A stretch of 64,000 bases of DNA from Salinivirgaceae bacterium (GTDB taxonomy: Bacteria > Bacteroidota > Bacteroidia > Bacteroidales > SZUA-534): the NCBI GenBank assembly GCA_050179685.1, contig JBFXEW010000007.1, positions 79,223-143,222 of the forward strand. The letters are read 5' to 3'. Below are positions 1 through 64,000 of this stretch, in pieces. The notes beneath the pieces are model-generated. The model was not told where the DNA came from, did not search any database, and saw nothing but the letters and a program-made list of their open reading frames with translations. The position numbers were made by a program, and so were the translations under genes. Every line of letters begins with the position of its first letter. The first letter of the stretch is position 1.

Positions 1-1
1 C

Positions 2-1687
2 ATTGTAAATACCATTGCCGAAGAGTATCTGAAATACGATGTTGAAAGTAAAAAAGAAAGTGCCGAGAGCATCCTGGCTTTTATCGAAGAACGTTTAAAA
101 CTGGTGTATCAGAACCTGGACGAAACCGAAAAACAACTTCACGATTTTAAAAAAGAAAATAAACTAAATCTTGATAAGTATCCGACGAATGGTTCGCCCT
201 TCCCGATTTTTACGGCTAAAATATCAGAATTCGAAGACGAGTTAATTAATATTGAATTTGAACTGGTAACCCTGCAACGAATCAGCACGCAGGTTGAAAC
301 CGATAACGCATTGAATATTTACGAGCTTATAGCGCTACTGTCGGGAACCAAATCGGAAGCAATTTTAGTAAGTGTATTAAACAATCTGCAACTGCTAATT
401 TCAGAAAAAGAGCAACTGCTCAACGATGTAACTCCCAACAACCTGAAAATTAAACAACTCGAAAAGCAAATTGACAACCAAAAAAACCTGCTCATCGATT
501 TTATAAATTCAACCGTTCAACGATTAGAAAGTAGAAAGAACGATTACAAAACAAAAATTGCCGAATACGAAGAACGCTTGTTCAGCGACCGGAATTTCGA
601 CGAACTGGAATACTCAAAACTCGACAGGCTTTACACCATTAACGAAGGGTTTTATCACAAACTGATTGAGAAAAAAGCAGAATACCTGATTTCGCAAGCC
701 GGTTACGTTTCGCAAAATACCATTCTCGAAAAAGCCAATGTACCGGCGCATCCCATTTCTCCCTTGAGCAAAAAAACCTATCCGGTATTTCTTTTATTGG
801 GATTGTTTTTAGGTGGCGGTTTTATTTTGGTACGCTACCTGCTCTACGACGAGGTAACTTCAATCAATACCATTCAGAGTTACACCAATGCGCCCATTTT
901 GGGTACTGTGCCGGTTTACAAAAAAGACATCCCGGTATCGCAACTGTTGGTAAACCGGCATCCAAATTCCTTGTTTTCAGAAGCTTTCAGAACCATACGA
1001 TCGAACCTCCAGTTTATCTCGCATGGAGCCGAAACAAAAATTATTACCGTTTCGAGTACCATTTCAGGCGAAGGAAAAACCTTTGTAGCCATTAACCTTG
1101 CCGGGATTCTGGCCATCTCAGGCAAAAAAGTGGTTATTCTCGACCTCGACTTACGTAAACCGCGTATTCATCTGGGATTCAACACCAGTAACAACAAAGG
1201 AATAAGTACCTTGCTTATCGGAAAACACAAATTGGATGAATGTATTGAGAAATCGGACTTACCCAATTTCGATTACATCACCGCCGGGCCGGTGCCTCCC
1301 AACCCTGCTGAGTTGGCCGCCGGAAAACAAATGGAAAACCTGCTGGTTGAACTCGAAGAACGATACGACATTATTATAATTGATACTCCGCCGGTTGGCA
1401 TTGTAACCGACGCACTGGCAAATCTTCAGCGAGCCAACTATCCCATTTATGTAATGAAGGCCAATGTGTCGAAAAGGCATTTTATCGACAACATCAACAA
1501 CCTGATTCATGTTAAAAACATGGATAATCTATCAGTTATTCTGAATGGCGTTGATGTGAACCAAAGGCGCTATGGTAATTATGGCTACGGTTACGGCTAC
1601 GGTTATGGCTACGGATATTATGCTGAAGATGAAGAAACAACCATTGGCCGCAGGCTTACCGAAAAATTACAAAAACTCAAGAAATGA
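2..1687 (+). CDS. wzc: Wzc-type polysaccharide co-polymerase / BY-kinase (5' truncated by window edge)
   Basis: Frame is open from base 2. Coiled-coil region, TM helix, Walker A 'SGEGKT', 'DLDLRKP', 'IIDTPP' and C-terminal Tyr cluster YGNYGYGYGYGYGYGYY. Confidence 0.9.
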   Translation: MVNTIAEEYLKYDVESKKESAESILAFIEERLKLVYQNLDETEKQLHDFKKENKLNLDKYPTNGSPFPIFTAKISEFEDELINIEFELVTLQRISTQVETDNALNIYELIALLSGTKSEAILVSVLNNLQLLISEKEQLLNDVTPNNLKIKQLEKQIDNQKNLLIDFINSTVQRLESRKNDYKTKIAEYEERLFSDRNFDELEYSKLDRLYTINEGFYHKLIEKKAEYLISQAGYVSQNTILEKANVPAHPISPLSKKTYPVFLLLGLFLGGGFILVRYLLYDEVTSINTIQSYTNAPILGTVPVYKKDIPVSQLLVNRHPNSLFSEAFRTIRSNLQFISHGAETKIITVSSTISGEGKTFVAINLAGILAISGKKVVILDLDLRKPRIHLGFNTSNNKGISTLLIGKHKLDECIEKSDLPNFDYITAGPVPPNPAELAAGKQMENLLVELEERYDIIIIDTPPVGIVTDALANLQRANYPIYVMKANVSKRHFIDNINNLIHVKNMDNLSVILNGVDVNQRRYGNYGYGYGYGYGYGYYAEDEETTIGRRLTEKLQKLKK

Positions 1688-2739
1688 CTTATACGCTTGC
1701 TTTGATTCTCTATTTTATTGTTGCGCTCACCCTTAGTTTGCTCATGCACCGCTTTTTTGTAATCCGCGCCGAGCGATATAAAATAAAAAAAGCCAACACA
1801 TCAGCCGAACGATGGAGCAGTCAAACCAAGCCAATTTTGGGCGGGCTTACATTTTACGCCTTGTTTTTAATGGGGGTTCTCACCTATTTCATTTTTTTCG
1901 ATGCACAAAATTTATTGCATCCTGAGGTGCTTGCTACAATTCTGGTTGTAACTATAGGTTTCTTAATGGGCCTTGCCGACGATATGCTGAATACACCTCC
2001 CGGATTTAAATTTGTTTTTCAGGTACTAAGTGCTTTAATTTTAATCTACTCCGGATTATACATTCAGGTTTTCGAAAACTTTTGGCTGAATTATGGCTTA
2101 ACCCTGTTTTGGGTGGTTGGTATCATGAATTCACTGAACATGCTCGATAATATGGATGCAGTAACCACTTCGGTAACCTCAACCATTTTAGCGGGTTCAT
2201 TGCTTGTACTTGCATTTACTGATTCCTCGGCTGGTGTTTTCTTTATTATTGCTCTGGCAGTTTTTGCTTCATTACTTAGTTTTTTATACTACAACTGGAA
2301 TCCGGCAAAAATGTATATGGGCGACAATGGCTCACAATTCCTGGGTGCATTTATGGCCATTATCAGTATTAAGGTTTTTTGGAATGCTCCCTCGGTGAAC
2401 GATTTTTCAAATTGGTTTCCTTTCCTGTTTGCTTTTTTAGCATTTGTTGTTCCGATATCCGACACCAGTTCGGTTACTATAAACCGCTTGCTGCGGGGAC
2501 AATCGCCTTTTATTGGGGGCCGCGATCATACCACTCACCATTTATCGTACCTTGGCCTTTCTGACCGGGGCGTAGCCTTGGTTTTGCTTACATTAAACGC
2601 AATTTTTACCGGTCTGGCTGTTTTTATGATTCTCGATCCAAACCAAACAATTATAAATCATTGGTTGGTAGGAATAATAGCCTTGTTGGTGGGTATAACC
2701 CTTTATGCAATTACCAAAATTTCGAAGCCAAAAAAGTAA
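1684..2739 (+). CDS. MraY/WecA-family (glycosyl transferase family 4) undecaprenyl-phosphate sugar-1-phosphate transferase
   Basis: Polytopic membrane protein with motifs 'GLADD', 'NSLNMLDNMD', 'YMGDNGS' and 'DRDHTTHHL'-like 'RDHTTHHL'. ATGA overlap with the wzc stop. Confidence 0.88.
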   Translation: MTYTLALILYFIVALTLSLLMHRFFVIRAERYKIKKANTSAERWSSQTKPILGGLTFYALFLMGVLTYFIFFDAQNLLHPEVLATILVVTIGFLMGLADDMLNTPPGFKFVFQVLSALILIYSGLYIQVFENFWLNYGLTLFWVVGIMNSLNMLDNMDAVTTSVTSTILAGSLLVLAFTDSSAGVFFIIALAVFASLLSFLYYNWNPAKMYMGDNGSQFLGAFMAIISIKVFWNAPSVNDFSNWFPFLFAFLAFVVPISDTSSVTINRLLRGQSPFIGGRDHTTHHLSYLGLSDRGVALVLLTLNAIFTGLAVFMILDPNQTIINHWLVGIIALLVGITLYAITKISKPKK

Positions 2740-2790
2740 ACCTTTTCGCTCTTTAGCGGTATACAAGTCAAACAATTTTATCTCAATACT

Positions 2791-3747
2791 ATGTTAAAAC
2801 AATTCGTTGTAATTGGAAGTTTCTCGTTTTTTATTGTGGCAGCCATAATTATTTTAACTGCATCATCGACAAATGAACAAGCCGACCATCAAAATTCACC
2901 TTCGTTTAATCCACATTACGCCATAACACCCGTTCCAATACCCGACAAAATTGCATTTGCCGGTGAAGAAGTTCCCGTTGGAAATTTCGATGTATTTGAA
3001 AGTCTCGACCGCGAGATGCTGGTAAATACTTACTGGCAATCGCAAACGCTGCTATTAATAAAAAAAGCTCATCGCTATTTTCCGCTCATTGAGCCCATTC
3101 TTAAAGAAGCAGGCGTCCCCGACGATTTAAAGTACCTGGCTGTTGCCGAAAGTGGTTTGGCAAATGTAGTATCACCGGCTCGTGCCGAGGGTTTTTGGCA
3201 GTTTCTTGATGGCACCGCACGCGATTATAAACTGGAAGTAAACAGCGAAGTGGACGAGCGCTATCATGTTGAAAAAGCAACATTTGCCGCGGCTCAGTTT
3301 TTAAAAGAATCGTACCAAAAATACGGAACCTGGACCATGGCAGCGGCATCGTATAATATGGGCCGTCGAAATATAAGTCGCCAAATCGACCGACAAAAAT
3401 CAAGTAATTATTTCGATTTGGTTCTGGGTGAAGAAACCGGACGTTATGTTTATCGGCTGGTAGCCTTAAAACTAATTATGGAAAATCCCGACAAATACGG
3501 TTTTTACATTAACGACAAGCAAAAATACCAAAGCATAAAATATACACTGGTCGAAGTAGATACTACAGTAACAAATCTGGCCGATTTTGCTCACCAGATG
3601 GGAATTAATTACAAAGTACTGAAAGAATTAAACCCGTGGTTACGCGACGATAAACTAACCAACAAAACAGGAAAAAAATATCAGATAAAAATTGCGGATA
3701 CCACTTTACGAACCGTGGTTCCGGATACTTTATTTTACAAAAAATAA
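2791..3747 (+). CDS. Lytic transglycosylase (SLT domain, MltD-like) with C-terminal LysM-like segment
   Basis: Motifs 'AVAESGL', 'GFWQF' and 'AASYNMG'. N-terminal membrane anchor; 'LADFAHQMGINYKVLKELNPWL' is LysM-like. Confidence 0.85.
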   Translation: MLKQFVVIGSFSFFIVAAIIILTASSTNEQADHQNSPSFNPHYAITPVPIPDKIAFAGEEVPVGNFDVFESLDREMLVNTYWQSQTLLLIKKAHRYFPLIEPILKEAGVPDDLKYLAVAESGLANVVSPARAEGFWQFLDGTARDYKLEVNSEVDERYHVEKATFAAAQFLKESYQKYGTWTMAAASYNMGRRNISRQIDRQKSSNYFDLVLGEETGRYVYRLVALKLIMENPDKYGFYINDKQKYQSIKYTLVEVDTTVTNLADFAHQMGINYKVLKELNPWLRDDKLTNKTGKKYQIKIADTTLRTVVPDTLFYKK

Positions 3748-3867
3748 TAGGGCCCGGAATCAAAATCACAAACCTGTTGAAACAAAAGCTTTGCTGAATT
3801 TGTATCTCAGTCCGGAGTTGTTATTCATATATTTATTGAGGTAACTTAAATTATCCAAAACTCTCAA

Positions 3868-3875
3868 TATCTTTG
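3868..3875 (+). promoter_or_regulatory. Bacteroidota -7 promoter box (TATCTTTG) of uvrA
   Basis: Exact TAnnTTTG match 14 nt upstream of the uvrA ATG. Confidence 0.7.
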
Positions 3876-3889
3876 CCCATATTTTAAAA

Positions 3890-6733
3890 ATGCCTGAAAT
3901 GGAAAGTCACATCGAAAACGATGAAGAAATAAAAGTATACGGAGCCAAAGTACACAACTTAAAAAACATCGATGTTACCATTCCCCGAAATAAACTCACG
4001 GTTATTACCGGTTTAAGCGGAAGCGGAAAATCGTCGTTGGCTTTTGATACCATTTATGCCGAAGGGCAGCGCCGCTACATGGAAACCTTTTCGGCTTACG
4101 CCCGTCAGTTTTTGGGCAATATGGAGCGCCCCGATGTGGATAAGATTACCGGCTTAAGTCCGGTAATTTCAATTGAGCAAAAAACCACAAACAAAAACCC
4201 ACGCTCAACGGTGGGTACCATCACTGAAATTTACGATTTTCTGCGCCTGCTTTTTGCCCGGGCTGCCGATGCCTATTCGTTTAATACCGGCGAAAAAATG
4301 GTGAAATACACCGACGAACAAATAACCCAGCTGCTGATTGAAAAACTCAACGGTAAAAAAATATATATTCTCGCCCCGCTGGTTCAAGGACGTAAAGGTC
4401 ACTATAAAGAACTTTTTGAACAGCTTATAAAAAAAGGCTTTATTTATGCCCGCATCAACGGAAAAGTGCTGGATTTAAAACCCGGATTGCGGCTCGACCG
4501 ATACAAAACGCACAACATCGAAGTGGTTATCGACCGCTTATTGATTGATGATAAAGATGTAAAACGCATTCGGGAATCGCTGCAAATAGCCATGAAACAA
4601 GGCGAAGGCGTTACTTTGGTTTTAGATGCAGAATCGAACGAGTTGCATTATTTCAGCCGTCACCTGATGTGCCCAACCACGGGCATTTCGTACAACGAAC
4701 CCGCACCTCACACCTTTTCTTTTAATTCGCCGGTAGGAGCCTGTCCCAAATGTAAAGGACTGGGCATCATTAACCAAATAGATTTAGATAAAGTAATTCC
4801 CGATCCCAAACTCAGCATAAAAAAAGGAGGCATTGCCCCGCTGGGAAAACACAAAAGCAACCTAATTTTCTGGCAAATTGAAGCCATTGCCGATAAATTC
4901 AAATTTAAACTCGATACGCCCATAAAAGATATTCCTGAAGATGCACTCGATGCAATTTTAAATGGTTCCGACGAACCTTTTAAATTACAAAACACGCCTT
5001 TAGGAAATGCATCGAATTATTTTTTAAGCTTTCCGGGAGTATTAAGTTACCTTCAGGCTGAACAAGGCGACGAAGCTATCAGCGAATCGAGAAACGGGCG
5101 TTTTCAAAACTACATCAGCGAATCAACATGCCCCGAATGTCAGGGAACCCGCCTAAGAAAAGAAACCTTGTTTTTTAAGATTGCGAAAAAAAACATTGCC
5201 GAACTTTCACAAATGGATATTGGAGCCTTGGCTGAATGGCTGAATGGCGTTGAAGATAGAATGAGCTCAAAACAAAAACAAATTGCTACGGAAATTCTGA
5301 AAGAAATCCGTTCCCGATTGGGCTTTTTGTTGCAGGTTGGTTTAAATTACCTGTCGTTAAACCGTTCGTCTAAATCTCTATCGGGTGGCGAGAGTCAGCG
5401 CATCAGGCTGGCAACGCAAATTGGTTCGCAACTGGTTAATGTTTTGTACATTCTCGATGAACCCAGCATTGGCTTGCATCAGCGCGATAATCACCGCCTG
5501 ATAAATTCATTGAAGGAATTGCGCGATTCCGGTAATTCGGTAATTGTTGTGGAGCACGATAAAGACATGATTCTATCGGCCGATCATGTGGTTGATATTG
5601 GCCCTATGGCCGGACGAAACGGAGGGAAAATTGTTGCCCAGGGAACACCAGCCGACATTCAGGCTTCCTGCTCGCTTACTGCCGAATACCTGAACGGCCA
5701 TAAAAAAATTACAATTCCCGAAAAACGACGCGAAGGAAACGGAAAAAGCATTACAATAAAAGGAGCCAGCGGGCATAACCTGAAAAATGTATCGGTAAGC
5801 ATTCCTTTAGGGAAATTTATTTGTGTTACCGGAGTTTCGGGAAGTGGCAAATCGAGTTTGATAAACGAAACCCTGCATCCCATATTAAACAAGCATTTTT
5901 ACAACGCTTTAAAACAAGCGCTTCCCTACAAATCGATTCAGGGAATTGAGCATATCGACAAAGTTATTGAAGTAAATCAATCGCCTCTGGGAAGAACCCC
6001 ACGGAGCAATCCGGCTACTTACACCGGTGTTTTTTCCGATATACGCGATATTTTTGCCCGCCTACCCGAAGCCCAGATTCGCGGTTATAAACCCGGGCGC
6101 TTTTCGTTTAACGTAAAGGGCGGACGCTGTGAAACCTGCAAAGGTGCGGGAGTTCAAACTATTGAAATGAATTTTTTACCCGATGTTTATGTGCATTGCA
6201 ACGAATGTCAGGGACGCCGTTACAACCGCGAAACCCTTGAGGTTCGTTACAAAGGAAAATCGATTTCCGATGTGCTCGACATGACCATAAACCGCGGGGT
6301 TGAATTCTTTGAAAATGTTCCCAAAATTTTACAGAAATTAAATGCGCTCCAGTCGGTTGGATTAGGTTACATAACACTGGGCCAGGCCTCAACAACGCTA
6401 AGCGGAGGAGAATCGCAGCGCGTAAAACTGGCCACCGAACTGTCGAAAAAAGATACCGGACGAACCCTGTATATTCTCGACGAACCCACAACCGGCCTGC
6501 ATTTCGAAGATATCAGGGTACTGCTTAAAGTTCTTAACAAACTGGTAAATAAAGGCAATACAGTAATTGTAATTGAACACAACCTCGATGTAATTAAAGT
6601 AGCCGACCACCTTATCGACATTGGGCCCGAAGGAGGCGACGCCGGAGGAAAAATTCTTTTTGAAGGAACACCCGAAGCATTGGTTAAATCGGGAAAGGGC
6701 TATACTTCGCAATTTTTAAAAGACGAAATGTAA
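3890..6733 (+). CDS. uvrA: Excinuclease ABC subunit A
   Basis: Two ABC cassettes ([26 protein letters not shown] twice), zinc-finger Cys pairs, 947 aa. Confidence 0.98.
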
Positions 6734-6801
6734 GTTTTTGTTGAGCAGTTTCAAGAAATAAATTATCTTTAATCGGAGCCAAAATTTCAATCTTTAGTAT
6801 C

Positions 6802-8460
6802 ATGATAGAGATAATTTGTGTAAACAATAAACAAACTAAAAAGTATCCTTTGGGTACTACTTTGGCCGAGATTGCCAAAAAAACGAATATTCAGTTAAAA
6901 CATCCGGTTTTAGGAGCCTTTGTAAACAACAAACTCAAGGAACTCTCTTACAATATTTACAAACCAAAAACGGTTGAATTCATCGATATTTCGCATCCCG
7001 ACGGTATGCGTATGTACGTGCGTTCCCTGTCGTTTGTGCTGCAGAAAGCAGTTAGCGAAGTGGTTCCCGGCAAGCGGATAAAAATTGAACATTCTATATC
7101 GAAAGGCTACTATTGCGAATTTGATGGCGATAAAAACTCCATCGACATTGATACCGTATTTGCCATCGGGAATCGCATGCGTGAGATTATTGAAGCGGAC
7201 ATGCCTTTTTCGCGCGATGAAATTTTATCGACCGAAGCAATAAAACTCTTTGAAGACCATGGCCTGGTGGAAAAGGCCCTGTTGTTTAAATCAAGACCAC
7301 AACTTTATTCATCGGTTTACCGGCTCGATAATTCCATCGATTACTTTTATGGTTTTTTGGTACCTTCTACCGGTTATCTTAAGGTGTTCGATTTGGTAAA
7401 ATATTACGACGGAATGCTGTTAATTGTACCAAAAACGGAAAACCCCGACGAATGTGAAGAAATTATTATTCAGGATAAATTATTCGAAGTTTTTCAGGAA
7501 TACCAGGATTGGGGCGAGATACTGAAAGTTGCCTACATCGGGAATATCAATCAGGTTGTTAAAGACAAGCAGATTAGCGAATTAATTAAAATATCGGAAG
7601 CACTGCACGAGAAAAAAGTAGCCAATATTGCCGACATGATTGCCCACCGTCCCGAACATCCGAAACTAATACTGATTTCCGGACCTTCATCGAGCGGAAA
7701 AACTACTTTTGCCAACCGGCTGGCAGTTCAATTAAAAGTAGCCGGACTTACGCCAGTAACCCTGTCGCTCGATAATTATTTTGTTAACCGCGAATTAACC
7801 CCGCGCGACGAAAACGGAGAATACGACTTTGAAGCCATTGAAGCGCTTGATTTACATTTGCTAAACGACAACCTGATACGTCTTTTTGCCGGCGAAACAG
7901 TCGATTTACCCAAGTTCTCGTTCCATACCGGACAGCGCTTTTACGAAAACGATTTGCTAAGCATCGACGATAAAACCATAATTATTGCCGAAGGAATTCA
8001 TGCGCTGAATCCGAGGCTTACTTCAGAAATTGACGAGGCTACCAAATTTAAAATTTATGTATCGGCCCTAACTACTGTTTCGCTCGATAATCACAACCGT
8101 ATTCCCACGACCGATACTCGTTTGGTGCGTCGAATTATCCGCGACTACAAATACCGGAATTACAGTGCGGTTGAAACCATTAACCGTTGGGCCAGTGTGC
8201 GTAAGGGCGAAGAAAAGTACATATTTCCTTATCAGGAGAACGCCGACGTAATGTTTAATACGGCGGTTCATTATGAAACCGGAGTGCTAAAACGCTATGC
8301 CGAACCTATTTTACACGAGGTCCCCTCGAACAACAAAGCCTATCGCGAAGCCACGCGATTGCTTAAATTCTTTAGCTATGTGGTTCCCATTGCCGACGAA
8401 GAAATTCCTCCCACATCAATCTTACGTGAATTTTTAGGAGGAAGTAGTTTTAAGTATTAA
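6802..8460 (+). CDS. Uridine/nucleoside kinase with N-terminal ThrRS-like (TGS + editing-like) region
   Basis: N-terminus 'YPLGTTLAEIA...LGAFVNNKLKEL' is TGS-like. C-terminal P-loop 'SGPSSSGKTT', 'LSLDNYF' and 'IIIAEGIHAL'. Confidence 0.8.
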   Translation: MIEIICVNNKQTKKYPLGTTLAEIAKKTNIQLKHPVLGAFVNNKLKELSYNIYKPKTVEFIDISHPDGMRMYVRSLSFVLQKAVSEVVPGKRIKIEHSISKGYYCEFDGDKNSIDIDTVFAIGNRMREIIEADMPFSRDEILSTEAIKLFEDHGLVEKALLFKSRPQLYSSVYRLDNSIDYFYGFLVPSTGYLKVFDLVKYYDGMLLIVPKTENPDECEEIIIQDKLFEVFQEYQDWGEILKVAYIGNINQVVKDKQISELIKISEALHEKKVANIADMIAHRPEHPKLILISGPSSSGKTTFANRLAVQLKVAGLTPVTLSLDNYFVNRELTPRDENGEYDFEAIEALDLHLLNDNLIRLFAGETVDLPKFSFHTGQRFYENDLLSIDDKTIIIAEGIHALNPRLTSEIDEATKFKIYVSALTTVSLDNHNRIPTTDTRLVRRIIRDYKYRNYSAVETINRWASVRKGEEKYIFPYQENADVMFNTAVHYETGVLKRYAEPILHEVPSNNKAYREATRLLKFFSYVVPIADEEIPPTSILREFLGGSSFKY

Positions 8461-8623
8461 ACATAAAAACTTTGTGGTGAATGGGAAATAATTGGGTTCA
8501 GAACCATAAATTATTAACATTTTATCAACTTTAATAGGCTGTAACCACTGTAAAATTTGATTGTAAAGGGTTTTTAAGTATTTTAGCATTCAATTATTCA
8601 GGCAAATTGTTTAATAATTTCCT

Positions 8624-10018
8624 ATGTTACGAATCGTATTAATACCTATTGTTGCCGGTTTTTTATCCCTGCTTGGTTTTTTAAACAGTCCGGTATCGCT
8701 CGATATCAACCTGCCAGCCAGTGCAAATGCGGGCGATGAGTTTTTGGTAGAAGTAACCATAAACAAGGGCGACATCGAAGGATTTGCCCGTTTTCAACAG
8801 GATTTGCCCGTAGGTTTTACGGCAGTAGCCCGGCAAACGGCAAACGGCGAATTTCGGTTCGAAGATCAAAAAATTAAAATCCAGTGGATGCGTGTTCCCT
8901 TCGACAGGGAGTTTACCATAAGTTATGCCATACAAGTTGCACCCACCGTTTCGGGTGAGTTTTCGCTCGAAGGAAAATTCTCATACATCGAAAATAATGG
9001 AGTACAAACTGCCAGCATTCCGGCAAAATCGATAACTATTGTGGGCGACGAAACACTTGCCGGAACCGCCGAAACCTCACAAACTACCTATTCATATCAG
9101 AATGTGAGCTTAAAAAACATCGACTGTGTACGGCAAAAACCTTTCTTAAACGAGAATAACGAAATAATTGTAAACCTGCTTATTAACAAGGGCGATTTGC
9201 GCGATTTTGGTAAAGTTCAGGAAGAAATTCCCAGAGGCTACCGTGCAGAAAGCATAAAAAGCAAGAACTCAATTTTTACGTATAAAAATTCCATTATTAA
9301 ATTCCTGTGGATGAATATGCCCCCAGAATCGCAGTTTGTGGTTTCGTACAAACTGATTCCCGAAGGCGAAATTCCCGATCAGGCATTTTTAATCTCTGGA
9401 ACTTTCTCATACGCTGAAAATGAGCGGACAAAAACCATCAACATTGCTGAACGTGCCGTTGATTTAACTGTGTTTGATACCGAAGAACTGGTGGCTCAAA
9501 CCACGAGTCCTGAAGTTACCCAGCAGCCCGTTGAAGAAACACAAACGCAAACTCCGGTAGAAGAAACCTACACCCCTACTCCGGTGCAAACTGAACCCGT
9601 TGTAACACAACCCGATTTGGCTTATACAGAACCGGTACAAACCCAACCTGAAATAAGCGAAAGTGAGCAGATGGACAACAACCAGAATTACATGGATAAT
9701 CTGGCTGGAGTAACCAATATTCCCTTACCCGATAATGGGGTTACTTATCGCGTGCAAATAGCTGCCGGCCATAATTTAGTGGGCAAACAATATTTTAAAA
9801 AATTAAATATTGTAGACGAAGTTCAGGTCGAAATTCACGACGGCTGGCATAAATACACTGTTGGTAATTTTATGATTTACCGCGATGCCCGCGATTACCG
9901 CATGTACATCTGGAACAACACACCTATTCACGATGCTTTTGTTGCGGCATACAATAGTGGACTTCGAATTACTGTACAAGAAGCGCTGATGATAGCTAAT
10001 CAAAAATGGTATAAATAA
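8624..10018 (+). CDS. Exported protein: two tandem homologous beta domains, Pro/Thr/Glu linker, C-terminal SPOR-like domain
   Basis: Internal duplication 'INKGDIEGFARFQQDLPVG' vs 'INKGDLRDFGKVQEEIPRG'. C-terminal 'YRVQIAA...KYTVG...DAFVAAY'. Confidence 0.6.
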   Translation: MLRIVLIPIVAGFLSLLGFLNSPVSLDINLPASANAGDEFLVEVTINKGDIEGFARFQQDLPVGFTAVARQTANGEFRFEDQKIKIQWMRVPFDREFTISYAIQVAPTVSGEFSLEGKFSYIENNGVQTASIPAKSITIVGDETLAGTAETSQTTYSYQNVSLKNIDCVRQKPFLNENNEIIVNLLINKGDLRDFGKVQEEIPRGYRAESIKSKNSIFTYKNSIIKFLWMNMPPESQFVVSYKLIPEGEIPDQAFLISGTFSYAENERTKTINIAERAVDLTVFDTEELVAQTTSPEVTQQPVEETQTQTPVEETYTPTPVQTEPVVTQPDLAYTEPVQTQPEISESEQMDNNQNYMDNLAGVTNIPLPDNGVTYRVQIAAGHNLVGKQYFKKLNIVDEVQVEIHDGWHKYTVGNFMIYRDARDYRMYIWNNTPIHDAFVAAYNSGLRITVQEALMIANQKWYK

Positions 10019-10062
10019 TCTGAAGCTTTTTATTAAATTCGCAACATATGTAATTTAACTTA

Positions 10063-11388
10063 ATGAGAATTGCGAATTACCTGATACCGATTTTTCTTTG
10101 CTTCGCCTCCACTGTTTTGGCACAACAATTAGATTACGATTACGAAACCTTGCTTTTGCAGGAAGAAGAATCGACTGAAGGGTTGGCCTTTAAGCCTATT
10201 TTAGGTGCAGGAATGGGAACGTTCTCGTTTTTTGGCGACGTGAACAACTACCTGCGCAGCCCGCTCTACGGTTTAACTTCGTACAGGGTGTCCATATCGA
10301 GAAACTTAAGCAAAAATTTCGATTTTGAATTCCACGGTTCCTTTGGCGAGGTTTCAGGTAACGAGTATAACGGTAATGTTGACGCCGTTCAGAATTTTAA
10401 AACCAGTCTTTTTTTAGGCGGCGTTTCATTGGTTTATAACTTTAATCACCTGCTTAAAAGACAGCGGCCCATTCACCCCTTTATTGCCATAGGTGCCGAA
10501 ATACTGCAATTTACCCCCAAAGGCGATTACCTCGACAGCAATGGAAATCCGTACCATTACTGGAACGATGGAACCATTCGCGATGTGGAACAAGGCCTGG
10601 GCGTGGGAAATATTATCAGCCGCGATTACAAATACGAAACCGACCTGCGCGATTTGGATTTATACAATTACGGCTATTATCCCAAAACCAGTTTTGCCAT
10701 TCCTGTTGATATAGGTGTTCACGTCACTGTTTCTGATCGGGTTAAATGCCGCATTGGCACTGCACTGCATCTGGCCATGTCTGATTACATCGATAATTAC
10801 AAGGGTGGTGGTGCCTGGAAAAACGATATCGTATTAAATACCTACATATCACTTTCGTTCGATATGTTCTCGCCTGCCGACGAAATTGCATCAGTTGAGA
10901 ACTTTAAAAACCTGAAATTTACCATTACCGATAACGAAGATTCCGATGGTGATGGTGTGGACGACTTTAACGATGAATGCCCAAATACGCCTCCAAATGT
11001 TAAGGTAAACTTTAAAGGTTGTCCGCTCGATACCGACAACGACGGAGTTCCTGATTATATGGATAAACAAAACGACACCCAATCGGGAACCTTTGCTGTA
11101 GGTGCCAACGGGGTTAAAATTATGGAAAACCATTTAATTGTAATGCTTTACGACCCCGATGCAGTGAAACGCAGCGAAGTAAAACTTTATAAACGCACTT
11201 CTGACGCCAAACAAGATGATAAAGAAGTTAAAGGGATTCCTGAAAAGTTTAAGCAGGTAGATGTTAACGGCGACAACTACATCTCGCACGAAGAACTACA
11301 GGAAGCTATTGATGCTATTTTTGAGATGAACTCTACCCTTACTCCAGGTGACATCTACGAATTGCAGGAGTTCTTCTTCAATCAATAA
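10063..11388 (+). CDS. Outer-membrane beta-barrel protein with thrombospondin type-3-like Ca-binding repeats and a C-terminal EF-hand
   Basis: Signal peptide and alternating beta strands. 'DSDGDGVDDFNDECP' and 'DTDNDGVPDYMD' repeats. Canonical EF loop DVNGDNYISHEE. Confidence 0.6.
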   Translation: MRIANYLIPIFLCFASTVLAQQLDYDYETLLLQEEESTEGLAFKPILGAGMGTFSFFGDVNNYLRSPLYGLTSYRVSISRNLSKNFDFEFHGSFGEVSGNEYNGNVDAVQNFKTSLFLGGVSLVYNFNHLLKRQRPIHPFIAIGAEILQFTPKGDYLDSNGNPYHYWNDGTIRDVEQGLGVGNIISRDYKYETDLRDLDLYNYGYYPKTSFAIPVDIGVHVTVSDRVKCRIGTALHLAMSDYIDNYKGGGAWKNDIVLNTYISLSFDMFSPADEIASVENFKNLKFTITDNEDSDGDGVDDFNDECPNTPPNVKVNFKGCPLDTDNDGVPDYMDKQNDTQSGTFAVGANGVKIMENHLIVMLYDPDAVKRSEVKLYKRTSDAKQDDKEVKGIPEKFKQVDVNGDNYISHEELQEAIDAIFEMNSTLTPGDIYELQEFFFNQ

Positions 11389-11455
11389 AACAAAATAAAA
11401 CTGAAAGCTATTCTATAACTACCTAATAGTTAGAACAAAAAGCTGAAGAAAACTT

Positions 11456-11923
11456 CTAACGAATTTTATTCATCCGATCCATCTCTCGCTTATTGTCCTT
11501 GGCTTTAATGCCTTCCCGTTTATCGTATTGTTTTTTACCCCGGGTAAGAGCAATGTCAATTTTTACAAGCCCTGCAGCATTGGTAAACAAGGTGAGTGGG
11601 ATTATACTGAAACCACGCTCTTTAATTTTTTTGTGCAACTTGTTTAATTCCTGTCGGTTTAAAAGCAACTTGCGATCGCGACGGGGTTCATGATTCACAT
11701 AACCTCCCATTTCGTATTCGGCAATGTAGAGGTTTTTAATATAAAGTTCGTTATTAATAAATGTGCAGTAAGTTTCGGTCAAACTGGCTTTCCCGTTACG
11801 TATCGACTTAATTTCAGTTCCCAGCAATTGAATACCAGCCGTAAATTTTTCAAGAATTTCATATTCAAAACTTGCTTTTTTATTCCTTAATCGTATGGTA
11901 TTGGTTCGCGTCATTTTGTTCAT
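11456..11923 (-). CDS. smpB: SsrA-binding protein
   Basis: 'NKKASFEY...[14 protein letters not shown]', '[11 protein letters not shown]' and 'GKKQYDKRE'. Confidence 0.97.
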
Positions 11924-11931
11924 GGTTTAAA

Positions 11932-12501
11932 TCAAAGGGCAAATATAGCTCCTAATATTAGTTTGGCCGCCAAATAAAGGAGAATAATAATTATCAGGCT
12001 AATGGGAACAAACCACTGGCGACGATCAACAGGCATCTCAATCAGGCGTTCGCTGCCAATCCAAAAAAGTATGATGCTGTAAAGTCCAATAAGGTTCAGA
12101 AGCGCATCAAGTCGGGGCAACAGCCCTGATAATATCATGGCAATATAAACCGGAGTAGAGGCGTATGCCATCAGGGTAAAGGCTTTAGTTCCGTTTCGCG
12201 GAATTTGAAAAATCGAAAATAGCTTATTCAAAATAAAGGCCGAACCATACAAGGTAACCAAAACAACCAGAATAAGATGAAATATACTTCGCAATACTAC
12301 CCCGGAACCCTGACGAAAAGTAGTTGGCCCAAAAATTACACTTCCCAAAAAAGTGGCCACTAAAAACAACGCTAAAAACGGAATTATATATTGTGATAAA
12401 ACCGCACCTCGACTTTTGTTTTCATTTAAAACACTGACAAATTCCCGTTTGGGTTCCATTAGTAAACCCCGAACGCGGTTTATAATAAGTTTAAGCAACA
12501 T
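11932..12501 (-). CDS. Yip1-family membrane protein
   Basis: 'LLMEPKREF' start, five hydrophobic segments, 'AYASTPVYI...LYSIILFWIG'. Confidence 0.7.
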   Translation of the reverse strand: MLLKLIINRVRGLLMEPKREFVSVLNENKSRGAVLSQYIIPFLALFLVATFLGSVIFGPTTFRQGSGVVLRSIFHLILVVLVTLYGSAFILNKLFSIFQIPRNGTKAFTLMAYASTPVYIAMILSGLLPRLDALLNLIGLYSIILFWIGSERLIEMPVDRRQWFVPISLIIIILLYLAAKLILGAIFAL

Positions 12502-12557
12502 ACCGATTTAATTTGCAGCAAAAATAATGTATTTTTACAAGCAATTATCATAATTAC

Positions 12558-13496
12558 ATGGAGGGAATCGCAAAAAAGACCATCGATTTAATAACTGTTC
12601 TTGGACCTACAGCTACCGGAAAAACAAGTTTTGCCGTTCATTTGGCGCACTTGCTCAATGCTCAGATTATAAGTGCCGATTCGCGCCAGGTTTACCGCGG
12701 AATGGATTTGGGAACCGGTAAAGATCTGTCAGAATACACCCTCCACGGACAACAAATTCCCTATCATCTTATCGATATTGTTGAGGCAGGAACCAAATAC
12801 AACGTATTTGAGTATCAGAATGACTTTTTAAAAGCCTACGAACAAATTGTTGCTGAAAACAGTTTTCCAATTTTGTGCGGTGGCTCGGGTATGTATATCG
12901 AAGCGGTGCTAAAAGGTTACCGCTTAGCCAATGTGCCTGAAAACGCTCAACTGCGCAAAAGTCTGGAAACCTACACCCTCGATGAGCTGAGTATCAGACT
13001 GGCAGAAATGAAACGCCTGCACAACACCAGCGATGTGGACACAAAAAAAAGAGCCATTCGGGCTATCGAAATTGAAAGTTATTACCAGGAACACCCCGAA
13101 ACAGATTTATCCTATCCTGAATTCAATGCTTTAATATTGGGAATAAAACTTCACCGACAAGAAGTTAAACAACGAATTACCGAACGCTTAAAACAACGCC
13201 TGCGTGATGGCATGATTGACGAGGTGGAACAACTTATTAAACAGGGAGTGGCGCCTGAAGCATTGGTTTATTATGGGCTCGAGTACAAATTTATTGTGCA
13301 ATACCTACAGCATGAGTTTAGCTACAACACCATGGTCGAAAAATTAAACATTGCCATTCATCAGTTTGCAAAACGCCAAATGACCTGGTTCCGCCGGATG
13401 GAACGTGGAGGATTTAAAATTCACTGGATCGATGGATTGGCCAGTATGGAAGAAAAAGTTCACGTTGCCATGAGTCTGATTCAGCGCTATTCCTAA
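12558..13496 (+). CDS. miaA: tRNA dimethylallyltransferase
   Basis: 'GPTATGKT', 'ISADSRQVYRGMDLGTGK' and 'FAKRQMTWFR'. Confidence 0.95.
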   Translation: MEGIAKKTIDLITVLGPTATGKTSFAVHLAHLLNAQIISADSRQVYRGMDLGTGKDLSEYTLHGQQIPYHLIDIVEAGTKYNVFEYQNDFLKAYEQIVAENSFPILCGGSGMYIEAVLKGYRLANVPENAQLRKSLETYTLDELSIRLAEMKRLHNTSDVDTKKRAIRAIEIESYYQEHPETDLSYPEFNALILGIKLHRQEVKQRITERLKQRLRDGMIDEVEQLIKQGVAPEALVYYGLEYKFIVQYLQHEFSYNTMVEKLNIAIHQFAKRQMTWFRRMERGGFKIHWIDGLASMEEKVHVAMSLIQRYS

Positions 13497-13672
13497 AAAA
13501 TTCCACAAATTATTGCAATAAGTTTACTGAAAAAAAATAGCTGATACGATAACTATTTGTAAAGACCGATTGCAAGAATATATTCGACGATTGCTTTTTC
13601 CACTTACTATTATTGAACAAATTAAGCTATTTTTGTGTCGTTACTGAATTACATTTAAAAGATATTATATAC

Positions 13673-14899
13673 ATGGGTCAACCCTATTACAGTACTGAAA
13701 AAGAAATAGAACAAGCCGTTTTGATTGGAGTAATTAATCAGGAGCAGGACGAACAACAGGTAGAAGAATACCTGGACGAGTTGGCGTTTTTAACCGAAAC
13801 TGCCGGTGCGGTTCCCGTAAAGCGGTTCACACAAAAACTCGATAAACCCCACCCCAAAACCTTTGTAGGAACGGGTAAAATAAATGAGATTGCTGCTTAC
13901 GTTGAAGAACACGAAATTAAACTGATTATTTTCGACGATGAATTAACTCCCTCGCAGTTACGAAATATCGAAAGGGTATTTAATTCGCGGGTTTTGGATC
14001 GTACCAATTTAATTCTCGACATATTTGCCCAAAGAGCACAAACAGCTCACGCCAAAGTGCAGGTTGAACTGGCCCAGTATCAATATTTACTACCACGGCT
14101 TACCCGCATGTGGACACACCTGGAACGACAACGTGGAGGTATTGGTCTGCGTGGTCCCGGTGAAACCGAGATTGAAACCGACCGCCGGATTATCCGCGAT
14201 AAGATTTCGCGTCTAAAAGAACAGCTCGAAAAAATCGACAGGCAAATGTCGACCCAGCGTAAAAACCGGGGCGAAATGGTACGTGTTGCTTTAGTAGGTT
14301 ACACCAACGTAGGCAAATCAACCATAATGAACCTGCTAAGCAAATCGGAAGTTTTTGCCGAAAATAAACTCTTTGCCACACTCGACACCACCGTACGAAA
14401 AGTGGTAATTGGCAATCTGCCTTTCCTGCTTTCCGACACTGTCGGATTTATTCGCAAACTGCCCCATGACCTGGTTGAATCGTTTAAATCGACCCTCGAC
14501 GAAGTTCGCGAAGCTGATATTTTATTGCATGTTGTCGACATTTCGCATCCCAACTTCGAAGAACAAATTGAAGTGGTAAAACAAACGCTGTACGAAATTG
14601 ACAAAACCGAAAAACCCACCTTCATTGTTTTTAATAAAATAGATGCTTATGAGTTTATTGAAAAAGATGAAGACGATTTAACACCCAAAACCATCGATAA
14701 TTATTCGCTCGAAGAGTTAAAAAAATCGTGGATGGCCAAAAACAACCTGCCCTGCATTTTTATTTCGGCCAAAGAAAAAAACAATATCGATGAGTTTAGG
14801 AACCTTATTTACGATAAAGTTCGTGAGATTCACGCCAAACGCTATCCCTACAACAATTTCCTTTTCGACGATTCGTGGAAAAACGAAGTTGAAGAATAA
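13673..14899 (+). CDS. hflX: GTPase HflX
   Basis: 'GPGETEIETDRR', 'GYTNVGKST', 'LFATLD', 'DTVGFI' and 'NKID'. Start moved to ATG 13673 because a TATTTTTG promoter box lies at 13628-13635. Confidence 0.96.
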   Translation: MGQPYYSTEKEIEQAVLIGVINQEQDEQQVEEYLDELAFLTETAGAVPVKRFTQKLDKPHPKTFVGTGKINEIAAYVEEHEIKLIIFDDELTPSQLRNIERVFNSRVLDRTNLILDIFAQRAQTAHAKVQVELAQYQYLLPRLTRMWTHLERQRGGIGLRGPGETEIETDRRIIRDKISRLKEQLEKIDRQMSTQRKNRGEMVRVALVGYTNVGKSTIMNLLSKSEVFAENKLFATLDTTVRKVVIGNLPFLLSDTVGFIRKLPHDLVESFKSTLDEVREADILLHVVDISHPNFEEQIEVVKQTLYEIDKTEKPTFIVFNKIDAYEFIEKDEDDLTPKTIDNYSLEELKKSWMAKNNLPCIFISAKEKNNIDEFRNLIYDKVREIHAKRYPYNNFLFDDSWKNEVEE

Positions 14900-14914
14900 T
14901 AAAATGTTGCTGGC

Positions 14915-16033
14915 ATGAGTCGTTTCAGGTTTTTTATACTTGTTTTTTTTCTGTTCCAAATAAGTCTGGCCCAAAATCTGGTTCCAAACGGAAGTTTTGA
15001 ACTCTACCAGCGATGTCCGGCCGATTACGTTTCCATTCAACGCTACAGCGATGTTTTTAGCTGGGAATCGCCCAACAGCGGAACTCCCGACTATTTTCAT
15101 GCCTGTTCACAAAAATGTGGGGTCCCTCACAACTGGATAGGTTCAGCTGAAGCCTTCGATGGGAAAGGCTACATGGGAATTATTGGCTGCATGCAACAAA
15201 TAGATCCCAACCAAATTGCTTATCGCGAATACATCAGGGTTCGATTACGCCGACCGCTGGAAGCCGGAAAAACCTATTTTGCATCGATGCAGGTTCGGCT
15301 CGGACAAAGTTGCATTATTGCCTGCAATGGTTTGGGCATGTTTTTTTCCGATAACCCGCTCAATTCGGTTCATTCCATCAATTATCCGGTTCAAGCCGAT
15401 ATTGTGTTCCAACAAGATGAAATTATTCATGATAAAAATAGTTGGACTAAAGTCTGTGGTACTTTTCAGGCCGAGGGTGGCGAGGATTATTTAATTATCG
15501 GGAATTTTTTGTCGAACCAGCAAATGGAATATCGAAACTTTGACGAAAACCTGCTGCAAACGCAAAATACAAGCCCCATGGCTTATTATTACATCGATTT
15601 TGTTGAAGTTTACGAATACCTGCCTGAGCTTAACCTTAGCTGCGAGGCTATGGAACCAGAACCCCTGATAGCTTTCGACGGTGTTTTGCTGCGGAATCAA
15701 AAAATGGTTCTCGAAAACCTGTATTTTGAATTCGATAAAGCAATAATTTTGCCCGAGTCGCACTTTGAACTCGACAAACTGGCAGCGCTTCTGCTCCAAA
15801 AAACACAATTAAAATTACACATCTATGGCCATACCGATAAGGTAGGAACTGATGAATACAATCAACAACTTTCGGAAGAAAGGGCACTTGCCGTTCGCAA
15901 TTACCTGCTGGCAAAAGGGGTGTCGCGCTTTCGCATAGTAACGCAGGGCTTTGGAAGTTCAAAACCTGTATCGAACGAAAATAACGAAGAAGGAGACCGT
16001 TTAAACCGCAGGGTTGAGATTGAAGTTAAATAA
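14915..16033 (+). CDS. OmpA-family protein (N-terminal jelly-roll-like domain, C-terminal OmpA peptidoglycan-binding domain)
   Basis: Signal peptide and 'QNLVPNGSFE'. C-terminal 'YFEFDK...GHTD...YNQQLSEERA...NRRVEI'. Confidence 0.88.
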   Translation: MSRFRFFILVFFLFQISLAQNLVPNGSFELYQRCPADYVSIQRYSDVFSWESPNSGTPDYFHACSQKCGVPHNWIGSAEAFDGKGYMGIIGCMQQIDPNQIAYREYIRVRLRRPLEAGKTYFASMQVRLGQSCIIACNGLGMFFSDNPLNSVHSINYPVQADIVFQQDEIIHDKNSWTKVCGTFQAEGGEDYLIIGNFLSNQQMEYRNFDENLLQTQNTSPMAYYYIDFVEVYEYLPELNLSCEAMEPEPLIAFDGVLLRNQKMVLENLYFEFDKAIILPESHFELDKLAALLLQKTQLKLHIYGHTDKVGTDEYNQQLSEERALAVRNYLLAKGVSRFRIVTQGFGSSKPVSNENNEEGDRLNRRVEIEVK

Positions 16034-16049
16034 AACCCGAAGTATCAAC

Positions 16050-17339
16050 TTAAGGTTTTAGCTGCAACTCGCGAAGCATGTGTGCATCGTAAGCTTTTAA
16101 AAAAGCCACAAAAAACAATTGAGCCTGATACTCGTAACCTTTTTGGGTAAAATGCAGGTAATCGGAATGAGCCAGACCAAAAGCCCGCCATGCATCCATG
16201 GAACCGGCTCCTCCCATTAAAGAATAAAAATCCCAATAAGCCAGTTGATTTTGCTCCGCTTGACTTTTAATAATTTCTGAAGCACGAGCCGCAGCTGCAT
16301 TTACCTGAATCCTTTTAATGCGGTGATCGCCCGGCGTAGTTAATAAAACAGCTGCTTCAGGTGCCGCCTGCTTAATATAATGCAGCAAACTATCAACTTT
16401 TTTCCTAAAATCTGCGGTATCAAAAACATTGGTATAACTATCGTTGGTGCCCAGCGATACAATTATCCAATCGGGATTTAAAGCATTCAGATGAGGAACA
16501 AAATAGTCACATCTCAGATAAGATTCGTACTGTGCCCCGTTAACTCCCACCGTGTGATAAATAATTCCCGGATCGTTGCTGTCGAAATTCATTCCATATA
16601 AGGTAAATTCCTTTTGCGCTTCGTTTTGCTTTTGCAGTTCCAGCGTAACTTGTTCCAAATCGCGATGGAATTCAAAAAGGGTAAATCCCTTTTCGGGAAA
16701 AGCCTGAACCGATTTTACCATGTCGTTTGGCTTTATCTTCAAAGCATAATTTTCAGGACCAAAGGCATGAAAAACCATCAAACGATCGAAATCGTATCCG
16801 GCTAAAGCCTGATCGGTAATTCTGATATGTATGGAAGCATTGGCATCTAAAGTTTTTATTGATATGCCCGAAAGTCCTAACTCACAATTCCTTTCTTTTT
16901 CCACATTCCGGCAACTTTCCCAAACTCCGGTTGACGATACCGAGTAATTTAATGGATTATTTGTTCCGGCAACTTTGTAGGGGAAAATAAATCCACGCCC
17001 GCCCATAGCCCCTAAAAAGAAAGTTTGTAAACGCTTGCGAAAATGACCCGAAAAAAAATCGGCTTGCAAATGTGAATCACCAATGTGCACAATGCGAACC
17101 TTGCCTGAACCTTTTAGCCCGACTTCGGTAAATTTTTCGAATAATTGCCGGTAAGCCAGCGATGAATCGGGAATTACCAGCTTATTCACGCCCTGATTAA
17201 CAAAGGGATAGGACTCCAGTTCAAAAGGATTGTCCTGCGCTATACTTTCTGTTGTGGTAAAAGCTAAAAAAACCAATCCAAAAAAGACCGCTAAAAAATA
17301 ATGCCTTTTAATTAATTTTATTGATGCAGTTTTATTCAT
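16050..17339 (-). CDS. SGNH/GDSL hydrolase, PatB-like peptidoglycan O-acetyltransferase/esterase
   Basis: 'HIGDSH', 'GVNGA', 'SLGTND' and 'DYLHF' blocks, with an N-terminal membrane anchor. Start taken at MNKTAS (17339). Confidence 0.75.
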   Translation of the reverse strand: MNKTASIKLIKRHYFLAVFFGLVFLAFTTTESIAQDNPFELESYPFVNQGVNKLVIPDSSLAYRQLFEKFTEVGLKGSGKVRIVHIGDSHLQADFFSGHFRKRLQTFFLGAMGGRGFIFPYKVAGTNNPLNYSVSSTGVWESCRNVEKERNCELGLSGISIKTLDANASIHIRITDQALAGYDFDRLMVFHAFGPENYALKIKPNDMVKSVQAFPEKGFTLFEFHRDLEQVTLELQKQNEAQKEFTLYGMNFDSNDPGIIYHTVGVNGAQYESYLRCDYFVPHLNALNPDWIIVSLGTNDSYTNVFDTADFRKKVDSLLHYIKQAAPEAAVLLTTPGDHRIKRIQVNAAAARASEIIKSQAEQNQLAYWDFYSLMGGAGSMDAWRAFGLAHSDYLHFTQKGYEYQAQLFFVAFLKAYDAHMLRELQLKP

Positions 17340-17394
17340 AAGTAAGTGAGCGAATAAAACGAAAGCTCCAATGGTGGAGCTTTCTGAATTATCG

Positions 17395-19116
17395 TTAGGC
17401 CAACCATTGCTCCACATCGGGCAATTGCAAGGCATTTATTTCCAATTTATTTTTTTTGCGGTAAGCATTCAGTTTTTGATGGATCTGAGTGGCTTTTTCT
17501 TCTTTCATTTTAACTACCGAAGTATAACCTGCTTTAATTACATGTTCAGCCCAAACTTCGGGCACACCTATCTTAACAAAATCTTCGGGCCCATCGGTTT
17601 TTACCTTTTTCTCAGGACGCATTTGCGGGAAAAACAACACATCCTGAATACTGTCCTGGCCGGTCATAAACATGGTAAGTCGGTCGATACCAATTCCCAT
17701 TCCCGAGGTAGGAGGCATTCCGTATTCCAAAGCGCGTACAAAATCATGATCGATAAACATGGCCTCGTCGTCGCCTTTTTCCGACAGCTTTAATTGCTCC
17801 TGAAAACGTTCCAGCTGATCAATCGGATCGTTCAACTCGGTATAAGCGTTGCAAAGTTCTTTTCCGTTTACCATTAATTCAAAGCGCTCGGTAAGTTCCG
17901 GATTGTCGCGGTGCTTTTTACACAAAGGCGACATTTCAACCGGATAATCGATGATAAATGTAGGTTGAATCATGTGATGCTCACACTTCTCCCCAAAAAT
18001 TTCATCAATAATTTTACCTTTTCCAAACGATTCATCAATCTCAATATGCAAGTCTTTACAAACCTGACGTAACTGCTCCTCATTCATTCCGGTAATATCA
18101 ATGCCTGTATGTTCTTTTATAGCATCAAGCATAGTTAACCGACGGTAAGGCGCTTTAAAATCGACTTCTTTATCGCCAATCTTTACTTTTGTAGTTCCGT
18201 GTAGCGCAAGAGCAACGCGTTCAAGCATTTCCTCGGTAAATTCCATCATCCAGTGATAGTCTTTATAAGCTACATAAATTTCCATTACCGTAAACTCCGG
18301 ATTATGGGTACGATCCATTCCCTCGTTGCGGAAATCTTTGGCAAATTCATAAACCCCGTCGAAACCACCAACAATAAGCCGCTTAAGGTACAATTCGTTG
18401 GCAATTCGTAAATACAAGGGCATGTTCAATGCATTGTGATGCGTAATAAACGGACGGGCAGCAGCTCCTCCCGGAATGGGTTGCAAAATGGGTGTTTCCA
18501 CCTCAAGATAACCCAGTTCGTTAAACATCTGGCGCATGGTATTAATAATTTTTGCGCGCTTAATAAACACATCTTTCACGTTAGGATTAACTACCAAATC
18601 GACATAACGCTGGCGATACCTTTGTTCGGGATCGGTAAAAGCATCGTAGGTTTTGCCGTCTTTCTCTTTTACTATAGGCAATACACGTAACGATTTACTC
18701 AAAACCGTAAACTCCTTTACATACACACTTTTCTCTCCCACCTGGGTTACAAATGCATGTCCTTTTACTCCAATAAAATCACCAATATCGAGCAGGCGCT
18801 TAAAAACGGTATTGTAAAGAGTTTTATCTTCGCCCGGACAAATTTCATCGCGGTTAAAATAAACCTGGATGCGTCCTTTTTCGTCCATCAACTCAATAAA
18901 CGAAGCCTTCCCCATGATGCGGCGACTCATAATTCTACCCGCCAAACTTACTTCCTGATAATTATTCTTCTCAGGATCGTAGTTCTCACGGATATCCTGA
19001 GTGGTGGTATCTACATGGTACATGGCCTGTGGATAAGGCTCTATACCCAAACTTCGCAACTCTTCTAACGATTGGCGACGGATAATTTCCTGCTCGCTCA
19101 ATTCCGATATACTCAT
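17395..19116 (-). CDS. lysS: Lysyl-tRNA synthetase (class II) with C-terminal extension
   Basis: 'RYRQRYVDL', '[13 protein letters not shown]', '[14 protein letters not shown]' and 'GMGIGIDRL'. Confidence 0.98.
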
Positions 19117-19171
19117 AATTTGTTTGGTTTAAGCGTTAGTCTGCTTTAAATTAGTTATTTGAAAATTGATG

Positions 19172-19179
19172 CAAAGATA
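19172..19179 (-). promoter_or_regulatory. -7 promoter box (TATCTTTG) of lysS
   Basis: CAAAGATA on the + strand about 55 nt upstream of lysS. Confidence 0.65.
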
Positions 19180-19430
19180 TAATTTTAACGCAAAGTTATC
19201 ATTGTACAGCCCGATAAAGCCTTTCAAAAAAAAGTTGCAAAAAATTATCCTAATTTTAAAATGCCCGCAATAAATCACAACTTATTACGTATGATACAAA
19301 TATTTTACTTCGCGCTGAGACAAAAATTGTGACGCATATCATTTTTTTTGCCCTGCCATTTAAGCTAAATAAGTATAACCCAAAAACGAAAAAGTCGTTT
19401 AATTTACCGTGTGTTGATTAGTAATAGTTT

Positions 19431-19970
19431 ATGAAAAGAAACCTTCTCAAATTCCGGATTCAGTTTAGAAAGAAAAACCTGATGCGGTTATTTTTAAACC
19501 CCAACGAAACGCCGCTGCGCAAATCGGTTGCCATGGCTTTAGGTGTATTTATTGGGGTTATACCAATTTGGGGAGGTCAAATTATAGGAGGTTTGGCATC
19601 GGCACAATACTTTAAGCTGAACAAACCACTTGTGGTTATTGGCACTTACATCAATTTAACGCCTTTGTTTCCCTTAATTGCATTTCTGAGTTTAAAACTG
19701 GGCTTTTTGTTAGCTAACCAATCGGTAAGCTTACCCGCTTTAAGCCAAATAAATTTTGATTTGCTTCAAACCTATTTCTGGTATTTTTTAATTGGCAGTA
19801 TTCCGGTAGCTGCAATTACCGCAGCTTTTTTTGGATTAGCCACTTATGCCGGCATTTACCTGTTTCGCTTTTTAAAATTCCAAACCAAACAAAGGGTAAA
19901 TGCGTTAAAAATTCCAGTTCAAAACATGGTACAAACACCGCCTTTTTTCGAAAACAAGGTTTCATTATAA
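19431..19970 (+). CDS. DUF2062-family membrane protein
   Basis: 'ETPLRKSVAMALGVFIGVIP...KLNKP...YINLTP'. Confidence 0.75.
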   Translation: MKRNLLKFRIQFRKKNLMRLFLNPNETPLRKSVAMALGVFIGVIPIWGGQIIGGLASAQYFKLNKPLVVIGTYINLTPLFPLIAFLSLKLGFLLANQSVSLPALSQINFDLLQTYFWYFLIGSIPVAAITAAFFGLATYAGIYLFRFLKFQTKQRVNALKIPVQNMVQTPPFFENKVSL

Positions 19971-20071
19971 AGGTATTGTAAATACTGCCTATAAACATTT
20001 TGCTATTCCTAAAAATGTAAGTCTTCAAAAGTTTATTTTTGCTACTTTTGTGCCTTCAAATCCAAGGTAAA

Positions 20072-20935
20072 ATGAACAAAAATAATACACCCATTCCGCG
20101 TAAACCGGAATGGCTCAAAATTAAAATTCCCAAAGCTCAGGTCAACAAAAACATCAATGGCCTGGTAATATCGCAAAAACTACACACCATTTGCGAAAGT
20201 GGTAATTGCCCCAATGCCGGCGATTGCTGGGGACGAGGAACAGCAACTTTTATGATTCTGGGCGATATTTGTACCCGTGCCTGTAAATTCTGCAACGTAA
20301 AAACCGGCAAACCTTTGCCTGTTGATATCGAAGAACCACAAAAAGTTGCTGAAAGTATTCAGGCTCTAAAGCTAAAACATGCTGTAATTACTTCAGTCGA
20401 TCGCGACGATTTGCCCGATGGTGGCGCCTCAGTGTGGGTTGAGACCATTCAAAAAATTAAAGCATTAAACCCAAACACAACCATTGAAGTGCTAATTCCT
20501 GATTTTGATGGAAAACCCGAATTGATTCAACAGATTATTGATGCCAAACCCGAAGTAATTTCTCACAATCTGGAAACGGTTAAACGCTTAACACCCCAGG
20601 TTCGTAGCAAAGCAAAATACACCACCAGCCTTAAGGTGCTAAAGCAAATTGCCGATTCAGGAATTGTTGCCAAAAGTGGCATTATGCTGGGCTTAGGCGA
20701 ACTGCCCGATGAAATTCTTGAAACCATGGACGATCTGCGCCATGTAAATTGCAAAGTAATGACCATTGGCCAATACCTGCAACCTACACGCAACCACCAT
20801 CCGGTTATGGAATACGTGCATCCCGACATTTTTGCAAACTACGAAAAAGCCGGACTCGAAAAAGGATTCTCATTTGTTGAAAGCAGCCCCTTAGTGCGTT
20901 CGTCGTATAAAGCCGATCGCCATGTGAATGCCTGA
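20072..20935 (+). CDS. lipA: Lipoyl synthase
   Basis: 'RKPEWLK', 'CESGNCPNAGDC' and radical-SAM 'CTRACKFC', 'RSSYKA'. A TACTTTTG box at 20043-20050 supports the ATG at 20072. Confidence 0.97.
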   Translation: MNKNNTPIPRKPEWLKIKIPKAQVNKNINGLVISQKLHTICESGNCPNAGDCWGRGTATFMILGDICTRACKFCNVKTGKPLPVDIEEPQKVAESIQALKLKHAVITSVDRDDLPDGGASVWVETIQKIKALNPNTTIEVLIPDFDGKPELIQQIIDAKPEVISHNLETVKRLTPQVRSKAKYTTSLKVLKQIADSGIVAKSGIMLGLGELPDEILETMDDLRHVNCKVMTIGQYLQPTRNHHPVMEYVHPDIFANYEKAGLEKGFSFVESSPLVRSSYKADRHVNA

Positions 20936-20964
20936 TTTTTATTATCAGAAAATTAAAAACTACT

Positions 20965-21645
20965 ATGAAAGACGTTCGATTTAAAGATTTAGGATCTATA
21001 GAATACAAAAACGCCTGGAATTATCAGGAAGCGCGTTTTGATGAAGTAATGCAAGGCAAACTAAGTAAAAATCCGCACCCGAGTTACCTGCTTTTTTGCG
21101 AACATCCTCATGTTTTTACCTTGGGTAAAAGCGGCGACGAACACAATTTTCTGATTCACGAAGATTTTTTAAAAAAAATAAACGCCACTTACTACCAAAC
21201 CAATCGTGGTGGCGACATTACCTATCATGGCCCCGGACAATTGGTGGGTTATCCTATTTTAGATTTAGAAGTTTTTAACGTAGCTCTTAAGGACTATATT
21301 TTTAAACTGGAAGAAGCTATTATTAAAACCATTGCCGATTATGGAATTGTGGGACATCATTATAAAGGAGCAACCGGTGTCTGGCTCGATGTGGATATTC
21401 CTGAAAAAACGCGTAAAATTTGTGCCATTGGGGTAAAAGCCAGCCGCTTTGTAACCATGCATGGATTTGCTTTAAATGTAAATACGAACCTGAACTATTT
21501 TACCTACATCAATCCTTGCGGTTTTACCGACAAAGGCGTAACCTCAATGGAAAAAGAACTGGGTAGAACCGTCGATTTTGATGAGGTAAAAGAAAAAGCA
21601 AAAAAATACCTGATAGAAGTATTTGGCATGAAGCTAGTTGACTAG
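20965..21645 (+). CDS. lipB: Octanoyltransferase
   Basis: 'CEHPHVFTLG', 'RGGDITYHGPGQLVGYP', 'KICAIG', 'HGFALN' and 'PCG'. Confidence 0.96.
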   Translation: MKDVRFKDLGSIEYKNAWNYQEARFDEVMQGKLSKNPHPSYLLFCEHPHVFTLGKSGDEHNFLIHEDFLKKINATYYQTNRGGDITYHGPGQLVGYPILDLEVFNVALKDYIFKLEEAIIKTIADYGIVGHHYKGATGVWLDVDIPEKTRKICAIGVKASRFVTMHGFALNVNTNLNYFTYINPCGFTDKGVTSMEKELGRTVDFDEVKEKAKKYLIEVFGMKLVD

Positions 21646-21781
21646 AACCAGCCTGTTCCCCTGCTAAAACTTACCCTTTAAAACACCTTTCTTAGGCCAA
21701 GTTTTAGTAATTTCGTGCGTTCAATCATACAACATTTACGAATCGGAACGACTGCTTTAGGGCAGCACTAAATATATCATC

Positions 21782-23506
21782 ATGCAAAAACAATGGATTA
21801 TCAAGCCTGAGGCTTCCCATGAGCTTATTGACGAACTTTCGACAGCTATTAATGTAAGTAAACCAGTTGCCAACCTGCTTATTCAGCGGGGAATTACAAC
21901 ATTCGATGCCGCAAAAAAATTCTTCCGTCCCAACCTTCACGAACTATACGATCCTTTTTTAATGAAAGATATGCACTTGGCGGTAAGCCGCCTCGAAATG
22001 GCTATCAATAATCAGGAAGGAGTTATGGTTTATGGCGATTACGATGTAGATGGAACTACCTCGGTTTCGATGATGTATTCTTTTTTAAGAAATAAATTAA
22101 AAAACCTGCATTACTACATTCCCGACCGCTACCACGAAGGCTATGGCATTTCGTTTAAGGGAATCGATACCGCACAAGAAAAAGGTTGCTCGCTGATAAT
22201 TGCATTGGACTGTGGCATAAAAGCCATTCAAAAAGTAGATTATGCCAACGAAAAGGGAATCGATTTTATAATATGCGACCATCATGAACCGGGCGATGAA
22301 ATTCCAGCTGCTGTTGCTGTACTCGATCCCAAACGACCCGATTGCAATTATCCGTTTAAAGAATTATCGGCTTGTGGCGTTGGTTTCAAATTTATTCAGG
22401 CAATTGCTGCGCAAACCAACATCCCATTTTATAAAATTGAACATTACCTCGATCTGGTTGTGGTAAGCATTGCATCCGATATTGTTCCCATAGTTGATGA
22501 GAACCGAATAATGGCTTATTTCGGTTTGAAACGCTTAAACTCAAAACCCCGCATCGGATTAAAAGCCATTTTAGATGTGGCTGAAATTCAACCGGGAAAT
22601 TTAAAAATTAACGATTTGGTTTTTAAAGTCGGGCCACGCATCAACGCCGCCGGGCGCATGGAACAAGGGCGGTATTCGGTCGATTTATTGGTTTGCAAAG
22701 AAAAAGAGCACGCTGCGGCTATGGCCGGAAAAATTGATGAAGATAACAAAGAACGCAAATGGTTCGACGGAAACATTACCAAAGAAGCGCTGGCCATGAT
22801 TGAAGAAAATCCGGCACTTCAAGCCCGCAAATCGACCGTATTATACAACCCCGAGTGGCACAAAGGAGTTATTGGCATTGTGGCGTCACGAATTATTGAC
22901 TATTACTACAAACCTACCATAATATTAACCCGCTCGAACGGATTTGTAACCGGTTCGGCCCGCTCAGTCAGCGGATTCAATTTATACCAGGCCATTGAAC
23001 AATGTCAGGACTTACTTGAAAATTTTGGCGGGCACATGTATGCTGCCGGATTAACTTTAAAAGAGGAAAATGTAGAACCTTTTATTCAATGTTTCGAAAA
23101 AGCGGTTCAGAAAATGATAACTCCGGAAAGCGAAATTCAGAAAATTGAAGTTGACGAAGTGATTCAACTCAACCAGATTAACCAAAAGTTTTTTAAAGTA
23201 CTGGAACAGTTTGAACCTTTTGGACCGGGTAACATGACCCCGATATTTGTGGCAAAAAATGTAATAGATACCGGATATGCACAATGCGTTGGTTCAGAAA
23301 ACGAACACCTGAAACTAACCTTGTCTGATGAGGACAGTAGAAGCAGTTATCCCGCCATTGCTTTTCGTCAGTCGGTTCATTTCGATGCCATTGTTAACAG
23401 CCAACCGTTCGATGTATGTTTTAATTTGGAAGAAAACAATTTCAGAGGAAAAACATCCATCCAAATAAAAGTACGCGACATTGTGCCATCAAAGAAGGTA
23501 AATTAA
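21782..23506 (+). CDS. recJ: ssDNA-specific exonuclease RecJ
   Basis: DHH motifs 'GDYDVDG', 'LDCG', 'CDHH', 'GPRINAAGR' and 'GSARS...FGGH'. Confidence 0.97.
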   Translation: MQKQWIIKPEASHELIDELSTAINVSKPVANLLIQRGITTFDAAKKFFRPNLHELYDPFLMKDMHLAVSRLEMAINNQEGVMVYGDYDVDGTTSVSMMYSFLRNKLKNLHYYIPDRYHEGYGISFKGIDTAQEKGCSLIIALDCGIKAIQKVDYANEKGIDFIICDHHEPGDEIPAAVAVLDPKRPDCNYPFKELSACGVGFKFIQAIAAQTNIPFYKIEHYLDLVVVSIASDIVPIVDENRIMAYFGLKRLNSKPRIGLKAILDVAEIQPGNLKINDLVFKVGPRINAAGRMEQGRYSVDLLVCKEKEHAAAMAGKIDEDNKERKWFDGNITKEALAMIEENPALQARKSTVLYNPEWHKGVIGIVASRIIDYYYKPTIILTRSNGFVTGSARSVSGFNLYQAIEQCQDLLENFGGHMYAAGLTLKEENVEPFIQCFEKAVQKMITPESEIQKIEVDEVIQLNQINQKFFKVLEQFEPFGPGNMTPIFVAKNVIDTGYAQCVGSENEHLKLTLSDEDSRSSYPAIAFRQSVHFDAIVNSQPFDVCFNLEENNFRGKTSIQIKVRDIVPSKKVN

Positions 23507-23507
23507 T

Positions 23508-23548
23508 AAACAAAAAAGGTTGAACTTTAAGCTCAACCTTTTTTGTTT
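23508..23548. terminator. Bidirectional intrinsic terminator between convergent recJ and cheW
   Basis: AAACAAAAAAGGTTGA-9 nt-TCAACCTTTTTTGTTT inverted repeat. Confidence 0.85.
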
Positions 23549-23564
23549 TATCGGAATTCCCTAT

Positions 23565-24071
23565 CTATTCTTCTTCAGCCACAGCGGCTTCAGCTACTTC
23601 CTTCAGATTTACAATTTCTTCTGATGAAAAAACATTGTCCACATCGAGCAGCATAATAAACTTATTTTCCTGCTCAACCATTCCACTGATAAAATCGCTG
23701 TTAACCTCAACACCTAATGCTGGTGGGTTTTTAATATCTTCTTTCTGAATGTCGATTACGCTTTGAACCGCATCTACAATTATTCCAGTCTCAACAACTT
23801 TCCCACCTTTTCGAATCTCTAACACTACAATGCAGGTATTGTTGTCGGGTTCCTTTTCGGGCAAACCCATTTTAAGTCGGGCATCAATTACCGGAAGAAC
23901 TTTTCCCATTAAATTAATAACTCCCTTCATATAGTTTTGAGCTTTAGGAATTGAAGTTATGGGTTGTAGCTCAAGAATACGCTGAACCTTACTGGCATTA
24001 GCTGCAAAATCTTCTTCTCCAATCTTAAAAATCAGATGCGCGTTAATTTCTTCTTTCTTATCTTTTTCCAT
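23565..24071 (-). CDS. cheW: Chemotaxis coupling protein CheW
   Basis: 'LIFKIGEEDFA...ITSIPKAQNYMKGVINLMGKVLPVIDARLKMG...GIIVDAVQSV'. Confidence 0.9.
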   Translation of the reverse strand: MEKDKKEEINAHLIFKIGEEDFAANASKVQRILELQPITSIPKAQNYMKGVINLMGKVLPVIDARLKMGLPEKEPDNNTCIVVLEIRKGGKVVETGIIVDAVQSVIDIQKEDIKNPPALGVEVNSDFISGMVEQENKFIMLLDVDNVFSSEEIVNLKEVAEAAVAEEE

Positions 24072-24384
24072 GGCATGTATTATTAAATAAACCTTTGCTC
24101 AAAAGCCAAATTAGTAAAAATTATCTAATTACAATTGTATGCTACGCTCAAAACAATAAAAAGTTGCTGAACTTTAACCGGAATATTTTATAAACAAGAA
24201 ACCCCCTGGCTTTGTTTGAAAAACAACTAATTTTACGAAATAAAACAAACGCAATTTTTTTAACTGTTGTAGTTTCAATCTTTAAATCAATTCGGTTTAT
24301 TTAAAGAAAATTGATTTTTTTATCTGGCAAACCAGATAATCGATTAAGTTAACTATTTTTGCATCTGTTGAAAAAAAATAAAAA

Positions 24385-25203
24385 ATGGAAGTATTAAAAA
24401 CAACAATAGAACATGCCTGGGAAAACAGAGACCAGCTAAAAGAATCGCGGGTACAGGAAACCATTAAACAAGTAATTGATTTACTGGACAAAGGCTTGTT
24501 ACGTGTTGCCGAACCACTCGATAATGGCGAATGGAAAGTAAATGAATGGGTAAAAAAAGCGGTGATTTTGTTTTTCCCCATCAGCAAAATGGAAACTATT
24601 GAACTGGGCCCTTTTGAATTTCACGATAAGATTGCTTTAAAGAAAAATTACGCAGCACAGCAGGTACGAGTAGTTCCTCATGGCTTAGCCCGCGAAGGAG
24701 CTTACCTGGCTCCCGGTGTAATTATGATGCCCTCGTATGTTAATATTGGCGCTTATGTTGACAGCGGCACCATGGTCGACACCTGGGCAACTGTAGGCTC
24801 GTGCGCACAAATAGGTAAAAATGTTCATTTAAGCGGTGGTGTGGGAATTGGTGGTGTGCTTGAACCTGTTCAGGCAGCTCCGGTAATTATCGAAGACAAT
24901 TGCTTTATTGGTTCACGCTGCATTATTGTCGAAGGGGCACACATTGGAAAAGAAGCCGTTTTGGGAGCCAATGTGGTAATTACCAATTCAACCAAAATTA
25001 TTGATGTAACTACTGCTGACGCTAAAGAATACAAAGGTTATGTTCCGCCACGTTCGGTAGTAATTCCGGGTTCTTATACCAAAAAATTTTCGGCGGGTGA
25101 ATTTCAGGTGCCTTGCGCTTTAATTATTGGAACACGTAAAGAAAGTACCGATAAAAAAACATCGCTAAACAATGCTCTGCGCGAATACGATGTAGCTGTT
25201 TAA
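24385..25203 (+). CDS. dapD: Tetrahydrodipicolinate N-succinyltransferase
   Basis: 'WKVNEWVKKAVILFF', 'MPSYVNIGAYVD', 'DTWATVGSCAQIG' and 'GGVLEP'. Confidence 0.95.
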   Translation: MEVLKTTIEHAWENRDQLKESRVQETIKQVIDLLDKGLLRVAEPLDNGEWKVNEWVKKAVILFFPISKMETIELGPFEFHDKIALKKNYAAQQVRVVPHGLAREGAYLAPGVIMMPSYVNIGAYVDSGTMVDTWATVGSCAQIGKNVHLSGGVGIGGVLEPVQAAPVIIEDNCFIGSRCIIVEGAHIGKEAVLGANVVITNSTKIIDVTTADAKEYKGYVPPRSVVIPGSYTKKFSAGEFQVPCALIIGTRKESTDKKTSLNNALREYDVAV

Positions 25204-25294
25204 ACAAAATACATTCAATAAAAAAACCGGAAACTACATCAGCCAAACGTTGAATCTGCCTTTTATACAACAACTTTAATAGCACTGTTTTCAG

Positions 25295-25870
25295 ATGACC
25301 GATTTTAAAAACGATATCGCTAAAGCGCTCGAAGTGCTCCGCATCGGCGGAGTAATTCTTTATCCCACCGATACTATCTGGGGTTTGGGTTGCGATGCAA
25401 CCAATCAGGAAGCTGTAAAAAAAATATACGCCTTAAAAAAACGCGCCGACAATAAATCGATGATTATTTTGGTTGATACACCCAACCGAATCAACAGTTA
25501 TATTGAAGAGGTGCCCGATATTGCTTTCGATTTGATGGAACTGGCCGACAAACCCCTGACCCTGATTCTGGAAGGCGCTAAAAATCTGGCTGAAAATGTA
25601 GTCAACCAGGAAGATAAAAGTGTAGGGATTCGTGTGGTAAACGAAGCTTTTTGCAGGCAACTTATCAGGCAATTTAAAAAACCCATTGTATCTACATCGG
25701 CAAATTATAGCGGAGAACCATCGCCTGCTATTTTCGACGAGATTAACGAAACCCTGATTTCGAAGGTAGATTACGTGGTTGAATACCGCCAGGATGATAT
25801 AAAAAAAGCAGCTCCATCGGGCATAATAAAAGTTGAAACCAACGGAGGAATTAAAATTATACGGGCCTGA
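25295..25870 (+). CDS. tsaC: L-threonylcarbamoyladenylate synthase (YrdC/Sua5 family)
   Basis: 'YPTDTIWGLGCDA', 'IYALKKR' and 'STSANYSG'. Confidence 0.92.
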   Translation: MTDFKNDIAKALEVLRIGGVILYPTDTIWGLGCDATNQEAVKKIYALKKRADNKSMIILVDTPNRINSYIEEVPDIAFDLMELADKPLTLILEGAKNLAENVVNQEDKSVGIRVVNEAFCRQLIRQFKKPIVSTSANYSGEPSPAIFDEINETLISKVDYVVEYRQDDIKKAAPSGIIKVETNGGIKIIRA

Positions 25871-25929
25871 CAAATTACTTTTGAATAAAAGCGGTCTTTA
25901 CCTTATATTTGATAGCAAATCGAATAACA

Positions 25930-27012
25930 ATGAGGATTGCTTTTTCTGTTTTCTTTTTAAGTACCTGGCTTTTTAGCGCATCGCAAAATATCGCTGCTTT
26001 TTCTGATTACCAAAACCGTTTTTTTGTTTTCGACGATGGGAAAATAAGGCAACTGGAGCATCTTCCGGTTTTATCGTTCGAAACAGGCGACGATTGCATT
26101 GCTTACCTGACCAACAGCAGCAATTTTAAAATTTACCACAATCACATTGCCTATGAGGTGGCGCCGCTGGTAAGTTCGTACCAGGTTACCAATCATTTGG
26201 TTTCATACGCCAATGGTTCCCAGCTTTATGTTTTCGATGGCGGAAATAAAGTACTTCTTTCAAAATATACCGGTGAATTCCGCACCAACGATAGTTTAAT
26301 TGCTTTTTTCGACACCTTTAATCACTATTTTCAGGTTTATTATAAGGGTGAAATAATTACCCTCGAAGACGGATTGCTGCATGAATCCATCACACTGTTT
26401 AAAACCGGTCCCAACATGCTGGCTTACATTGATGCTTATGAAAATTTTAAAGTATTTTACCAAAATCAGGTTTTCGATTTAATGAAAACCAACGTGGTTC
26501 CGTCTATTGAAGTAGGCAGAAATATCCTGGCTTTTATTGATCCTTTAACCGATTACCTGCAGGTTTTTTATAATAATGAGTTACAAACCATTGAAGCATT
26601 TAAACCCGAATCGTTTCAGGTGGCTTACGATAAAGTTGCTTTTATAAGCAATACGGGCGATTTTAAACTTTTTGATAAGGGGGAGCTATACACCATTACC
26701 CCTTACAGCCCCGATTACTACGAATTAAAATACAACATGCTGGTTTATCATCAGCAGAATCAACTGTTTGCTTTTTTTGAGGGTCAGAATTATTTGATTG
26801 AAAATTACATTCCCGACTCGTATAAAATTAACGATAACTCCATTGCCTACATCGATCAAAACGGAAATTTACAGCTGTTTACCAAAGGCGAACATGTAAC
26901 CCTGTCGTACGAACAAATAAACAGTTTTCAGGTGCTGCGGAATGTGGTTATTTTTAACGAAGGAATGAATACCACCAAAATATTCTACAACAATAAAACC
27001 TATACACCATAA
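25930..27012 (+). CDS. Secreted protein with ~10 tandem ~36-aa beta-rich repeats (propeller-like), unknown function
   Basis: Signal peptide and a recurring A[FY]xD...F[KQ]VFYxG/N pattern. The TTG at 25909 lies inside a TATATTTG promoter box, so ATG 25930 is used. Confidence 0.6.
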   Translation: MRIAFSVFFLSTWLFSASQNIAAFSDYQNRFFVFDDGKIRQLEHLPVLSFETGDDCIAYLTNSSNFKIYHNHIAYEVAPLVSSYQVTNHLVSYANGSQLYVFDGGNKVLLSKYTGEFRTNDSLIAFFDTFNHYFQVYYKGEIITLEDGLLHESITLFKTGPNMLAYIDAYENFKVFYQNQVFDLMKTNVVPSIEVGRNILAFIDPLTDYLQVFYNNELQTIEAFKPESFQVAYDKVAFISNTGDFKLFDKGELYTITPYSPDYYELKYNMLVYHQQNQLFAFFEGQNYLIENYIPDSYKINDNSIAYIDQNGNLQLFTKGEHVTLSYEQINSFQVLRNVVIFNEGMNTTKIFYNNKTYTP

Positions 27013-27063
27013 AAAACCCCTCAACCAAAAGGAAAAGGGGTGTAAAAATACTTTTAAAAGGTT

Positions 27064-28281
27064 TTAAGCTACCTTTAATTTACTCAAATTAGCTTTGCTT
27101 AATTTCTGTTTGGCGTATTCCAGAGTAACTTTAAACTCATGCACTTCTTCCGAGGGAAGTTCAAACATGGCATCGTTAATTATTACTTCGCAAATTGAAC
27201 GCAAACCACGTGCTCCCAACTTGTATTCCACTGCTTTTTCAACAATATAATCGAAGCATTCTTCATCGAACGAAAGTTTAATATGGTCAATCTCAAATAG
27301 TTTTTCGTACTGTTTGATGATGGCGTTTTTAGGTTCGGTAAGAATCAGGCGCAAGGTTTCTTTATCAAGCGGATTCAGGTAGGTCAAAACCGGCAAACGA
27401 CCAATAATTTCGGGAATTAAACCAAAACTTTTTAAATCCTGGGGAGCAATGTATTGCAATACGTTTTTACGGTCAACCCTGTCGCGTTGATCGGAACCGC
27501 CAAAACCAACTACCTGTGTATTTAAGCGTTGTGATATTTTCTTCTCAATGCCATCGAAAGCACCACCGCAGATAAACAGTACATTTTTTGTGTTTACCGG
27601 AATCATTTTTTGTTCCGGATGCTTGCGTCCGCCTTGTGGCGGTACATTGATTACAGAACCTTCGAGCAATTTCAATAAGCCCTGTTGCACTCCTTCGCCC
27701 GAAACGTCGCGCGTAATGGAAGGATTATCGCCTTTACGGGCAATTTTATCAATCTCGTCGATAAAAACAATTCCTCGTTCAGCAGCACTCACATCGTAAT
27801 CGGCAGCTTGTAAAAGCCGGGTTAAAATGCTTTCAATATCCTCGCCCACATAACCGGCTTCAGTTAAAACCGTGGCATCGACAATGGTAAACGGAACGTG
27901 CAACATTTTAGCAATGGTGCGGGCTAGTAAGGTTTTTCCGGTTCCGGTTTCACCAACCAAAACAATGTTCGATTTTTCAATCTCTACATCGTCTTTTTTG
28001 CTTTTTACCTGAGCCAGACGTTTGTAATGATTGTAAACGGCCACCGAAAGGTATTTTTTTGCATCGTCCTGACCAACTACGTATTGATCGAGAAAGGCTT
28101 TAATCTCTTTAGGTTTTAATAATTTAACGCTGTTAAAATCGAAATCACTGGTGGTTTTTAATTCCTCCTCAATAATTTCATAAGCCTGGTTTATACAGCT
28201 ATCGCATATGTGACCCGAGATACCGGCAATCAGCAAATTGACATCTTTTTTCTCTCTTCCGCAAAACGAACATTTCTCCAT
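27064..28281 (-). CDS. clpX: ATP-dependent Clp protease ATPase subunit
   Basis: Zn finger CSFC...CDSC, 'GETGTGKT', 'DEIDK', '[10 protein letters not shown]' and 'GARGLR'. Confidence 0.98.
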
Positions 28282-28336
28282 AACAACTTTTTCTCTTCAG
28301 ATGTGATTTACCTATAAAAGGTTGGATAAAAATAAA

Positions 28337-28373
28337 AAAATAGATTCCTTTTGCAAAGCTAGGAATCTATTTT
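28337..28373 (-). terminator. Hairpin/terminator between clpP and clpX
   Basis: AAAATAGATTCCT-11 nt-AGGAATCTATTTT with flanking A/T runs. Confidence 0.6.
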
Positions 28374-28405
28374 CAATTATACTTTATAATCAATCAATTA
28401 TGTAA

Positions 28406-29083
28406 TTAATCTTTCTTACGCTCCAGAATTTCGTCAATCATACCGTATTCCTTAGCTTCAATGGCTGTCATCCAGTAATCTCGATCCGAGTCTTTTTCAA
28501 TTCGTTCAAAAGGATTTCCCGAATGTTTTGAAATAATCTGGTACAACTCATTCTTCAGTTTAATAATCTCACGAGCAGTAATTTCAATATCTGAAACCTG
28601 TCCTTGCGCACCTCCCATGGGTTGATGAATCATCACCCGCGAGTGTGGTAAAGCCGAACGTTTTCCTTTGGTTCCGGCAGTTAACAATACAGCACCCATT
28701 GAAGCAGCCATTCCGGTGCAGATGGTGTTAATTTCAGGATTGATGTACTGCATGGTATCGTAAATTCCCAGGCCGGCATAAACCGAACCTCCAGGAGTAT
28801 TAAAATATATTGAAATATCCTTATCGGGATCGGTCGACTCCAGGAAAAGCAATTGTGCCTGAATAATGTTGGCTACATCGTCGTCGATGGGAACACCCAG
28901 AAAAATAATGCGATCCATCATTAATCGTGAGAAAACATCCATCGAAGCAATGTTTAATTGACGCTCTTCAATAATATTGGGCGTAATGTAACTGCTGTTT
29001 ACCCGGGCAAACCTGTCGTATGCTGAGCTACTGATGCCCGCATGTTTGGTTGCATATTTTCTAAATTCGTCGTGTGGAATCAT
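28406..29083 (-). CDS. clpP: Clp protease proteolytic subunit
   Basis: 'DVFSRLMMDRIIFLG', 'NTPGG', 'AASMG' and 'MIHQP'. Confidence 0.98.
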   Translation of the reverse strand: MIPHDEFRKYATKHAGISSSAYDRFARVNSSYITPNIIEERQLNIASMDVFSRLMMDRIIFLGVPIDDDVANIIQAQLLFLESTDPDKDISIYFNTPGGSVYAGLGIYDTMQYINPEINTICTGMAASMGAVLLTAGTKGKRSALPHSRVMIHQPMGGAQGQVSDIEITAREIIKLKNELYQIISKHSGNPFERIEKDSDRDYWMTAIEAKEYGMIDEILERKKD

Positions 29084-29175
29084 AAGAGTTATTTTTAAAA
29101 TTAAGGTTACAATTTAGCATTTTTTGGGTCAAATATGTCAACACCAATAAAATTAACGCGTGAACTTAACCTTTA

Positions 29176-30525
29176 TTATTTAAACAATTCTTCAAATTCT
29201 TTCATTGAAACCGCTTTGTTTTCAACTTTAATGGTTTCTTTCAGGTATTCCACAATTTTTTGTTCAAAGATGCGATCCACCATTTTGCGTCGCTCGTCTT
29301 CGTTGGTAAGTGTTTGTTTGGCATAAGCCTCTAATTGCTCGTCAGGAATATGCATTAAGCCGTATTGCTGAAACTGCATTAAAACCGACTGCTTGGCATA
29401 ATCGAGTAATTCATTTTCTTCCATTTTGAATGCCTGCTCTGCGGTAATCTTATTTTTAATCAGCTGCCAGGCCAAATCGGCTTGCATCAGCGGATAATCT
29501 TTTTCAACCGACTCTGTGGTTAATTCTTTATTGGCAGCAACTAACCAACGTTTCAGGAAAGCATCGGGTAGTTTCAAATCCGCTTTGCTAACCAATTTTT
29601 CTTTAGCATCGATAAGGAATTTATAGTCGCTCGATGAAACAAAACTGGCTTTAATTTCCTCAACAATTTTGTTTTTATATTCTTTTTCTGAAGCAACGGT
29701 TCCTTCGCCATAAACTTTATCAAAAAGCTCCTGATTAACTTCGTCCGGTTGGTGACGGCTGATGCTTTGAACCGTAAAGCGGAAGTTTCCATCCAATTGT
29801 TCAGCAACTTCTTTGTCAACTCGTAACATCGAAGCCAAATCGGCGGTGTTTGCAAAAGCTTTTTTCAATTCAAAATCAATAATGTCGTCTTTTTTTGCAC
29901 CAATTACCAAAGCCCGAATATTCTCTTCTTCGATGCGGTCAACGGCAAACAAACTGTCTTCAGTAACAATTCCGTCTTCGAGCAGATTTCCATCGGCTCC
30001 CAGTTGTTCAAATTTTCCCTTAACCAAATCTTTGGCCTCTACCACGTCGGCTTCAATGGTTTCGCCAAAACGCGATTTGTGGTTTTCAATCGATTCCTGA
30101 ATCATGGTTTCGTCCACATCAATCTCGTAGTAAGTAACTTTATCGCGTTTCGACAGTTTCAACTCAAAAGCCGGTTGAAAAGCAATATCAAAAGCAAATT
30201 CAAAATCTTCTTTTGCATCGAAATCAAGGTCCGATTCAGCGTTAATGCTTGGAAGGGGTTCTCCCAAAATATCTAATTTCTCGTCAACCAGGTGTTTGGT
30301 CAGGTTCTCCGAAACGATTTTGTTTACCTCGTCGAGTAAAACCGATTTACCGTACAATTTTTTAACCATACCCATAGGTGCCATCCCCGGACGGAAACCT
30401 TTGATGCTGGCTTTTTTGCGATAATCGCGTAAAACTTTTTCTACGGATTCTGCATAGTCGTTTTTTTCAACCTTCACTTTAATGATGGCATTCAATTCGT
30501 CAATGTTCTCTCTTGTAATGTTCAT
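29176..30525 (-). CDS. tig: Trigger factor
   Basis: Ribosome-binding 'KGFRPGMAP' signature, 449 aa, tig-clpP-clpX synteny. Confidence 0.95.
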   Translation of the reverse strand: MNITRENIDELNAIIKVKVEKNDYAESVEKVLRDYRKKASIKGFRPGMAPMGMVKKLYGKSVLLDEVNKIVSENLTKHLVDEKLDILGEPLPSINAESDLDFDAKEDFEFAFDIAFQPAFELKLSKRDKVTYYEIDVDETMIQESIENHKSRFGETIEADVVEAKDLVKGKFEQLGADGNLLEDGIVTEDSLFAVDRIEEENIRALVIGAKKDDIIDFELKKAFANTADLASMLRVDKEVAEQLDGNFRFTVQSISRHQPDEVNQELFDKVYGEGTVASEKEYKNKIVEEIKASFVSSSDYKFLIDAKEKLVSKADLKLPDAFLKRWLVAANKELTTESVEKDYPLMQADLAWQLIKNKITAEQAFKMEENELLDYAKQSVLMQFQQYGLMHIPDEQLEAYAKQTLTNEDERRKMVDRIFEQKIVEYLKETIKVENKAVSMKEFEELFK

Positions 30526-30557
30526 TAGACCTGACTTTAAATTAATATCAATTTAAA

Positions 30558-30590
30558 AAACCGCCAAACAGATTACCCGAATGGCGGTTT
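30558..30590 (-). terminator. Intrinsic terminator downstream of tRNA-Leu
   Basis: AAACCGCCA...TGGCGGTTT stem followed by a U-run on the - strand. Confidence 0.75.
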
Positions 30591-30605
30591 ACTTTTTCAT
30601 TTTTG

Positions 30606-30687
30606 TGCGGATGAAGGGACTCGAACCCCCACGCCTTGCGGCACTAGATCCTAAGTCTAGCTCGGCTACCAATTACGACACATCCGC
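30606..30687 (-). tRNA. tRNA-Leu (anticodon TAG), CCA not encoded
   Basis: Minus strand reads GCGGATG acceptor stem, D-loop TAATTGGTAG, anticodon arm CTAGA-CT TAG GA-TCTAG, long variable arm CCGCAAGG and T-loop GGTTCGAGTCC. Confidence 0.97.
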
Positions 30688-30702
30688 CTGAATTTGGTGG
30701 TG

Positions 30703-30733
30703 CAAATATACGGTTCTTTTTTATTTTGACAAA
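30703..30733 (-). promoter_or_regulatory. tRNA-Leu promoter (TTTG-19-TATATTTG)
   Basis: Both Bacteroidota promoter elements with canonical spacing. Confidence 0.75.
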
Positions 30734-30824
30734 TTCGTGAATTACTTTTTTGGCATTTATTTAAGACACCATATTTTTAATTGATTTCTAGAACGATATG
30801 CATCGATATATTGCAAGAAAAATG

Positions 30825-30832
30825 TAAATTTG
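30825..30832 (+). promoter_or_regulatory. -7 promoter box (TAAATTTG) upstream of the chemoreceptor
   Basis: Exact TAnnTTTG match about 140 nt before the MCP ATG. Confidence 0.55.
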
Positions 30833-30972
30833 ATTGTCTTTTAAACCAAATTGATGAAAACAAGAACAACAAAAACTGATTCCTGTAAGTTTTGGTCTGC
30901 ATTTAATGTTTCTGGCAGAAACTAACTCTGGGTTCGGCTTTTAACCAATTTTAAATTTTAAAGCAAATTAAC

Positions 30973-32463
30973 ATGTCGTTGCGAAATAAACTTTTGTTAC
31001 TGGTAGTTTTACCTGTGGTATTATCAACTACCATTGCCGTAATTTCATCGTCGGTAAAAATACACAATCAGGGAATTCAGGGTCTTGTTGATAAAAGCAA
31101 TGCCATATTAACCAATAACATACTTGAATTTGTACATAACCATGTGGAGGGAAATTCCATTCTCGATATTGACAGTAATGAAGCTTTGAAAGGGGTAACC
31201 TCAGCTATCGATGCCGGTTCAATGAACTACCAGTTTCGCATTTCATCGCCCGAACCAATAAACGACAAGTACAAAGCACAAGTTGCCGATATGGAATTTA
31301 TTTCGCGCTTTGAGCAGGAAAATGTTGATTACATTATAAATATTAATGATGAAACAAATCAATTATGTGTAATGCGGCCTGTTTACATGGACGAAAGCCG
31401 GGGCTGCCTCGAATGTCATGAAAGCTCAGTGGCAGAAACTACTGCCAATCATGGTAGTTTAAGAGGGATATTCTCCGTTCAGTCCGATATGACTGCCATC
31501 CAAAAACAGGTAAATAAAGCCATATTGCAAAATATAAGCTTTGGCTTATTACTAATGCTTCTGGCTGTAGTGCTTGGCGTTTTTATTGTGAGTCGCCTGC
31601 TCAAAGCCATCATGCAAATAATTTCCGTAAGCGAAAAAATATCGGAAGGAAAGCTCACCGAGTCGGTGCAAATTAATACTGGTGATGAACTGGAAACCCT
31701 GGGCAACTATATTAATCAGATGGTCGCATCGCTTAATAAAGTTCTTGGCGGGGTAAAAAATGCAGCCCATGAATTAAACCTCACAACCAACGAAATGGCC
31801 AACGCTTCGGCAGGTATTGCCAGCGGAGCCCAGGATCAGATTACCCGTTTTCAGGAACTCACTCATTCGGCTCAACATACTACCAACAACACCAGTAATG
31901 CAAGCGACTTTATAAAAAGAACCGAAACCAATGCAGGAATAGCCCAACAAGGCATGAACCAAACCTTACAGGCGATTAATAAAATTGAAGAAAGCTCGAA
32001 AAAAATTTATCAGGAAGTACAAACCATCAATACCATTGCTTTTCAAACAAAAATTCTGGCGCTTAATGCGTCTATTGAAGCTGCACGAGCTGGTGAGCAC
32101 GGCAAAGGGTTTGCGGTGGTTGCAGCCGAAGTTCAAAAATTGTCGGAAATTACCACCAATTCGTCAAAAGAAATTAATGAAATTACCGGCACCAGCTTAA
32201 AACAGGTAAATCAGGGAGTAAAAATTGCACAGGATGCAGGCAATAAAATAAGCGAGATTCTGAAAATGGTATCAGAAATCTCGACAAGCCTTCAGAAAAT
32301 TTCGGATAGTGCAATTGAACAAGCCGGCATTGTAAGCAAAAACACCGAGATTACCCATTCCAATGCCCATGCTGCCGAAGAACTGGATGCCAACGCTACT
32401 TCACTTAAAAGTCAGGCCGACACTTTGTTGAAAATTGTAAGCTATTTTGAACTAAAAGAATAA
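30973..32463 (+). CDS. Methyl-accepting chemotaxis protein with periplasmic CxxCH (c-type heme) sensor domain and HAMP
   Basis: Two TM helices, periplasmic 'GCLECH', HAMP '[13 protein letters not shown]' and signalling hairpin '[30 protein letters not shown]'. Confidence 0.88.
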
Positions 32464-32467
32464 TGTC

Positions 32468-33286
32468 TTAGCTTGGCTCTTGTTGCGAAGTATTCAATTG
32501 GTTCTTAATTCCTTTAATATCCTCCTGAATGTTTTTTATTCGTCGCAATAATTCAACCTGCGTGGCGGAACCTTCCGGCAACTGGTGGCTTATGAAATTG
32601 GTAAATTTCCATATTTCACTCACCTGATGCACATGAACCGTATAAGATTTGTAGTCTGCATTTAAAGAATGCAAAACCATTGTGCCATCTTCGCTTAAGC
32701 GATTCTCAATTATTTTAAACACCAGCCCCTCGTCCAGGGTACAAACTATACAGGCCAGACCATCGGATAGGGTGCTCCAGTCCACAACAAATTCACCGGT
32801 AACCCATGCGCCATCAGGAATGGGCAGCATACTGTCGCCCTTTAGCTGAAAGGTGCGGAATTTTTTATTTTCTGGTAAAAAAGGCATCTGAAATACCGGG
32901 AGCTTCTCAATAAACTCAGGATCGGCAAAACCACGCGTATAACCCGCTTTGGCTTTTTCGGTAACCAGTTCAATATTCTCGCGGTTTACTGCATTTACCG
33001 TAGTGGCAAGTACCCTAATCTGACCTCCCCGAATATACACATCCTGGCCCCGCTCAATCTGCGAAAGCATACTTTCCGACAAACTACTTAAATCGACACG
33101 CACCAAGGTGTCGAGCGAAACTCCATAATAATCGGCAAACTGCAACAGGGCATCAATACCGGGCTTGGCTACCTGATTTTCGTATCCACTCAGTGTCGGC
33201 CTTTTCATCTGTAAAGCAAAAGCCACATCGTCCTGAGTACGGCCTTTACGTTTACGCAACAACTTAATATTCTGACTAAAAAACAT
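32468..33286 (-). CDS. XRE/CI-like HTH + S24 peptidase repressor (non-canonical LexA type)
   Basis: N-terminal HTH 'TQDDVAFALQMKRPTLSGYE', Ala-Gly cleavage site 'KAGY', catalytic 'GDSM' Ser and 'VFK' Lys. Confidence 0.85.
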   Translation of the reverse strand: MFFSQNIKLLRKRKGRTQDDVAFALQMKRPTLSGYENQVAKPGIDALLQFADYYGVSLDTLVRVDLSSLSESMLSQIERGQDVYIRGGQIRVLATTVNAVNRENIELVTEKAKAGYTRGFADPEFIEKLPVFQMPFLPENKKFRTFQLKGDSMLPIPDGAWVTGEFVVDWSTLSDGLACIVCTLDEGLVFKIIENRLSEDGTMVLHSLNADYKSYTVHVHQVSEIWKFTNFISHQLPEGSATQVELLRRIKNIQEDIKGIKNQLNTSQQEPS

Positions 33287-33311
33287 TGCTTCCGTTTATT
33301 TAATACATAAG

Positions 33312-33689
33312 TTAAAACATTCCATGCTCGTTCACAGAGTTGGCAGGAATTTCCTGTACCAAATCCCATAACTCCACAATCTTATCGGCACTAAAGCGAA
33401 AGATATGAACCACAGCAAACCCCCTATCCTCAGCATTTTGTTGAATGTGCGCGTGTACTGCTACCCAATCGCCATCGTGCAAAACATGCTGAATGGTAAA
33501 TACTTTGTTTGGAAACGCTGCCGCGTCGGCTTCCATAGCCTTACACAGCGATTCGGCATCGCCTTTAAAACCGGTATTATGGTGCTTAAATCCCTCGCCA
33601 ACATATTTATGAAAAGCCTGGCGGGGATTCCCTTTTACAATAAGTTCAAGAAACGCTTTTGCTGATTCTTTAATGCTTTGTGTGTTCAT
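33312..33689 (-). CDS. SnoaL/NTF2-like small protein
   Basis: 'FKHHN', 'HDGDWVAVH' and 'VHIFRFSADKIVELWD'. Confidence 0.8.
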   Translation of the reverse strand: MNTQSIKESAKAFLELIVKGNPRQAFHKYVGEGFKHHNTGFKGDAESLCKAMEADAAAFPNKVFTIQHVLHDGDWVAVHAHIQQNAEDRGFAVVHIFRFSADKIVELWDLVQEIPANSVNEHGMF

Positions 33690-33809
33690 AGTACTTATTT
33701 TTATTGCTTTACTTCCAGCTTAGCCAACTCCTCAGGTCTGATTTTTAAGAATCCCATCCAAAAAACTGCAAAAATAACTGATCAAACTATTTTAAATATT
33801 CGCTCTATT

Positions 33810-33850
33810 GATTATATTGTAATCTGTATTTTGATTAATAACTAATCAAA
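33810..33850. promoter_or_regulatory. Two tandem palindromic operator candidates GATTA-N5-TAATC
   Basis: GATTAtattgTAATC (33810-33824) and TTTGATTAataacTAATCAAA (33830-33850) lie in the divergent repressor/dinB intergenic region. Confidence 0.7.
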
Positions 33851-33878
33851 GGTAGGGAAAAATAACAAGTAAACAAAT
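33847..33878 (-). promoter_or_regulatory. Leftward promoter (TTTG-20-TACCTTTG) for snoaL-repressor
   Basis: Both elements with canonical spacing. The -7 box overlaps the second palindrome. Confidence 0.65.
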
Positions 33879-33895
33879 AGTAACGCTTTATAATT

Positions 33896-35047
33896 ATGCA
33901 GATTGCGAACAAACAGATTGTTCACCTGGACTTAGACACCTTTTTTGTATCGGTAGAACGCCTTGTTAACAGCCGGCTGGTTGGGAAACCGGTTATTATT
34001 GGTGGCTTGTCGGACCGGGGCGTGGTAGCAGGCTGTAGTTACGAGGCCCGCCGATACGGTGTGCATTCTGCCATGCCCATGAAAATGGCCCGGAAACTTT
34101 GCAGCCAGGCGATAATTATCCGTGGCGATATGGATCGTTACTCAAGATACTCACATTTGGTAACCGATATTATAGCAGAACGGGCTCCGTTGTACGAAAA
34201 AGCATCGATTGATGAACACTACCTGGACATTACCGGAATGGACCGCTTTTTTGGCTGCCTTAAATGGACTCAGGAGCTCCGCCAGACTATTATCCGCGAA
34301 AGCGGACTGCCCATTTCGTTTGGCTTATCGGTAAACAAAACGGTTTCAAAAATTGCTACCGGCGAGGCCAAACCCAACGGCGAACTAATGATAAACGTTC
34401 CGGATATTCCTCCCTTTCTGGGGCCCTTGTCGATACGCAAAATACCGATGATTGGTCCTAAAACTTACCAACTCCTTCGTTCAATGGGGGTTCTTACCAT
34501 AAAATCGTTGCGTGAGATTCCTCCGGGAATGGTAGAAAAAGTGCTCGGAAAAAACGGAAGAATCCTTTGGAAAAAAGCCAACGGTATCGACCCGACTCCC
34601 ATACAACCGTACACCGAACAAAAGTCAATGAGTGCCGAACGTACTTTTGAGCAAGACACCATCGACATGGTTATACTAAACCATACCCTGGCAGCTATGG
34701 TAGAAAAATTATCGTTTCAATTGCGAAAAGAACAAAAACTTGCATCGGTAATTACCCTTAAAATACGATACGCCAATTACGACACCCATACCCTACAAAA
34801 AAAAATGGCGTACACCGCATTCGACCACGTACTGCTCGAAACAGCCAAGGAATTGTTTACCCGACTGTACGACCGACGCATGTTGATACGCCTGATTGGA
34901 GTAAAGCTTGGCGGCCTGGTTCACGGTGCCCAACAGCTAAACCTGTTTGAAGATACCCCGGAAATGGTTAACTTGTACCTGGCTATGGACAACATTCGTA
35001 AACGTTACGGTGTTAAAGCAGTACGCAAAGCGGTTGGTTTTTATTGA
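33896..35047 (+). CDS. dinB: DNA polymerase IV (Y family)
   Basis: 'HLDLDTFFVSVE', 'SYEAR' and 'SIDE' catalytic motifs intact; 'LKIRY...T' little-finger region. Confidence 0.93.
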   Translation: MQIANKQIVHLDLDTFFVSVERLVNSRLVGKPVIIGGLSDRGVVAGCSYEARRYGVHSAMPMKMARKLCSQAIIIRGDMDRYSRYSHLVTDIIAERAPLYEKASIDEHYLDITGMDRFFGCLKWTQELRQTIIRESGLPISFGLSVNKTVSKIATGEAKPNGELMINVPDIPPFLGPLSIRKIPMIGPKTYQLLRSMGVLTIKSLREIPPGMVEKVLGKNGRILWKKANGIDPTPIQPYTEQKSMSAERTFEQDTIDMVILNHTLAAMVEKLSFQLRKEQKLASVITLKIRYANYDTHTLQKKMAYTAFDHVLLETAKELFTRLYDRRMLIRLIGVKLGGLVHGAQQLNLFEDTPEMVNLYLAMDNIRKRYGVKAVRKAVGFY

Positions 35048-35097
35048 TTGAGAAGGTGAAAATGACAAGTATAAAAACATTGAGATAAATAATAAGT

Positions 35098-35886
35098 ATG
35101 TGTGGAAGATATATTCAGGTAAAAAACGTACAGGTTATTGAAGAACGCTTCAATGTAAAAGTACCCGATGGCCTGGAGCTTACTCCAAACTTTAATGTAG
35201 CTCCCGGCGATTTTGCTCCCGTAATAACCAGCGATAAACCCAACGAAGTACAATTGTTTCAATTTGGGCTTACTCCTTTTTGGGCGAAAAAGCCCATGTA
35301 TTTATTCAATGCCCGCGCTGAAGGCGACCATAACAAAGAAAACGCCATCCACTACAAGGGAGGTAAAGATATTATCAACAAGCCGGCATTTCGAAAACCC
35401 ATCCGTAGTCAGCGCTGCCTGGTAATTGCCGATGCTTTTTACGAAGGAACAAGCACCGACAAGCTAAACAAACCTTATGTGGTTTATCTAAAAGGCAAAC
35501 AAGGCCCCTTTGCTTTTGCAGGCATCTGGGACACCTGGGTAAACAAAGAAAGCGGCGAAGAAATCAATTCGTTCGCCATTATTACCACTATGGCCAACAG
35601 CCTGATGCAAAAAATTCCACACCACCGCTCTCCCATTATTCTACCCCGCAAGCGCGAACAAACCTGGCTCAACAGCAATGCTCCCCTTACCGATATTACC
35701 CGTATGCTGGAACCTTTTCCCGGTGAGTTAATGAATGCCTATCCGGTAGCAAGTCGGGTAAAAGATTCCAGGATTAAAGGCAAAGAACTGATTACCCCTA
35801 TTGGTCAACCGCTCTTTTCTGATGAAACATTTAAGGAAAATATTACGCTGGAATTACACGGAATGGGGCATTATAAAAACAAGTAA
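35098..35886 (+). CDS. SOS response-associated peptidase (SRAP/YedK/HMCES family), abasic-site protection
   Basis: N-terminal MCGRY with catalytic Cys2, 'FNARAE', 'RCLVIADAFYE' and 'HHRSPIIL'. Confidence 0.92.
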   Translation: MCGRYIQVKNVQVIEERFNVKVPDGLELTPNFNVAPGDFAPVITSDKPNEVQLFQFGLTPFWAKKPMYLFNARAEGDHNKENAIHYKGGKDIINKPAFRKPIRSQRCLVIADAFYEGTSTDKLNKPYVVYLKGKQGPFAFAGIWDTWVNKESGEEINSFAIITTMANSLMQKIPHHRSPIILPRKREQTWLNSNAPLTDITRMLEPFPGELMNAYPVASRVKDSRIKGKELITPIGQPLFSDETFKENITLELHGMGHYKNK

Positions 35887-35911
35887 GCACTTGCCGTTTA
35901 AAAGCACAAAA

Positions 35912-35938
35912 AAAGCCACCCCATAACAGGATGGCTTT
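35912..35938. terminator. Terminator between convergent SRAP and mutB
   Basis: AAAGCCA-13 nt-TGGCTTT with an upstream A-run. Confidence 0.65.
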
Positions 35939-35961
35939 AACTTATATCAACTGAAGTAATT

Positions 35962-38115
35962 TTATTCGATGGTTTTCAGTAGAATCTCCAGTATCTGAAC
36001 TGCGGCTTTCGACACTGAAGTTCCCGGTCCAAAAATACCTACTACGCCAGCATCGTAAAGGAATTTATAGTCCTGTGCGGGGATTACTCCTCCGGCAATA
36101 ACCATAATATCTTCACGTCCCAGTTTTTTCAATTCGGCCATTACAGCAGGAACCAGGGTTTTATGTCCGGCAGCCAGCGACGATACGCCCAGCACGTGCA
36201 CATCGTTTTCAACGGCATCTTTGGCAGCTTCCTCGGGGGTTTGGAACAAGGGTCCCATATCCACATCGAAACCTATATCGGCATAACCTGTGGCAACTAC
36301 TTTGGCCCCACGGTCGTGTCCGTCCTGGCCCATTTTGGCTATCATAATCCGGGGCTGGCGACCTTCTTTTTTAGCGAAGGCAGCACAAAGCTCCTGTGCT
36401 TTTATAAAATTCGAATCGCTTTGCGATTCGCTGGAATATACTCCTGAAATTGATCGTATCACTGCTTTATACCTCCCTACAACTTTTTCGCATGCATAAG
36501 AAATCTCACCTAAGGTAGCCCGTTGTTTAGCTGCTTCAACAGCCAGCTCCAACAAGTTCCCTTTGCCGGTTTCAACGCAGCGGGTTATGGCATTTAATGC
36601 CTGCTGAACTTCCTGCTCGTTACGATTGGCTTTTAATTCGGCAATTCGCTTGATTTGTGATTCGCGAACCGCGGTATTGTCTACTTCAAGAATCTCCAAA
36701 GGATCTTCTTTCTCCAGACGGTATTTGTTTACACCAACAATAACCTGGGCTCCGGAGTCAATTTTTGCCTGAGCACGAGCAGCTGCTTCTTCAATACGCA
36801 TTTTTGGAATGCCGGTTTCAATGGCTTTCGACATGCCTCCTAATTCTTCAACTTCTTCAATCAGTTTCCAGGCGCGTTGTGCTATTTCGTGAGTCAGGCT
36901 TTCCACGTAATACGAGCCAGCCCAGGGATCGATGGAACGGCAAATCTGAGTTTCTTCCTGTAAGTAAATTTGTGTGTTACGGGCAATCCGTGCCGAAAAA
37001 TCGGTAGGCAGCGCAATGGCTTCATCCAGGGCGTTGGTGTGCAAACTTTGGGTATGACCCAGTGCAGCACCCATGGCTTCGATACAGGTACGACCCACAT
37101 TGTTGAAGGGGTCCTGCTCGGTTAAGCTCCAGCCCGATGTTTGCGAGTGGGTACGCAGAGCCAGCGACTTGGGATTTTTCGGGTTGAACTGAGCTACCAG
37201 TTTGGCCCAAATCATCCGGGCAGCACGCATCTTGGCAATCTCCATAAAATGATTCATTCCCACTGCCCAGAAGAACGACAAACGTGGGGCAAAAGCATCG
37301 ATGTCGATTCCGGCTTTAATACCTGTACGCAGGTAATCGAGCCCGTCGGCCAGGGTGTAGGCCATTTCAATATCGTTGGTAGCACCCGCCTCCTGCATAT
37401 GGTATCCCGAAATGGATATGGAATTAAATTTAGGCATGTACTTCGAAGTGTATTCAAAGATATCGGCAATGGTTTTCATTGAGAATTCCGGCGGAAAAAT
37501 GTAGGTGTTCCGCACCATAAATTCCTTTAGAATGTCGTTTTGAATGGTTCCGGCCAGTTCTTCCAATTTAGCTCCCTGTTCCAGGGCTGCCACTATGTAA
37601 AAGGCCATAATGGGCAACACAGCACCATTCATGGTCATGGAAACCGACATTTTATTCAGCGGAATCTGATCGAACAGAATTTTCATATCCAAAACCGAAT
37701 CGATAGCCACACCGGCTTTACCCACATCGCCAATCACCCGGGGATGATCGGAATCGTAACCACGGTGCGTGGCCAGATCGAAAGCTACCGACAAACCTTT
37801 TTGTCCGGCAGCCAGGTTACGGCGATAAAAAGCATTCGATTCCTCGGCTGTTGAAAAACCGGCATACTGGCGCACGGTCCAGGGACGCATGGCGTACATC
37901 ATAGAGTAAGGGCCCCGCAGGAAAGGAGCAATTCCGGCAGCATAATTTAAATGCTCCATGCCTTCCAAATCTTCTTTCGTGTAAACGGGTTTTACAGGAA
38001 TCTGCTCCGGGGTTAACCAGGTTTTTTGAGCGTTCCCCCCTTTTGTATTTTGTTTTTCAGTGACTCCTTCATTCTGAAGGCTTCTGAAATCTATTGTCTT
38101 AAAGTTTGGTCTCAT
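35962..38115 (-). CDS. scpA: Methylmalonyl-CoA mutase, catalytic (large) subunit
   Basis: '[13 protein letters not shown]', 'ISISGYH', 'QSLHTN' and B12-binding 'GQDGHDRG'. Confidence 0.97.
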
Positions 38116-38189
38116 TTTTATTCTTTTTTGAGATAATTGGCCTTGCTGGTTAAGAACCAGGTGATTTTAATCACAAAGCCGGCATCTGT

Positions 38190-40055
38190 TTAAATTCCCA
38201 ACATTTTTTGAAATCCACTCAAAGTTTCCAGCACATTGCTCTTCATGTGTATGAAATGCTCCAGGTGGGCTGCTTTCAGTTCATCGATGATTTCGACCGG
38301 ATAGCCGGCTACCACCACGGGAATTGAACCAGCCTGGCTTTTAACCTGAGGGGCAAAAACGGCGTACTCTTCGTCGGAGCTACAAGCTACAATTATATCG
38401 GCTTTTGCAGCAAGAGCTTCGTTCATACCCTCAGAAACTTCGCAATAACCTTTGCCTTCGAGCACTTCGAATCCGGCTGCGGCAAAAAATCCGGCAGCAA
38501 ACTGGGCCCGGGCTTTGCGCATCACCAAATGACCAATGGTAAGCAAAAATACCAACGGACGTTTGTGAGTCAGGGCAAAGGTGTCGGTTTTGTAGCGCAA
38601 GGCTTCAAAAGCCATGGCTCCCCGATAAGCGGTAAGGGGTTCAATTTCAAAAGTTGTAATCTGAGTTTGCTCAAGTAATTGACTGGCCAGTTCCTTGTCG
38701 ATATGTTCGTTGATGTTGGGATACTGATTCACTCCCAGGATTATTTCCTTGCGGGTAGCAATATCAGCATCGCGTTTTGATGCGGTTTCTTTAATTTGCT
38801 TCTGTACAAAGCCTTTTTCTATGGCCGCAGTAAAACCACCCAGATTTTCGACCTCAACAAAAAGATTCCAGGCCTGCTCAGCTATATTGTCGGTAAGTGT
38901 TTCAATGTAATACGAACCGGCTGCGGGATCTACTGTCTTGTCGAAATGCGCTTCTTCCTTTAACAGGATTTGTTGATTGCGGGCAATCCGCTCGCTGAAT
39001 TCAGTGGGTTTTTCGTAGGCACTGTTAAACGGATTTACCGTAATGGAATCGGCACCGCCCAATACACCCGACATGGCCTCGGTTTGGGTGCGAAGCAGGT
39101 TCACATAGGGGTCGTAAATGGTTTTGTTCCATTGGCTGGTTACCGCATGAATGGTAGCCACACCTTTTTTTGAATCGGCGGGCTGATATTGTTTTACCAC
39201 TTGCGCCCATAAAAAACGGGTGGCTCTGAATTTGGCAATCTCCATAAAGTAATTGGAACCTATTCCCATTTCAAATTTAAGCGCTTGTGCAGCCTGGTCG
39301 GGTGAAATGCCTTTATCGGTAAGGCCTGCCAGGTATTCATTGGCAGCAGCCAGGGTAAAGCCGAGCTCCTGAACCAGCGACGAACCGGCATTCTCGAATA
39401 TATCGCCCCGAACTACCAGTGCTTTAAAGTTAGGCAGTTCATTTAAAGCTTTTACCAGTTGGGTAGCATCTTCCAATGCATCGGTCTGATTCTTTTTACC
39501 ACTTTTTAAGGGACAGGTTAGCGGGTCGAACGACAAGGAGCCGTAAACCTTAGCCTTGTCGATGCCCAGTTTTGAAACATAGCCTGTAAAAGCCGGGGCA
39601 ACGCTTAGGGCCGCATATCCGGCCACAAAGTTAATTTCTACCTGAGTAAGCGGAATGTTATTTAAAAGTACCTCCATATCGGAGCTTGTATACTTTTTTT
39701 CGTTGTCGAGCACAAAGCCAAGGGAGTTTACTCCTTTGCTAAGAATTTCGCGTGCTTTGGTGTTGGCTTTACTCAGGTCGAATTCTTTGATTTCCTGACG
39801 GATAAACCAACTTGCTTCGGTTTTGTTTCCACGAACAAAAGGAAACTGACCGGGTGTCCCATTAAGGTGACCCAGCTTTTCGAGGTGCTCGCTCCGATAG
39901 TATGGCTGCACCTTAAAGCCTTCGTTTGTGCGCCAAACCAGCTTTCGCTCGTAATCGGCGCCTTTCAGATCAGCAACGATCTTTTCTTCCCACTCCCGGG
40001 TTGTAACAGGCGGAAACTGAGTGAATAATTTCTTGCCTTTATCCAATTCTGACAT
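38190..40055 (-). CDS. mutA: Methylmalonyl-CoA mutase, small subunit
   Basis: 'LFTQFPPVTTREWE', 'NLLRTQTEAMS' and 'DPAAGSYYIE'. Lacks DxHxxG; lies upstream of the large subunit. Confidence 0.93.
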   Translation of the reverse strand: MSELDKGKKLFTQFPPVTTREWEEKIVADLKGADYERKLVWRTNEGFKVQPYYRSEHLEKLGHLNGTPGQFPFVRGNKTEASWFIRQEIKEFDLSKANTKAREILSKGVNSLGFVLDNEKKYTSSDMEVLLNNIPLTQVEINFVAGYAALSVAPAFTGYVSKLGIDKAKVYGSLSFDPLTCPLKSGKKNQTDALEDATQLVKALNELPNFKALVVRGDIFENAGSSLVQELGFTLAAANEYLAGLTDKGISPDQAAQALKFEMGIGSNYFMEIAKFRATRFLWAQVVKQYQPADSKKGVATIHAVTSQWNKTIYDPYVNLLRTQTEAMSGVLGGADSITVNPFNSAYEKPTEFSERIARNQQILLKEEAHFDKTVDPAAGSYYIETLTDNIAEQAWNLFVEVENLGGFTAAIEKGFVQKQIKETASKRDADIATRKEIILGVNQYPNINEHIDKELASQLLEQTQITTFEIEPLTAYRGAMAFEALRYKTDTFALTHKRPLVFLLTIGHLVMRKARAQFAAGFFAAAGFEVLEGKGYCEVSEGMNEALAAKADIIVACSSDEEYAVFAPQVKSQAGSIPVVVAGYPVEIIDELKAAHLEHFIHMKSNVLETLSGFQKMLGI

Positions 40056-40080
40056 AGTGACTGTTTTAGAAATTAAAGTG

Positions 40081-40088
40081 CAAAATTA
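40081..40088 (-). promoter_or_regulatory. -7 promoter box (TAATTTTG) of mutAB
   Basis: CAAAATTA on the + strand, 25 nt upstream of the mutA ATG. Confidence 0.65.
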
Positions 40089-40196
40089 CGAACCTTTATC
40101 AAATGCCGATCGGTAAAAAAATGTTTTTTGTCAGGGTTCGCTATTGCTTTTCGGGGTATTATGCCTGCTGGTTCGTCTGAGCGGCGGAAAGCAATG

Positions 40197-40488
40197 AAAT
40201 AAGCTGTTTTAAAACTGCTTAAAACAGGCAAGTTTTATCCTTAGTTTATTCACCCGGTACAATTCATTTGGCCTTTCCGTAGTGCTCCGGAAGCATCTCC
40301 CGTAACCAGGAGGTGTTTCCGTACTACTACGGAAGCGTCTCCCGTAACCAGGTGGTGCTTTCGTACAGCTACGAAAACGTCTCCAGTAAATTTTTAATCA
40401 TACCGTACTGCTACGAAAGTAGCAAATGGAAAATAGCCTGCCATATTATTACCGAAAACTAACTTGCAAAAATAAGCTGTTTTAAAAC
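40197..40488. repeat. 19-bp direct repeat AAATAAGCTGTTTTAAAAC (40197-40215 and 40470-40488) bracketing the 42-bp array
   Basis: Exact duplicate 273 bp apart, containing the GTTTTAAAAC palindrome. Confidence 0.85.
40275..40418. repeat. Tandem 42-bp repeat (3.5 units) built of alternating palindromes
   Basis: Units start at 40275, 40317, 40359 and 40401. Core TTCCGTA-N4-TACGGAA-like palindrome alternates with CTCC-CGTAACCA-GGAG. Confidence 0.9.
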
Positions 40489-40606
40489 CTCTGTTTTAAC
40501 CCACTCCGAAGTTTCAATGAGGGGGCTCACGCAACAGATTAAGTTAAACCAAAGTGTTGAAGCAGGTCTTTCCTTGTAGATTGAGCCTCGTTGATAATTG
40601 TTAAAT

Positions 40607-40753
40607 TAATGTCGTTTAGTTAAAGAAATTCACCCCTATAATCCCCTCAAGGGGATACCTGCAACGATGGAACAGAGCTAGTCCTTCCGCCGCGGCGGAG
40701 AGGTGCCCGCCTTGGCGGGCGGAGGGTGAAGTCTGCTTAACTAAACGACATTG
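40607..40753. mobile_element. MITE (147 bp, non-autonomous) with terminal inverted repeats and 10-bp target-site duplication
   Basis: AATGTCGTTTAGTTAA (40608-40623) and its exact reverse complement (40737-40752). ATTGTTAAAT on both flanks (40597-40606, 40754-40763). GC-rich internal hairpins and no ORF. Confidence 0.85.
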
Positions 40754-40956
40754 ATTGTTAAATTGATAAACTGCTAATGTCTTAAGTCTTAGGTCTAATA
40801 TCTAAGGTCTAAAGTCTATCATCCAAGGTCATTGATGATTAACGATGTTCAATTTTTGATGTCAGATCTTTGTTCATTGTCAACTGCACATTATTCATTG
40901 CTGTATGGCTGAAGACTGCCAACTGAGGGCTGAAAACTGACTATTGAAAACCGAAA
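40754..40956. repeat. Degenerate heptamer (7-bp period) tandem array, 29 units
   Basis: In-phase blocks: TAAGGTC-like x8, ATnnnnG-like x6, TTCATTG-like x5, ACTGAAA-like x7. Confidence 0.75.
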
Positions 40957-40993
40957 ACCTTACAAGGGCTTGGATCCCTCGTAAGATTTTCGG
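40951..40993 (-). terminator. Long hairpin, probable pgi terminator
   Basis: CCGAAAACCTTACAAGGG-7 nt-CCCTCGTAAGATTTTCGG, an 18-bp stem with 2 mismatches, 8 nt after the pgi stop. Confidence 0.65.
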
Positions 40994-41001
40994 ATATGCT
41001 T

Positions 41002-42354
41002 TTACAAGCGGGCTTTAATGGCTTTGGTTTCGTTTTCGAAACCCGGTTTTTCGAGTAAAGCAAACATGTTCTTTTTGTAAGCTTCTACTCCAGGCTGATC
41101 GAAAGGGTTAACACCCAGCAGGTAGCCGGAAATACCACAGGCAATCTCGTAAAAATAAATGAGTTGTCCCAGGTAATACTCGTTTAACATGGGCAGTTCG
41201 ATTCGCAGGTTAGGAACCCCGCCATCGACATGGGCAATAATGGTTCCCAGCTCGGCCATTTTGTTTACCTCGTCCATGCGTTTGCCGGCTAAAAAGTTCA
41301 AACCGTCGAGATTGGACGCGTCGGTATCAATTACCATTTTACTGTTGGGTTGCGCAATGGAAAGAACGGTCTCGAACAAGGCGCGCCGGCCTTCCTGGAT
41401 GTATTGTCCCATGCTGTGAAGATCGGAAGTGAAATCGACACTTGCCGGGAAGATTCCCTTGCCGTCTTTACCTTCACTTTCGCCATACAATTGCTTCCAC
41501 CATTCGGCAAAATAATGCAGTTTGGGGTTGTAATTCACCATAATCTCGATGTCTTTTCCCGAGCGTAGCAATGCATTTCGGGTAGCGGCATAACGCGCAG
41601 CCAGGTTTTGTTCAAAAGGCACCTCGGGTGCAGTCAGTTTCTCCATATCGGCGGCACCTTTCACCAAAGCACCAAGGTCGAATCCCGCGATGGCAATGGG
41701 TAAAAGTCCCACGGGTGTAAGCACACTGTAGCGGCCTCCCACATCATCGGGAATTACATAGGTTTTGTATCCTTCGCGGGTGGCCAGGGTGCGCAAAGCT
41801 CCTTTGCTGGCATCGGTAATAGCCACAATACGCTGTGCAGCGCCTTCTTTGCTGTATTTTTTTTCGAGATCGGTTTTAAGGATGCGAAAAGCAATGGCGG
41901 GCTCAGTGGTGGTTCCCGATTTTGAGATAACCACTATTCCCCAGCTGCGCCCATGGAGCATGCTGCGTAACTCAGTCATGTAATCTTCGCTGATGTTTTG
42001 TCCGGCAAATACCACCAGGGGATTTTTGCGTTCATTTAACTGGACAAAGTTATCGGAAAGGGCATCAATAACGGCCTTAGCTCCCAGGTAAGATCCTCCG
42101 ATGCCAATTACCACCACTATTTCGCAGTCTTTTTTAAAGCGATCGGCGGTTTGCTGAATGTCTTTCAGTTCTTCAAAAGTAATGGAAGTGGGCAGTTTAA
42201 CCCATCCCAAAAAGTCGTTTCCTTTACCGGTTTTTTGGTAAAGTGCCTCCAGATGTGCCTTGGTTTCATCGGCATAAGCCAGAACCTCGTCATTACGGAC
42301 AAAGTCGAGGGTTTTAGAGGTGTCGAGCAAAATATTTCCCAATTTACTGTTCAT
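41002..42354 (-). CDS. pgi: Glucose-6-phosphate isomerase
   Basis: 'GIGGSYLGA', 'SKSGTTTEP', 'DVGGRYSV', 'QLYGESEGK' and '[12 protein letters not shown]'. Confidence 0.97.
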
Positions 42355-42373
42355 ATATGTTGTTTTTGAGTTT

Positions 42374-43369
42374 CTAAGTAAGTTTTTCGGTCAGCTCTTT
42401 AATCACACGGCGTGGCGATTGTTTTTCGTAAAGGATACGGTAAATGCTGTTGGCAATAGGCATGTCGACCTGGAATTTTTTATTGATTTCCCAAATGCCT
42501 TTCGAAGCAAAATAGCCCTCGGCCACCATATTCATTTCACTTTGGATGTATTTTACCGAATAGCCTTTACCCACCATGGTTCCAAAGTGCCGGTTTCGGC
42601 TAAACTGCGAGTAGGCAGTAACCAACAGGTCGCCCAGGTAGGCACTGTCTTTAATGTCGCGTTGAATGGGATACACGGCGTCGGTAAAGCGTTTCATTTC
42701 ACGAATGGCATTACTGATGAGCACAGCCTGAAAGTTGTCGCCAAAACCCTGGCCCTGACATACGCCGGCAGCCAGCGCGTAAATGTTTTTAAGTACCGCA
42801 GCATATTCGGTTCCCAGTATATCGTCCGACAAGTTGGTACGGATGTATCGGTTGTTGTAAACTTCGGTTAGCGCTTTGGCTTTTTCCTGATTGGTAAAAG
42901 CTATGGTCAGGTACGACAAACGCTCCAGGGCAACCTCTTCGGCATGACAGGGACCCGATATTACCCCAATCGATTCGTAAGGCACGGCATAGTTTTGATG
43001 TATAAACTCTCCTACCAGCAGGTTATCGTCGGGGATAATCCCCTTGATGGCTGTAACAATGGTTTTATCGTTAAGCGGAAGGGTAAGCCCCTGCAAAGCA
43101 AACTTCAGGTAAGCCGACGGAATAATAAACATAATGGTATCCGATTCGGCCACCAGTTGATTGATGTCGCTGGTGAGGTTCAACAACGAGGTGTCGAAAT
43201 CCACATCGCTTAAATATTTTGGATTGTTTCCGAACTCTTTTATGTGTTCTACCACATCGGTTTCGTGAATAAACCAGTTGATGGACTGTTTTTTTTCGAG
43301 GATAATTTTTGCATTGGCTGTAGCCCAGCTTCCTCCTCCAACTATCCCAATTTTTCCTAAATTAAACAT
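42374..43369 (-). CDS. gpsA: NAD(P)H-dependent glycerol-3-phosphate dehydrogenase
   Basis: 'GGGSWATA', 'SGPCHAEEV', 'LKNIYA', 'GDLLVT..S.FSRN' and 'VAEG'. Confidence 0.94.
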
Positions 43370-43394
43370 GAAGTTGTTCTGTTTTTAGTTTGCG

Positions 43395-43402
43395 CAAATA
43401 TA
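43395..43402 (-). promoter_or_regulatory. -7 promoter box (TATATTTG) of gpsA-pgi
   Basis: CAAATATA on the + strand, 25 nt upstream of gpsA. Confidence 0.65.
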
Positions 43403-43431
43403 AGCATTTTGCTGAGTGCATCGAAAAGCAA

Positions 43432-43462
43432 ACATAAAAACAAAACCGGCATGCAGCCGGTT
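43432..43462 (-). terminator. Intrinsic terminator after the two exported-protein genes
   Basis: AACCGGC-5 nt-GCCGGTT followed by a U-rich tract on the - strand. Confidence 0.7.
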
Positions 43463-43466
43463 GGTG

Positions 43467-44270
43467 TTATTCCCGGTATATCTCGAACGAAAACGACTCC
43501 AGATGCCTCTCATCGGGCGGAATGGACATGATCCAATCGGTAATATCTTTGTAATTCACCTTTCCGGTATAATACAAATCTTCTTTCAGTAATACCACTA
43601 CCAGTCGGTTTAACTCCCGTTGCAAACCCTTATTTTCGATAATCATTTCATACGAATCAACCAGATTGGGGTCAGGAAACTGATAGGTGGTTTGCTGCAA
43701 CAGTTGGTTTGAATGTTCGTATTCGTTTGGCAGCAAAACGTACGATTGATTGGTAAACATAAAAGCCCTTACAAAGCAGGCCTGGGTTGGCTTAATGGTA
43801 AACGATAATCCGTCGCCTTCCTTATAAACAGGCTTTACACCCTCAATCCAGGCATTGAAAGTCCTGTCGATTTTGCTTTCGTACTTTATAACTGTGCATT
43901 TTATGGTTACATCAAATTTCAATTGACCTTCGGGGGTAAACGACGGATTACTTGAAAGTACCTCAACATTCTTAACCGTGCCGTTTATTTGTGAAAGAAT
44001 ATCGGAGGTAAAAAGCTCCTCCATACTATTTTCAGTTTCGGCCCTGAAAAAATCAGTATAACTATTGATGTTTTCTTCAATTCCGGCTTCTTTCAGCGCT
44101 TTTACTTTAGCATCATTAATTGCTCTTTGTTTAACCTGTTCGGGCGACAAGGTTTCTCCGCCAAAAGCCACCCCCGAAACGGCTTTAACCTTGTGTTCGG
44201 TTATTTTTTTTTGTGCCGATGCGCTTAGCGCGATGCCTGTTATTAATATTATTGCCAGAAGCTTTTCCAT
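43467..44270 (-). CDS. Exported hypothetical protein (LPP20/FlgT-N-like N-terminus, DUF4384-like C-terminus)
   Basis: Signal peptide, 'QRAINDAKVKALKEAG' and 'PVYKEGDGLSFTIKPTQACFV'. Confidence 0.5.
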   Translation of the reverse strand: MEKLLAIILITGIALSASAQKKITEHKVKAVSGVAFGGETLSPEQVKQRAINDAKVKALKEAGIEENINSYTDFFRAETENSMEELFTSDILSQINGTVKNVEVLSSNPSFTPEGQLKFDVTIKCTVIKYESKIDRTFNAWIEGVKPVYKEGDGLSFTIKPTQACFVRAFMFTNQSYVLLPNEYEHSNQLLQQTTYQFPDPNLVDSYEMIIENKGLQRELNRLVVVLLKEDLYYTGKVNYKDITDWIMSIPPDERHLESFSFEIYRE

Positions 44271-44273
44271 TTT

Positions 44274-45041
44274 TTAAAAAAGTTGATTGGTTTCAATAAA
44301 CTGACCTTCACTGATTCGGAATACCGACCACTTGTTTCCGGGTTCACCCCGGGGAATCTGGAACACGTAAAGTAAGCGGCCTTCGGCATAAACTTTTACT
44401 GTTGCTTTGGAATCAGATAATTCTCTTGAGCTTCCATTTTGCCGGTTGGTAAAGTCGTGTACAAAAAAATCGTAAGTGGCCAGGTCGTCAAGGTTATTAA
44501 TGGTTATGGTTTCGGGACCGTATCCGTCCATGTCGTCGCGGTCGAGCCGTCCACTACCGTCGCTAAGTACTTTGGTGTGATGGTACGACAGGTGATAGCC
44601 ATTCTTTTTCATAAAATGGGCATCCAAATCTACCGGCTCTCTGTCCCAATCGAGTACCATGCGTACTTTTTTTAAATCGAGAACCGGCGACACAGATATG
44701 CGGTTAAAGAATAAGGTGCCGGCAATGACTTCCACTTTAAAAATACTGCTAATGTATTTGGGACATTCAAACTGCACCTGTAAAAAGCCATCCTCGTCGG
44801 GAACCGGAAAGCGTACTTTCCCTTCCGCATCGGAAGTGAGTTCGTATTCGTTGTCAACAGTTACTGAAGCTCCGTCGACCGGATCGCCGGTAAGGGCATT
44901 GAAAAAGCGCAGGGTTAGGTTACCTGCTTCATCTTCTTCCATTACATCGTCGAATTTATTACGAAACTTTTCGCGGTTATCCTGGGCAAATACTCCCTGA
45001 AAAAGAAACCCTAAAAGGAGGATGGTACTTACAATTTTCAT
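44274..45041 (-). CDS. Exported protein with Ig-like domain and YfaP/DUF2135-like domain
   Basis: Signal peptide, 'NALTGDPVDGASV', 'VLDWD..PVDLDAH' and 'LDRDDMDGYGPETITI'. Confidence 0.6.
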   Translation of the reverse strand: MKIVSTILLLGFLFQGVFAQDNREKFRNKFDDVMEEDEAGNLTLRFFNALTGDPVDGASVTVDNEYELTSDAEGKVRFPVPDEDGFLQVQFECPKYISSIFKVEVIAGTLFFNRISVSPVLDLKKVRMVLDWDREPVDLDAHFMKKNGYHLSYHHTKVLSDGSGRLDRDDMDGYGPETITINNLDDLATYDFFVHDFTNRQNGSSRELSDSKATVKVYAEGRLLYVFQIPRGEPGNKWSVFRISEGQFIETNQLF

Positions 45042-45328
45042 ACAAGTCTGTTTTAATGGTGGTAAATTTATTGTTTTCTCTATTACAAATCAAATGGTTT
45101 ACTTACAAATATTATGTAGCATTCCCGATTGCTTCTTTGGAAGTCCTTTGTCAGGAATTCCATATCATCAAGTGAACGTTTGACATTATAGAGCAGAAAG
45201 CACCTTTAAAAGTTGCTTGCGGGACTTAAAAAAGTATGGGTGCTTAATTCCAAATCAAATAGGTACATGTAGTCGCAAATTAATCAGGATTTTGTACCTT
45301 TAGGTTTCCTAAACCAAAAACTAAGCTT

Positions 45329-45985
45329 ATGAAAACAGCTAAGAAATTTGCTCTTGTGCTTTCAGGGTGCGGAGTTTACGACGGCGCAGAGATTCATGAA
45401 GCCACGCTTTCGATGCTGGCCATTGATAAAGCCGGATGTACTTACCAGTGTTTTGCACCTGACATTCAGCAGCATCATGTTATAAATCACCTTAGCGGTG
45501 AAGAGATGAAAGAAAAGCGAAATGTGCTGGTTGAATCGGCACGAATTGCCCGTGGAAACATAAAGCCTTTATCGGAATATAAAGCTTACGACTTTGACGG
45601 GATACTTTTCCCCGGAGGTTTTGGCGCAGCAAAAAATCTTTCCGATCTGGCTTTTAAAGGAGCTGATTGTACGGTAATTGATGAGGTTGAACAGGCTGCT
45701 ATGAGCACTTATCTGGCCGGTAAACCCATTGGTGCTTTATGTATTGCTCCGGCTGTAATGGCCAGGATTTTTCAAGGGGCTTCGGTAACTATTGGAAACG
45801 AGCTCAGCACCATTGAAACCATCGAAAAAATGGGAAGCAAACACGAGCATAAAAGCTATGGCGAAGTGGCTATCGATAAGCAGTACAAACTGGTTACCAC
45901 TCCCTGCTATATGCTAAAATCGACCATTAGTCAGATTGAAGCCGGTGCCACCCGCGTGGTTCAATCAATGTTGGATTTAATGTAA
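45329..45985 (+). CDS. elbB: ElbB/ES1 glyoxalase (DJ-1/PfpI superfamily)
   Basis: 'LSGCGVYDGAEIHEA', 'ESARIARG', 'PGGFGAAKNL' and 'CIAP'. Confidence 0.92.
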   Translation: MKTAKKFALVLSGCGVYDGAEIHEATLSMLAIDKAGCTYQCFAPDIQQHHVINHLSGEEMKEKRNVLVESARIARGNIKPLSEYKAYDFDGILFPGGFGAAKNLSDLAFKGADCTVIDEVEQAAMSTYLAGKPIGALCIAPAVMARIFQGASVTIGNELSTIETIEKMGSKHEHKSYGEVAIDKQYKLVTTPCYMLKSTISQIEAGATRVVQSMLDLM

Positions 45986-46002
45986 GCTAAACGATTTAAT
46001 CC

Positions 46003-46500
46003 ATGAAAACCCTGATGTTGATGCGGCATGCCAAATCGAGCTGGAAAGAGCCCCTTCCCGAGGATAGGGAACGGCCAATTTTGAATAAGGGAATTAAGCG
46101 TACGCGACGTACCGCACGTTTTATAACAGAAAAAGGACTTATTCCGGAACTAATTCTCAGCAGCCCGGCTGTCAGAGCCTGGCAAACTGCTGATTTATTG
46201 CTTGAAGAACTGGGAACCAACATAAAGATTAAGCAGGTTGATGCTTTGTACCCGGGTAGTTCAGCCGCTCTGTTAAAAGCTACCTGGCAGGTAAACGATA
46301 AATACAACAGCTTATTAATTATTGGGCACAATCCCGGATTGAGCGACCTGGCCTGTTATCTTTTGGGAACTCAGGAAGCCTCCTGGATTCCCACATCGGG
46401 CCTGGTAGTTATTTCATTTCTTTACGACCGCTGGCAGGAAATTAAGCCGGGCGAAGGGAGCATGCTGCATTACATTCAACCCAAAGCCTTACCCGATTGA
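46003..46500 (+). CDS. sixA: SixA-type histidine phosphatase
   Basis: 'LMRHAKSSW', 'SSPAVRAWQT' and 'IIGHNP'. Confidence 0.85.
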   Translation: MKTLMLMRHAKSSWKEPLPEDRERPILNKGIKRTRRTARFITEKGLIPELILSSPAVRAWQTADLLLEELGTNIKIKQVDALYPGSSAALLKATWQVNDKYNSLLIIGHNPGLSDLACYLLGTQEASWIPTSGLVVISFLYDRWQEIKPGEGSMLHYIQPKALPD

Positions 46501-46631
46501 GCAAAATTCAGGCTTTTTAACAAATACCGTTTAATCTTGTTGCTATACATAACCCGAATATCGCGGGTATGATTTCAACAAATCGATTAAAATCTGGAAA
46601 GTTTACATCAAATAAATTAATACTTTTGGGC

Positions 46632-48698
46632 ATGAGTAATTTCAGTCTAAAATATTTCGACCGTGAGCTAAGCTGGTTGTGTTTTAACGCAAGGGTGTTG
46701 CAGGAAGCTGCCGATAAATCGACCCCATTGAACGAACGCATCAAGTTTTTAGGGATTTATTCAAACAATCAGGATGAGTTTTTTAGGGTTCGTGTGGCAT
46801 CGTTGTATCGCCTGATTGAACTGGAACGAAAAAATTTCGGGAAAGAACTACAATCGTTTAAAGGGATACTTAACGATGTGCTGGCTGAAGTGCGCAGGCA
46901 ACAGCTTACTTTTAATGGCATTTACGAGGAACTGATTGAAGACTTAAAACAACACAATATTTTTTTAATTAACGAACAGCAACTCGATGAGGAACAGGGT
47001 GTTTTTGTGCGACAGTATTTTCGCGACGAGGTACGGCACCATCTATTCCCCATCATGCTGAAAAATTTTACATCGGCAACGTATTTAACCGATCAGTCGA
47101 TTTATTTGGCCACCATACTGCAGCGTAGCGATAAGCCTGAAAAAAACACTTATGCCATCATCGAGATTCCGACCAATGTAATTAACCGCTTTTTGGTTCT
47201 TCCTGAAAAAGAGGGAAAAAAGTTTATTATTATTCTCGACGACATTATTCGCTTTTGTCTCGACGAAATATTTACCCGCTTTAAGTACGACGGGTTTAAG
47301 GCTTATACCTTTAAGTTTAACCGCGATGCCGAGTTAGACATTGATAACGATGTGTCGAAAAGTTTTGTGGAACTGATGGCTGAGAGTCTGGAACAGCGCA
47401 AGCGGGGTTCTGCCTTGCGTTTTGTTTACGATCGCGAGATGCCTGCTGAACTGCTCGAAGCGGTAACTCAAAAATTACGATTTACCGCCAAGGACCATTT
47501 GGTGCAGGGAGGTCCTTACCATAACTTTAAAGATTACATGAGTTTTCCGAATATCGGTGGCCCCGGGTTGGAAAACCAGAAAGTAAAACCGCTCCCGCAT
47601 AAAGACATTCCCGATGGCTCGAGCATTATTCGCGTGATACGGCAAAAGGATTTAATGTTGCATTATCCGTTTCAGAACTTCCAGTATATTGTCGATCTGC
47701 TGCGCGAGGCCAGCATCGACCCCAAAGTACGTTCCATTAAAATGACTATTTACCGGCTGGCAAACCCTTCGAACATTATCAATGCTTTGATAAATGCCGC
47801 ACGAAACGGTAAGCGGGTTACGGTATTTATGGAACTTCAGGCACGGTTCGACGAGGAAGCCAATATTTATTGGTCGGAACGCTTGCAGGAAGCCGGAGTA
47901 AAAGTACTGCAAAGTATTCCGGGATTAAAGGTACACAGCAAGCTAATTTTAATTAAACGCCGCGAGAACAATGGTTACCGGCATTATGCCAATATTGGAA
48001 CCGGAAATTTTCATGAAAAAACGGCCCGTTTATACATCGACAGTTCACTTTTAACAGCCAACCCGCAAATTACCAACGAGGTTGATAAGGTTTTCGATTT
48101 ATTCGAAGCTTCGTATCGTCCCATGCGTTTTAATAATATTGTGGTAAGTCCGTTCGGTACCCGCAACTTCTTTTTAAAACTGCTGAATATTGAAATGCGG
48201 AATGCAAGATTGGGAAAGGAAGCCTGGGCTATCATTAAATTAAACAGCCTGTCGGATGTTACGCTAATAAATAAGTTGTATGCAGCCAGTCAGGCCGGAG
48301 TAAAACTTAAGCTCATAATAAGGGGTATTTGCAAACTGATTCCGGGAATTCCCGAGCTCAGCGAAAATATTGAAGCACGGAGTATTGTAGACAAATACCT
48401 TGAACATACGCGCGCCATGATTTTCTGCAACGGGGGCGACGAAAAGTATTATATTTCATCGGCCGACTGGATGGTTCGTAACCTTGACAACCGAATTGAA
48501 GTAACAGTACCTGTTTTTGATAAGGAAATTCAAAAGGAATTGAAAGACATGATGAACATACAACTCAGTGACAATACCAAAGCACGTGTAATCGATAAAG
48601 AAATGTCGAACAAATATTATCGCGACGGTAAAGAAACAGTTCGTTCGCAGGAAGCTATTTATAATTATCTTAAGAATATTCACTTAACAGCTAAATAA
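46632..48698 (+). CDS. ppk1: Polyphosphate kinase 1
   Basis: 'YFDRELSWL', 'NQDEFFRVRVA', 'ELQARFDEEANI', 'KVHSKL' and 'SSADWMVRNL'. Start taken at MSNF (46632). Confidence 0.96.
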   Translation: MSNFSLKYFDRELSWLCFNARVLQEAADKSTPLNERIKFLGIYSNNQDEFFRVRVASLYRLIELERKNFGKELQSFKGILNDVLAEVRRQQLTFNGIYEELIEDLKQHNIFLINEQQLDEEQGVFVRQYFRDEVRHHLFPIMLKNFTSATYLTDQSIYLATILQRSDKPEKNTYAIIEIPTNVINRFLVLPEKEGKKFIIILDDIIRFCLDEIFTRFKYDGFKAYTFKFNRDAELDIDNDVSKSFVELMAESLEQRKRGSALRFVYDREMPAELLEAVTQKLRFTAKDHLVQGGPYHNFKDYMSFPNIGGPGLENQKVKPLPHKDIPDGSSIIRVIRQKDLMLHYPFQNFQYIVDLLREASIDPKVRSIKMTIYRLANPSNIINALINAARNGKRVTVFMELQARFDEEANIYWSERLQEAGVKVLQSIPGLKVHSKLILIKRRENNGYRHYANIGTGNFHEKTARLYIDSSLLTANPQITNEVDKVFDLFEASYRPMRFNNIVVSPFGTRNFFLKLLNIEMRNARLGKEAWAIIKLNSLSDVTLINKLYAASQAGVKLKLIIRGICKLIPGIPELSENIEARSIVDKYLEHTRAMIFCNGGDEKYYISSADWMVRNLDNRIEVTVPVFDKEIQKELKDMMNIQLSDNTKARVIDKEMSNKYYRDGKETVRSQEAIYNYLKNIHLTAK

Positions 48699-48706
48699 GC
48701 GCATAC

Positions 48707-49606
48707 ATGATTTTTGCATCTATTGATATTGGCTCCAATGCCGGAAGGCTACTGGTAGCTACAGTTCATGAATTTAACAAGAAGCCGATAAGCGAAAAAA
48801 TTACCCTGGTACGCGTTCCTTTACGTCTGGGTATCGATGTGTTTGAAAAAGGCTATATTACTCCGGAGCGACAGGATTTGTTAATCCGCACTTTTGAGGC
48901 TTACCATCAGTTGTTGAATGTTTACAAGCCCATCGATTTTTATGCCGTAGCCACCAGCGCCATGCGCGAGGCTTCGAACCGGGTTGAAGTGATGAACCGG
49001 ATAAAAAATGAAACCGGCTTTACATTGCATCTGATTGAAGGACGAAGAGAAGCTGAGATAATCAGCAATTCGGGCAATACCAACCTGATAAAAGAACATC
49101 CACATTCTTTATTTATCGATGTGGGAGGAGGAAGCACCGAACTCTCGTGGTATGCAAACGATGAATTAATCAGCACCAAATCGTTCGATGTGGGAACTAT
49201 TCGTCTGCTTTTCGACAAAGTGGAACGCTCAGAATGGGAATCGTTAAAACATTGGTTAACAGACATAAAACTGGAACAACAGCCGTTTAACTGTATCTGT
49301 TCCGGGGGAAATATCAACAAACTAACCAAACTGTTTGGAAACCGCAATAAGAACACGCTTTCGTACTCGCAACTGACTGAAGGGCATGAATTGCTCGAAG
49401 GATATTCGGTTGAAGACCGCGTGGAAAAGATGGGCCTGCGGATTGACCGTGCCGATGTAATAGTGCCTGCGGCCATTATTTTCAAAAAAATTATGAGCTG
49501 GGGTAAAATTCAGGAATTGCAGGCTCCAAAGATTGGATTGGCCGACGGAGTTATTGTTGAACTTTATAAGCGACACAAAGGACTGCCGTCAATTTTAAGC
49601 GAATAG
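48707..49606 (+). CDS. ppx: Exopolyphosphatase (Ppx/GppA family, short form)
   Basis: 'IDIGSNA', 'ATSAMREA', 'DVGGGSTE' and 'RADVIVPA'. Follows ppk1. Confidence 0.92.
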   Translation: MIFASIDIGSNAGRLLVATVHEFNKKPISEKITLVRVPLRLGIDVFEKGYITPERQDLLIRTFEAYHQLLNVYKPIDFYAVATSAMREASNRVEVMNRIKNETGFTLHLIEGRREAEIISNSGNTNLIKEHPHSLFIDVGGGSTELSWYANDELISTKSFDVGTIRLLFDKVERSEWESLKHWLTDIKLEQQPFNCICSGGNINKLTKLFGNRNKNTLSYSQLTEGHELLEGYSVEDRVEKMGLRIDRADVIVPAAIIFKKIMSWGKIQELQAPKIGLADGVIVELYKRHKGLPSILSE

Positions 49607-49621
49607 CATTTTATTTATATC

Positions 49622-49659
49622 AAAAAAGCTGCGTACCTCTCCGGGTGCACAGCTTTTTT
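49622..49659. terminator. Bidirectional terminator between ppx and the convergent hypothetical gene
   Basis: AAAAAAGCTG...CAGCTTTTTT inverted repeat. Confidence 0.75.
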
Positions 49660-49682
49660 TGTTTTACATTCGTTGCAGGGTT

Positions 49683-50186
49683 TTATTCACTTTGCTGATT
49701 TGTACCCTGATCTGGTTTTTTGGATGGCCTCCGTTTGTTGTAATACCTTCTTTTTTGAGGTTTCTTTTTTGGCTGACCATTTTCGTCTGTTTCACCTTCT
49801 GTTGTTGCCTCAACGGGCTTTTTGTGGGGTGCATTTTCGGGACGATTGGGGCGCTGCTCATTGCGCTGTTCCTGTTTTTGTTGCGGTTTGGTTTTGGTAA
49901 GTTCACGCTTCACGTTTTTAAGCTCGCGCGATAGGTTTCCCTTTAAGCCATTCATGGTTAACACCATGTCATCTTTATAATTCATCAAAGCCACATCCTG
50001 TACTTTCTTTACTTTAAGAATCCAGAAAATGGTAATTACAGCAATAATTAACGCAAGTAGCGCAATGGCCAGTGTAATGTAAACCAGCATGTTTATCTGG
50101 TTATTTACTTCGGCACTCAAAGGGCGGGCTAAAGCTGGTACTGCCATTAACATCAAGCTAACCAGCACATATGTTATTCTTTTCAT
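49683..50186 (-). CDS. Hypothetical membrane protein (two hydrophobic segments, coiled coil, basic low-complexity tail)
   Basis: 167-aa ORF with ATG start, filling the gap between mgtE and the terminator. Confidence 0.6.
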   Translation of the reverse strand: MKRITYVLVSLMLMAVPALARPLSAEVNNQINMLVYITLAIALLALIIAVITIFWILKVKKVQDVALMNYKDDMVLTMNGLKGNLSRELKNVKRELTKTKPQQKQEQRNEQRPNRPENAPHKKPVEATTEGETDENGQPKKKPQKRRYYNKRRPSKKPDQGTNQQSE

Positions 50187-50323
50187 TTGTTATAATATTT
50201 TTATTGCAGATGGAACCCACACATTCGGCTAACGCATCACAGATTTAAATGATTGGCGCTAAGCATCTGCTGTTAATCCTAATCTTGTTTACTTGTGGGA
50301 GTAAGATGCATGAATTAAAAATG

Positions 50324-51694
50324 TTAAATAAATTGTAAATAAAAAAAGCGGGTAATTAAAAAATAAATAAATAAACCAATCACATCGTTAATTGTGGTGA
50401 TAAAAGGTCCGGTAGCCACAGCCGGATCAATTTTAAAACGATGCAGGGTTAAAGGAACAAAGGTACCAAAGAGCGCGGCAAACACAATTACTGTAATTAA
50501 AGCCAGACTGACTGAAATAGTAAGTGCCATGGATTGGTGCACCAGCATATTGTAGGCAAAGAGCAGGGTTGCCAGAATAATACCGTTTAACAAAGCTATG
50601 GAGATTTCTTTCAACAGTTTGCGCGATGTTGATTCAAGTCCAAGCGATTTATTAGCCAGCCCTTGCACAATAATCGATGAGGATTGAATGCCCACATTTC
50701 CGCCCATAGCAGTTATTAGCGTAATAAAGAAAGCAACTTCAGGGAAAAGTTTAATTTCTTCTTCGAAACCTCCAATAACCAGAGCACCAAAAACTCCCCC
50801 AACAAGCCCTATAAACAACCAGGGAATACGAGCTTTGGTCAATTGAAAAATACTGTCCGAAGCTTCCACATCACCACTGATACCCGAAATCATCTGGTAA
50901 TCTTTTTCAGCTTCTTCCTTAATTACATCCACCACGTCGTCGATGGTAATTCTACCTTTAAGTCGGCCAATACTATCGACTACCGGCATGGCAACCAGGT
51001 CGTATTTTTCCATAATACTGGCAACTTCTTCCGAATCGGTGTCTGTTTTTACTGAAATAACACTGGTATCGTAAATGTCTTTTACCTGTGTTTTAACATT
51101 AGCAAGCAGAATCTTTTTTAGTGGAAGGGTTCCTTTAAGAACGCCCGAAGCATCTACCACATAAACAAAGAAAATTTCATCTACTTCTTCGGCTTGTTTT
51201 CTTATTTCGTCGAGACAGGTGCTTACGGTCCAATCGTCTTGAACAGCAATAAGCTCCGTGGCCATTAAACCCCCGGCTGTATCTTCGTCGTAGCTCAGCA
51301 GATCAACAATATCGCCAGCCTGTTCCACATCGCGAATGTGGGCCAAAACCTCATCCTGTTTAGCTTCGGGTAATTCGGCAATAACGTCGGCAGCATCATC
51401 CGAATCCATATTGTCGATAAAAACCGAAGCAATCTCAGCACTGGTTAAAAAACTCAAAAAGCGCTCCCTGACATCTTCTTCAAGTTCAATAAGCAGATCG
51501 GCTCCCTTGTCGGGATCGAGGTGGAGGTATACAAAACGGGCTTCTTCAATATCGAGCTCATCAAAAATCTCGGCAATGTCGGCAGGGTGCAACTCATTGG
51601 TAAGCTGCTTTACCAACATTTCATCCTGGTTTTGAATGCCGGTTTTTAAGTTGTCAAGATATTCTCTGGTTAATTCGAATCGGTTTGTGGCCAT
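50324..51694 (-). CDS. mgtE: Magnesium transporter MgtE
   Basis: Acidic N domain, 'TAGGLMATE', CBS pair 'ITIDDVVDV', TM 'GGNVGIQSS' and 'DPAVATGPFITT'. Confidence 0.95.
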   Translation of the reverse strand: MATNRFELTREYLDNLKTGIQNQDEMLVKQLTNELHPADIAEIFDELDIEEARFVYLHLDPDKGADLLIELEEDVRERFLSFLTSAEIASVFIDNMDSDDAADVIAELPEAKQDEVLAHIRDVEQAGDIVDLLSYDEDTAGGLMATELIAVQDDWTVSTCLDEIRKQAEEVDEIFFVYVVDASGVLKGTLPLKKILLANVKTQVKDIYDTSVISVKTDTDSEEVASIMEKYDLVAMPVVDSIGRLKGRITIDDVVDVIKEEAEKDYQMISGISGDVEASDSIFQLTKARIPWLFIGLVGGVFGALVIGGFEEEIKLFPEVAFFITLITAMGGNVGIQSSSIIVQGLANKSLGLESTSRKLLKEISIALLNGIILATLLFAYNMLVHQSMALTISVSLALITVIVFAALFGTFVPLTLHRFKIDPAVATGPFITTINDVIGLFIYFLITRFFYLQFI

Positions 51695-51699
51695 GTACA

Positions 51700-52485
51700 C
51701 TAAATTTTTTCCTCTAACAGTTTTTCTACCTTTAAGGTAAGTTCAATAAATTCCTGAACACTAAGCTGCTCCGGACGTTTTCGGAATATCTCATCTTCGG
51801 GCTTCAAATTTAGTAAAATACTTTTTAAACTGTTCGATAAAGTTTTACGACGTTGGTTGAAACCGGTTTTAACTATCCTGAAAAAAAGTGCCTCGTTGCA
51901 AGGCAAATGGCTTGTGCTGTTTCGGGTAATCCGGATAACCCCCGATTTTACTTTGGGTGGCGGGTCGAAAACATTTTCGTGTACGGTAAATAAATACTCA
52001 ATAGTATAAAAAGCTTGCAGCAAAACACTTAAAATGCCGTAGGTTTTGTTTCCATGTTTCGACGCCACCCGCTCGGCAACTTCTTTTTGAAACATGCCCA
52101 CCATTTCAGGCACCTTGTCGCGGTGCTCAATAATTTTAAAAAGTATCTGGCTCGAAATATTGTATGGGAAATTTCCGATAATGGCAAAAGGCTTGTCAAA
52201 CAAGTTGGCCAAATTCATTTTTAAAAAATCGCCGGTTAAAATTCTACCATCCAGCTGAGGAAAATGCTTTTGCAGGTAAACTACCGATTCCGTGTCAATC
52301 TCAACCACCGAAGTTTCGAAACGCTGATCCTGCAACAGAAACTGAGTCAACACGCCCATACCCGGGCCAATCTCGAGTACCGTGTTGGGCACATTTGAAG
52401 TAAAACTTTCAGCAATTTTTTTAGCAATCTGCTGATCTTTTAAAAAGTGTTGCCCCAAATGTTTCTTCGCACGGACGTTATTCAT
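51700..52485 (-). CDS. rsmA: 16S rRNA m6,2A dimethyltransferase
   Basis: 'KKHLGQHFL', 'LEIGPGMG', 'GNFPYNISS' and 'FNQRRKTL'. Confidence 0.97.
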
Positions 52486-52643
52486 ATACCGGATAATTTT
52501 AGGCTTGCAAGTTACATTTTTGGAGGAATAATCCAGCCAAATGCATCAGTTTTAAATATAGCCAATGCATGATGCATTAAAAATTCCACTTTCGATTCAC
52601 CTAAAATAGTAACTTTACCCGCTTACTATGGTGGTTTTATAAT

Positions 52644-53594
52644 ATGTCTAAAAATATCCTCATCGTTTTAAAATGGCTGGCTATAATACTCAGTTGTGCT
52701 TACATTGCCTATAAACTTTGGAAGGATTACCAGGCTGGGTGGTTATCGTTTAATTCCGATTCCTTTACCTATAATCAATGGATTCTTTTTTTAGCCTCAC
52801 TGACATTGGTTTTTGTAAACTGGGGACTCGAATCGGTAAAATGGAAACTTCTGATGAACTCCATTGCTCCCATAAGTTGGAATAAAGCTATCGGTAGTGT
52901 ATTGGCCGGAGTTTCGGTTTCAATTTTCACTCCAAACAGGGTGGGAGAATTTGGCGGACGGATATTTTTTCTGGAGAAAGAAACCCGGGTGCAAGGGGTT
53001 GGTGCCACTTTGGTTGGCAATCTGGCACAACTGTTAACCACACTGATTATTGGGTTCATCGGCTTAATTCCCTTTTGGAGTTTACTGGATACCACAAGTT
53101 CATTTCCACTTTCAGGAACCACGCTTTTTTTTATTTCGCTTGTAGTAATTGTCCTGGGTTTAATCGTCTATTTTAGCGTGCATCGGCTAGAGCCTTTGTT
53201 CATCAAGCTAAAGTGGACTCAGCAAAAGATGCATTATTTTAAGTTCTTAGCTGCTTATAAAAAGCAATTGTTACTGACTGTGTTCGGGTTAAGTGCTTTG
53301 CGCTACCTGGTTTTTTCAATTCAGTTTTTTTTATTGTTAAAACTCAATGGAATTAACCTGACACCAACTGTTACTGCTCTTGCAATAAGCCAGATTTATT
53401 TAATTTTAACTTTGGTTCCAACCTTTGCTTTAAGCGAAGTTGGTGTGCGTAGTTCAGTAGCGGTGCTGGTTTTGGGAGTTTTTACTCCGCTTTCGGGAGC
53501 TGTAATAGTAGCTTCGGTAAGTTTGTGGATTATTAATCTTGCTTTTCCGGCTTTAATGGGAACGCTATTTTTAACAAAACAAAGAATAAGCTAA
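52644..53594 (+). CDS. Lysylphosphatidylglycerol synthase-like (UPF0104) membrane protein
   Basis: 'NWGLESVKWK' and 'FTPNRVGEFGGR'; polytopic. Confidence 0.7.
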   Translation: MSKNILIVLKWLAIILSCAYIAYKLWKDYQAGWLSFNSDSFTYNQWILFLASLTLVFVNWGLESVKWKLLMNSIAPISWNKAIGSVLAGVSVSIFTPNRVGEFGGRIFFLEKETRVQGVGATLVGNLAQLLTTLIIGFIGLIPFWSLLDTTSSFPLSGTTLFFISLVVIVLGLIVYFSVHRLEPLFIKLKWTQQKMHYFKFLAAYKKQLLLTVFGLSALRYLVFSIQFFLLLKLNGINLTPTVTALAISQIYLILTLVPTFALSEVGVRSSVAVLVLGVFTPLSGAVIVASVSLWIINLAFPALMGTLFLTKQRIS

Positions 53595-53598
53595 ACGT

Positions 53599-54078
53599 AT
53601 GATTGATATTATTTTACTTGCTGTTGGCATATCGTTGATTCTGGTTGGGCTCATTGGTTGTATTGTACCCGTTTTGCCTGGCCCTCCTTTAAGTTTTTTA
53701 GGCATGTTGGCTTTGCACTATACCCATTGGGGCGGATTCGATCCCGATTTATTATGGACCATGGGGTCGTTGGCTGTAATTGTTACCGTGTTGGATTATA
53801 TTGTGCCCATTTGGGGTACTAAAAAATTTGGTGGCAGTAAGTCCGGAATCTGGGGAGCATCGATTGGATTGTTGATAGGACTTTTTTTAGGTCCGCTGGG
53901 AATAATTTTTGGCCCTTTTGTTGGCGCTTTGGTAGGTGAGCTAACTCAGCATAACGATTCCGGAAAAGCGTTTGTAGCTGCATTGGGTTCACTGGTGGGT
54001 TTGCTCATGGGAATTGGTCTTAAGTTAATTGCCTCAGGATTTATTACCTATTATTTTATAAAAGAATTGTTTATATAA
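53599..54078 (+). CDS. DUF456-family membrane protein
   Basis: 'VPVLPGPPL' and 'KKFGGSKSGIWGASIG...GPFVGALVGEL'. Confidence 0.85.
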   Translation: MIDIILLAVGISLILVGLIGCIVPVLPGPPLSFLGMLALHYTHWGGFDPDLLWTMGSLAVIVTVLDYIVPIWGTKKFGGSKSGIWGASIGLLIGLFLGPLGIIFGPFVGALVGELTQHNDSGKAFVAALGSLVGLLMGIGLKLIASGFITYYFIKELFI

Positions 54079-54090
54079 AACACAAAAGCT

Positions 54091-54573
54091 GTGAACACCT
54101 TAATTCTTTATGCAAGCAAGCACGGTAGCAGCGAGAAAGCTGTTCAAATGCTAAAAGAAAAACTCAAGGGACAGACTACCCTATTGAACTTATCAAAAGA
54201 AAAAAAGACAACAGACTTAAAACCCTTCGATAATTTGGTTATTGGCGGTTCCATACATGCCGGACAAATACAATCGGTAGTCAAAAACTTTTGTACGCTG
54301 CATCAGACTCAAATTCTTGAAAAACCCTTTGGCTTATTTTTATGTTGTATGGATGCCGAAAAAGCTTCCCTGCAATTTGAACAGGTTTACCCCGAAATAT
54401 TACGGAACGCTTCGTTGGCAAACGGTTTGTTTGGCGGTGAATTTTTGCTGGATAGAATGAATTTTATGGAGCGGTTTTTAGTAAAAAAGATAGCAAAAGT
54501 AACCCAATCGGTTTCACAAATTAACGATGCTGCCATCCATCAATTTGCACAAAAATTTAACAGCCTGTCTTAA
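54091..54573 (+). CDS. Flavodoxin-domain protein (HemG-like)
   Basis: 'LILYASKHGSSEK', 'IGGSIHAG' and 'GLFLCC'. GTG start. Confidence 0.8.
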   Translation: MNTLILYASKHGSSEKAVQMLKEKLKGQTTLLNLSKEKKTTDLKPFDNLVIGGSIHAGQIQSVVKNFCTLHQTQILEKPFGLFLCCMDAEKASLQFEQVYPEILRNASLANGLFGGEFLLDRMNFMERFLVKKIAKVTQSVSQINDAAIHQFAQKFNSLS

Positions 54574-54682
54574 TAACATAGTTTATCTACGAACATTTTG
54601 TATTTGCTGGGGTTGTAGTGGTTGCACAAAAAAAATTAGTGTAGAGAAATATTATTAACCATCTTTGCAAAAAAATAAGCAT

Positions 54683-55360
54683 ATGCAGATTGGCGGAAAA
54701 TTGATGGATCCCATTGGCAGACTCATGGGATTGCGGTATAAATCGCATCCCTGGCATGGGATAGATTTGGGTAGCGAAGCACCCCGAAAAGTAAATGCCT
54801 TTATTGAAATGGTACCAACCGACACCGTTAAATACGAGGTGGATAAATCGAGCGGTTATTTACGGATTGACCGGCCTCAAAAGTATTCCAATGTTATTCC
54901 GGCGCTTTATGGCTTTTTACCGCAAACCTACTGTGGAAAACTGGTGGGCGATTTTTGTATGGAAAAATCGGGTCGGCAAAACATTATTGGCGACGGCGAC
55001 CCACTGGATATCTGTATTTTAACAGAAAAAGCCATCAGTCACGGCGATATTCTGGTAAAAGCCATTCCAATTGGCGGTTTCCGGATGATTGACGGTAATG
55101 AAGCTGACGATAAAATTATTGCCGTTTTAAAAGACGATGCAACCTACGGTCATATTAACGACATGGCCGACCTGCCAACCCTGGTTATCGACCGGCTGAA
55201 ACATTACTTCTTAACTTACAAAGATATTCCCGGCGAAGAATCGAACACGGAGATACCTAATATTTACGGACAAGACGAAGCCCTTGAAGTAATTCAAGCC
55301 GCCATGACTGATTATATGGACTGGCTGGACAACATACAGGTGGCTCTTTCAAAGGTTTAA
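54683..55360 (+). CDS. ppa: Inorganic pyrophosphatase (family I)
   Basis: 'HPWHG', 'VKYEVDK', 'YGFLPQT', 'DGDPLD' and 'DDKIIAV'. Confidence 0.93.
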   Translation: MQIGGKLMDPIGRLMGLRYKSHPWHGIDLGSEAPRKVNAFIEMVPTDTVKYEVDKSSGYLRIDRPQKYSNVIPALYGFLPQTYCGKLVGDFCMEKSGRQNIIGDGDPLDICILTEKAISHGDILVKAIPIGGFRMIDGNEADDKIIAVLKDDATYGHINDMADLPTLVIDRLKHYFLTYKDIPGEESNTEIPNIYGQDEALEVIQAAMTDYMDWLDNIQVALSKV

Positions 55361-55363
55361 GAT

Positions 55364-56578
55364 TTGCTTTTTTTTAAGGACAATAAAACCCTGGTGACCT
55401 GGTGGTTGGTTGCATCAGTAATTGCCTTTGCAGCATTTAACAAAAGCAATTGCGATGAAGTAGTTGCAGAACCTGCTGTAAGCGACACCCTGATATATTT
55501 TTCCTATTCAGCAAATCAGCAACAAAAGCTTCAGCATCTGTTTGCCGATTTGCATCACAAATATGGTTTTAATGGGGTAGTGTTGATTGGGCAAAAAGAC
55601 TCGGTTTTTTATTCGGAAAGTTTTGGTTATAGTAATTACAGGAACAAAGACACCCTTACTGAAAACACGGCTTTTCAACTGGCATCTGTATCAAAGCAAT
55701 TTACTGCTGTAGCCATATTGCAGCTCTATCAGCAGAAAAAGTTGAACTTAAGCGATTCCATTGAGCATTTTTATCCCGATTTTCCTTTAAAAGGAATTAC
55801 CATTCATCAAATGCTCACACACCGATCGGGTTTGCCAAATTACCATTACTTTTTACAGCATATCCCCACTACTTACGACACCTTAATTTCGAATCAGCAG
55901 GTAGTACAGGAAATTATAAGTAAAAATATTCCCATTTACTTTTCGCCCAACCGGCGTTATCTGTATAGCAATACGGGCTATGCCGTTTTAGCCGCCATAG
56001 TTGAAAAAGTGAGTGGATTGCGTTTCGACAAATATGTTGAAACAAATATTTTTAAGCCTTTAAAAATGGATCAATCATTTATTTACAAAGGCATTGAAAA
56101 TGAAAAACCTACCACAGCAGCAACAGGATACCTGTATTGGTGGCGCGAAGCCGAGGACAATTACCTCGACGGAGTTATGGGCGATAAAGGCATTTATACC
56201 AGTGCTGCCGATTTATTTAAGTGGGATCAGGGTTTGTATCACAATCAAATAATCCATCGCGATACTTTGGAACTGGCTTTTCAGCCCTGGGGTAAACCAT
56301 TGCATTTTAAATCGAATTACGGTTATGGCTGGCGAATGTTTTACTGGGGTCAGGATTCAGTTAAAGTGTTGTTTCATGGCGGATGGTGGCACGGTTTTAA
56401 AACCTTATTATTGCGTATTCCACAGGATTCTACAACACTTATTGTTTTAAAAAACCGAAGCAAAGGCGCCAATATAAGCACGCGGCGCTTACTTCATATT
56501 TTATATCCCGACTCCCTGCCCCCTTCTGACAGTCTGGAAATACATGTTATTGAGGAAACGCAGGAAAACGAAGAATAA
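55364..56578 (+). CDS. Serine hydrolase, beta-lactamase class C / PBP-related
   Basis: SxxK 'ASVSKQF', YxN 'YSNTGY', 'LTHRSG' and 'HGG'. TTG start uncertain. Confidence 0.85.
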   Translation: MLFFKDNKTLVTWWLVASVIAFAAFNKSNCDEVVAEPAVSDTLIYFSYSANQQQKLQHLFADLHHKYGFNGVVLIGQKDSVFYSESFGYSNYRNKDTLTENTAFQLASVSKQFTAVAILQLYQQKKLNLSDSIEHFYPDFPLKGITIHQMLTHRSGLPNYHYFLQHIPTTYDTLISNQQVVQEIISKNIPIYFSPNRRYLYSNTGYAVLAAIVEKVSGLRFDKYVETNIFKPLKMDQSFIYKGIENEKPTTAATGYLYWWREAEDNYLDGVMGDKGIYTSAADLFKWDQGLYHNQIIHRDTLELAFQPWGKPLHFKSNYGYGWRMFYWGQDSVKVLFHGGWWHGFKTLLLRIPQDSTTLIVLKNRSKGANISTRRLLHILYPDSLPPSDSLEIHVIEETQENEE

Positions 56579-56581
56579 AAC

Positions 56582-56610
56582 AAAAAAGGGACTACCAAAC
56601 CGGCAGTCCC
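56582..56610 (-). terminator. dps terminator
   Basis: GGGACT...AGTCCC stem followed by a U6 run on the - strand. Confidence 0.7.
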
Positions 56611-56635
56611 CAATATCTTGCGTTTTAAACGGAAC

Positions 56636-57100
56636 TTAACTTAGCGATGCCGTATACATCCAAACCAGTTTTTCCTGTTCACGAATATAATCGCTCATTA
56701 AAGCATTCGTTCCCTCATCGTCAGCTTCGCCTGCCAACTCAAGAATGGCCCGTTGTTTTACCAAAAGAATCTTAAAAGAATCCAAAACCGATTTAACCGT
56801 TTCGTTGGCTCCGGTAAGGTTTGGTGTTTCTTTAATTTCTGAGTTTTTTAAATACTCCGAAAAGTTATGTGTTGGAGTTCCTCCCAGCGTTAAAATACGC
56901 TCTGCAATTTCATCCACTTTTAATACCAGGTCGTTATACAATTCTTCAAATTTCATGTGAAGCTCAAAAAACTTCTCACCCTTAATATTCCAATGGAACC
57001 CACGGGTATTCATGTAAAAAACCTGATAATTAGCCAATAAGTCGTTTAACTGTAACGCCAGTTCGTTGCTTTTTTCTGTATTTAATCCTATTCTGTTCAT
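56636..57100 (-). CDS. dps: DNA protection during starvation protein
   Basis: 'FHWNIKG..FFELHMKFEELY', 'DEIAERI' and 'EKLVWM'. Confidence 0.96.
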   Translation of the reverse strand: MNRIGLNTEKSNELALQLNDLLANYQVFYMNTRGFHWNIKGEKFFELHMKFEELYNDLVLKVDEIAERILTLGGTPTHNFSEYLKNSEIKETPNLTGANETVKSVLDSFKILLVKQRAILELAGEADDEGTNALMSDYIREQEKLVWMYTASLS

Positions 57101-57144
57101 AATATTATATTTTAATGTTTAAACTTTTGTTGATTTTCGATGAA

Positions 57145-57211
57145 CAAATATACGAACAAAGGAAAGGCGCGTCAAATCGATTTGTGTTATGCAGCTATAG
57201 TTAAAACCTAT
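57145..57211 (-). promoter_or_regulatory. dps promoter (TTTG-20-TATATTTG) with adjacent OxyR-like site
   Basis: -7 box at 57145-57152 and -33 at 57173-57176. On the - strand, ATAGgttttaaCTAT-N6-ATAAcacaaatCGAT spans 57176-57211. Confidence 0.65.
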
Positions 57212-57252
57212 ACTTTCAAGGAAAAAATATAAACAAATTGATGGTGGAAATG

Positions 57253-57277
57253 TGTAACGTTTCACTTATTTTGTCGT
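57253..57277 (+). promoter_or_regulatory. Candidate ECF-sigma promoter TGTAAC-N16-CGT
   Basis: AAC/CGT motifs with 16-nt spacing, 57 nt upstream of the membrane-protein cluster. Confidence 0.45.
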
Positions 57278-57334
57278 TGTTTAACTGTAGTATATCGTTT
57301 ATAAGTATTAAATTTATAATTTAAACAGAAAATC

Positions 57335-57862
57335 ATGGAAAATAAAACGTATCGACAAAATAATGGACAAGGTTTTGCCATTGCAGGACTGATAATTGGA
57401 ATTTTTTCTTTGCTGTTTGCTATCATACCTTGTGTAGGAGCTATCGGAATATTTATGGGTAGTCTGGCTGTTGTTTTTGGTTCGCTGGCAGTTTCAAAAG
57501 CAAATGCTCAAAATGAACCCAAAGGTATGGGTATTGCCGGAATCGCACTTGGTGGTGCTGCAATTTTTATTGCCATTTTAATGATGGTTTTACTGTTTAA
57601 CTCAAAAAACATTTTTAAAGATACCTTTAAAGATAAATTTGAATGGGTTAAAGAATTTGAAGATTTGGATGAAAATTTTGAGGAAATTCATTCGCTTGAC
57701 GAACTCGAAAGAGCCCTTGACGATTTAGAAGGGGTTGTAGATAGTATTGAAATAGAAGTTGACAGCGCTTCAAATGCAATTAAGAAAGAAGTAAAAGCTG
57801 CACTCGACGAGGCAAAAATTGAAATTAAAAATGCCAAAAAGCACAAAGTGGAATTGGAATAG
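57335..57862 (+). CDS. Small membrane protein (DUF4190-like) with acidic cytoplasmic tail
   Basis: 'GFAIAGLIIGIFSL' and 'KGMGIAGIALG'. Confidence 0.6.
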   Translation: MENKTYRQNNGQGFAIAGLIIGIFSLLFAIIPCVGAIGIFMGSLAVVFGSLAVSKANAQNEPKGMGIAGIALGGAAIFIAILMMVLLFNSKNIFKDTFKDKFEWVKEFEDLDENFEEIHSLDELERALDDLEGVVDSIEIEVDSASNAIKKEVKAALDEAKIEIKNAKKHKVELE

Positions 57863-58259
57863 CCAAAGCCAAAAGGCCTACCTTAAAATTAATGGAATAA
57901 TTGCCGGAGTAATTGTACTAATGCTGCTTTACTCCGGCATTTTTAGTGCCGGCGGACGGGTCCATCCCATACCATCGATGTACAACGTGCCTGTTGTCAG
58001 CACCGGTTTGTCGCGGGCTTTTTCTGAAATTGTGCGGGGTAACTGGCAACAAGCTCTCTCCTATAATGCATACTCGTTGCAAATATTCATATTTTTCGTT
58101 GCCCAGCTTTTTTTACGTCTTCTTTTTTCCTTTTTGCTGTTTAGAAAAATGTTTTCCCAAAACACCCTCCTGTTTTCCGATATTTTGATATCAGTTTTAT
58201 TATTTTTGTGGGCATTTGCAGCATTTATAGTTGCACAATTTAAAATGATAGGAATTTAA
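57831..58259 (+). CDS. Small membrane protein (DUF2752-like)
   Basis: 'STGLSRAFSEIVRGNWQQALSYN' followed by hydrophobic helices. Start uncertain. Confidence 0.55.
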   Translation: MPKSTKWNWNSQSQKAYLKINGIIAGVIVLMLLYSGIFSAGGRVHPIPSMYNVPVVSTGLSRAFSEIVRGNWQQALSYNAYSLQIFIFFVAQLFLRLLFSFLLFRKMFSQNTLLFSDILISVLLFLWAFAAFIVAQFKMIGI

Positions 58260-58330
58260 TTGTACATGTTCACAGCTTTTTATCAGCTATTACCAATAAA
58301 CGCTTGTGCATCAAAATTGAAATTCAAGAA

Positions 58331-58804
58331 ATGAAAACGTTTTTTCTCAGATATTCAGGATTATTGCCGGTGCTTTTGCTGCATCTTATTGTAGGTTGTC
58401 AATCGTCAACTATTAAAGAGGTAGTTGACAGTTACGAAAATGGACAAGCCAAATTAGAACGATTCCATCAAAATAACGATGGTGAACAGGTTCTTATAAA
58501 GGAAATTCATTATTATGAGAATGGGAATAAGCGCATCGAAGGAGCTATTAGCAAAGGGAAACGAGAGGGAGTCTGGACATTTTGGTTTGAACACGGTTCG
58601 CTGTGGCGCGAAGTGAATTACTCCAAAGGAAGCCCCGATGGTTCGACCAAGGCATATCATGAAAATGGAATGTTATTCTATCAGGGAAACTTTTTAAACG
58701 GTGAAAAACATGGTGAATGGAGCTTTTTTGATATTGAGGGAAAGCTGGTTAATCAAATTATCTTTGAAAATGGAGTACTCAAAAGCCAAACCAACAGCAA
58801 ATAA
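58331..58804 (+). CDS. MORN/YwqK-repeat putative lipoprotein
   Basis: Lipobox-like 'LIVGC'; repeats 'YYENGNKRIEG', 'YHENGMLFYQG' and 'KHGEWSFF'. Confidence 0.75.
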   Translation: MKTFFLRYSGLLPVLLLHLIVGCQSSTIKEVVDSYENGQAKLERFHQNNDGEQVLIKEIHYYENGNKRIEGAISKGKREGVWTFWFEHGSLWREVNYSKGSPDGSTKAYHENGMLFYQGNFLNGEKHGEWSFFDIEGKLVNQIIFENGVLKSQTNSK

Positions 58805-58838
58805 CAATAAACAGTAAAACAGCTAATTATTTAAATAT

Positions 58839-60095
58839 ATGGAAAATATTCAGGTTCAGGTTTCGTCTGAAATTGGTGAATTAGAGGCGGTGATTTTACA
58901 TACACCCGGCCAGGAGGTCGAAAACATGACCCCGAAAAATGCTGAACGTGCGCTGTATAGCGATATCCTGAATTTAGCAGTTGCCCAAAAGGAATACTGT
59001 CAATTTAAAGGCGTGGTGCAAAAACACGCTAAAGTTCTTGAACTGCGCGATTTACTTCACGAAATTCTTAAGATTGACGAAGTTAAAAAGCAACTGGTTG
59101 ATGAGATATTTTATTATGAAAATATTCAGGACAGTAAAGATTACCTGCTTTCGCTCGACACCAACGATTTAACCCGCGTGTTAATCGAAGGGGTGATTAT
59201 GAAAAAAGACAATCTTACCCGCTTTTTTAATAAAGACCGGTATTCCATGCGTCCCCTGCATAACTTTTTCTTTATGCGCGATGCTTCTATGGCAGTTAAT
59301 CAAAATGTGCTTATTGGAAAAATGGCCAGCCCGGTACGCGATCGGGAAACACGAATTATGGAAGCTATTTTCAAGCATCATCCAACGTTTACCACCCAAA
59401 CCATCAATCCGGTACGTTTTAATGGAGCCGGACCTGAAATTTCAATTGAAGGAGGCGATTTTTTGGTTGCCCGCGAAGATGTTTTGGTTATCGGAACGGG
59501 TATGAGAACCACCTCACAGGGCATCGATTTTATTTTGGAGCAGGCGCAACAGCGCGGAATTATTAAGCACATTATTGTACAGGAATTACCCGAATCGCCC
59601 GAATCGTTTATTCATCTTGATATGGTGTTTACTTTTCTGGATACCAACAAATGCATGGTGTTTGAACCGGTAATTTTGCAGCCAAATAAATACCAAACCG
59701 TACATATTCAGCTGCTTGGCGACCGGGTAAAAATAAATACCGTTTCAAATTTATTGGTTTGCTTAAAAAGTTTAGGCATCGATGTGGAGCCGGTTTATTG
59801 CGGCGGGCAAGCCGATCCGTGGACCCAGGAACGCGAGCAATGGCACAGCGGTGCTAACTTTTTTGCACTTGGGCCAGGCAAAGTAATTGGTTACGAACGG
59901 AATGTTTACACCATGGATGAAATGAATAAGCATGGTTTCGAGATTATCCGCGCACGCGATGTGATAAACAAAAAAGTGAATCTTGAAAGCTACGATAAAT
60001 ACGTGCTAACCATTGATGGATCGGAATTGGCCCGTGGCGGTGGCGGGGCCCGTTGTATGTCGATGCCGGTGCGCCGGAAAAAAGTTAACTGGTAA
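58839..60095 (+). CDS. arcA: Arginine deiminase
   Basis: 'SEIGELEAVILHTPG', 'FFMRD', 'IEGGD', 'IHLDMV' and 'ELARGGGGARCMS' with the catalytic Cys. Confidence 0.92.
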   Translation: MENIQVQVSSEIGELEAVILHTPGQEVENMTPKNAERALYSDILNLAVAQKEYCQFKGVVQKHAKVLELRDLLHEILKIDEVKKQLVDEIFYYENIQDSKDYLLSLDTNDLTRVLIEGVIMKKDNLTRFFNKDRYSMRPLHNFFFMRDASMAVNQNVLIGKMASPVRDRETRIMEAIFKHHPTFTTQTINPVRFNGAGPEISIEGGDFLVAREDVLVIGTGMRTTSQGIDFILEQAQQRGIIKHIIVQELPESPESFIHLDMVFTFLDTNKCMVFEPVILQPNKYQTVHIQLLGDRVKINTVSNLLVCLKSLGIDVEPVYCGGQADPWTQEREQWHSGANFFALGPGKVIGYERNVYTMDEMNKHGFEIIRARDVINKKVNLESYDKYVLTIDGSELARGGGGARCMSMPVRRKKVNW

Positions 60096-60113
60096 ATCTA
60101 TTCTTTTTAAGGC

Positions 60114-60644
60114 ATGAGAAAACGTTTAAACGAAGAGCTTGGACGCATTTCTGTTGATGAATTTAAACAAGCCGAAAAAGCACCCATTGTGGTTGTGCTC
60201 GATAATGTGAGAAGCTTAAACAATATTGGCTCGGTTTTTAGAACCGGCGATGGATTTTGTATCGAAGCCGTTTATTTATGTGGAATTACTGCTACGCCGC
60301 CCAATAAAGACATTCATAAAACTGCTTTGGGCGCAACGGAATCGGTTCATTGGGAATATTTTGAACATACCAGCGATGCGGTTGAGAAGTTAAAAAACGC
60401 AAATTATACCGTATTTGCCATTGAGCAGGTTGAAGGTAGCATAAGTCTGGAACAGTTTTCTCCAAAAAGTGATGAAAAGTACGCACTTGTTTTTGGTCAC
60501 GAGGTAAAAGGAGTATCGCAGAAAGTTGTAAACCTGTGCCATGGTAGCATTGAGATTCCTCAGTTCGGCACAAAACATTCGTTTAATATTTCAGTAAGTG
60601 CCGGCATTGTATTGTGGGACTTTTTCCGAAAACTCCGTTTATAA
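60114..60644 (+). CDS. SpoU/TrmH-family RNA 2'-O-methyltransferase
   Basis: 'VLDNVRSLNNIGSVFRT', 'FGHEVKG' and 'IPQFGTKHSFNISV'. Confidence 0.9.
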   Translation: MRKRLNEELGRISVDEFKQAEKAPIVVVLDNVRSLNNIGSVFRTGDGFCIEAVYLCGITATPPNKDIHKTALGATESVHWEYFEHTSDAVEKLKNANYTVFAIEQVEGSISLEQFSPKSDEKYALVFGHEVKGVSQKVVNLCHGSIEIPQFGTKHSFNISVSAGIVLWDFFRKLRL

Positions 60645-60661
60645 CTATAAAGTATTCACAT

Positions 60662-60699
60662 AAAAAGAGAGGCTCACCAATTGGTGAGCCCCTCTTTTT
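60662..60699. terminator. Bidirectional terminator
   Basis: AAAAAGAG-AG-GCTCACC-AATT-GGTGAGC-CC-CTCTTTTT. Confidence 0.85.
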
Positions 60700-60720
60700 A
60701 TAATTTATTTTATCTTTTAC

Positions 60721-62475
60721 TTATTCAACAATGCTTTTGAAAGTACCATCGTTGGCATATTGAGCAAATTCAATGTCTTTTGCTGCATAAGCTTTAAACG
60801 ATGCATCTTTTTCAATTGCAGTTCTTAAGTTGTTAAACAGAAGATCAGTGTCTTGTTTGCGTGCACCAATAATTGCTTTTAAGTACGAAACATTAGCAGC
60901 ATCCTGATTCTCAACTTTTGAAAGAATACCCAATGCAGCATCGTAAGTATCAGCATTTTTAGTAACAGAGTAGTTCAACATTTTAACCAATGCAAAGTTA
61001 AAGGTGTTGTACTTGCTGCTTACAAATAAGTTAAGGGCGTTTTCATAAGCTCCGTGTTTAGAAGCAACCAAAGCCTGATTGTAGCTTACCTGATTTCCAG
61101 CACCAGCTGCAGCATCATAATATTCTTTAGCGGCTTTAATATCACCTTCCATATGAGCTACTACACCCAGGTTGTTAAGAACTTTTGTGTTCGAAGCATC
61201 CAATTTTTTGGCTTCTTCTAATGCAGCTTTGGCTTCGGCAACTTTACCCTGTTTTAGGTAGATGTAACCTACGTTGTTGTGACCTCTCCAGTCGTCAGCA
61301 AAGTTGCTGGCTACTTTCTTGTAGATACTTAGTTTTGTATTTAGGTCGCTTACCAACGAAGCAGCGTACATCAATTCTTCTACTTTTAAAGTATCAGGAT
61401 TTGAAACGGCCAGTTCTTTTAACTCTTCGTCAGAATAACCTACAATGGCAATATTTACAATAAGTTTCGAACGACGTAACTGAGGAAGAATATCTTCGGC
61501 AATTACTTCGTAAGCTGCTGCAATATTTTTAATTTCTTTCTCACGAACTACAGGGTCAGAATACATTGAAAGAACACGAAGAATGAGTTCTTTATCCTGA
61601 ATGTCAGATTCCTGCATTAATTTTTTGAAACCTTCCCAGTCCTCTGGAGTTGCTTTTGAAAGCATGAAAGATTCTTCTTCCAATCCGGCAACTTTTGATT
61701 TCTTCAATTCGCGGGCAAAATAGCTTTCTGAATTTTTCATACGGTTTTCAGAAAGTTTGGTATTCAATGTTTCTGGTCCGTCAGGAGAAGCGTAAGCTGA
61801 AATTTCAACGCCTTTAAATTCTACATTTTCTTTTGAAGCTGAAGCAGCAACAAAATCCTGTAAAGCTTTAATTTCTTCTTTTTTAAGTTCCTGACCACGG
61901 ATGGTAGCCTGATTAATCACAAAGTGAATGGTAGCTTCTTTTGATTCAGTAGTTACACGAACAAATTTGTCGTCGGCAGCAATAGGCATGGCATCAGCTT
62001 CGAGTAATAATGCTGTAGCCATAGTTCCATCGGCCAGTTTAACTTCAGGTAATTCACCTGAATCTTTTCCAACGGTAGCTTTTACGCGGCCAACCAAAGT
62101 TGCCTGACGCATTCCTTCAACAAAGGCTATTTTTGAAGTAACCGAATAAGTTCCACCGCTGGTGAACGATACAACCTGATTATTAGCCTGAGCTTCTTCA
62201 CCTTGTAGTACAAGGCTCTTAAAAGCTTGTTCTCCACCATCGTATTTTAATACTGGAGTAATTTCAAGGATGGCATCCTTTTGAAAATACTTTACCGGAA
62301 AGGTAACTTTAAGTGTAGCTTCAACGCTGTCGCCATGCATTTCAAGTACTTTAGGGGTAACCTCGTACTTTACTTCAGCGGCCATTTTTACCATTTTATT
62401 CAACCCTCCACAACTTGATAAAAGGAGCGCTGCAAATGCAAAAGATGCTAAAATTTTAACATTTAAATTTTTCAT
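60721..62475 (-). CDS. Conserved Bacteroidota lipoprotein with OmpA-like domain and TPR repeats
   Basis: Lipobox 'LLSSC', 'SAYASPDG...LSENR' and TPRs 'WRGHNNVG', 'VLNNLG'. TAGCTTTG promoter box at 62529-62536. Confidence 0.8.
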   Translation of the reverse strand: MKNLNVKILASFAFAALLLSSCGGLNKMVKMAAEVKYEVTPKVLEMHGDSVEATLKVTFPVKYFQKDAILEITPVLKYDGGEQAFKSLVLQGEEAQANNQVVSFTSGGTYSVTSKIAFVEGMRQATLVGRVKATVGKDSGELPEVKLADGTMATALLLEADAMPIAADDKFVRVTTESKEATIHFVINQATIRGQELKKEEIKALQDFVAASASKENVEFKGVEISAYASPDGPETLNTKLSENRMKNSESYFARELKKSKVAGLEEESFMLSKATPEDWEGFKKLMQESDIQDKELILRVLSMYSDPVVREKEIKNIAAAYEVIAEDILPQLRRSKLIVNIAIVGYSDEELKELAVSNPDTLKVEELMYAASLVSDLNTKLSIYKKVASNFADDWRGHNNVGYIYLKQGKVAEAKAALEEAKKLDASNTKVLNNLGVVAHMEGDIKAAKEYYDAAAGAGNQVSYNQALVASKHGAYENALNLFVSSKYNTFNFALVKMLNYSVTKNADTYDAALGILSKVENQDAANVSYLKAIIGARKQDTDLLFNNLRTAIEKDASFKAYAAKDIEFAQYANDGTFKSIVE

Positions 62476-62585
62476 AATTGCCTAATTAGTTGATTTATCG
62501 TTAATAATTTACTTTTTTTACGATTTTACAAAGCTAAAATGTTTTTGTTAAAAAAAAAACAATAAGTGCTTATTTGTTGAATCTG

Positions 62586-63200
62586 TCAGGTCTGAATGCC
62601 AAAATTTGATGCAATCACCGTTTGGTCAGAATCTATATTTAGAGTACTGTTTAAAGTGTAAAACACATTTTTAAATTCATTGTTTAAATGCGTGTAGTCT
62701 TTTTTGAGAACCTCCATAGCAAAAGGCACCTGATTGGGAACTGAAGTTCTGCGGGCCATACCCATTAGTACCCGTTCAATACCTTCTGTGGTTTTATAGA
62801 GTTCCAACCAATTGTTTTGAATCATAAAACCAGCCATTTCCCTAAGTTCTTTGGGTAAAATGAACGCATTTTCTTTTATGTAAGTATAAACCTTTTGTGC
62901 AAAGTCATGGAGCGGTTCGTGATGAAAGGATTCCCATTGCCGGGCTAAAAAATGGTCGTAAATTATATCGACCACAATACCGGAATGTAATCGGTACTTT
63001 TCGCGAAAGCGATCCCTACTTTGTTTATGACTGTCGTGTCTATCGGTAATGGTATCAATCTGACGATGCAAAATAATTCCCTGTCTGATGGTTTCAGGAT
63101 AAAGATTTAACTGGTTCCCTTTAACAAAATCGCCCATAAAATTTCCCAACATCGACTCATCAATGCTTCGCGACAGATACAAATGAGCTAAAATATTCAT
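62586..63200 (-). CDS. acpH: Acyl carrier protein phosphodiesterase
   Basis: 'MNILAHLYLS...GNFMGDFVKG', 'LHRQIDTITD' and 'DIIYDHFLA'. Confidence 0.9.
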   Translation of the reverse strand: MNILAHLYLSRSIDESMLGNFMGDFVKGNQLNLYPETIRQGIILHRQIDTITDRHDSHKQSRDRFREKYRLHSGIVVDIIYDHFLARQWESFHHEPLHDFAQKVYTYIKENAFILPKELREMAGFMIQNNWLELYKTTEGIERVLMGMARRTSVPNQVPFAMEVLKKDYTHLNNEFKNVFYTLNSTLNIDSDQTVIASNFGIQT

Positions 63201-63376
63201 GTACTAAATACAATAAAACTGAAAACTTGTTCTGAAACGCTCCCTATTAACTGAATTATAACAGGTAAATATATTTTGCTTAACATATTTTCTGCTCATT
63301 AAAGATGACGGTAAAAAAACTAAATTTGTTAGTAACAATCACTTTATTAACAACAAAAATATAAAACGGAGGACTT

Positions 63377-64000
63377 ATGTCGAAAAAGAATGTCATTATT
63401 ATTGGTGCGGCTGGCCGCGATTTTCACAATTTTAACACCTATTACCGCGATAACGAATCGTACAACGTAGTTGCATTTACCGCAGCTCAAATTCCCGATA
63501 TTGATGGTCGTAAATACCCGACTGAATTAGCCGGAAAATTATATCCCGCCGGAATTCCTATCTATGCTGAGCACGATTTACCCCGTCTCATTAAAGAACT
63601 CAATGTTCATACCTGCATTTTTTCATACAGCGATGTTCCTTACCAAAGGGTAATGGAAATTAGTTCCATAGTTAATGCTGCAGGAGCTAATTTTGGATTA
63701 CTCGGTCCTGGTCAAACTCAGGTAAAAAGCACCAAACCGGTAATTGCTGTTGTGGCTACCCGTACCGGTTGCGGAAAAAGTCAAACTTCGCGCAAGGTTA
63801 TTGAATACCTTATGGCTAAAGGCCTAAAAGTTGTTGCCATTCGTCACCCTATGCCTTACGGCGATTTGAACGCACAAAAAGTGCAACGTTTTGCCAAGGT
63901 CGAAGATTTAGCCAAACACAAATGTACCGTGGAAGAAATGGAAGAATACGAACCACATGTGGTACGCGGAAATGTTATTTATGCCGGGGTTGATTACGAA
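63377..64000 (+). CDS. cDPG-synthetase-like P-loop protein (COG2403-type; possible arginine synthetase), 3' truncated and absent from the ORF track
   Basis: My translation: MSKKNVIIIGAAGRDFHNFN...VVAFTAAQIPDIDGRKYP...YSDV...ATRTGCGKSQTSR...IRHPMPYGDL...CTVEEMEEYEPH...YAGVDYE, open to the window end. Confidence 0.8.
   Translation, partial: MSKKNVIIIGAAGRDFHNFNTYYRDNESYNVVAFTAAQIPDIDGRKYPTELAGKLYPAGIPIYAEHDLPRLIKELNVHTCIFSYSDVPYQRVMEISSIVNAAGANFGLLGPGQTQVKSTKPVIAVVATRTGCGKSQTSRKVIEYLMAKGLKVVAIRHPMPYGDLNAQKVQRFAKVEDLAKHKCTVEEMEEYEPHVVRGNVIYAGVDYE

What the first reader, a model, noticed from the sequence alone, without database searches (positions are those of the whole stretch)
32468..35886. 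Self-contained DNA-damage cassette with a readable candidate operator (GATTA-N5-TAATC x2)
Seen: a CI-like HTH/S24 repressor (Ala-Gly site, Ser/Lys dyad) is divergent from dinB-SRAP. The intergenic DNA has two copies of one palindrome, 23 bp centre to centre (33810-33824; perfect 8-bp arms at 33830-33850). The second overlaps the -7 box of the leftward promoter, the geometry of autorepression. Known: Bacteroidota use non-canonical LexA proteins of this architecture, and SRAP shields abasic sites. Inference: this is the SOS box of this lineage and may be a motif not yet catalogued. I did not see it upstream of uvrA or recJ in this window, which suggests a narrow translesion/abasic-site regulon without dnaE2.
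Basis: partly seen in the sequence, partly recalled or inferred. Interest (0 to 1): 0.72.

Follow-up and report, generated by a model that had tools for sequence, protein, structure and literature searches.

The report
Variant SOS operator of Bacteroidales LexA-like repressor
Two copies of a short palindrome between a phage-type, probably self-cleaving repressor gene and an error-prone polymerase operon are very likely the repressor's binding sites; this is a known kind of Bacteroidetes DNA-damage switch that uses an uncatalogued recognition sequence conserved across many families.

Summary
GATTA-N5-TAATC occurs twice in the window (33810-33824 and 33833-33847), 23 bp centre to centre. These two sites are also the two best matches in the whole 4.56 Mb genome.

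The repressor (HTH_3 + peptidase S24; Ala114-Gly115, Ser152, Lys191; C-terminal helix) belongs to the 'non-canonical LexA' family of Bacteroidetes (Sanchez-Osuna et al. 2021, PMC8565304). In a tree it forms a well-supported subclade next to the published CTAA-N5-TTAG group.

In 33 orthologous loci from many GTDB Bacteroidales families the same tandem operator is kept. Spacing is 23 bp in 27 loci and 24 bp in 6. One operator is fused to the TAnnTTTG -7 box of the repressor promoter. The other appears to contain the -7 element of the dinB promoter.

GATTA-N5-TAATC is not among the motifs listed in the 2021 paper, so this is a new specificity variant of a known system, not a new kind.

In this genome the regulon is only the two divergent operons, SnoaL-like gene + repressor and dinB + SRAP. 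recA, a second Y-family polymerase, an exonuclease and a relocated dnaE2 orthologue have no site.

Binding, self-cleavage and damage induction are inferred, not shown.

The parts
32468..33286 (-). Non-canonical LexA-type repressor, 272 aa. It has an XRE/CI-type HTH (residues 7-61), a linker with cleavage site Ala114-Gly115, an S24 domain with Ser152 and Lys191, and a terminal helix at about 243-268.
   Evidence: Pfam HTH_3 7.1e-14 and Peptidase_S24 4.8e-05. The catalytic residues are invariant columns in the alignment. It is 44% identical to the C-terminal domain of P. actiniarum WP_025606010 and lies in a clade with 99/99 support. The AF2 model shows the helix at 243-268. Foldseek top hits are LexA C-terminal domains and XRE HTH domains.
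33312..33689 (-). SnoaL-like (NTF2-fold) protein, 125 aa, first gene of the leftward operon.
   Evidence: Pfam SnoaL 4.9e-12 and SnoaL_2 2.5e-10. Relatives have other small genes or nothing at this position.
33810..33824 (.). Operator 2, GATTATATTGTAATC. It is distal to dinB's ATG. Its spacer is conserved across relatives (GATTAyAATaTAATC when read toward the repressor).
   Evidence: It has the top weight-matrix score in the genome, 20.4. It is conserved in 33 loci.
33833..33847 (.). Operator 1, GATTAATAACTAATC. The 8-bp arms TTTGATTA/TAATCAAA span 33830-33850. It is fused to the -7 box of the repressor promoter.
   Evidence: Weight-matrix score 19.6, second in the genome. TAnnTTTG ends on the first G of this operator in 23 of 33 loci.
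33847..33854 (-). The -7 box TACCTTTG (Bacteroidetes TAnnTTTG type) of the leftward promoter for the SnoaL-like gene and the repressor.
   Evidence: Read from the sequence. The column consensus TA--TTTG lies directly upstream of operator 1 across 33 loci.
33874..33877 (-). The -33 element TTTG of the leftward promoter, 19 nt upstream of the -7 box.
   Evidence: Read from the sequence. In relatives a TTG at this position peaks at spacings of 19-21 nt.
33813..33820 (+). Candidate -7 element TATATTGT of the rightward dinB-SRAP promoter, inside operator 2. This is inferred. The -33 region in this genome is weak (TTTT).
   Evidence: The operator 2 spacer is conserved as TAwATTrT. A TTG lies 19-21 nt upstream of it in 19 of 33 loci, with the peak at 20 nt. 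In some relatives dinB's ATG is only 7-23 nt from operator 1, so the promoter must lie within or beyond the operators.
33896..35047 (+). Y-family DNA polymerase IV (DinB), 383 aa, with catalytic acidic residues present (DLDTFF, SIDEHY).
   Evidence: Pfam IMS 1.8e-42 and IMS_C 4.6e-24. NCBIfam PRK02406 scored 281 bits against a cut-off of 256. Motifs read.
35098..35886 (+). SRAP/YedK-type abasic-site peptidase, 262 aa, with the N-terminal Cys2 (MCGRY).
   Evidence: Pfam SRAP 1.5e-51. N-terminus read.
35912..35938 (.). GC-rich hairpin between SRAP and the convergent methylmalonyl-CoA mutase-like gene. It is the likely terminator that closes the cassette.
   Evidence: RNA fold of 35887-35961. A convergent ORF lies at 35962-38115 (-).

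Best explanation
The locus is a DNA-damage-inducible translesion and abasic-site cassette controlled by a Bacteroidetes-type non-canonical LexA.

Proposed mechanism. Repressor dimers bind two 15-17 bp operators, T-GATTA-N5-TAATC-A, whose centres are 23 bp apart. That is about two helical turns, the same spacing as adjacent lambda CI operators, so binding is probably cooperative. Operator 1 begins at the last base of the TAnnTTTG -7 box of the leftward promoter, which drives the SnoaL-like gene and the repressor. It covers that promoter's start site, giving autorepression. Operator 2 contains the likely -7 element of the rightward dinB-SRAP promoter, and operator 1 lies just downstream of that start site. 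The two operators therefore shut both overlapping divergent promoters together. After DNA damage, RecA-ssDNA filaments would trigger self-cleavage at Ala114-Gly115 by the Ser152/Lys191 dyad. The repressor would then leave the DNA and both operons would be expressed.

Shown here by computation:
- the protein's family membership and intact catalytic residues;
- the presence, uniqueness and strong conservation of the tandem operator and of its fusion to the -7 box;
- restriction of the motif to this locus in this genome.

Inferred, not shown:
- binding of this protein to these sites;
- cooperativity;
- the transcription start sites;
- RecA-dependent cleavage and damage induction.
For: - Family membership. 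The domains are HTH_3 + S24. The residues in KAKAGY, GDSM and VFK are invariant and match the published family alignment. A terminal helix follows the S24 domain, as the paper describes for the family. In the tree the group is a 99/99 clade inside the Bacteroidetes family, next to the CTAA group and separated by a long branch from LexA, UmuD and CI.
- Motif statistics. There are 2 sites in the window against 0.05 expected. They are the two top weight-matrix scores in the genome.
- Conservation. In 33 loci, with repressors 49-79% identical, the tandem sites are 23 or 24 bp apart in the repressor upstream region. That region is the repressor/dinB intergenic region in 27 of the 30 loci fetched from the order sample.
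- The perfect tandem pattern occurs in 31 of 301 genomes of the order and the reversed control pattern in 0 of 301. All 31 also carry a repressor homologue, compared with 146 of 301 overall.
- Promoter geometry. TAnnTTTG ends on G1 of operator 1 in 23 of 33 loci, and the -33 TTG peaks at 20-nt spacing for both promoters.
- More distant homologues (36-41% identity; L007, L008) instead carry CTAA-N5-TTAG pairs and have a different recognition helix, RxxIGxYEEG against KRsTLSGYEN.
- For relatives in the same family, the 2021 paper showed binding by EMSA and induction by mitomycin C, including a diverged TTAC-N5-GTAA operator with a divergent error-prone polymerase gene.
Against: - There is no experimental or transcript evidence for this organism.
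- The Pfam S24 match is barely above its cut-off (23.5 against 23.3 bits). The AF2 model of the C-terminal domain has only moderate confidence (mean pLDDT 65.7).
- The candidate dinB -7 element (TATATTGT) departs from TAnnTTTG, and the -33 region in this genome is weak.
- The recognition helix and the operator do not covary perfectly within the clade. L003 has TLNNYEN yet keeps GATTA.
- recA has no site, so this is not a global SOS regulon here, and 'SOS box' may overstate its role.
Confidence: 0.8

Rival explanations
1. The palindromes bind a different regulator encoded elsewhere, and the adjacent S24 repressor acts on other DNA.
For: No binding data exist. AT-rich palindromes are common in Bacteroidetes intergenic DNA. 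Single GATTA-type matches occur elsewhere in the genome at background level.
Against: - The tandem site travels with this repressor clade. All 31 genomes with the perfect tandem carry a homologue.
- In 33 loci the site lies directly upstream of the repressor operon and is fused to its -7 box.
- Distant homologues carry a different motif together with a different recognition helix.
- tblastn found no paralogue of the repressor and no canonical LexA in the genome.
Confidence: 0.05
2. The repressor binds the operators but does not respond to DNA damage. It would be a constitutive or otherwise-signalled local regulator, for example cleaved by another protease or controlled by an anti-repressor.
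For: - recA and the other repair genes tested lack the motif.
- The regulon is a single locus.
- The S24 score is marginal.
- Other XRE-type repressors, such as ImmR and DdrO, are inactivated by dedicated proteases. ImmR and DdrO N-terminal domains are among the closest HTH structures.
Against: - The Ala-Gly site and the Ser/Lys dyad are invariant across 9 homologues down to 37% identity.
- The controlled genes are classic SOS-core functions: dinB, dnaE2, SRAP and an exonuclease.
- Family members were shown to be induced by mitomycin C.
- No protease gene is adjacent.
Confidence: 0.1
3. The cassette belongs to a prophage or mobile element, and the repressor is its CI-type immunity repressor.
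For: The N-terminal domain is CI/XRE-like. NCBIfam gives a weak hit to the phage RstR family (43.8 bits against a cut-off of 80). Flanking genes differ between this genome and its closest relative.
Against: - No phage or integrase genes flank the cassette.
- No full-length homologue was found in 50,697 phage records. The best hit covers 52% at 38% identity.
- The repressor-dinB pairing is kept in 27 of 30 loci across many families.
- The repressor clade broadly tracks the order: 105 of 209 genera have a homologue.
Confidence: 0.03

Closest known systems
Non-canonical LexA of Bacteroidetes, CTAA-N5-TTAG group (e.g. Pontibacter actiniarum WP_025606010.1; Sanchez-Osuna et al., NAR 2021, PMC8565304)
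   Same: - It has the same architecture: XRE/CI-type HTH, linker with Ala-Gly, S24 Ser/Lys domain and a terminal helix.
- It has the same operator design, a 4-5 bp dyad with a 5-bp spacer, often in two copies.
- It is autoregulated and controls error-prone polymerases and SRAP.
- The C-terminal domains are 44% identical, and the two groups lie in the same superclade.
   Different: - The arms are (G)ATTA/TAAT(C) rather than CTAA/TTAG.
- The recognition helix is TLSGYEN rather than xIGxYEEG.
- It forms its own 99/99 clade.
- The regulon here is one locus without recA, whereas the published CTAA regulons include recA, recN, ruvB and umuDC.
- It is found in lineages that GTDB places in Bacteroidales. 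The paper reports its two groups as absent from the (NCBI) order Bacteroidales.
Elizabethkingia anophelis regulator WP_078407279.1 with the diverged operator TTAC-AAATT-GTAA (same paper, Fig. 8)
   Same: It is a diverged member of the CTAA cluster with an altered dyad but the same N5 spacing. It lies opposite an error-prone polymerase gene, and both genes are induced by mitomycin C. It is the direct precedent for motif drift in this family.
   Different: That operator is a paralogue-specific variant in one family (Weeksellaceae). The GATTA class is the conserved operator of an orthologous clade found at 47-79% identity in more than 100 of 301 sampled genomes, with a fixed tandem geometry. GATTA-N5-TAATC is not listed in Table S10. 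The nearest entry there is ACTA-TAATT-TAGT for one Draconibacterium regulator.
Phage lambda CI at OR1-OR2-OR3 (general knowledge, not tested here)
   Same: It is a CI-type HTH + S24 repressor. Its 17-bp operators lie 23-24 bp apart centre to centre between divergent promoters. It is inactivated by RecA-stimulated self-cleavage.
   Different: The locus is chromosomal and not a phage. There are two operators, not three. The promoters overlap face to face with Bacteroidetes -33/-7 elements. There is no evidence of positive autoregulation.
Canonical LexA (PF01726 winged HTH + S24)
   Same: It plays the same functional role and has the same S24 self-cleavage chemistry. Foldseek's top hits for the model are LexA C-terminal domains.
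   Different: The DNA-binding domain is different: there is no LexA_DNA_bind match. The published structure comparison also finds the family's N-terminal domain dissimilar from LexA's. tblastn found no canonical LexA in this genome.

Membership tests
Bacteroidetes non-canonical LexA (Sanchez-Osuna 2021) | N-terminal multi-helical XRE/CI-type HTH (PF01381) instead of the LexA winged HTH | tested here: met
   HTH_3 7.1e-14 at residues 7-61, with no PF01726 match. The PDB profile search hits only XRE-type HTH domains. The AF2 N-terminal domain has pLDDT about 90 and is all-helical.
Bacteroidetes non-canonical LexA (Sanchez-Osuna 2021) | C-terminal S24 peptidase domain with an Ala-Gly cleavage site and a Ser/Lys dyad | tested here: met
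   Peptidase_S24 scores 23.5 bits against a cut-off of 23.3. A114, G115, S152 and K191 are invariant. They correspond to KASAGY, GDSM and VFK/VYK in the paper's alignment. Foldseek top hits are LexA C-terminal domains.
Bacteroidetes non-canonical LexA (Sanchez-Osuna 2021) | Terminal alpha-helix after the S24 domain | tested here: met
   The AF2 model has a helix at 243-268. The paper describes this feature for the family.
Bacteroidetes non-canonical LexA (Sanchez-Osuna 2021) | Falls within the family clade, apart from LexA, UmuD and CI | tested here: met
   In the maximum-likelihood tree of 63 C-terminal domains, the family is separated from the outgroups by a starred long branch. The GATTA group is a 99/99 clade beside the CTAA group.
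Bacteroidetes non-canonical LexA (Sanchez-Osuna 2021) | Palindromic dyad-N5-dyad operator in its own promoter (autoregulation) | tested here: met
   Tested in silico only. Two dyad-N5-dyad sites overlap the -7 box and start region of the repressor operon, and this is conserved in 33 loci.
Bacteroidetes non-canonical LexA (Sanchez-Osuna 2021) | Operator sequence CTAA-N5-TTAG or GGA-N5-TCC | tested here: not met
   Neither published motif occurs in the intergenic region. The operator is GATTA-N5-TAATC, which is absent from Tables S8 and S10. This defines the two published subgroups, not the family.
Bacteroidetes non-canonical LexA (Sanchez-Osuna 2021) | Controls error-prone polymerase genes | tested here: met
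   Tested in silico. The operators lie 48 bp upstream of dinB here. dinB is divergent from the repressor in 27 of 30 loci, and tandem operators lie upstream of dnaE2-type genes in relatives.
Bacteroidetes non-canonical LexA (Sanchez-Osuna 2021) | Broad SOS regulon including recA | tested here: not met
   The best weight-matrix scores upstream of recA, the dnaE2-type gene, the second Y-family polymerase and the exonuclease are all 0.1 or lower, against about 20 for the two operators. The paper itself reports small regulons in some clades.
Bacteroidetes non-canonical LexA (Sanchez-Osuna 2021) | Specific DNA binding, RecA-dependent self-cleavage and induction by DNA damage | not testable with these tools
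   This needs EMSA, cleavage assays and expression data.
Prophage CI-type immunity repressor | Encoded within a prophage, with close homologues in phage genomes | tested here: not met
   There are no phage genes nearby. The best phage hit covers 52% of the protein at 38% identity.
SRAP / YedK (PF02586) | SRAP domain with the N-terminal catalytic Cys2 | tested here: met
   Pfam SRAP 1.5e-51 across the full profile. The protein starts MCGRY.
DNA polymerase IV (DinB) | IMS palm and little-finger domains with catalytic Asp/Glu | tested here: met
   IMS 1.8e-42 and IMS_C 4.6e-24. NCBIfam PRK02406 scores above its cut-off. The DLD and SIDE motifs are present.

The most novel reading that the evidence does not exclude
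GATTA-N5-TAATC may define a third, widespread specificity class of the Bacteroidetes non-canonical LexA family. It would be the main class in the lineages GTDB places in Bacteroidales. Homologues at 47-79% identity occur in more than 100 of 301 sampled genomes, and some homologue in 105 of 209 genera.

On this reading the repressor is not a global SOS regulator. It is the dedicated switch of a portable mutagenesis and abasic-site cassette (dinB with or without dnaE2, SRAP or an exonuclease). The cassette would be built on a fixed bidirectional module in which two operators 23 bp apart are interleaved with the -7 elements of two overlapping divergent promoters.

In this genome the cassette has lost dnaE2 to an unregulated site. 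That would uncouple the dnaE2-type polymerase from damage control.
Probability: 0.55. Interest if true: 0.5.

Novelty: new variant of a known kind. Interest (0 to 1): 0.42.

Why it matters
The 2021 description of the Bacteroidetes SOS system rested on two operator motifs and reported its regulators as absent from Bacteroidales. This locus and its relatives show a third conserved operator class. It comes with a clear weight matrix, a defined promoter-operator architecture and a large clade of cognate repressors.

That has three uses:
- DNA-damage regulons can be predicted in many uncultured marine, sediment and gut-associated Bacteroidia.
- It offers a natural test case for how a CI-type recognition helix and its operator change together (CTAA to ATTA).
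- It shows that in some lineages inducible control is confined to translesion and abasic-site functions and does not extend to recA.

This extends a known system; it does not overturn anything.

Tried and rejected
- Wider regulon in this genome. Exact-pattern and weight-matrix scans found no further credible site. The other exact matches I examined lie mostly inside ORFs or at gene ends, and the next-best matrix scores (17-18.6) are at or just above the reversed-genome control maximum of 17.6, single, and not next to repair genes.
- Published motifs at this locus. CTAA-N5-TTAG and GGA-N5-TCC are absent from the intergenic region.
- dinB promoter in the 8-bp gap between the operators (TGTATTTTG). 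It looked plausible here, but the gap sequence is not conserved in relatives, so I rejected it in favour of the conserved element inside operator 2 with a -33 TTG 20 nt upstream.
- Transcript evidence for start sites or induction.
- Solved structures by sequence. Only the HTH domain matched. The AF2 model had moderate confidence (pLDDT 65.7), so I used the fold search only to confirm domain types.
- Strict covariation of recognition helix and operator within the clade. It is not clean (L003, L005, L006), so I do not claim it beyond the contrast between the GATTA and CTAA groups.
- Later literature. A search for papers since 2021 found none that describes this motif. The library is not complete.

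Full report
**1. Observation.**
GATTATATTGTAATC lies at 33810-33824. TTTGATTAATAACTAATCAAA lies at 33830-33850, with its core at 33833-33847. The centres are 23 bp apart.

GATTA-N5-TAATC occurs only at these two places in the 64 kb window, against 0.05 expected; none of 100 shuffles gave two matches. In the whole 4.56 Mb assembly there are 13 exact matches. That is no more than other spacer lengths give, and 10 of the other 11 I examined lie mostly inside ORFs or at gene ends. So there is no genome-wide enrichment. The signal is the pair at this locus.

The ORFs are as follows:
- a 272-aa HTH_3 + Peptidase_S24 protein, 32468-33286 (-);
- dinB, 33896-35047 (+);
- SRAP, 35098-35886 (+).

The cassette is closed on both sides by convergent genes, and a hairpin follows SRAP.

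**2. What the repressor is.**
Sanchez-Osuna et al. (NAR 2021, PMC8565304) described 'non-canonical LexA' proteins in Bacteroidetes. These have a CI/XRE-type HTH, an S24 domain and a terminal helix. They bind GGA-N5-TCC or CTAA-N5-TTAG, and a diverged member binds TTAC-N5-GTAA.

The window's protein matches the paper's own C-terminal alignment motif for motif: NIELV..KAKAGY..GFADPEFIE.LP, GDSMLPI, VFK, EIW and the terminal helix. In an alignment of nine homologues, A114-G115, S152 and K191 are invariant. AF2 gives a confident helical N-terminal domain, a beta-rich C-terminal domain of moderate confidence and a helix at 243-268. Foldseek's top hits are LexA C-terminal domains and XRE HTH domains.

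I built a maximum-likelihood tree of 63 C-terminal domains: 34 from this clade, 13 published CTAA-group, 10 published GGA-group, 3 low-identity homologues, and LexA, UmuD and CI. It places the window's protein in a 99/99 clade inside the family, beside the CTAA group and far from the GGA group. tblastn found no paralogue and no canonical LexA in the genome.

**3. Conservation of the operator.**
A homologue occurs in 146 of 301 sampled genomes of the same GTDB order. More than 100 of these show 47-79% identity. In 27 of the 30 loci fetched from that search, dinB is divergent from the repressor.

In 33 loci the repressor upstream region contains two GATTA-N5-TAATC sites, with at most a few mismatches. 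They are 23 bp apart in 27 loci and 24 bp apart in 6. Reading toward the repressor, the column consensus is:

TTG (-33), about 20 nt, TAnnTTT|GATTAaaattTAATCA, tttTTt--, GATTAyAATaTAATCA, about 17 nt, cAAg.

The perfect tandem pattern is found in 31 of 301 genomes, usually once per genome. The reversed control pattern is found in none. All 31 of those genomes carry a repressor homologue.

More distant homologues (36-41% identity; L007, L008) carry pairs of CTAA-N5-TTAG instead. Their recognition helix also differs: RxxIGxYEEG against KRsTLSGYEN.

**4. Promoter-operator architecture (inferred from conservation).**
- *Leftward promoter (SnoaL-like gene and repressor).* A perfect Bacteroidetes -7 box, TAnnTTTG, ends on the first G of the dinB-proximal operator in 23 of 33 loci. 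A -33 TTG lies 19-21 nt upstream. In the window these are TACCTTTG (33854-33847, minus strand) and TTTG (33877-33874). Operator 1 (33833-33847) therefore covers the start site of this promoter.
- *Rightward promoter (dinB-SRAP).* The spacer of operator 2 is conserved. Read toward dinB it is TAwATTrT, and a TTG lies 19-21 nt upstream of it in 19 of 33 loci, peaking at 20 nt. In some relatives dinB's ATG is only 7-23 nt from operator 1, so the dinB promoter must lie in or beyond the operators. The best reading is that operator 2 (33810-33824) contains the -7 element of this promoter (TATATTGT, 33813-33820), and operator 1 lies just downstream of its start.

Two operators thus serve two overlapping divergent promoters. 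The 23-24 bp spacing equals that of adjacent lambda CI operators (general knowledge), which suggests cooperative binding of two dimers. This is not tested.

**5. Regulon.**
A 17-bp weight matrix built from the orthologous sites ranks the two window operators first and second in the genome (20.4 and 19.6; reversed-genome control maximum 17.6). The next hits are single, not next to repair genes, and at or just above that control level.

The following have no site within 300 bp upstream, with best scores of 0.1 or lower:
- recA (contig C36);
- a second Y-family polymerase (C24);
- a DnaQ-like exonuclease (C28);
- a dnaE2-type gene (C20:77623-80565).

The C20 gene is 82% identical to the dnaE that directly follows dinB-SRAP in the closest relative, L001, whose repressor is 79% identical. 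In other relatives a separate tandem operator lies directly upstream of dnaE2-type genes (L049, L051, L052, L064, L070). The exonuclease often follows the repressor gene.

So the ancestral unit is repressor + dinB with dnaE2, SRAP or the exonuclease. This genome keeps only dinB-SRAP under control. The small genes between operator and repressor differ between lineages: SnoaL-like here, a membrane protein in L001, four-helix-bundle or GxxExxY-type genes elsewhere.

**6. Comparison with what is known.**
The system is of the published kind. The operator sequence is not. GATTA-N5-TAATC appears neither as a main motif nor in the paper's list of diverged dyads (Table S10). The Salinivirga regulator in their Table S9 has no predicted site in Table S8. 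The paper reports its two groups as absent from the (NCBI) order Bacteroidales. The lineages found here are mostly what NCBI would call Marinilabiliales and uncultured Bacteroidia.

A literature search for later work found nothing on this motif. Earlier notes of this scan describe similar variant operators in other genomes. One reports twin GATTATA-N-TATAATC palindromes upstream of a dnaE2 unit, which fits the dnaE2-linked operators I found independently.

**7. Rivals.**
- A different regulator binds the sites. The motif and the repressor clade co-occur too tightly for this to be likely.
- The repressor does not sense damage. This is possible but disfavoured by the invariant cleavage site and catalytic dyad and by the nature of the controlled genes.
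- The repressor is a prophage immunity repressor. There is no phage context and no full-length phage homologue.

**8. Verdict.**
This is a new specificity variant of a known system, with a well-resolved conserved architecture. Interest is moderate. Binding, cleavage and induction remain to be shown experimentally.

Noticed in passing
window 33312-33689 (-): A SnoaL-like (NTF2-fold) gene is the first gene of the repressor operon. Relatives have unrelated small genes at this position (a 107-aa membrane protein in L001; four-helix-bundle or GxxExxY-type proteins in L016, L028 and L031) or nothing. The slot between operator and repressor seems to collect passenger genes, which would then be damage-inducible.
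   Followed up: partly
genome contig C20:77623-80565 (outside the window): A dnaE2-type polymerase gene is 82% identical to the one that follows dinB-SRAP in the closest relative (L001). Here it stands alone behind its own TAnnTTTG promoter (TATTTTTG) with no GATTA operator. It appears to have left the cassette and its regulation.
   Followed up: partly
loci L049, L051, L052, L064, L070 (relatives): In several genomes of the order a second perfect tandem GATTA operator lies directly upstream of a dnaE2-type gene, away from the repressor locus. The regulon is therefore larger than one locus in those genomes.
   Followed up: partly
loci L005, L006, L007 (relatives): More distant repressor homologues are paired with a radical SAM DNA-repair-type gene instead of dinB. 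L005 seems to use yet another dyad (GACCA-N5-TAGTC-like).
   Followed up: no
genome contig C13:93460-93500 (outside the window): A longer palindrome, GGCCATCGCGATTAATTTGTAATCGCAATGGCC, lies between a heavy-metal-associated-domain gene and a membrane protein gene. It contains the GATTA motif by chance and looks like a separate hairpin or operator.
   Followed up: no
locus L004:3840-3900: The long 5' leader of the repressor gene in this relative contains a C-rich/G-rich inverted repeat (CCCACCCCCCATCCCCCCTCCCTCAAGAGGGAGGGGGG) of unknown role.
   Followed up: no

Follow-up and report, generated by a model that had tools for sequence, protein, structure and literature searches.

A heptamer repeat tract next to pgi in a Salinivirgaceae genome and its relation to a family of dispersed intergenic mosaics

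RESULTS

Organization of the locus

The heptamer tract described here lies in a 64-kb window (the whole stretch of DNA that was analysed) from the genome of a Salinivirgaceae bacterium; the genome carrying the tract is referred to as G000. A non-coding gap of 946 bp separates a methylmalonyl-CoA mutase family gene from pgi, the gene for glucose-6-phosphate isomerase, and the tract is found inside this gap, directly downstream of the pgi stop codon. The closest matches of the host pgi come from Salinivirgaceae and Prolixibacteraceae MAGs. The final two tract units (ATTGAAA ACCGAAA) overlap the tail and the stem of the terminator-like hairpin that follows pgi. The gap also contains an array of 42-bp units, for which extra units were detected (families D2 and D4) and which is one of 52 arrays in the genome with a period of 40–44. 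All features are listed in Table 1.

Table 1. Features in and around the gap between the mutase gene and pgi; positions refer to the window
Feature	Position	Strand	Evidence and remarks
Methylmalonyl-CoA mutase family gene	38190..40055	-	ORF; PF01642, E = 7.9e-149; left neighbour of the gap
Array of 42-bp hairpin-bearing units	40274..40419	.	TRF period 42, 2.8 copies; separate from the heptamer tract
Segment in which G000 and congener G004 showed no differences	40501..40583 (83 nt)	.	Direct sequence comparison
Left end of the tract as it was prior to MITE insertion, GTTGATAATTGTTAAAT, C-type units	40590..40606	+	Uninterrupted ATTGATAATTGTTAAATGGCTAAACTG in G004
Target-site duplication TTGTTAAAT	Left copy 40598-40606, right copy 40755-40763	+	Sequence; comparison with G004; other MITE copies
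148-bp MITE with ends TAATGTCGTTTAGTTAA and TTAACTAAACGACATTGA and GC-rich internal hairpins	40607..40754	+	Inverted repeat, copies, empty site
Linker TGATAAACTGC between the C-type tract start and block B	40764..40774	+	Sequence; C-to-a junction also in another genus (G018)
Block B, 8 units, consensus TAAGGTC	40775..40830	+	'A' family (AGACTTA) inverted; TRF period 7, 6.4 copies
Block C, 6 degenerate units, consensus ATTTTTG / ATTGATG	40831..40872	+	
Block C', 5 units, consensus TTCATTG	40873..40907	+	Equals CATTGTT, the commonest family of the genome
Block D, 7 units RCTGNNN (GCTGAAG ACTGCCA ACTGAGG ...)	40908..40956	+	
Terminator-like hairpin and T-run 3' of the pgi stop codon	40951..40993	-	18-pair stem, 7-nt loop, tail TTTTCAATAG; also inverted repeat I4
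Glucose-6-phosphate isomerase gene (pgi)	41002..42354	-	ORF; PF00342, E = 3.2e-28

The tract is a true heptamer array with consensus blocks

Cutting 40754-40956 every 7 nt reproduces without exception the 29 heptamers listed in the original prediction, which described an array of 29 units arranged in consensus blocks. Within the tract, identity at lag 7 was 0.541, with 0.49 at lag 14, 0.47 at lag 21 and ∼0.25 at other lags. Compared with 2000 dinucleotide-preserving shuffles (mean 0.271, sd 0.032, maximum 0.383) the lag-7 value corresponds to z = 8.5, and it represents the strongest short-period signal in the window for lags 2 to 30. The periodicity is therefore significant against dinucleotide-shuffled controls. 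Pairs of units share 4.2 of 7 bases if they belong to the same block and 1.7 of 7 if they belong to different blocks; none of 5000 permutations of the unit order reached this contrast. TRF calls period 7 in blocks B and D. These values confirm the predicted array and its division into blocks. It had also been stated that the 7-bp phase is kept without any indel. This is correct for the heptamers as listed, but the phase is not strictly protected, since the congener G004 carries a 1-nt insertion in block D. Across blocks the phase is only weakly testable, because it is undefinable between unrelated consensus units.

The left edge of the tract contains a MITE

The segment at 40607-40754 displays all features of a MITE: inverted repeats, a target duplication, many copies and an empty site. 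Its 20-nt inverted repeat (40604-40623 / 40737-40756) is 95% complementary. More than 20 matches were found in the genome, ∼17 of them intact copies (121–148 bp), and the congeners hold more copies. A flank alignment of 12 copies gave TAATGTCG...CGACATTGA as the element ends, and 9-bp target-site duplications were present at at least six copies: TTGTTAAAT, ATCTGAAAT, ATTAACAAT, TTGTTAATT, TTGTTCATT and ATTAGGTAT. The empty site is provided by G004, a Salinivirgaceae MAG (contig JBFWMB010000034), in which ATTGATAATTGTTAAATGGCTAAACTG is uninterrupted. An autonomous partner or a longer element with the MITE ends was not found in the assembly. The MITE inserted later, into a CATTGTT-like left edge of the tract. 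The first two units of the earlier list correspond to the last base of the MITE (40754) and the target duplication (40755-40763); given the MITE ends and the empty site in G004, they are not array units, and the tract originally started near 40590. The statement that no cargo is present thus stands as far as genes at the tract are concerned, but the left edge does contain this 148-bp element. Furthermore, 6–7 of the 12 inspected MITE copies lie inside heptamer arrays of the CATTG/AATTG type, whereas heptamer tracts account for just 4.3% of intergenic DNA.

Heptamer tracts are abundant in intergenic DNA of the host genome

The host genome comprises 4.56 Mb in 50 contigs, with 40% G+C and 86% coding sequence. 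A genome scan at lag 7 yielded 165 tracts, in comparison to 1–14 for lags that are not multiples of 7; the one exception, lag 22 with 26 tracts, borders the harmonic at lag 21. A finer scan gave 169–171 tracts (24.9 kb) versus 1–16 for lags 5, 6 and 8–12. The genome-wide periodicity scan that the original prediction had proposed hence recovered about 170 heptamer tracts, mostly intergenic: the mean ORF overlap is 7% (93% ORF-free), and tracts are present in 54 of the 243 gaps longer than 500 bp. Tract ends are located within 30 nt of a stop codon in 49 cases and within 30 nt of a start codon in 18.

The tracts draw on a vocabulary of 63 canonical units genome-wide. Several of these recur at many loci: CATTGTT at 18, ACTGGTT at 17, AATTGTT at 15, GCTCATT and AAGTCTT at 13 each, and CACTTTT, CACTATT and AGACTTT at 11 each. 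In the order as a whole the distribution is patchy, with 183 CATTGTT array hits in G000, 351 in G033 and 172 in G025, but none in most of the 121 genomes. Conservation of the mosaics across families was considered and rejected, as the C-to-D composite gave only short, weak matches in the CATTGTT-rich genomes of other families; judged from these comparisons, this specific composite is limited to the present lineage. Two metagenome pattern scans and an exact-protein look-up of pgi for other strains returned no matches.

Blocks share a strand and a fixed order

For the analysis of block order we defined the unit families W (ACTGGTT), I (AGATTTT), A (AGACTNN), H (CACTNTT), C (CATTGYT) and D (RCTGNNN); the strand where these families read as written is called the upper-case strand. 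On one strand the blocks are ordered W>I>A>H>C>D, and of 490 blocks, 454 share the majority orientation in their region. Forward transitions outnumber reverse ones for every pair counted: I>A (34 forward, 6 reverse), A>H (20 and 1), A>C (19 and 3), H>C (28 and 8), C>D (30 and 9), D>W (14 and 2) and W>I (8 and 0).

Not only families but also junctions recur. The D block of our tract, GCTGAAGACTGCCAACTGAGG, is found at nine loci with at most three mismatches and always after a CATTG block. Block D behaves more like a conserved module than like a fresh tandem array. The C-to-inverted-A junction at the tract start (ATTGTTAAATTG...CTAATGTCTTAAGTC) was found at several loci of G018, another genus of the family. 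Contig C5 carries three tandem mosaic units of ∼500 bp in which one 7-nt register continues through up to 35 units; two of these mosaic copies differ by 91 nt, i.e. 13 units. The shared junctions indicate that the mosaic copies are related by descent. In the tract next to pgi the C-to-D part is canonical and block B lies in the opposite orientation to that of the usual order. Because families, order and junctions recur in this way, the architecture of the locus is largely inherited from a dispersed mosaic rather than locally generated. A consensus drift specific to this locus is not supported, as the unit families occur at up to 18 loci each and in a fixed order, and the C-to-D junction is shared by nine loci.

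Orthologous loci in congeners show scattered turnover of old units

The orthologous locus is present in G004 and G005, with pgi proteins that are 94–95% identical. Synteny is kept in G005, and the G004 contig stops short of the mutase gene. Upstream of the tract, G004 has retained both the 42-bp array and the 40501-40583 segment. The numbers of units differ between G000 and G004 in block B (8 and 3, a gap of 35 nt in G004), block C (6 and 4, a gap of 14 nt) and block C' (5 and 3, a gap of 14 nt), while block D has seven units in both genomes, with 1 nt extra in G004; these differences are unpolarised with respect to gain and loss, as G005 is uninformative as an outgroup. Aligned units of the two genomes differ at ∼11% of positions (determined by eye). 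This is about the divergence of the surrounding non-coding DNA, the 40501-40583 segment excepted, which marks the units as old rather than freshly synthesised. In G005 all that is left is a weak D-like and W-like remnant, and the terminator stem is different. Elsewhere in these genomes, a W-C-D mosaic of G005 is missing at the orthologous site of G000. One conserved gene is followed by different arrays in G000, G004 and G005.

The comparison of unit order between congeners bears on two proposals of the original prediction, polar growth and templated addition of units. As the gaps of whole units (35, 14 and 14 nt) lie inside three blocks and not at one end, change is scattered and not polar. 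What was found is the VNTR-like turnover of units that the prediction had placed in opposition to its own model. We also considered that the array was built unit by unit through templated or enzymatic addition, catalysed by a reverse transcriptase of the telomerase type or some other polymerase, with the blocks representing successive templates. The small heptamer vocabulary common to many loci and the polar order of blocks would fit such a process, as would the observation that adjacent units of block B differ by 1–3 bases, more than expected for a fresh slippage duplicate. The internal position of the G004 differences and a unit divergence close to the flank rate argue against it, however. 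In addition, junctions common to several loci point to the copying of whole mosaics, the phase is broken by the 1-nt indel in G004, and the sole RVT_1 gene of the genome (C9:136453-137070) is far from any tract. We regard templated synthesis as extremely improbable.

Genes between tracts and the question of a mobile cassette

Heptamer tracts had been predicted to accompany small mobile genes such as those for four-helix-bundle proteins. The tract would then be the leftover arm of a small mobile cassette whose cargo, a four-helix-bundle gene of PF05635 ('23S rRNA intervening sequence protein') or a comparable accessory gene, has been lost. Single loci do match this picture. One PF05635 gene (C19:13657-14016, E = 2e-35) sits exactly inside a TCTAAAC/TCTAAAT array from start to stop codon; its setting is the leader of a glycan operon, ahead of a gene that by eye resembles one for a nucleotide-sugar dehydrogenase. 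In a genome of another family, the PF05635 gene G023:C126:6340-6645 is placed between CATTGTT arrays, and a nucleotidyltransferase gene (C43:1426-1746) and a HEPN-domain gene (C33:28288-28692) of the host genome lie between tracts as well.

However, a six-frame search of the genome found five PF05635 matches, none of them on contig C7 and no gene or remnant at the tract locus. Only one of the five is embedded in a tract, against a total of 169 tracts. Neighbouring tracts are direct repeats and never inverted, with inverted similarity of ∼0 in 94 pairs; the arrays flanking C19:13657-14016 are likewise direct, and within 40000-41100 we found no inverted partner array of the tract. PF05635 is present in 96 of the 121 genomes of the order and shows no visible relation to CATTGTT load. 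The predicted link to four-helix-bundle genes is therefore a rare and local one in the host genome. The simpler reading is that heptamer arrays are favoured insertion sites, as shown by the MITE, and we consider an origin of the tract as a cassette arm very unlikely.

Two further cargo candidates were rejected. Small ORFs of ∼75 aa between tracts (C5, C33) turned out to be translations of repeated non-coding modules and not genes. DUF6261-like genes have a tract within 700 bp in 10 of 22 cases, compared with 5.2% of all genes; the enrichment is modest and possibly an effect of gap length, as these genes have unusually long gaps and a tract is found in 12% of the gaps that measure 300 bp or more.

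The tracts are predicted to be unstructured

We searched the region 39900-41200 with Rfam 15 at permissive thresholds and obtained chance-level matches to mir-147, STnc630 and U4, all far below gathering scores. Six other mosaic loci gave one sub-threshold match to Acido-Lenti-1. Predicted RNA folding of the tract was no better than that of shuffled sequences on either strand (z = +1.1 and +0.9); these values and the lack of self-complementarity led us to reject an identity as REP or BIME. A Y1/RAYT transposase gene is present in the genome and is flanked by other, GC-rich hairpins, not by heptamers. As a class, the tracts showed a mean folding z of +0.16 versus -0.75 for other intergenic DNA (p = 3e-7). 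This low structure follows automatically from direct repeats without an inverted partner. With regard to the adjacent gene, the upper-case strand gave sense/antisense counts of 20/31 at stops and 7/17 at starts, neither of them significant; the counts are based on crude gene calls (ATG-initiated ORFs of at least 70 aa).

The mosaics could alternatively be functional, directional cis-elements that serve as unstructured single-stranded platforms (RNA or transiently single-stranded DNA) for a binder with a 6–7-nt footprint. An OB-fold protein of the cold-shock or S1 type, or another dedicated protein, would be a candidate binder, and sites after stops or between cistrons might act in transcript processing, insulation or translation in the Shine-Dalgarno-poor Bacteroidota. 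Several findings are in line with this possibility: more than 100 loci conform to the fixed block order and the common strand, the tracts are less structured than other intergenic DNA, adjacency to stop codons is preferred over starts and CATTGTT has been amplified in several distant families. On heptamer repeats, CspB is described in PMC4679880 as binding with one protein per heptamer. However, the tracts lack a strict orientation relative to neighbouring genes, and their presence, absence and composition turn over fast at orthologous sites of the congeners. Unit numbers vary freely among copies, and low structure is expected from direct repeats alone. We therefore think that a role as cis-element is unlikely.

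DISCUSSION

Heptamer tandem repeats have been reported from cyanobacteria since 1990 and later from Xanthomonas, Beggiatoaceae and Bacteroidetes. We know of no agreed function or origin for them, and the statement in the original prediction that a mechanism for the class is not established remains valid. STRR are intergenic tandem arrays of heptanucleotides with several families per genome and many copies; the STRR heptanucleotides of heterocystous cyanobacteria were reportedly described by Mazel et al. in 1990. The tracts studied here resemble STRR in being intergenic heptanucleotide tandem arrays of several unit families and many copies. They differ in phylum and units, and STRR are usually described as runs of a single unit, whereas our tracts are ordered mosaics. 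In the latter respect they are reminiscent of pneumococcal BOX elements and enterobacterial BIMEs, dispersed intergenic mosaics that consist of few module types in a set order with variable internal copy number. Our tracts, too, are dispersed non-coding mosaics between genes with few modules in set order. However, BOX and BIME modules are 30–60 bp long and palindromic or hairpin-forming, whereas those of our tracts consist of 7-nt direct repeats in series and lack self-complementarity.

Published heptamer assemblages provide closer comparisons. MacGregor (2015, PMC4679880) reported TAACTGA arrays in Beggiatoaceae, Cyanobacteria and five Bacteroidetes and found no mechanism. The long arrays of Gramella forsetii and Aequorivita sublithincola have other heptamer repeats beside them in the same intergenic region, and close relatives of these two species have shorter gaps without the heptamer repeats (PMC4679880). 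The occurrence of the class in Bacteroidota, predicted for our tract from the outset, is thus borne out by published Bacteroidetes assemblages. Tandem 7-nt direct repeats at many loci, a mostly intergenic position and a patchy phylogeny are common to those assemblages and the tracts of the host genome. The units are different, however: CATTGTT, CACTTTT, AGACTTA, AGATTTT, ACTGGTT and RCTGNNN occur here. In 'Maribeggiatoa' most repeats are located just upstream of start codons (PMC4679880), whereas the tracts described here abut stops more often than starts.

The Xanthomonas GGGAATC repeats studied by Rehm et al. (2015, PMC4692102) are ∼90% intergenic and situated closer to the upstream ORF; they have no preferred strand, and close species differ in the length and sequence of these repeats. 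All four features match the host genome. The units are of a different kind: Xanthomonas GGGAATC and Nostoc GGGGAYT are G-rich and capable of G-quadruplex formation (PMC4692102), while the units here are A+T-rich, devoid of G runs and predicted to be unstructured. We found no description of a fixed one-strand block order such as that observed here in PMC4679880 or PMC4692102. Rehm et al. noted that detailed literature on heptamer repeats was absent at that time; a Calothrix STRR case is among those cited in PMC4692102. As cited in PMC4679880 and PMC4692102, Mrazek, Guo and Shah (2007) found an excess of heptamer SSRs among LSSRs of 5–11 nt and proposed slippage, with the idea that a polymerase holding ∼7 nt favours slippage at this length. 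Finally, BrickBuilt of Porphyromonas gingivalis (Klein et al. 2015, PMC4596501) is also a Bacteroidota intergenic element that combines a short tandem repeat with a MITE. There, a 23-nt repeat lies within MITE inverted-repeat ends; here, the MITE is separate, inserted into the tract and equipped with its own 9-bp target duplication.

Taken together, the tract family is the Bacteroidota counterpart of STRR, of LSSR (5–11 nt) and of the mixed heptamer assemblages. The tract next to pgi is, in our judgement, probably a decaying copy of a heptamer satellite mosaic of the STRR/LSSR type, with slippage driving its evolution. Whole-unit changes would result from slipped-strand mispairing or unequal recombination, and the 7-nt register would thereby be retained without selection on the register itself. 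Local amplification of variant units may have given rise to the blocks. Copies could have spread via recombination between copies or via mobilisation of whole mosaics; an insertion signature of a whole mosaic was not detected. The tract may have no function at all: most likely it performs no sequence-specific job and acts as a spacer that separates the pgi terminator from the region upstream of the mutase gene. By itself, slippage fails to account for the occurrence of the same few unit families at many loci, for the patchy recurrence of CATTGTT arrays in distant families of the order, and for the strict block order and common strand.

A further reading combines two roles. The fixed block order on a single strand, the absence of secondary structure and the unit length of 7 nt would identify the mosaics as a directional, genome-wide platform for a dedicated single-strand nucleic-acid binder with a footprint of ∼7 nt. 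The arrays would at the same time be preferred landing sites for small mobile elements, and both roles together would form an undescribed repeat-plus-reader system that extends across several phyla. The mobile elements in question would be the MITE, the four-helix-bundle genes and the nucleotidyltransferase/HEPN genes. We consider this combined system decidedly unlikely.

With the tract seen as a decaying satellite mosaic, the locus does not introduce a novel kind of element; its tract is genuine but commonplace in this lineage. What the genome-wide data contribute is a quantification of the class, with ∼170 copies that occupy 4.3% of intergenic DNA, a small vocabulary and a fixed order on one strand. 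The same data speak against a polar, templated growth of the tracts and, for this lineage, against the 'inverted cassette arm' as a general model. A reader protein, if real, would explain a long-standing puzzle of a widespread bacterial repeat.

Heptamer arrays and their genic neighbours in the genome

The features described here lie in the genome holding the window (G000), and some of them were compared with a congener, G004 or G005.

Coordinates of repeat elements and associated genes in G000 (C, contig of the assembly; L, locus)
Feature	Location	Details
Locus of the PF05635 four-helix-bundle gene	C19:13543-14114 (L101)	gene exactly within a TCTAAAC/TCTAAAT heptamer array
CCGTTCT/CCGTCTT array	C22:71017-71520	~50 copies
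Duplicated gene with heptamer tracts	C2:152600-160300	polysaccharide-biosynthesis cluster
Three ~500-bp mosaic units in tandem	C5:53264-54980 (L098, about 2460-4180)	
DUF6261-like genes (examples)	C3:188861-189604; C4:25697-26425; C2:186150-186884; C22:72150-73073	
Y1 transposase locus	C3:119600-121700	gene for 154 aa; PF01797, E = 1.6e-28
Array of 42-bp units	window 40274-40419	two small hairpins per unit; upstream of methylmalonyl-CoA mutase family gene
MITE	window 40607-40754	148 bp; 9-bp target duplications

The heptamer array on C19 reaches the start codon of the PF05635 gene (the family of the ‘23S rRNA intervening sequence protein’) and picks up again, as a direct repeat, where the stop codon ends the gene; gene and array together lie directly upstream of a gene that by eye is nucleotide-sugar dehydrogenase-like. 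The longest near-perfect array of the genome is the CCGTTCT/CCGTCTT array on C22, which is preceded by shorter blocks of CCAGTAA, TTAAGTC and CAATGAA. The two copies of the duplicated gene on C2 are identical in their first 60 residues and resemble, by eye, a cytidylyltransferase; the orthologous region in G005 is ∼2.6 kb shorter. In each mosaic unit on C5, two hairpin-rich modules, both of them dispersed repeats, come after an in-phase heptamer composite: module 1 occurs in ∼25 copies and module 2, which terminates in a stem and then a T run, in ∼40. ORFs of ∼76 aa within these units were rejected as genes, as they are the repeat translated.

A helical protein family near heptamer tracts and 42-bp arrays

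The genome carries 22 genes of an uncharacterised all-helical protein family (∼220–350 aa), one member of which matches DUF6261. These genes are solitary and set in long gaps. A heptamer tract is found no more than 700 bp away from 10 of the 22, compared with 5.2% of all genes, an enrichment that may in part be an effect of gap length. Tandem arrays with a period of 40–44 bp, 52 in the genome and differing in sequence from array to array, lie within 500 bp of 11 of the 22 genes. The array in the window is one of these 52, its neighbour being the mutase gene and not a DUF6261-like gene; ∼5 copies of its unit were found in G004. The Y1 transposase gene on C3 is preceded by a 42-bp-period array and followed by a DUF6261-like gene, and GC-rich hairpin clusters on either side of the transposase gene give a REP/RAYT-like arrangement.

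A segment shared with G004 and a MITE beside the tract in the window

Between G000 and G004 no differences were seen in the 83 nt at window 40501-40583, whereas the surroundings are all rearranged, and in G004 a different insert of ∼130 bp comes after the counterpart of this segment. A Bacteroidota promoter motif of the TAnnTTTG type is found at 40474-40467 on the minus strand. For the 83-nt segment, which had no match in Rfam, possible identities are a promoter-upstream element and a small RNA. The MITE at the edge of the heptamer tract is present in ∼17 intact copies of 121–148 bp in the G000 assembly, in which no autonomous partner was found. Heptamer arrays of the CATTG/AATTG type appear to be its preferred targets.
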